Shown piece by piece: positions 1-29,478 of a stretch of 29,478 nt of DNA. The stretch is from assembly GCF_004010195.1 (NCBI RefSeq), contig NC_057718.1:61680136-61709613 (forward strand), written 5' to 3'. Source of the DNA: Chiloscyllium plagiosum (Eukaryota). Both the position numbers and the translations under genes were made by a program. Positions within the stretch are counted from its first letter, which is position 1. Every line of letters starts with the position of its first letter. The notes below the pieces were generated by a model. The model made no database searches and was not told the DNA's origin. It saw only the letters and a program-made list of their open reading frames with translations.

Positions 1-384
1 AATTTAATGCTTTAAGGAGTGACGCACAATTTCATCACTAAATAACAAATGATTTCCACCACTTGTTAGAATAGCATGCAGTAGGAATACACCTGGGGGT
101 GGGGGGAACATTTCTAATTCTCCATTCAACCCTCACTGTCCCTTCAAAAATGGTGAGATATATTTAAACATTTTTGTAGTTATTAAAATGTTCTTACATT
201 TTTAAACAACTCAGATCTGAAGCATTGTTTGCATCATAGCTATTTTGGAGTTTTGTCAGAACTGTCAATAATCGTTCTGAATGACTCAGTTACTTGTTAG
301 TGATAAAATCACCAACAAATACACAAGGACAGTTTTAAAAAGGAGAGTAGAGAGGTAAAAGATTGCCATAGTTGGAACATGTGA

Positions 385-772
385 GAAATTACAAGCATAT
401 TTTAGGATATATTACCAGGATATGCAGGGCAAAGGAAAACAATTCTCGTTGAAAGATACTCTAAAGAAAACAGAAAATAGTAGCCTTTATCTGTGTTAGC
501 ATATTGTGGCAAAAGTGATTGCTTTCTGGTATAGGTCAAATTCAGAGAAATTTCAAAATCTTTATTTGCCGGTTTTGAATGATTATTTTAGTAAACTTCA
601 AGTGTTTCTTTGAAGAAACTACAAATGATGTTTGCGAGCTAGCTCAATCACTCTAAAATGAGAGTTATATAGCTTTGCTTGCTTAATTATAGCCAAGACA
701 CTTCAATCATTTTTAATTTAAAAAATTATCCTTGCAAGATAACTAATTTGTAAAGCAACACATGAACTAAAA
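385..772 (+). repeat. Unique AT-rich segment; source copy of a 388-bp inverted duplication (partner 2606-2994)
   Basis: The reverse complement of 2606-2994 matches 385-772 with 9 substitutions and one 1-bp indel by manual count (~97%). Confidence 0.97.
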
Positions 773-1659
773 GTAAATGAAATATTAGATTTTGTACAGT
801 AATTCAATTAGAGTTCTATTCTGGTAGATTTCTCTTAAGATTAAAATTCCACCATGATGAACTTTATGATAAGTAGGTGGATATTGTCTATTTTAACTGT
901 TGTCTTAATAATTGCCTAAACAGATAATGTAGTCAATAATGTTTATTCAAAATAATATTTTAATTAAGTAAGTAGTGCGTTATATCTTCACTGTTTTCAA
1001 TTATGAAGTTTGATGATTAACATAGTGAAGCCTCATTCTAAAGAGTACATTTAATATCATGGACTAAATGGACAAACTGCTATATAAAAGTGACAAGAAT
1101 GGTCAACCCTGCTTCTACAGCTCCAAACTCCCTATGGTACATGTAGTTTCTATCCATGTGCCAATGTGTGAAGCAACAGAACTGAGCCTTGTATCTAGAT
1201 AAGCAATTACCAGACTAAATCAAACAATTAATATTGTTTGTCTTAGTGTCAATTATAGCCCTTTCAGTCTAAGGAAGATATTATAACCAAAAAAGACAAT
1301 TTAGCCAGACTCTGTAGCTGTTCTCAGCTCCAAGAGGTTTCAGAGGGAGAAACGTTCTTCAATTATACTGTTGATATAAAACAGAATGGTAAATCAAGAT
1401 TTATAACAAAACAAAAGTACAGGAGATTGCTGAGAAATGTGGATGTTATGTTGAAATGATGGTGAAACAGAATCTATGTTGCCACAGCATATGAACCAAT
1501 GATGAATAAGATAAATAGACATTCTGCAGGTTTGCATAGCCTTTTCTTAACAGATTAAATGTGTTAGGAGCAGTTTGTGCAGAGTACATCGCGTATAGTG
1601 TCAGGAAGGAAAGGAAATGATCCTATTCTAGAAACCTTTGCTTGTTATTATTTTCTTTA

Positions 1660-1830
1660 TTTGAGGTGTTCAAGAGGACATTGAGTGGTTTCATGGATAG
1701 TAATCATGTGCAGTGATATGCAGAAAAGATAGGAGATTTACACTATATAATAGAGCCAGATTGGATAATAGAACTAGTGCAAGTTTGATGGGTCAACTGG
1801 CCTCCTCCTGCACTATAATAATTCTGTGAT
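1660..1830 (+). mobile_element. CR1 LINE 3' end fragment (decayed)
   Basis: CR1-type 3' UTR and terminus (tgatgggtcaactggcctcctcctgcactataataattctgtgat), similar to other CR1 tails in the window. Confidence 0.7.
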
Positions 1831-2494
1831 AAACATTGACATGTTATGCTGACCAGAAATTCTAATTAACATCACGAACTAGAATACTAATTATGTAGTA
1901 TTGTATACTTGCATTGTTATGTCTGACTCTTGTTTGACTTGAACAATTTTCATTATCTCAATTCATGGAACCTTTTAATGGAAAATTTTGAATATCGTGG
2001 TTGGTGTATTTTGCTAATATGTCCACTGCAGAAAACTGAACACAAGGTATATTGAAATGCATAGACAAAATGCTGCTGAAAATCTGAAATAAATACAGAA
2101 AATTTTGAAAATACTCAGCTGGTGGCACCTTTGGAGAGACAACCCAAAGTAATGGATAGAATTTTCCCAGCCTTTGAGAGGCGTGAAACAATGGCAAGAA
2201 ATATGGGTGAATACAGTGAGAATGAGAAAATCTGATTCTCGATATCGAGAGAATGTAACTTGATCTTCCATTGAAGGTTTGAAAGGCTCGATGAAAATCT
2301 TGCCAGTAAGCAGCAAGGTCCTTAGCTCCATGCATTTGCATCTTAATAATCTCACCTCATTTATATGGAGCTGGAGTTCTCCCAGGCACTAATGAGAAAA
2401 TAGACAGTGCCTATACCAGACTTGAAAATCAGAGTAAAGATTAGAGTCATGCTGGAAAAGCATAGCAGGTCAGGTAGCATCTGAGGAACAGGAA

Positions 2495-2530
2495 AATCGA
2501 CGTTTCGGGCAGGAGCCCTTCATCAGGAAT
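2495..2530 (-). ncRNA. Minimal type-I hammerhead ribozyme motif (best-preserved family A copy)
   Basis: The minus strand reads attc-CTGATGA-a-GGGC-tcct-GCCC-GAAA-cg-TC-gatt. It has an intact core, a 4-bp stem II, palindromic ACGT in place of stem III and a GUC triplet; stem I is weak. Confidence 0.8.
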
Positions 2531-2605
2531 GAGGCTGTCAGCCTCTGGTGTGGAGAGCTCTTCACTGAAGCTCACTGACACTACATACTGCAAACTTCCT
2601 TCTAG

Positions 2606-2994
2606 TTTTAGTTCATGTATTGCTTTACAAATTAGTTATCTTGTAAGGATAATTTTTTTAAATTAAAAATGATTGAAGTGTCTTGGCTATAATTAAGCAA
2701 GCAAAGTGATATAACTCTCATTTTAGAGTGATTGAGCTAGCTCGCAAACATCATCTGTAGTTTCTTCAAAGAAACACTTGAAGTTTACTAAAATAATCAT
2801 TCAAAACCTGCAAATAAAGATTTTGAAATTTCTCTGAATTTGACCTATACCAGAAAGCAATCACTTTTGCCACAATATGCTAACACAGATAAAGGCTACT
2901 ATTTTCTGTTTTCTTTAGAGTATCTTCCAATGAGAATTGTTTTCCTTTGCCCTGCATATCCTGGTAAGATATCCTAAAATATGCTTGTAATTTC
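2606..2994 (-). repeat. Inverted duplicate of 385-772 inserted in the loop of the PLE hairpin
   Basis: Direct base-by-base reverse-complement match; 389 bp versus 388 bp. Confidence 0.97.
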
Positions 2995-3041
2995 ACTCAG
3001 GGACACTCATCCATCTCTCCACCCCGGAGGGTCCCAGCCTC

Positions 3042-3077
3042 ATTCCTGATGAAGGGCTCCTGCCTGAAACGTCAATT
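3042..3077 (+). ncRNA. Minimal hammerhead ribozyme motif (right arm)
   Basis: attc-CTGATGA-a-GGGC-tcct-GCCT-GAAA-cg-TC-aatt; differs from the left-arm copy by CpG-type changes. Confidence 0.72.
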
Positions 3078-3379
3078 TTCCTGCTCCTCGGATGCTGCCT
3101 GACCTGCTGTGCTTTTTCAGTACCACTCTAATCTTGACTCTGATCTCCAGCATCTGCAGCCCTCACTTTTGCCTTGAAAATCAGAGTAGTTAACTGCTGG
3201 CTGCTGCTCACTGGCTTTATCCTCAGGCCTCAACCTCATGGTTTATTCACCAGCATCTTATTGCATGCTCCATTGACAGTGGAACACCTTCACTCTTCGT
3301 CTGCAGAAATCAACATCAGTTAGTCACCAGCCTCACTGCATCATCATACCTTATCTAAGACTAACTTAGAGTACACGTC

Positions 3380-3454
3380 AGCTCTTCACTGAGGCTCACT
3401 GACACTACATATTGCAGCAATCCTTCTAGGTCACTCAGGGATACTCATCCATCT
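3380..3454 (+). repeat. Source of the ~74-bp direct duplication found in two pieces in the hairpin loop (2556-2605 and 2993-3016)
   Basis: agctcttcactga(g/a)gctcactgacactacat...tccttctag and tcactcaggga(t/c)actcatccatct occur at both sites, with about 7 mismatches. Confidence 0.93.
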
Positions 3455-3635
3455 TAAGCATCTGCACAGGATGCATCTCAAGGATCTTCATTTGCTGTCT
3501 TACTGCTCAGTCAATTTGACTTTATTTGGATCCTCACTACATCTCTATCCCTTAGCACATTGCCACTTCCATTAGATATTACAGGGCTCATAGTATCTCT
3601 GTCCTGCCTTGTTTCTTAGTCCAGACAGAAAGCCA

Positions 3636-3872
3636 GGAGAAAGTGAGGACTGCAGATGCTGGAGATCAGAGCTGAAAAATGTGTTGCTGGAAAAGCGCAG
3701 CAGGTCAGGCAGCATCAAAGGAGCAGGAGAATCGACATTTTGGGCATAAGCCCTTCTTCAGGAATGAGGACCCTCCTCATTCCTGAAGAAGGGCTTATGC
3801 CCGAAACATCGATTCTCCTGCTCCTTTGATGCTGCCTGACCTGCTGCACTTTTCCAGCAACACATGTTTCAG
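3636..3872 (-). mobile_element. PLE terminal-repeat fold-back insertion (family A); near-perfect ~99-bp hairpin
   Basis: Arms at 3672-3770 and 3774-3872 (5 mismatches, mostly CpG decay) with a ccc loop. The extra ~36-nt tail is present only on the left arm. TSD cagacagaaagcca at 3622-3635 and 3870-3883. Confidence 0.92.
3779..3814 (+). ncRNA. Minimal hammerhead ribozyme motif
   Basis: attc-CTGAAGA-a-GGGC-ttat-GCCC-GAAA-ca-TC-gatt. Confidence 0.7.
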
Positions 3873-4649
3873 ACAGAAAGCCAAACAACTTATCATGGTA
3901 GCCAGCTTTGAACAGTCATGGCAGGATGGTGAATGTATTGTTTTTACGGCACTGTGCTATATCAATGTCAAACCTACAATACGTGTCAGCAGCTGACACA
4001 ACAAGCACATCATACATACTTCAACCAAGTGGTCATGTCTGAGTATCTAAGGAGACTAACCCTTAGTCAAGTGAAGGGGAACTGTGGTCAGTCAGGGGAT
4101 GTGGCCAAACACAAGGGTATTATTTGATCTCAGTGTTGGTGATCAGCCATGGTTAGTCAATGCCTAGTGCAATTAGGGTCTGGGAGATCCTTGTCCTTCC
4201 AGCCTGAGGACTGAGCATTGGTCTGTCCCTCAGGTTATATCTGACCAGCTCTGGGATTGTGGGTAGGTCATTTGGGGAGCTACAGAAGAATCAGCCTGGG
4301 AGTTGGTCTCTGGTCAATCAGGGTTTGAGCAGTCAACATCAAAGGAATTATATGGGGCAGTCCACGTTGTGTCAGTACAAATGGCAATTTCAAATGTAGG
4401 GATTGAAGGCATTAGACTCAGTCAAAGATAGGACAATGTTTGTGAAGGATGGCAACTCTAATTGGTAAGGCTGGGGGTCTGGTATAGCATGGGAGATTTC
4501 CACAAACTTCTCCTCAACTCTCCTCTTAACCTTCAATACCTTATCATAAATTTATCTTCCTGGTAATTGTTATCTGTGTTTCTGAGAAAACTGCCTTTCT
4601 CCTCACCCTACTTCTGCCCCCTCGTAATTTTAAACACCTCCATCAGAAC

Positions 4650-5380
4650 TTCTGGCAACTTTTGCTGCTTCATGAAAACAATGTCAATCATTCCTCAGCT
4701 CAGGCCCTCTAGCCCAGGCAGCATCTTGGTAAATCTCCTCTGCACTCCTTGTGCTGCCACATCCTTCTTATAATGCAGAGACCAGGACAGCACACAATAC
4801 CTAGCCACAGTTTTATACTTTTCCACCATAACCTTGCATTGGTTTAATATCGCTATGCCTTTTTAACCACTTTATCTACCTACTGCACTAACTTCAGCAA
4901 TCTATGAAAATGCACACCAAGGAGGCTCTGATTTTCAGTACTTTCCAGTGTCTTACCATTCAGAGTATATTTCCTTACCTTGCTAGCCTTCCCCAAATGT
5001 ATTACCACACACTTTTCAGGGTTGGAATTCCAGTTGCCACTGCTCTGCCCACCTGAGCAATCTTCCTCACTACTTACCGCCCAACTAATCTTTGTGTCAT
5101 CTGCGAACTTCTGGATCACACACCCGACATTTAAATCCAAACATGAACGTGCATCACAAACAGTAAGGTCCCCAGCACCATGTCCTGCAGAACTCCACTA
5201 GAAACAGACTACCAGTCATGGAAACATCACTGTGCCATCACCCTCAGTTTCTCACTCAGTTTTGGATCCAATGTGCCACTTTGCCTTGGATCCCAGAGTA
5301 CTTACTTTCTTGGTCAATCTGCCATGAGGCACCTTGCCGATAGCCTTACTAAAGTCAACGTGGACCACATCAAATGCATA
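4650..5380 (-). mobile_element. CR1 LINE ORF2 (RT) fragment, decayed and internally deleted
   Basis: Minus-strand peptides DVVHVDFSKAIGKVPHGRL, KFADDTKI and EKCVVIHLG...YTLNG are typical CR1 RT motifs. Confidence 0.9.
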
Positions 5381-7000
5381 ACTAATAAGGTGGGGAGCAG
5401 AGGTTTCCACGGGAAAAATTGTAACAGAGAGCAATGGGAAATTGCCATCAAAATCTCCATCCCCTAAAAGGCTGAAACTTACTCTTGTATGACTAAGTTT
5501 GGGTTACATCAAGTGTTTTCTCACTTTATCTTATCAAACTCACATCAGTAATTACCCCACCCTGCTTCTGTAGCATCTCCGACATCTAAATTCCATTCCA
5601 TCTTACCACACACCATTCCCAGAATCATGTGCTACTCAGAGATTTTCACCCACAAAACAGTATCCCTTGCATCTGTGCCAACTTCAAAAGGCTGCTGTGC
5701 ATTCAGACGAGTTATGCCCTTCTCCTTGACATAAAGATTAAGAACATGCCAGAAAAATGGAAGGTGGCACTGCCAATAAATGACTTTCTCCGTTCCGTCA
5801 GGGTACGTGACACACTCTTCTCTCACCTCACACTCACCTCTTAGTTCTATCTTCCACTGAGGCTTATACCGTTCTGCTGATACTATTGCCTGCAACCTAT
5901 TGTCTCACTCCTCCACCATCTCCCATAACACTAACCCTGCATGCCCTCTGTGCTGCTTTCTCAGTCCTTCAATACACTTTCGCCACCTAATTCCCACGTA
6001 TACCAGCATTAACGGCCCACTCATTCTCCACTTTTTTCTCATTGCAAGAGAAGACTACCCTTTAGGGCAGAGGGAGCTAATCCAGATGGGAGGGTAGCCC
6101 ACATCCATGTCCTCGTCCCTCATGAGGAGAGAATCCTGACCATCGCAGGAGAAGACTGGGACTGCTCCTGCGGGAATACCAAACATCCATGTCCTGCCAA
6201 ATATGGAAGTGCTAATCTTCATGCCAGTACCACTCTCCCAGTAACTCCATTGTCATTCTCATTTACCGTACACCCCATCGTACCACTGGCCGTGACGTCT
6301 CTCTTTTGTCTTGCAAGCTACAATAGCCTCCCCCATGCCCTCTGCAAGGTAATACCTGGTCCCTGCAGAACCAGCCTCCTCGACTTCTGAGGATGCAAGT
6401 TCTGAGGGCTCAGAGGAAGCATCATCAAGGCTGCCTCCTGCAACCCCCACCAGCTCAGATATTGACATCTCGCAACATAGAGAGTGTCTGTACCTAAGCT
6501 GGTGAGCACCTCACTGGGACAGCTTTGCAGCTGGCTGAGGGAGAAGCAGCCAAGGCCATTGACATTTGGAGGACTGTTGAAGACTGGGCACCTTCTCAGG
6601 AGAGGACCATGAGGTATCTGCAATCAGGTATTTCACCCACAGCCATAGGGGGGAACTGCAGCAGCAGACAGGGATGTGGAAGAGAATGGCCCTCATTGCC
6701 CAGAAGCTGCAGCAGTGCATTGAATCGTGTGACCATTTGTCTGTCTTCATGGACAGGTTAGTGGTTGCCATGGAGACACAGGGGCTGCTGGAAATGCACA
6801 GAGCCATGCACTTTATTGCCCCATCCACTGGTCATCAAGACTGAAGTCATGGAGACAGAGGGACAGAGAATCTTGGCCTATATACAGGGGCAAGGAGGTA
6901 AAGACAGTGTCAGGAGGCACCAATTGGTGTTTCATCCACACATAAGACCCTCTGCATTTTTCACGCAGGACACTGCAGAGATGGCCTAGCCCTTCACTTC

Positions 7001-7127
7001 TCATTCCTGATGAAGAGCTTGGGCTTGAAACGACAATTCTCCTGCTCCTTGGATGCTGCCTGACTGGCTGTGCTTTTCCAGCACCACACTCCAGCTCTGG
7101 TCTCTAGCACTGCAGTGCTCACTTTCT
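7001..7127 (+). mobile_element. Single PLE terminal repeat (family A) starting at the hammerhead
   Basis: tcattcCTGATGAagagcttgggcttGAAAcgac...gctcactttct; TSD cccttcacttc at 6990-7000 and 7128-7138. Confidence 0.88.
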
Positions 7128-8453
7128 CCCTTCACTTCCTCCCCGCCTGTCCCCCTCCAACTCTTGGAAGTCTAAACAGAGGAGGGTCAACTTGCCTCTG
7201 GCAAGAAGACTTTAGGTGGGTCTGACCTCCATCTAGACAAAAGTGTCCCTCGGGGTCACCACACCAAGTCTCCAGGGTCAACGTCCTCAGCTTCTGAGCA
7301 GGTTCAGTCCACTCCAGCTTCAGAACAAGGGAGTGCTCTACAATGCATTGGGAGGTAGAGGAAGATTGAGGGTACTTTGGTGGCACAAATGAAGAAGGTT
7401 TGGACAGCACTGTCACTTTGTGCAACAAATGTTCCTAATGCTAACTTTCATGTGTTAGTGTGTCTCTTGGGCAACAGTTCATGGCCACAGGTGAGGCACT
7501 AAGAGCCTACACACCATTGAAAGCAAGGGGAACAATGCATATACATGGCTTTGAGTCTTGATAACATCTTTGATCCACCTCGTTCGATATTCCTAATGTT
7601 TGGCTCTCTTAGTGTAAAGACAGAGTTATCTACCAGTGGCTGCGTCAGTGAAGTACCACGTACAGAGAAGGTCAATGCTGTAGGATTGCAGCGAGTAGAC
7701 AGCTCATGTTCTGTACATTGTATGGGCCTGTGACCAATGTTCTTTCTCTTTAAAAACCCTATGATTGGTGTTTACAGCAATGGCCTCTGTGGTCATAGCT
7801 ATTTTCTTGCCCTTCACACAGTTTGGATTTCCAGCATGATGGAAGGTGACAGTGAGCCCTCCTCTGGCAATGGCTTCCAGCCTCAGCCGGTAAGGGCCAA
7901 TCAACCCCCAAATACCCACATGCCATATCCAGTAACCCAGCCCATTAACGCCACAGGCTTCACGCTTCCCCAAGTCCCCACCCGATCCATATACATTGCT
8001 CACATCTGCCTACCTTTGCCAGTCAGCCCAGGATATGAGGTGGCCATGCCAAGTGTGGTCATTCACAGCCCCATCCCATGAAGCCAGGGTAATCCTGCAC
8101 CCTCTGCACCCACCAACCTCTCCTCTTGCATCACTGCCTTTCCAAACAGGCTTTACCATATACCCCACCCACTGCAAATCCTGCTGTCCCCAGCACACTG
8201 TACCCAGAGCATCCAATTCCCATCCTGAAGACTAACTTGCCAAGGTTCAGTCCTGTGGTAATGCCCTTGATTGGTCCACCCCTTCCACACTTCTTTTCAG
8301 TGATGGGGCTGACAGACCAACCATGGCTCACCCCTTTGACTGGCATGACTGGACAGCCCTAGACCAAATGTACCCAGAGCCCTGACTGGTGGTACCTGTA
8401 CATCTGCATTCCCTGGCTTTTCACTATAGAGCCAACAGGTTGAGTATGCCTTA

Positions 8454-8540
8454 CCTCTGATGCTGCCTGACCTGCTGTGCTTTTCCAGCACCACATTCTC
8501 GACTCTGATCTCCAGCACCTGCAGTCCTCGCTTTCTCCTC
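8454..8540 (+). mobile_element. PLE family A 3' tail fragment (no ribozyme core)
   Basis: gatgctgcctgacctgctgtgcttttccagcacc...ctgcagtcctcgctttctcc matches the other copies. Confidence 0.88.
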
Positions 8541-9589
8541 GTCCCTGGACTGCAGAGCATAGACCCCTAACAATGAAAACTTCGACCTGACCCTTGAACT
8601 GTGGCCAATCCCCTGGGCTGGTATCAGAGACTGCCCTTGTCATACTGTACTAGGAATCCCTGACTGACAGGAACCTGCATGGATTTCTGTGAAGGCTGCA
8701 TCCCTAAAACATTGAGACATGGCTGTCTATTTAGTCAACATGCTGTCAGTTTGCTGTATAAGCTGCTGGCACATAGTGCAAGTGTGAGATTGACATGGCA
8801 CACTGCTACAGTGCAAACATTGTGCCCCCTAGTTTGAGAAATGCTGACTATCAGGGCAAGCTGCCTCTTGTGTGACTGTATGACTTGGCAATGGCAAGGC
8901 AGCTAAGTACTAGGTTAGTGAACATTAAGACAGCAGACAACAGCCCAACAATGCAGCCTAATTCAGCCTGTAAACTGAGTACCTGCCTTGATGCCAAATG
9001 CCCTTTCTGCAGCCATTCAGTGCAAGTCTCTGATGCACCCTGTAAGATAAGTCTGTGCTCCCAGGAGAGCAGTGTCAGTGATTAGTAAAAATGCCAGGAT
9101 GGTCACAACAGGTTGGCTGATGCCATTTGGCAACGTCTGTGGACAAAGTGAATGTTCATCTGGTTCCCAGTGGATTGTGACCTGAGGTGTTACTGCCCAG
9201 TGTCTAGTATCGGGATTGTTTGGAGAAAGCAGACAGCTAAATCTACCAGCTACAAGCTCCAGTTCCCTTGTCGAGTCTTCCTAATGTCAAACTTGTTTGA
9301 TGAGTTTGGTTAGATAGGAGGTTATCAATGAGAGGAGTTATGCCATTAGCCAGAGTTTACCAAGAAATAATCCTTTATCATTCAGCTGCCTTGCAAAAAT
9401 CTCACCATGTCACTTGTGAAAAGCATAAAAGATGGAATAAGATGATCTTGACACAGGGATGAACCTTGGTGCACTTGCTCTGCCACACACCATTTCTGCC
9501 CACAACACTCAGACCCTTGTAAGATTCTGCCCTTAGTCAATAAATGGGAAAATTAAGCCCAATGTTCCAGATTGCTAGCATTTCATATG

Positions 9590-10035
9590 AACCTTCTTCT
9601 GAGAAAAATTGCCCAGCAATGTCCTATATTAAAAAACAGGACATATATAAATCGAGACAATTACTGCCCTAATCGGTCACTTGCAATCATCAGCAAAGTG
9701 ATGAAAGGTGTTCTTGACTGTGCCATCGAGCAGCACGTAATCAGCAATAATCTACTCCCTGATGCTCACCTTGAACTCCCCCAGGATCACTCAGCTCCAG
9801 ACCTCATTATAGCGTGAGACAAATAGTCAAGTTCCAGAGGTGAGGTGAGAGTTAATGCCCTTGATAGCAAAGCAGCATTTGACCCAGTTTGGCGTCAAGG
9901 AGCCCGAGCAAAATTAAAACAGTAAAGAGGTCAACACACCAGTCTGTGAAGTCAGGCATTGCACAAAGGAAGATGATGATGGTTGTCGGTAGTCAATCAT
10001 TGCAGTCCCAAGACATTGTCAGAGGGTTCCTTAGG
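9590..10035 (+). mobile_element. Old CR1/L2-group LINE, RT N-terminal part (host of the TE nest)
   Basis: Peptide NYCPNRSLAIISKVMKG...NNLLPDAHLEL.QDHSAPDL is a decayed NYRPISLLSxxSKVME...QFGFRxGHS; an ALDxKAAFDxVW motif follows at ~9857-9892. Confidence 0.82.
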
Positions 10036-10553
10036 GCTTTGCTCCATATCTGTCCAACAGGTATGAGATTCTTTTTCCCTGGGTGGATGAGGACAAGAAC
10101 TGTAGGGACGATGGGCAAAGCGACGACTGTGCTGTGGTACAGACGGCCATTCAGTCAGAGAGAACAAAAAAGAAAACTGGCAGTGGTGAGGGATTCTATA
10201 ATTGGAGATACAGTTAGCTTCCTTTTTTTTAAGCAGCTTCAAGAGTCCCGTATGGGATGTTGCCTGCCTCGTGTCAAGCAACAGGACATCTCAAACCCTC
10301 TTATCAGGACATTGGAATAGGAGGAGGAAGAACCAGTTGTTGGGCAACAGGTCCTTTTTTGGGAATATCAAGAATTAGGGACAAAATTTAAAAAACAGGA
10401 TCTCAATGGTTACAATTTGTGGATTATTAACTGAAATAACTCACAGAGGCCGGTATCCTGTCACCAAGTCACCCTTGTGCATAATACACTGGCTGTGGAC
10501 AGCCAGCTCGAAGTTGGTCTCCAGAACTAAGGAGATTCTAAATCCCCTGTTAA

Positions 10554-10833
10554 TTTTTTTTCTTTTTCTTTTTGGTTTCTTTCCCCTATACTACTGCCTG
10601 ACAGTGGTAGTGTTTATTTTTTCTGCAAACTTTCTCATTGTTTCTTTTTTCTCTTTCTTTCTTTTTCTTTTTTTATTCTTTCTTTCCCCCGGCAACCCAT
10701 ATCATGTGTGTGTAGGTGTCAGACACAATGAAAAAACAATAAGTGTATAAATCTTTAGTTATGTACCACCACCAAGAAAGGAAACATTCTAGTGGCCAGT
10801 GACAAGCAGTGCCCTTCTCAGAGGACAATGCTC
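10554..10833 (-). mobile_element. Tx1-type LINE 3' UTR fragment with A-rich tail (copy A)
   Basis: Homologous to but clearly diverged from 10846-10983. T-rich tracts on the plus strand. Bracketed by the direct repeat atcccctgttaa (10542-10553 and 10834-10845). Confidence 0.75.
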
Positions 10834-10845
10834 ATCCCCTGTTAA

Positions 10846-11255
10846 TTTTTTTTTCCATGTTGTGTGTGTGCAGGTGTGAGACACAAGGTGCACGAATCTT
10901 TATTCAGTTTCCACCACCAGGAAGAAAGGAAACACCCAAGTGGCCTATGACAAGCAGTGCCCTTCACATCAAAGGGCAATGCTGTGTGATCAAACAGTGA
11001 AGGGGAGGGCAGGGATTAAATCAAAATAGAGTTGGAGGGGGAAATGATGCACTCCACTCCCTGCGGCGCCCACCTCTCCCTGAACAACTCCAGGGTGTTG
11101 GTGGACACCGCGTGCTCCTTCTCCAAGGATACCCGGGCTCTAATGTAACCGCGGAAGAGGGACAGGCAGTCGGCCCTAACGACCCCCTCCATGGCCCGCT
11201 GCCCGGACCTGTATATGGCCAGTTTGGCCAGGCCCAGGAACGGACCCATGAGGTC
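10846..11255 (-). mobile_element. Tx1 (L1-superfamily) LINE 3' end: ORF2 C-terminus, 3' UTR and poly(A) (copy B)
   Basis: Minus-strand LGLAKLAIYRS...DCLSLFRGYIRARVSLEKEHA...FRERWAP resembles the Tx1 ORF2 C-terminus; stop codon at 11016-11018. Confidence 0.82.
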
Positions 11256-12973
11256 AACCAGAGCTTCCTGATTGGCCCAGGTTAACAACCCTAATCAAGA
11301 ATTTCAGTCAACAAGATCTACCTGGCTCCAATCACTACAGTAACCAAGCTACATACAAATTGGCATAGACATAAGAAGATTGGAAAGTAAGCATGTGGCT
11401 AAAGGAGTGATGTGGGAAAGACAGGTTGCATTTCATGGGGCACTAGCACCAGTATTGAGATTGAAAGGAACTCTCCCATTAGGACATGCTCCACCTGAGC
11501 AGATTTGGGACCAGGACTCTAGCAGGAAGGCTAAGTAGTGTGGTAACAAGGGCTTTAAATTAGTTTAAATGGGAAAAGGCTCAGGAGAGGTTATTAAAGT
11601 TTCCAGAACAAATATTAGGACAAAGAGTATGGAAAAGGTTAGAAACCTAACTTCAGGTACAGCAGATAACGGAACAACTATGAGAAGAGGGGTGGTCAAC
11701 CCAGAGCTGAGGATGTTGTACTTAAATGCACACAGTATAAGAAACAAGGTAAATGAGTTTGTAGTGCAGAGTGATTTGTGACTGCAAAGGAATCAGGGCT
11801 GGGAGCGAAATATCCATGGATACGCGTTGTATTGAAAAGACAGGCAGATGGGCAGTGGGAGGGTTGTCTTCTTAGTAAGAAAGGAAATTAAATCAATACT
11901 AAGAAGCAATATTGGGTCAGCAGGCATACAATCAATGTGGGTCAAATTGAAGAACCACATAGGTAAAAAGACGCTGATGGGAGTTGTGTCCAGGCTTCTT
12001 AGCAGTAGTCAGGATGTGGTGCAGCAAATAAAGCAGGAGATAGTAAAGGCATGTAAGAAATGCACGATTACCTTATCATGATGACTTCAATGTGCAGGAG
12101 GACTGGAAAAATCAAATTGGTAGTAGATCCCAAGAAAAAGAATTTGTAAAATGTCTATCAGATGTTTTTTTTGGAGCAGCTTGAGGTGGAGCCCCATTGG
12201 GGAACAGGCAATTCACCACCTGGTGATGTGTAATGAGGCAGACTTTATTAGGGAGTTTAAGGTGAAGGAAGCCCTAAGGGGCATTGATCATAATATGATA
12301 GAATTTACCCTGTGGTTTGAGAAATGGAATCAGATGTAACAGTATTACAACTGAGTAAAGGTAACCACAAAGATATGAGGGAGGAGCTGGGTAGACAGGA
12401 TCAGAAGGAGAGTCTAGCAGGGAAGACAGTGGAGCAGTAATGGCAAAGAAACGAGAGGCCGGGTAGTGTGGCCTTGGTCATTAGGCAGATTTTGGAATCT
12501 GTTTGTCAGGATGAGATTGCGGAGTACTTGAAAGTGAATGGGAAAATAGGGCAGAGTCAGCACAACTTTGTCAAGTGGAAGTCATGCCTGACAATCTATT
12601 AGAGTTCTTTAAGGAAGAAATGAGCAAGTTAGACAAAGAAGAGCCAGTGGGCATGATCTATTTCTAGAAGTCCTTTGACAAGGTGTTGCACAGAGGCTAC
12701 TAAATAAGATAACAGCCCATGGTATCAGGAGCAAGGTACTAGCATGGATAGAGGATTGGCTGACTGGCAGAAGGCAAAGCGTAGGGATAAAGGGGTCTTT
12801 TGCAGACTGGCTGCCAGTGAGTGGTGGAGTTGCACAGGGGTCAGGGTTGGGACCACACTATTCATGCTATAAATTAATGATCTGAATGAAGGAACTGAGG
12901 GCATTGTTGTTAAGTTTGCAGATGACACAAAGATAAGTGAAGGAACAGATAGTGTTAGGGAAGTGAGGGGGCA

Positions 12974-13049
12974 GCTCTCCTTTATCTAAATTACTTATTA
13001 CCTCCTTAAAGAATTCTAATAGATTTGTCAGGTATGATCTCCACTTGGA
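12974..13049 (-). repeat. Inverted ~75-bp CR1 RT fragment embedded in the same CR1 (homologous to 12570-12644)
   Basis: The minus strand encodes KWRSYLTNLLEFFKEVISNLDKGE; its reverse complement aligns to gtcaagtggaagtcatgcctgaca...agacaaagaagagc. Confidence 0.85.
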
Positions 13050-13383
13050 CGGACTCAGAGAGTAGGCAAAAAAGAGGCAGTTGGAATACAATGTGGAAAA
13101 TTGTGAGGTTGTGTATTTTGGTAGGAAAACTAGAGACATAGACTACTTTCTAAATGGGGAAAGGCTTCAGAAATCTGAAACACAAAGGGACTTAGGAATC
13201 ATGGTTTAGGATTCATTTAAGTTTCACACGAAGATTCAGTTGGCAGTTAGATAAGCAAATGCAATGTTTGCATTCATCTTAAAAAGAATAGAATATAAAA
13301 GTGGGGATGTTCTGCTGATGCTCTGTTCTGACTGCATTTGGAATATTGTGAGACGTTTTGGTCTTGGTATCTAAGGAAGGATG

Positions 13384-13717
13384 ATTCCTGATGAAGGGCT
13401 CTTACCTAAAACGTTCATTAGAACATAGAACAATACAGCACAGAACAGGCCCTTCAGCCCACGATGTTGTGCCGAACATTTGTCCTAGCTTAAGCACCTA
13501 TCCATGTACCTATTCAATTGCCACTTAAAGGTCACCAATGATTCTGACTCTGCCACTCCCATAGGCAGCGCATTCCATGCCCCCACCACTGTCTGGGTAA
13601 AGAACCTACCCCTGATATCTCCCCTATACCTTCCACCCTTCACCTTAAATTTATGTCCCCTGCTCCTCAGATGCTGCCTGACCTGTTGTGTTTTTCCAGC
13701 ACCCCACTCTTGACTCT
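13384..13717 (+). mobile_element. PLE family A truncated arm (decayed hammerhead) interrupted by a CR1 tail
   Basis: attcCTGATGAagggctcttacctaaaacg at 13384-13413, resuming as cctgctcctcagatgctgcc at ~13659. TSD tctaaggaag(g/c)atg at 13370-13383 and 13715-13728. Confidence 0.85.
13418..13660 (-). mobile_element. CR1 LINE 3' end
   Basis: tagaacatagaacaatacagcacagaacaggcccttcagcccac... is the reverse complement of a CR1 terminal microsatellite and 3' UTR. Confidence 0.85.
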
Positions 13718-13790
13718 AAGGAAGCATGGTCATGGAGGGGGTCCAGAGGAGATTCAAAAGAATGATCCAGGGATGAAGGATTTTTAATAT

Positions 13791-14144
13791 GGGCAGCACG
13801 GCAGCTCAGTGGTTAGCACTGCTCCCGTACAGTGCCAGAAACCCGGGTTCGATTCCAACCTCGGGCCACTATCTGTGTGAAGTTTGCACATTCTCCCTGC
13901 ACATTCTCTGCGTGGGTTTCCTCCAGGTGCTCTGAATTCCTCCCACAATCAAAAAATATGTTGGTTAGGTGAATTGGCCATGCTAAATTTCCCATAGTGT
14001 TCAGGGATGTGTAGATTAGGTGCATTAGTCAGGGGTAAATGGGGTAGGGGAATGGGTCTAGGTGGGGTACTCTTCAAAGGGTCAGTATGGACTTGTTGGG
14101 CCAAATTGCCTGTTTCCACACTGTAGGGATTCAATGATTCTATG
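13791..14144 (+). mobile_element. tRNA-derived HE1/V-type SINE, full length
   Basis: A-box-like gcagctcagtgg, B box ggttcgattcc, V-domain core (gtttgcacattctcc...gtgggtttcctcc), CR1-like tail; aatatg on both flanks. Confidence 0.92.
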
Positions 14145-14501
14145 AATATGAGGAGCGATTAAGGACTTGATGGAGTTTAGAAGGACGAGGAGCGCTCTGA
14201 TTGAAACTTACAGAACACTGAGAGGCCTGGATATGGAGAAGATTGTTCCATCAGAGGAGAGACTAGAACCCGAGGGCACAGCCTCAGAGTGAAAGGCTGA
14301 CTCTTTATACCTGAGATGAAGAAGAATTTCTTCAGCCAGAGAGTGCTGAATCAGTGGAACTCAATACCACAGAAGACTGTGGAGGCCAAGTCATTGAGTG
14401 TCTTTAATACATAGATAGATATATTCTTGATCAGTAAGGGAATCAAGAGTTATGGGGAGAAGACAGAAGAATGGGGTTGAGACAGGTATCACACAATAAG
14501 C

Positions 14502-14715
14502 GGGGCGAAAGTGAGGACTGCACATACTGGAGATTAGAGTCAAGATTAGAGTGGTGCTGGAAATGCACAGCAGGTCAGGCAGCATCCAAGGAGCAGGAAA
14601 ATCGATGTTTTGAGCAGGAGCCCTTCAGCAGGCTCATCCCGAAACGTCGATTTCCCTGCTCCTAGGATGCTGCCTGACCGGCTGTACGTTTCCAGCACCA
14701 CTCTAATCTTGACAC
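14502..14715 (-). mobile_element. PLE family A fold-back insertion
   Basis: Complete inverted arm on the left and truncated arm on the right, folding inside hammerhead stem II. TSD cacacaataagc at 14490-14501 and 14716-14727. Confidence 0.9.
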
Positions 14716-14744
14716 CACACAATAAGCACTGAACTATACTCATG

Positions 14745-14988
14745 ATTGCTTTATTGAGTGACAACGAATATTTACACAACGCAACTGCCAGAAATGAATC
14801 TAAACATTTCTCCTTAATACACAGTAGCGTGAGGACTACTGAATCCTCACCACAATATTCTGGAGGTTTTCATTCACCAGAATTTAATTGGATCAGCCAC
14901 ATATATACTGTGACTGCAAGGGAAGAGCGAAGGCTGAAATTTCTGGAGTGATTAACTCACCTCCTGACATCTAAGCCCTATCAAACAT
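14745..14988 (+). mobile_element. Probable continuation of the old host LINE (RT C-terminal region)
   Basis: Decayed ILGVxxxxxLNWxxHI-type region ending ctcacctcctgac; reads on into 16627. Confidence 0.65.
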
Positions 14989-15938
14989 TGTATAGGTAGA
15001 ATTGAGAGAGAACCGAAACCCTGACTCTATGGCCTTACTGTCCATGGTCTGGTTTAGAAAGGAAGATGCATGTGTTTCCTTACCCCTGAGTGTGTGGTCA
15101 ATTTGAAAACCTAGCAGCAACCTCTCATGGGTTTAAACAAAAATAATTCTTTACTCATATATTCACTCCAAAACCCAAAACTCCAACATTACATCACTCC
15201 GTCAGCACTCATACACTCACTTAAGGAAAAATCAGGTAAAGAGAATTTTTACACGTTATGAAAGAAAGAATAGTTCATAATTCATGTGTTTGGTTCATCT
15301 TAGGAAAAATCGTGTGCTGCAGGCCCATTGAAGATGGGGTTTTCACTCCTGAAGGATAGTCTAGGTGGATTCAAAAGTTGGAGTTGTATATTAAGATTAT
15401 TTTAGGATTCCCTTGAAGAGATGGAGTAGGAGGTTGTTTCTCCATACCAGCGGGCTTGAGGAGGAACAGGCAGATATTGCAGGTCCCAATTTTTAACTGT
15501 TGTTGTCCTGTCTGCTGCTGTCTCTGCAATGTGGTTTGCAGACTGAATTGGTTTCTCCTTGGTTTTGGGAATAAAAGTTTGTCATCTGAAGGCAGTTTAT
15601 ATCAGGTGCCCCTGCCACCGACAAATACTTATACTGTACATTCCAAATGATTTAGAAGTCTGAAGCCATTGTTACACTGTGGGGAAGTGGGCAATGAGTT
15701 ATTTACACCTGATTATGATGAACTGACTTTCACACTTTGTATTTGTTAAGTTCCAAACTTAGTGATATGAAGGCTGCACTTGTAGGTTTACTAATAATAG
15801 GAGATTAAATTACATAAATGGTTTCTACCTTTGTATATCCATCAAAGGGAGGCACAGAACCCATTGTCACTCAATTAAGAAGATTAGAGACTTGAGTAAC
15901 TTTTAAGTCTATGTCAAAATTGCAAAAGTCACCTGACT

Positions 15939-16252
15939 GGGCGGCATGGTGGCACAGTGGTTAGCACTGCTGCCTCACAGCGCCAGAGACCCGGGTTCAA
16001 TTCCCGCCTCAGGCGACTGACTGTGTGGAGTTTGCACGTTCTCCCCGTGTCTGCGTGGGTTTCCTCCGGGTGCTCCGGTTTCCTCCCACCATCCAAAGAT
16101 GTGCAGGGTCAGGTAAATTGGCCATACTAAATTGCCTGTAGTGTTAGGTAAGGGGTAAATGTAGGGGTATGGGTGGGTTTCGCTTCGGCGGGTCGGTGTG
16201 GACTTGTTGGACCTCTTCCCACACTGTAATCTAATCTAATCTAATCTAATCT
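15939..16252 (+). mobile_element. HE1/V-type tRNA SINE, young full-length copy
   Basis: A box tggcacagtgg, B box ggttcaattcc, CpG-rich intact core and (taatc)5 tail. Confidence 0.96.
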
Positions 16253-16316
16253 TAACAGGCATCTTAACAGTCATTCAATATTGGCAGCAGACTGGTGGCT
16301 CAGTTGTGGGGGGGAG

Positions 16317-16580
16317 TGAGTAGCACAGTTGCTCAGTGGTTAGCACTGCTGCCTCACTGCGCCAGGGACCTAGATTCGATTCCACCCTTAGGGGTGATTG
16401 TCTGTGTGGAGTTTGCACATTCTCCCACGTGGATCTCCTCCAGGTGCTTTGGTTTCCCCCCACAGTCAAAGGATGTGCAGGTTAGGTGGATTAGCCATGG
16501 AAAATGCAGGGTTACAGGGATAGAGTAGGTGTGACTCGATGGGCTGAATGGCTTGCTTCCACACTGTAGGGATTCTATAT
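16317..16580 (+). mobile_element. HE1/V-type tRNA SINE, older copy
   Basis: gctcagtggttagcactgctgcctcac head, conserved core and ccacactgtagggattctat tail. Confidence 0.92.
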
Positions 16581-16626
16581 CTGAAATTCTATTCTGAATA
16601 CTTAATACTGTTTATTGCATGTGAGA

Positions 16627-16775
16627 ACCATTTATAAGGCACAAGTCAGGAGTGTGATGGAATACTCCCCACTTGCCTGGTGAGTGCAGCTCCAACAACA
16701 CTCGAGAAGCTCAACATCATCCAGGACAAAGCAGCCCACTTGATCAGCACTCCATCCAACACCTAAACATTCAGT
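16627..16775 (+). mobile_element. Continuation of the old host LINE
   Basis: Encodes TIYKAQVRSVMEYSPLAW...KLNIIQDKAA, a CR1-group RT C-terminal motif. Confidence 0.85.
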
Positions 16776-16776
16776 C

Positions 16777-17738
16777 AACACTGGAGCCCCCCAAGGATAT
16801 GTCCTCAGCCCCCTACTGTACACTCTGTAACTGTGTCGCCAAATTCCAAGCAAACGCTATCTACAAGTTTGCTGATGACACCAGCAAGGTAGGACAGATA
16901 TCTAACAATGATGAATCAAAATACAGAAGGGAGATAGAAGGTTGTTGACGTGATGCAGTGAGAACAACGTCTCTCTCTTTCTCAATGTCAGCAAAACGAA
17001 AGAACTGTTCATTGCCTTCAGAAAGAAAGGAAGAGAATGCATCCCCATTTACATCAATGGAACAGAGGTTGAGAGGGTAGAGAGCATCAAGTTCCTTGGC
17101 GTGAGGATAACCAACAATCGCATAGATGCAATGTTCAAGAAGGCACAACAATGCCTCTTCTTTCTCAGGCACCTCAGGGAATTTAGCATGTCCATAAGGA
17201 CCCTCACCAACGTTTACAGATGCACCATTGAGAACATACTATCCAGATGCATCATGGCCTGGTAAGGCAACTGCTCTGTCCAGGACCATAAGAAACTACA
17301 GAAGGTTGTGTGCACAGCCCAGGATATGACAGGAGCCAACTTTCCATCCATGGAATCCATTTACACAGCCTGTTGCCACAGAAAGGCTGCCAATATCATC
17401 AAAGAAGCATCACACCCAGTAATGATCTCCTACAACCTCTTCCGTCAGACAGAGGATAGAGATGGTTGAACACACGATCCAGCAGGTTCAGGAACAGCTT
17501 CTTCCCAGTCATTATTAGTCTGATGAATGAACTGTCTAGCCTCAAATAATGCTGAACTTGTGAATGTTGATCTTGCCTTGTGCATGCCATGGGCAATGTA
17601 ACATGTATGCCTCTCTCTATGTTTCTTTTCACCCTATGAATTGTATGTCATTGCTTATTATGATCTGCTTGTACTGCTCATAAACACAACTTTCACTATA
17701 CTTAGGTACATTTGACAATAAATAAATCAAATCAAATC
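16777..17738 (+). mobile_element. Rex1/Babar-type LINE, 5'-truncated RT fragment with 3' tail
   Basis: TGAPQGYVLSPLLYTL, KFADDTSKVGQISNNDESKYRREIE and FYRCTIENIL motifs; ends aataaataaatcaaatcaaatc. Confidence 0.88.
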
Positions 17739-18800
17739 CCTCCACCATCAGGAATTGCCTCTTGAATCCATGAAGACAACAAAGCAAACTGCAGGAGACT
17801 ATGGAGAAAGCTGATGTGAGCCCCCAGTGGCACACCATTTATATCCCATATGTCTCTTTCTGTTCTCATCTATTAACAGTGCCCCAAACTCAATTTTACC
17901 TTCTTTCATCTCATTGAGCAGCATGATAATATTGAAGTCAGTTATGACTAGTGAAATTTGATGTAGTTTTTAGAGAGGGACAGAAATGAAAAACAAATCA
18001 ACACTATTACTGGTCATGGCGAAGGACACAAGTTTTCTAAAAAAAAAGGAACCTGTCCCTTGGGGTGTGATTTCCAATCCAGGGTCAGAATATTTTGATT
18101 CATTTTCAGGTCCCAATCCTGCTGCATGCAGCAACACTTACATGATACAATGTCAGTACAAAAAGCAGGAAACTGGCCTGGAGTCAGTAGCAGCACCTAA
18201 TTACCAGCACCAGACGTAGGGAGAGGATGGGAGTCAGGTTTGTGTTGGGCTCAATTTAATGGGCAGGTGGGAGTCACTGTTTTGCTTGCCATTTGCTGAA
18301 GAGATATTAGAAGATGCGTAATAAAGGGCAATGAGAAAAAAGGTGCCCACTTCCTGTGCCAAGGAGGTCCTCCCCCCTTTCTCAGCCATCTCACTGGAGA
18401 TTGGTTGTCAGCCCATGCCACTGGTAATGTCACTTTGTGGCTCATTTGGGTTTCTGATCCAAACAATAGCAAAGTATGAAGCAATAAAGCCTCAGGAAAG
18501 TCAGTGTGCAGAGGCTGATTTCATGAACACAATTTATGTGTTCCCTTTACTGCCCATCATCAGTATGTTTTATGATAAAAGGGATGTGTATTTTCTTACC
18601 TAGGAAGTGTGTATCTTAGTCATTACAACAACAAGATTTTGTGAGTGCTAAACAATATTGATTACCAGTAAAGACAGTATACTGTTGTAAATTAATAAAC
18701 TAGTTTCTGTTTATGATCTGTGTATTCCACAAAGCAGTGTTTAGACAGTCTTGACATTTCGAAATTGAAGCAAAGGTCTTGTAATGAAAGCTGTGAGGTT

Positions 18801-19045
18801 TCATAGTATCCCTACAGTGCAGATAGAAGCTGTACAGCCCATCAAGACTGCACTGTCCAATAGCATCCCACCCCTTCACCCTATTCTCACAACCCTTCAT
18901 TTAACATGGCCAATCCACCTAACCTGCACATCCTTGGACTGTAGGAGGAAACCAGAGCACCTAAAGGAAATACATGCAGACACGGGGAGAATGTGCAAAC
19001 TCCATATGGACAGCCACCCAAGGCTGAAATTGAACCCAGGTCCCT
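18801..19045 (-). mobile_element. HE1/V-type SINE, 5'-truncated
   Basis: Reverse complement of the tail, the core (gcagacacggggagaatgtgcaaactcc) and the B box. Confidence 0.9.
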
Positions 19046-19399
19046 ATATCCTGTAGTTGAATTTCTACAAAGTTATTTCTCAGACAAATGTTAAACTGAA
19101 CAAATTGGGAGAGTCTTTCTGAAGAGAATTCCTGCTTTCAAGGTAAAACTTAATTACTTTTGGTGGCATTGATTACTGGCAGCTAGTTTGAAGCATTTTG
19201 CTCGACCTGTTTACAAACAATAACAACATGTCTCTCTCATCATGTGACTTTTCACAAGTTCAAACTTGTTTTCCTAATAAAAGATGGTATGTATGATGAT
19301 TCTAATATCTTATTCTAATATGTTTAAAACCTTGAAGATTTGAGACAGTCAGTGTCTTTGGGCAGTATCTTGTAGCAACCTGAACAATATGCATTATGG

Positions 19400-19980
19400 T
19401 GGAAAATATGGGAGAATTGCATGAAAGGTTGGGCAAGGACTTTCTCAACTTCAGGAGCAGCTGGTTGTATTTTCAAACTGAGTTAAGGGTGTCGAGATGT
19501 GATTCTCAATGAGGAGTGTCAAGATGCCTATTAAGGGGAGGTCATTATTTGTTGACAGCCTCTTAAAGAACAAATCTCACCTCATTAACATGTAACTTCC
19601 TATTCTACCATGGGCCATGAGGAAACTAGATGTCAACAATTCTCAACATGAGAATCAGAATGGGCACCTAGTGACCTCAGCTCACTCGTTGCTCCTCTGA
19701 GCTGCCATAATGTATACCTGGCATTAAAATGTCAGGGCAGGCTCCAGAATACCATCTGCGCATACGCCATGCTCATGGACACTGACATCCTAAAAAATGC
19801 CACCTTCTCAGAACCCCCATGGTAACTCTCCAATCCATTTGCAGGATGTTTCCAAAATTTGGGGTTCAACAGAGACTGGCATCAAGAGGCTCCTGCAAGG
19901 TTATGGTCACTTTGGACACAGGGACAGGCTGTCAGCTTTCAGATTAGACTAGCCTACTTCTCAGGACTGCTCACTTCTCC
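19400..19980. mobile_element. Degenerate repeat resembling the left end of the 2154-9532 element
   Basis: Shares aatctcacctcatt and similar surrounding sequence with 2348-2361 (e.g. gagaatcaga versus gaaaatcaga). Confidence 0.35.
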
Positions 19981-19990
19981 TAGCTCTCAA

Positions 19991-20269
19991 TCATAGAATC
20001 CCAGCAGTGCGGAAGCAGGCCATTCAGCCCATTGACCTGCCAAAGAGCATTCCACCTAAATCTTCCCCATCCCTGTAACCCCACATTTCCCATAGATAAC
20101 CTGCACATTCCTGGACTCTATGGGTAATTTAGCATGGCCAATCCACCTAACCTGCACTGGACTGTGAGGTGAAACCGGAGCACCTAGAGGAAACCCACAC
20201 AGACAGTTGCCCCTGGGTGGAATCGAACCCAGTTCCTTGATGCAACAGTGCTGGACACTGAGCCATCAT
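19991..20269 (-). mobile_element. HE1/V-type SINE with internal deletions
   Basis: tcatagaatcc...gcaggccattcagccc tail, core, ggaatcgaaccc (B box, reverse) and cactgagcca (A box, reverse). Confidence 0.9.
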
Positions 20270-21204
20270 TTAACCCTGACATTAATTGCTCACACCCTCT
20301 TCATCTTGCATTTTAGGATGATGGCAATTCTATCAGGCCTAAAGGTTCATGGTACAGCCGTATTGACTCAATGTTTAGTGCATACACAGAACCAGGCTGC
20401 CTGTCAGGCTTGGCGGATCAGTCCGGGGGAGGACATTTTGCTGTGTGTGCTAGCTGCCTGCACCCCATAAACATACTGCATGATTTCCCAACCAAATGAT
20501 CATGCCTCAAAGTATGTGAGGGATTGTCCTCCATCAAGTCAAGGGGACTCGCTGTCACTCAGGGGATTCGTCAGTCAAGGAAAGAGTCTGCAGGCATTCC
20601 AGGAGCTAGGCACAATCAGGAGTCCATGTGCTATGACAGTGATCAGAGGATCCATCCAACTACAGACCAGGGAGGTGAGCTATACTCATGATGTAAGGCC
20701 CCACAAGATATCAGGGCAATTGCGCACCATCAGTTAAGGAGGTGCAGGCTCTGTGCTCAGGGTTCTGCTCCCTTTCTGCCCATCAAACCTAGTCATGGGG
20801 CTGGAGAGCAATTAGTCCTGGGGTTGGGAGTCTCACATTGAGCACCAGAGACAGGGATGAGGGCACTGAGAGGCAAAGAGGTGAGCTGTGGTGATAGGAG
20901 GCACATTCAAGGCCAGGAGTTTATATTAAAATGGGGACAAGGATGGTGACAGGGGTAGCTGGTTAATGTGCAATGGGAGGGTCTGGAAAGTTAGGGAAAT
21001 AAGACTTGTTAGAGAAATGGTACATGCTAATGCAAATTATGTAAGGTGGGATTTATGGAATCTTTCTATCCCTTCTTCCTTTATTGCCCCCCTCCCTCCC
21101 CCTTCCCCCCACCCCCCCACAACTCCATTGTCAAGGGCTCTGCCTCCTCATCACTAATCACAGCTACCTTGGAGAGGTTCATCCAAGCTTCACCAACTCC
21201 ATTT

Positions 21205-21262
21205 CTCTCTTCACAGCTGCTGCCAGACCTGCCAAATTTCTTCAGCACTTTATGTTTCAGAT
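21205..21262 (+). mobile_element. Decayed PLE family B tail fragment
   Basis: ctctcttcacagctgctgccagacctgc matches 28424-28449. Confidence 0.6.
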
Positions 21263-21349
21263 CTCCTTCTGTTGGACCTGGCATGTCCTTCCACACTTTT
21301 CATTGAACCATAATTGATGCCCTGACTTGGTGGTCAAAATAGAGTGCGG

Positions 21350-21866
21350 ACCATTCTGGCTATTGAGGGAGTGCAGCGTAGGTTCACGAGGTCAATGCTT
21401 GGAATGGCAGGATTACCTTACACTGAAAGACTGGAGTGACTGGGCTTGTATACCCTTGAGTTTAGAAGACTGAGAGGGGATCTGATTGAGACATATAAGA
21501 TTATTAGAGGATTGGACACTCTGGAGGCAGGAAACATGTTTCCGCTGATGCGTGAGTGCCAACCAGAGGACACAGCTTAAAAATATGGGGTAGACCATTT
21601 AGGACAGAGATGAGGAGAAACTTCTTCACCCAAGAGTGGTGGCTATGTGGAATGCTCTGCCCCAGAGGGCAGTGGAGGCCCAGTCTCTGGATTCATTGAA
21701 GAAAGAGTTGAATAGAGCTCTCAACGATAGTGGAATCAAGGGATGTAAGGCAGGAACAGGATACTGATTAAGTATGATCAGCCATGATCATATTGAATGG
21801 TGGTGCAGGCTCGAAGGGCAGAATGGCCTACTCCTGCACCTATTGTCTAATTTCTACTGTCTATTG
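21350..21866 (+). mobile_element. CR1 LINE 3' end, relatively well preserved
   Basis: IEGVQRRFTR, LEFRRLRGDLIETYKI and RRNFFTQ motifs; tail gaatggcctactcctgcacctattgtcta. Confidence 0.93.
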
Positions 21867-21867
21867 G

Positions 21868-22465
21868 TACAGATTGAAGTTGAATACAGCTCTGTTACTG
21901 ATGATAGGCTGAAGTGCCTCATGGGTGCCCATTTTTGAGTTACTAGATCTGCACGAAATCTATTCCAGTCAGCACAGTGGTAGTGCCACGCAACCCAAAG
22001 AGGATATCCTCAATCTGAAAATGGAACTTTTTCTCCACAAGGGCTGTGTGTTTGTCCATAGTTAATCTGTTCCAAGTAGGTTAGAGAGGACTAGGCGTTT
22101 CTCCTCTTAGTTGGTTCCCTCACCACCTGCCTCAGGCACAGAATAGAAGCTACGTCCTTTTGGATCTGACTAGCATGATCAACAGTAGAGCTCCCAAGCC
22201 ATTCATGGTGATTGACAACAAAGCCCCCACCCAGAATCCATCCTCACTGAATCTTCCAATTGGTGCTCATGGCTTCATCAGCTCAGGAGCAGGGGTGGCA
22301 GTAGTTGGGAATCAGCAGGAGGTTTAACATGATACTTTGAGACATCATGGGGTCCAGAGTCCAATTGTTAATGACACTTTGGGCAACGCCCTCCTGACTG
22401 TATACTGTTGTGCCTGAGCCACTATTAGATGTTGATAGTGGTGTCTCAGACATTGTAAGGTATGA
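21868..22465 (-). mobile_element. Old CR1/L2-group LINE endonuclease-region fragment
   Basis: The minus strand gives decayed LLLIPNYCHP..ADE, WVGA..NHHEWLGSST.D and QVVREPTKR motifs. Confidence 0.7.
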
Positions 22466-24419
22466 ATTAATGAGAATAACTATGTGTGAGATTATATGTG
22501 GGGTCAGTCATGATGTTCCAAAGGCAAGCAGCCAAAGATTGCTGTCCAAAATCATAGATTTTTAAAAAATGGTTCTTGTGGGGAGCAAATGGCAGCCAAA
22601 TTGCAAAACTGGAAGCCATTATGAGCAGCAATGTTGGGACAATTGATAAGAAAATTGAAAAGGAAATGAAATGAAACCAGAAATCAGATGAGGGCCTAAA
22701 GCACCAGGTATAATAAAGTATCAACTTATAAAGTCACTTTCAAAGATTTTCCTGCAAACCTTTGGCCTTAAATAAAATATCACCAATTACCGAGGTTAGA
22801 ATCTGAATTTGAAGAAAATATAAAGAGCAGTATACTCTCTGCACAGATAAAACAATTATGGATCATGTGAATAACCTGCAAAAGCAAACCAAAGGACTGT
22901 AGGGAGAAGGTGTCAAATAATGACACGCATTACTCCACCCCCCTCTGTTCCGGAATAAAATAATTTTTGACAAAAAAAAGATTAAAATGCTCAGTTACAG
23001 AACTTGTATCATTAGTACAAACTGTTGCAGTGTACACCCATGACCTTCCAGACAATGAAATGTTTTGCACAAAGCAGGGTCGTGGAAGGGATGAATCCAG
23101 AATAAATTGAATATTCTTTAATTATTTCTACAAGCTTATCGTTAAAGCGATGGAACATTGTACTTGATTTACCACATTGATTGGTTGACTTTGCTAAATA
23201 CACGTCCTGTACATAATGTGAAAACATCTTATTTCATTCCCAGCAGCCAAGGACAGTCTCTCCTTTCAGAGTAGAGTCTCCTGCATCATCTAAAGGGCAC
23301 GTCCATTTCTTGTGACACTTTAGGTAGCCTCTGAGTAGGAGTAAGATAAAAGAATGAATTTTAACAGTTAGAGCTTCCAGTGAGAGTTTCACTCGACAGG
23401 ATGCCAAATCAAACAAGTAAATGTAGAGGTCAGTGCACTAATCACAATTCTCCCATTTTTCCAGTCGTTAAAATGCATAGGCAAAAAATTGAGACATTGT
23501 GAACTGAGGCCATTGACCTATGAGCTCAATTGTTCGAACTGCGCTGCCATTGAGCAAAGCACTGCTCCTAGAGCACTAAATTATAAAATTTGCCACCAAA
23601 CATTAGTTACAGCTCCCTGTAAGACTCTGAGAAGGCATGTTCAATTAGACCACTTAAAGGAGAGATAACATAATTTGAAACCCCTTAAAACCAATGGTAA
23701 CAGAACGAAAAAAAAAACAATGGCCTTATGGATCTCACCAGTTAATGCGAATCAAAAAATGTAGCTCTGGTGAGAAAAGAAAGCCCATCCCTGTCTGGGA
23801 GAGGCCACAGGTAACTGCTGTATGACCATCATAACCGGGTGGCAGGAGACTGCCACCAAGAATTCATGGCCAACAATCCTCAGAGTATGCCGTGACCTTG
23901 GAGGGCTATCCCAGTCATACAGGAGGGGAGGGGGCCCATGACAACTGAGACCCAAGGTTTCCTTGAGGAGCCTTGGAGGAACATTACTGCCTCTTTATGG
24001 CTGCAAGGAAACTGTACAGAATTACTTTACTGGGCTTCATGTTGCTTTCGCTGCTGTTCACAAATAGGTTTAACCAATCATGGGAGCCACATCACTGCTC
24101 CCCAAATCAATGACAGATGAAGCTTTCATGACAGCATCAGACGCCAGTCTATATATTTAAAGAGGTCCTTCTTGGATTGAGGTAAGTATCATTGTTATGT
24201 GTGTGACCTTTGACTGAGAAACAATTAAAAAGTATAATGTCTTTAAAATGGAGAATCGATATTTGTTTTTATTTTGAAATGTTCTATTTAAAGTTAATAT
24301 TAATTGCAAAGGGAATTTTCTTAAATAGTATAAGGTACTGATCCATGTTACTTGGTGATTCAGAAGCAATACCAACAGGAGAGAAATCAACATATGAGAG
24401 CAATGTGGCAGACACTGTG

Positions 24420-24697
24420 GATAGAAGTTTATAAATTATGAGATGCATAGATAGGGTTGACAGTCAGAACTTTTTTCCAGTGTTGAAATATCTAATACCA
24501 GGGGTGGTGGTGGAGGCAAATATGATAGGTGGCATTTAAGAAGCTTTTAGATAAGCATATGCAAGAAATAGAGCAATACAGACCAAGAACAGACAGAAGG
24601 AAATAACTTAATTTAGGTGTCAGGTTCGGCACAACATTGTGGGTTGAAAGATCCATTCCTGTGCTGTACTGTTCTATATTGTAGGTTCTCTGTTCTA
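24420..24697 (+). mobile_element. CR1 LINE 3' end with internal deletion
   Basis: IEVYKxMRxIDRVD-like region, FKKLLDKHM, and tail ttcctgtgctgtactgttctat. Confidence 0.88.
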
Positions 24698-24774
24698 GAC
24701 ACAAAGGACAGCCAATCAGGTGGGAGAACAAAGAAGGCACCTTTACCAGTTTTAGAAAGGTATATCTTCATCAA

Positions 24775-24868
24775 GATCTAATGAATGGTCACTGGACTCA
24801 AACTGTTAATTCTAAATTCTTTCTACAGATGTGCTTTGTTTCTTCAGCAATTTCTCTTTCTGTTTCAA
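24775..24868 (+). mobile_element. Strongly decayed PLE family B terminal repeat
   Basis: ctaatgaatggtcactggactcaaactgttaattct aligns to the family B hammerhead at 28382-28418. Confidence 0.6.
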
Positions 24869-26549
24869 AATTTATTGAAAATGTATGTGCACTATATTTT
24901 CCACTAATTAAACAGAAGATAGAGTGAGTCAGGTCAACACAACAGAGTTAATTTGTTATATATGTATGCACCTCTAATTGGAGTGGAGTGTCTGTAGTTA
25001 CATATAAAATGGCACTAATGTCGCTTTTAAACTGTTAAATAATTCGCTATTTAAAATATGAACTTTGCTCCATGTGGAATCCTTTTCTCTTTTCTAGCTC
25101 TGACAAGATGGCTGCCAGAGGTCAGATGATCTGTGGTTTCGATGAACTAAGAGCAGGTGCAGACTCACTGCCTGTAAATGTCCTAAAGACAATAAACCTG
25201 CATTTCACTTCAAGGTGTTAATTACATATAGCCTGAAAAACCATCATAAGGTTTCTTGAATTGGATTGGTTTCCTTGAAATTCTGATGTCATTTTAAAGC
25301 ACCAAAGTGGATGTATTTATCAATGGGACAATAACTCAGAAACAACAAAGTGTGAAGTGACATGTCAGACTAAGAACAGCATCATATTTGGTAAAGAAAA
25401 CACAGGTGTAAGAAATCATTTGGTAAAACAGTCATCTCTAGCCATTTCTCTTTTGCCTGTACAAAAGAGGGGCACAGAAAATGGCAGCAACATTGGCACA
25501 CAAGTAAAATATGAAGGCTGTAACATTGTAAGATTTTGAAGCTTGTGTCATTTCAGGCCCACTAAAATTGTTGACTGATCCACAGTAAAGAAACTACAAG
25601 AAGCTGACTTCATGACCATCAAAAGTCCGTTATGTTGAGATAATCTTGTAAATTTTGATGCATGAACTCACCTAGGCAACTTTTCAAGTCTGAAGAAATG
25701 TCCATCAGGCCTACTATATACTGCTTGCAAACAAAGACAACCACAAGAATTATTAATATTATGACCAGATTTCACGTGAGTTACAGTTCTGGGGGAATAG
25801 CTCAAATTGTAAAGCCTCTGGTGAGAAGGAATGAACTGGTTCCTTTTTCTTTATTTTCCTTTGCCCCCTCAACAATTGGTTGCAACATTTTTTATTTGAA
25901 AAGGATTAATTCTCATGGGTACCTTTCTCCTAAACTACATGAATGTATGTTTCAAAATAATCAATTTCAAACAAGCTGTCTTGAATTAAAAAAAGGTTAA
26001 ATGATTAATGCAAGAAAAAGTCCCAATACTTCATCAGGTGTGACATTACATGATCTCTTTCTCTCTGCAGACACCACAGAAATTACATCCATAGTCATTT
26101 GGTTTGGTTGTAGCAGTTGTCATTTTAAAAAACATGTGTTGGAATGAAAAGTTCAACAGGTCCAAGGTGATCTGGGGTAACGAGTCATGGTCATGATATT
26201 ATCACTTTTTCTTTAAATAACTTGTAAAAGTGCACTGTTCTGTCTGATTATATTCCCTTGAGTTTTTTTGTGCTGTCATGACAATTAAACAGAACACAGA
26301 ATTACATGCAGACATATGGAGCCTTTGAAAAGAACATGTTTTCTCTTAACAAAGAGAGCAGTAAGACTGGCCGATAACATAACTTCAAAATCATGCCATA
26401 CACTGACTGCTGAAAGATTCCCTCTCTGAACCCGTGAATGATGCAACTTTTAGGGTGCTAAGAAAGAATGGGCTTTTGAAGGGCAATGTGCAAGATCACC
26501 TAATGACACGATTGGGGGCAGACGGGGGAGCTTTGGTGGGGGCAGGGTT

Positions 26550-26664
26550 NNNNNNNNNNNNNNNNNNNNNNNNNNNNNNNNNNNNNNNNNNNNNNNNNNN
26601 NNNNNNNNNNNNNNNNNNNNNNNNNNNNNNNNNNNNNNNNNNNNNNNNNNNNNNNNNNNNNNNN
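26550..26664. other. Assembly gap (~115 N) in a G-rich tract
   Basis: Run of N flanked by multiple G-runs. Confidence 0.98.
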
Positions 26665-27195
26665 GCGGACAGAGGGCGGGGGGGGGGGTGATAGCCTAGG
26701 GTTGGGATGGGGTGCAGACAGGTGGTGGGGAGATCGGGGGCGCGCACGCCGTGTGCTGCTGCCTAGTCTCCTGAACAGGGAGACAACTTAGCAAGTAATT
26801 GCTGTGAATCCCATTGAACTGATTGGGGTGGGGGAGGCTTCAGCAATGCTGCAGGTCCCTTACACACAAGTGTGTGTCTGTTCAGAAACAAACTCTGAGA
26901 CAGAGAGAGGGAGCAAGGCAAGCTGATCGAGGAAAAAGGAAACTTCAGAAAACTCCAAACCCCAGAGGAGAGGCATTAAATTGGTATGAGTTAAAACATA
27001 TGTTTATATTTTACCTTTCCAGGAATATACAAAATTGGTATATATCAAATCGATGCGTGTTCTGGATGTGTTAGCGGACCGATGTGCTACTGCATTGTCT
27101 AGTGTGCTGTGAAGGTCACAGCTTGAGGACAGTCATTGAATACCCTGCATTAAAGGTAAAGAGAAAGGGCAGTCTCGTGCTTTGAATAGTGCAAG

Positions 27196-27340
27196 GTGAA
27201 AGTGATGACTGCAGATACTGGAGATCAGAGTCAAGATGCCATCAAGAGTCCTGATGAAGGGCTTTTGCCAGAAATGTCGATTTTCCTGCTCCTCGGATAC
27301 TGCCTGACCTACTGTGCTTTTCCAGCACCACTCTAATCTT
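27196..27340. mobile_element. PLE family A insertion: inverted ~42-nt tail, short filler and truncated forward arm with hammerhead
   Basis: gtgaaagtgatgactgcagatactggagatcagagtcaagat (minus), then CTGATGAagggcttttgccaGAAAtgTC. TSD ctttgaat(a/g)gtgcaag at 27180-27195 and 27338-27353. Confidence 0.9.
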
Positions 27341-28315
27341 TGAATGGTGCAAGTTAACCATCAAGCAGGATACAAGAATTTCAGTGAACCTGTAAAATCA
27401 AGTATCTTGAAATTGACTACTTACCTATCAACATTAGTGCTACTGGTAACAGCCGGTGTAATGGCTCATTGTCATTGCTTCACAGAAGCCAGAGACAAAT
27501 CCATCATTCTTTTCTAAACTTTTATCTTTTGGACTCACCTGTCCGTTTTAATCTGTCTGTACGTATGTTGTGTTGTTAATCCCTCTAGCATTTAGTAACT
27601 CATAAAATAATTTTTCTGCTAAATCAAGAAGCCTGTTTAAATTGGCTCTTCATAAAACATAATTTGCTTTAGGAGAGAGGCATCTGTCTAGTTACAACCA
27701 ACCAAGGGGACTGATTAGAATAAAGAAGGAGAAGCAGCTCATTCCTCCTCACCTGGGAGTTTGACAAATTTGGGATAGACTATTTCCTGATGAATTGTAA
27801 TGAAGTAGGGAACCTTGCCACATCATCATCATGCTGTTACAACAAGAGTTTTGTGACCCAACCAGGTATCAGTGCAACTGAGCAGTTCTCCGTGTGTATT
27901 TGTATTATTCTCCATTAAATTCCCCAAAGATAGAAAATATTCTTTTTTCCCTTAAGTGCAGTGCAGGTGCTGCTTATTTTTGAGTAAAATTACACAAAAC
28001 AATTTCTTCAACAAAAATTGTGTCTCTTCCTATAATCTTGTTATGTGGAGTAAGAGGGATCAAAAATACATTATATACAAATATGTCTGCTGAATGTCAT
28101 TCATGGCCAGCAGAGAGCTGGATGATGTTGGAATGTTGTTTTGCATGCCTGGAACTCAATCAGCTGGGATATTGAAATGCCTCCATGCAGCACATGAAAC
28201 AGAGGTACAAACACACACAGAGCTGAAAAGGAAATGTATGGGGATAACAAAAATAGAGGGGACTTCAGCAGCTGCTCCTATGGCTTCAAGAACACCTGTT
28301 TCATTAGGATGTATG

Positions 28316-28495
28316 GCAGCATCTGTGAAGAGAAATCAGGTTAACTTTTCGGGTCCAGTGGCCCTTCCTCGGAACAATTCTGAGTTCTGACAGTCACTGG
28401 ACCCGAAACGTTAACTCTGATATCTCTCCACAGATGCTGCCAGACCTGCTAAGCTTCCCAAACAATTTCCAGCATCTGCATATGTTTTTTTTTTA
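28316..28495 (+). mobile_element. PLE family B fold-back insertion with hammerhead motifs
   Basis: Inverted arms at 28316-28375 and 28384-28441. The plus arm reads GAGTT-CTGA..gtcactggacccGAAAcgTT-AACTC (5-bp stem I, small core deletion). The minus arm reads ccgaggaagggccactggacccgaaaagtt. No clear TSD. Confidence 0.82.
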
Positions 28496-28512
28496 TTTCT
28501 TATTAATAATGT

Positions 28513-28902
28513 GAATAATTCTTCACCACTGAAACTAATAATGTGAACGTTCAGTCAATAGCTATGTACAATGCAGAGTTGTGGTGTTTTTCATTAGGTT
28601 TAATCGCAACACAGAAAATGCAGTTGTTCAAGACACTACTTCCATGTTAGGAAAACATTCAACATTATTACCATGGATATCCTGGACACCCCGTGCTGGC
28701 CTCCTACGAATAATTCTTCACCACTGAAACTAATAATGTGAACGTTCAGTCAATAGCTATGTACAATGCAGAGTTGTGGTGTTTTTCATTAGGTTTAATC
28801 GCAACACAGAAAATGCAGTTGTTCAAGACACTACTTCCATGTTAGGAAAACATTCAACATTATTACCATGGATATCCTGGACACCCCGTGCTGGCCTCCT
28901 AC
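28513..28902 (+). repeat. Tandem duplication, 2 x 195 bp
   Basis: 28513-28707 and 28708-28902 appear identical. Each unit is ~167 bp of flank plus the first ~28 bp of the PLE RT element. Confidence 0.97.
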
Positions 28903-29478
28903 CAGCCCTCGACCTCTTCATAGCCAACTGCCGCCGCGATATTAACCGCCACCTGAACTCCCCCACCCCTCTCACCCACTCCAACCTCTCACCCTCGGAA
29001 CGCGCAGCACTCTACTCCCTCCGTTGCAACCCCAACCTCACTATCAAACCAGCAGACAAGGGAAGCGCGGTAGTAGTTTGGCGCACCGACCTCTACACCG
29101 CTGAGGCCAAACGCCAGCTCGCAGATACCTCCTCCTACTGCCCCCTTGACCATGACCCCACCCCCCACCACCAAACCATCATCTCCCAGACCGTCCATAA
29201 CCTCACCACCTCGGGGGATCTCCCATCCACCGCCTCCAACCTCATAGTCCCACAACCCCGCACCGCCCGTTTCTACCTCCTGCCCAAAATCCACAAACCT
29301 GACTGCCCCGGACGACCCATCGTCTCAGCCTGCTCCTGCCCAACCGAACTCATCTCCTCCTACCTCGACACGGTCCTGTCCCCATTAGTCCAAGAACCCC
29401 CCACCTACGTTCGTGACACCACCCACGCCCTCCACCTACTCCAGGATTTCCGCTTCCCCGGTCCCCAACACCTCATCT
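28875..29478 (+). mobile_element. 5'-truncated Penelope-like element reverse transcriptase ORF (probably Neptune clade), open to the window end
   Basis: Stop-free frame SWTPRAGLLPALDLFIANCRRDI...TIKPADKGSAVVVW...RFYLLPKIHKPDCPGRPIVSACSCPTELISSYLD...TYVRDTT. DKG and PKIHK/RPIVS are hallmark PLE RT motifs. It has no ATG start, so it is absent from the ORF track. Confidence 0.95.

Follow-up and report, generated by a model that had tools for sequence, protein, structure and literature searches.

A hairpin-shaped Penelope-like insertion in Chiloscyllium plagiosum whose loop was copied from neighbouring DNA, apparently in two steps

A 29,478-nt stretch of the genome of Chiloscyllium plagiosum (hereafter the window) contains a hairpin-shaped Penelope-like stub, inert and dead, whose loop consists of DNA copied from the same locus. 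We consider it likely that a 75-nt filler sealed two cDNA arms at integration and that a 388-nt piece was added to the loop as a later repair patch in lineage A. This nested, apparently two-age history is the only distinctive point of the locus, and it depends on one contig of a related organism, B, whose onward letters we infer. It records known processes in fossil form and does not represent a novel type of mobile element.

The unit consists, in order, of a 16-nt target-site duplication (TSD), an inverted arm, a loop, a forward arm with a tail and the second TSD (Table 1). All of the pieces named in a first-pass annotation of this DNA were found by coordinate where it had placed them. Its division of the loop into three copied pieces needs one correction: all three matches are real, but the donors are two, the first and third pieces being collinear in one of them (3380-3454). 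The microhomologies that it listed (AG, TC and ATCT) are all present at the junctions; the fourth junction (2605/2606) has 0 nt of microhomology. A Pfam search in nine frames gave no host gene around the unit.

Table 1. Features of the unit and of its donors, in window coordinates
Feature	Position	Strand	Evidence
Left TSD	2421..2436	+	16/16 against 3173-3188
Right TSD	3173..3188	+	16/16; contigs of organisms A and B run from 3152 through the TSD into the flank
Inverted, tail-less arm (Penelope-like terminal repeat)	2428..2557	-	114/130 complementary to 3015-3144, ungapped
Candidate minimal hammerhead motif, left arm	2499..2526	-	core intact; stem II 4 bp; stem I, 3 of the first 4 pairs
Loop	2556-3016		between the arms; two donors, a 75-nt direct copy split by a 388-nt inverted copy
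Filler, first 50 nt	2556..2605	+	direct copy of 3380-3429, 44/50; AG microhomology with the left arm
388-nt insert	2606..2994	-	inverted copy of 385-772, 379/388 plus one extra T (9 substitutions, 1 gap)
Filler, last 24 nt	2993..3016	+	copy of 3431-3454, 23/24; ATCT microhomology with the forward arm
Forward arm with one-sided tail	3013..3172	+	alignment of 10 window copies; tail 28-37 nt (3145 or 3136 to 3172)
Candidate minimal hammerhead motif, right arm	3046..3073	+	core intact; stem I closing pair broken (3074 A)
Insert donor	385..772	+	original site, AT-rich single-copy DNA, 1.8 kb upstream of the insert
Filler donor	3380..3454	+	192-266 nt beyond the right TSD; single copy
Palindrome in the filler donor	3411..3421	.	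perfect 5+1+5; private to lineage A

Contigs from four of the 24 runs listed were compared with the window over 1950-3625: X3 (organism A), X19 (organism B, one run) and X11 and X9 (organism C, one sample). Word share with the window is 0.82 for X3, 0.41 for X19 and 0.26-0.27 for X11 and X9; X3 may possibly come from the sample that was assembled. The compared interval lies outside the donor at 385-772, and donor and copy are not told apart in it contig by contig. The contig results cover 40 of 56 substitution rows, 15 of 791 joints and 32 of 260,511 pieces, and support for a junction was taken to mean 31 letters on each side. Organism B has the left TSD with the start of the arm, the arm with the 50-nt piece, and the right end. 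No empty target site was seen among the relatives compared (organisms B and C, the latter being without value as an outgroup). Contigs of organism C follow 1950-2201 and the donor at 385-772; from about 2202 to 3625 single-copy cover is missing, for example at 2259-2264, 2566-2605 (X11), 3238-3293 and 3350-3405. After 2201 the two runs of organism C depart into different sequence, and a deletion or replacement over 2202-3625 is possible. This hole in the cover was given no evidential weight, and organism C was not used for presence or absence.

The arms had been read by the first-pass annotation as the published Penelope-like layout, and they conform to it in the inverted truncated repeat, the one-sided tail, the TSD and the minimal hammerhead. 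Penelope-like insertions are described with an inverted truncated repeat, a one-sided tail of 30-40 nt and a short TSD (PMC3846280, PMC8557442), and the inverted truncated repeat with one-sided tail and the short TSD found here are those of an EN+ Penelope-like insertion. The family alignment is made of 10 pieces from the window, and loose ends of other copies in the contigs show that the family sequence truly begins at 3013. Contigs of A and B cover the inverted arm up to 2466, and a B contig covers it over 2517-2557. The ends of the two arms lie within 2 nt of each other, and in a DNA fold the arms pair mutually over 121 of 130 nt. They are 87.7% alike mutually, against up to 88.4% with other copies in the window, and have three non-majority states in common, two of them found in further window copies as well.

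The inverted arm overlaps the left TSD and starts at 2437 if the overlap is assigned to the TSD; the tail length of 28-37 nt depends on the same assignment. The last nine nucleotides of the left TSD (2428-2436) agree at 8 of 9 positions with the element itself close to its second start site, and the sibling fold-backs have about 3, 0-1 and 3 matching bases at the same place. As far as sequence goes, this match suggests that the primer may have annealed to Penelope RNA at 2428-2436. An anole element is described, in the accessible text of PMC11167929, as starting in vitro without such homology between TSD and element.

Three further fold-backs in the window belong to the same family (3622-3883, 14490-14727 and 27180-27353; arms 92/97 and 70/85 alike in the first two). 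They have TSDs of 14, 12 and 16 nt, the 16-nt one with one mismatch, and a tail on one arm each. A fourth (28304-28452; arms about 77% alike, loop about 41-47 nt and without a local match) is of another family, to which a decayed piece at about 2040-2140 may also belong. TSDs of 12-16 nt are thus found in three of the four other fold-backs, and the fourth has only a 9-nt match that is itself part of the element. None of their four loops is a local copy: the loops measure 3 nt (the sibling at 3672-3872), about none, about 12 nt (best other match 11/13, far off) and 41 nt (best 23/41). A pattern scan of viral contigs returned 23 loci, with no arm match above 33 nt (four short ones) and no loop match; the same scan of metagenome contigs returned one locus, its match confined to the 20-nt pattern.

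At the end of the window, an ORF fragment of 194 codons (28896-29478) runs off the edge and is unlinked to the arm repeat within the window, whereas a full-length EN+ copy would join the repeat to an ORF for reverse transcriptase plus GIY-YIG. It resembles chordate and rotifer clusters (DUF8422, and one automatically named reverse transcriptase fragment) and has no Pfam or PDB match; by this resemblance, it is probably a piece of a Penelope-type ORF. Just before it lies an exact 195-nt tandem duplication (28513-28902), which may be an error of the assembly or else a large duplication that accompanied an insertion.

Both arms contain a candidate minimal type I hammerhead, with the unpaired base before a 4-bp stem II, according to a descriptor that follows the accessible text of PMC4209133 (core, unpaired base before stem II, palindromic 15.2-16.2). 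The descriptor matched four times in the window, against 0.18 times per shuffle (100 shuffles). Rfam, run over the whole window with E up to 1, gave seven matches, all below the gathering score and none of them a hammerhead. On free folding of both motifs stem II forms and the ribozyme fold does not (z of -1.45 and -1.13). At position 3074, where the right-hand motif has A, most family contigs have G. Single motifs are described as being without detectable cleavage and dimers as cleaving at a low level (PMC4209133, in the part available). A role for the two hammerheads is not supported here, as the motifs lie on opposite strands and the closing pair of the right one is broken; they are the family's standard minimal motifs.

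The two outer pieces of the loop together reproduce a continuous 75-nt donor (3380-3454), from which only base 3430 is missing. This donor lies inside continuous flank contigs of A and B, at the depth of the flank. When the 50-mer was shuffled 200 times, the best match in the window averaged 26.8 and reached at most 30, against the observed 44; for the 24-mer (200 shuffles), the mean was 15.9 and the maximum 19, against 23. Upstream of 3013 the family sequence is a C-rich stretch in the loose ends of other copies, among those listed, and ATCT is therefore a true microhomology, extendable to 8 of 11. Within the donor, organism B differs at 3417, 3419, 3420 and 3421, that is, by four substitutions within five bases of the palindrome that lineage A has to itself (Table 1). 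From the alignment, this palindrome is probably one mutation event, which would explain most of the clustered filler mismatches, and it probably arose by one short template switch. A second near-perfect palindrome (7/8) is formed at 2550-2565 by the last 8 nt of the arm and the first 8 nt of the filler, and the start of the filler resembles the start of the forward arm; both features may have guided the template switch that began the filler. Fillers of 1-26 letters stand at the joints of other family copies in 10 of the 12 rows listed of 800, and joints are symmetric within 2 nt in 3 of the 15 listed of 791. Fillers and symmetric ends are thus both regular in this Penelope family, whereas a long local filler is not (0 of the 4 other window fold-backs).

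The 388-nt insert replaces one base of the filler. It has no TSD, and its junctions show 0 nt and 2 nt (TC) of microhomology. Its donor is intact in A, B and C and keeps an unchanged distance from 1950 within single contigs of organisms B and C; because the donor is in place inside these long contigs, 2606-2994 is the copy. The insert has four states that the donor shows in none of A, B and C (2707, 2708, 2927 and the extra T at 2653). It keeps the state of B and C at 2644 and 2755, two positions at which the donor of A has changed. Given its own states and the retained B/C states, the insert is a real paralogue and not an assembly echo. The absence of a TSD and of poly(A), the loss of one base and the microhomologies of 0 and 2 nt are the features of a templated repair insertion.

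Insert and arms differ greatly in divergence. The insert departs from its donor at 9 of 388 positions (2.3%) and the arms from each other at 16 of 130 (12.3%; Fisher P=2.8e-5, or P=6e-4 with CpG changes excluded). Between organisms A and B, 35 of 1079 aligned letters are different; the divergence of the insert is close to this value (P=0.49), and that of the arms is larger (P=3.5e-5). When the palindrome cluster is counted once, the difference between the 75-nt piece and the insert is not significant (P=0.06-0.14). Since the A-B split the 388-nt copy has gained about five private changes, against two in the donor of A (40 of 56 rows listed), which slightly exceeds what would be expected of a clearly post-split origin. 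Arm divergence was rejected as the sole clock, as the shared non-majority states and the values of 87.7% and 88.4% indicate that the arms need not have been identical at birth; it is a weak clock, because the arms are hardly closer mutually than to other subfamily copies. The polymerase jump to a place about 200 bp beyond the target, which the first-pass annotation had put forward, is the best account of the 75-nt filler and is not supported for the 388-nt piece, which is far less diverged than the arms.

Both captures might instead be post-integration repair: a fold-back almost without a loop would have been patched at its tip with 75 nt before the A-B split and later broken again, with no Penelope proteins involved. 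We think this improbable. The arm ends within 2 nt of each other do resemble those of a loop-less fold-back, as does the 3-nt loop of the sibling at 3672-3872, the second event is itself at least one post-integration patch at the same spot, and the filler is perhaps less diverged (4-5 events in 74) than the arms (16/130). Yet the filler lies right at the joint, shares microhomology with the element at both ends and has left the flank intact; its raw divergence does not differ significantly from that of the arms (7/74 versus 16/130, P=0.65); and the short fillers at the joints of other copies, counted above, speak for sealing at integration.

Further evidence that the two pieces differ in age comes from organism B. 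Of a 161-letter contig of X19, 89 letters align to 2517-2605 with two differences, placing 39 and 48 letters around the joint of arm and filler. A further 70 letters lie past 2605 and do not continue into 2606, the exact left edge of the insert. After subtraction of the donor contig, X19 depth amounts to at most 32 letters' worth in any bin of 2566-2957, and residual bins of similar size occur in X9 (organism C). This residual depth is too small for the 70 letters to lie in 2566-2957 as one block. It is possible that organism B keeps a short right-hand part of the insert, as family depth swamps everything from 2958 onward, and organism B may carry a different patch at the same base. Were the insert absent, the 70 letters would be uninterrupted filler and would end at 3061, 49 nt into the right arm, as compared with 43 nt into the left.

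A single integration with four template switches would also produce the observed order: copying would have left the flank donor at 3430, taken in 385-772 from the other strand and returned one base further on, and organism B would later have lost or replaced the insert. Insertions built from several templates in one event are known in the human germline (PMC8421209, as described in the part accessible), the arms may stem from two RNA molecules, so that their 12% divergence need not reflect age, and the insert has somewhat more private changes than its donor. This history nevertheless requires that the loss in B began precisely at the edge of the insert, a chance of about 1 in 736 if breakpoints fall at random within the unit, and without conversion of the 50-nt piece to the donor. 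The 50-nt piece of B differs from that of A at two positions and that of A from the donor of B at 5 of 50, so the piece in B was not overwritten by the donor; the value of 5/50 compares with 9/388 for the insert (P=0.014). We therefore regard one origin for the whole loop, as originally proposed, as quite unlikely: the insert is far less diverged than the arms and the B contig departs at its left edge.

That the assembler stitched together the inverted copy, or the whole composite, is very improbable. A 115-N gap and the exact 195-nt tandem duplication are signs of short-read scaffolding in the window. Contigs of A match 1974-2466 and 2965-3042 with no differences and 3152-3625 with two; on the shorter side of their junctions they extend for 30, 30 (26-30 for the ATCT joint) and 21 letters, below the 31-letter rule. 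The only junction with that support on both sides is that between the arm and the 50-nt piece, in B, and 2605/2606 is not bridged among the A contigs listed (32 of 260,511 pieces). Against an artefact, the A contig over 2965-3042 crosses two junctions, including the right junction of insert and filler, without a difference (30 letters on the insert side), and the insert's own states and its retained B/C states are beyond an assembler's invention.

Least credible of all is a Pack-like or retrozyme-like unit, with host DNA between ribozyme-bearing repeats copied whole, now or formerly: terminal repeats do suffice in cis for Penelope to mobilise unrelated sequence in rotifers (PMC3846280, accessible part), but both donors are local, the ribozymes face opposite ways on arms that pair mutually over 121 of 130 nt, and loop depth is at flank level (16-42 in A, 10-15 in B) as against up to 1e6-1e7 on the arms. 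The unit arose in place and has not moved, since the two donors lie at the same locus. At 90% likeness in the A and B contigs (four runs compared), the loop pieces stay at flank depth (flanks about 19, arms up to 1.5e7), which bears out the earlier view that they are not dispersed repeats. The term 'Pack-element-like', used in the first-pass annotation, applies to shape only, with no sign of dispersed loop copies.

For the preferred history, a filler at integration and a later patch, the following course would account for the unit. Before the A-B split, a Penelope-like endonuclease would have cut the target with a stagger of 15-16 nt. Reverse transcription would then have lengthened both 3' ends from two start sites some 30-37 nt apart, so that two short cDNA arms stood head-to-head, one of them with a tail. 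An anole element cleaves and extends both strands in vitro, and its reverse transcription starts at two sites that bound the tail (PMC11167929, accessible text). End-joining would then have sealed the gap: one cDNA end may have paired by microhomology with the flank 190-270 nt downstream and, after copying 75 nt, annealed again to the other arm (AG on one side; ATCT, 8/11 when extended, on the other). The direct orientation of the filler would fit a top-strand cDNA that copied a bottom strand bared by resection of the right end, and the copying could have been done by the element's reverse transcriptase or by a host polymerase; we infer the timing of the filler, the enzymes and this strand geometry. 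A much later break inside the filler, in lineage A and at about the time of the A-B split or after it, would have been repaired with 388 nt copied from the opposite strand 1.8 kb upstream, at the cost of one base and without a TSD. Such a templated repair insertion would need no Penelope protein. The direction of copying is itself an observation, as are the anatomy, the donors, the unequal divergence and the departure of the B contig at 2605.

As a single fossil, the locus indicates that local DNA can serve to close the joint of a Penelope fold-back. A joint of local DNA favours two separately primed cDNA ends brought together by end-joining; the joining step of the Penelope cycle is left unresolved in the accessible text of PMC11167929 and PMC8557442. 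The locus also cautions against assuming that host DNA found between two arms is as old as the insertion. A wider conjecture, tentative and on balance doubtful, is that the joints of Penelope fold-backs take up local templated DNA repeatedly, both when the element integrates and millions of years afterwards, with a hairpin of 130-bp arms and a 75-nt loop making the loop prone to breakage. If this were true, the very many stubs in the genome would be a standing engine of short local and inverted duplications, many apparent 'Penelope captures' would be later repair patches, and the present locus would be a dated, nested example. Should loops draw patches above background genome-wide, dead hairpins would be a measurable source of local duplications.

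Elsewhere in the window, five copies of one SINE-like repeat are 69-80% alike (13790-14139, 15938-16240, 16322-16578, 18891-19045 and 19989-20263), and LINE-like fragments were recognized by eye around 4700-5500, 9550-9950, 11500-13400, 16600-17500 and 21350-21850. Pfam gave an ALKBH8_N match at 16954-17262. Two diverged tandem copies of about 140 nt (72%) at 10697-10983 adjoin a minus-strand frame (11019-11294) that looks, by eye, like the end of an L1/Tx1-type ORF.

Among known systems, the closest in architecture are the EN+ Penelope-like elements, which have the same head-to-head inverted truncated repeat, one-sided tail, short TSD and hammerhead in the repeat (PMC3846280, PMC8557442 and PMC11167929, all in their accessible parts). 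The present unit differs from them in having two short arms only, with neither an ORF nor a direct repeat pair, and in a joint made of local host DNA, where the elements in those accounts have a palindrome or a few bases. In the rotifer Adineta vaga, unrelated non-coding sequence has been found between solo Penelope terminal repeats with TSDs around them, an arrangement shared with the unit described here (PMC3846280, part accessible). The rotifer capture was interpreted as mobilisation in trans to a new place; in the present unit the two donors are no more than 2 kb away, nothing moved along with the element and the larger piece seems to be younger than the insertion itself.

The filler has its counterpart in the templated insertions of L1, of which 22 cases with local templates of less than 250 bp are described in tumours (10.1101/2024.08.27.596794) and three in cells (PMC11702581), each according to the portion of the source available. 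In these, too, local DNA of less than 250 bp is copied during sealing, the TSD is kept and microhomology is found at inversion joints. L1 belongs to another class of retroelement, the cases are somatic or from cell culture, and their templates typically lie within 15 bp, as compared with 192-266 nt here. The 388-nt piece resembles instead the class 2 TSIPs, which are repair patches without TSDs (PMC5110952), and the germline MMB-TIs, some of them multi-template, from a search that covered templates within 100 bp (PMC8421209), as far as the accessible text of both describes them. It shares with them the absence of TSD and poly(A), the one-base loss, the microhomology of 0-2 nt, the intact donor and the germline setting. 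It differs from TSIPs, whose donors are distant, and from MMB-TIs in a donor that is 1.8 kb off on the same chromosome, with the copy inverted.

Non-LTR retrozymes likewise contain type I minimal hammerheads derived from Penelope repeats and, in the accessible part of their description, consist of at least two tandem same-strand units, each with a hammerhead (10.64898/2026.07.22.740005). The two motifs of the present unit are head-to-head, on opposite strands, which is not the retrozyme arrangement. Pack elements are moved as units by a transposase and carry unlinked DNA. The present unit has in common with these DNA elements the inverted ends and the TSD around host DNA; dispersal as a unit and unlinked cargo are absent here, the composite not being dispersed at 90% likeness in A and B, where the loop stays at flank depth. 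We found no report of vertebrate Penelope fold-backs with flank-derived loops in a literature without most subscription papers and without supplements, in agreement with the first-pass annotation. Taken against these systems, the locus is a known type of insertion joined with known kinds of templated DNA.
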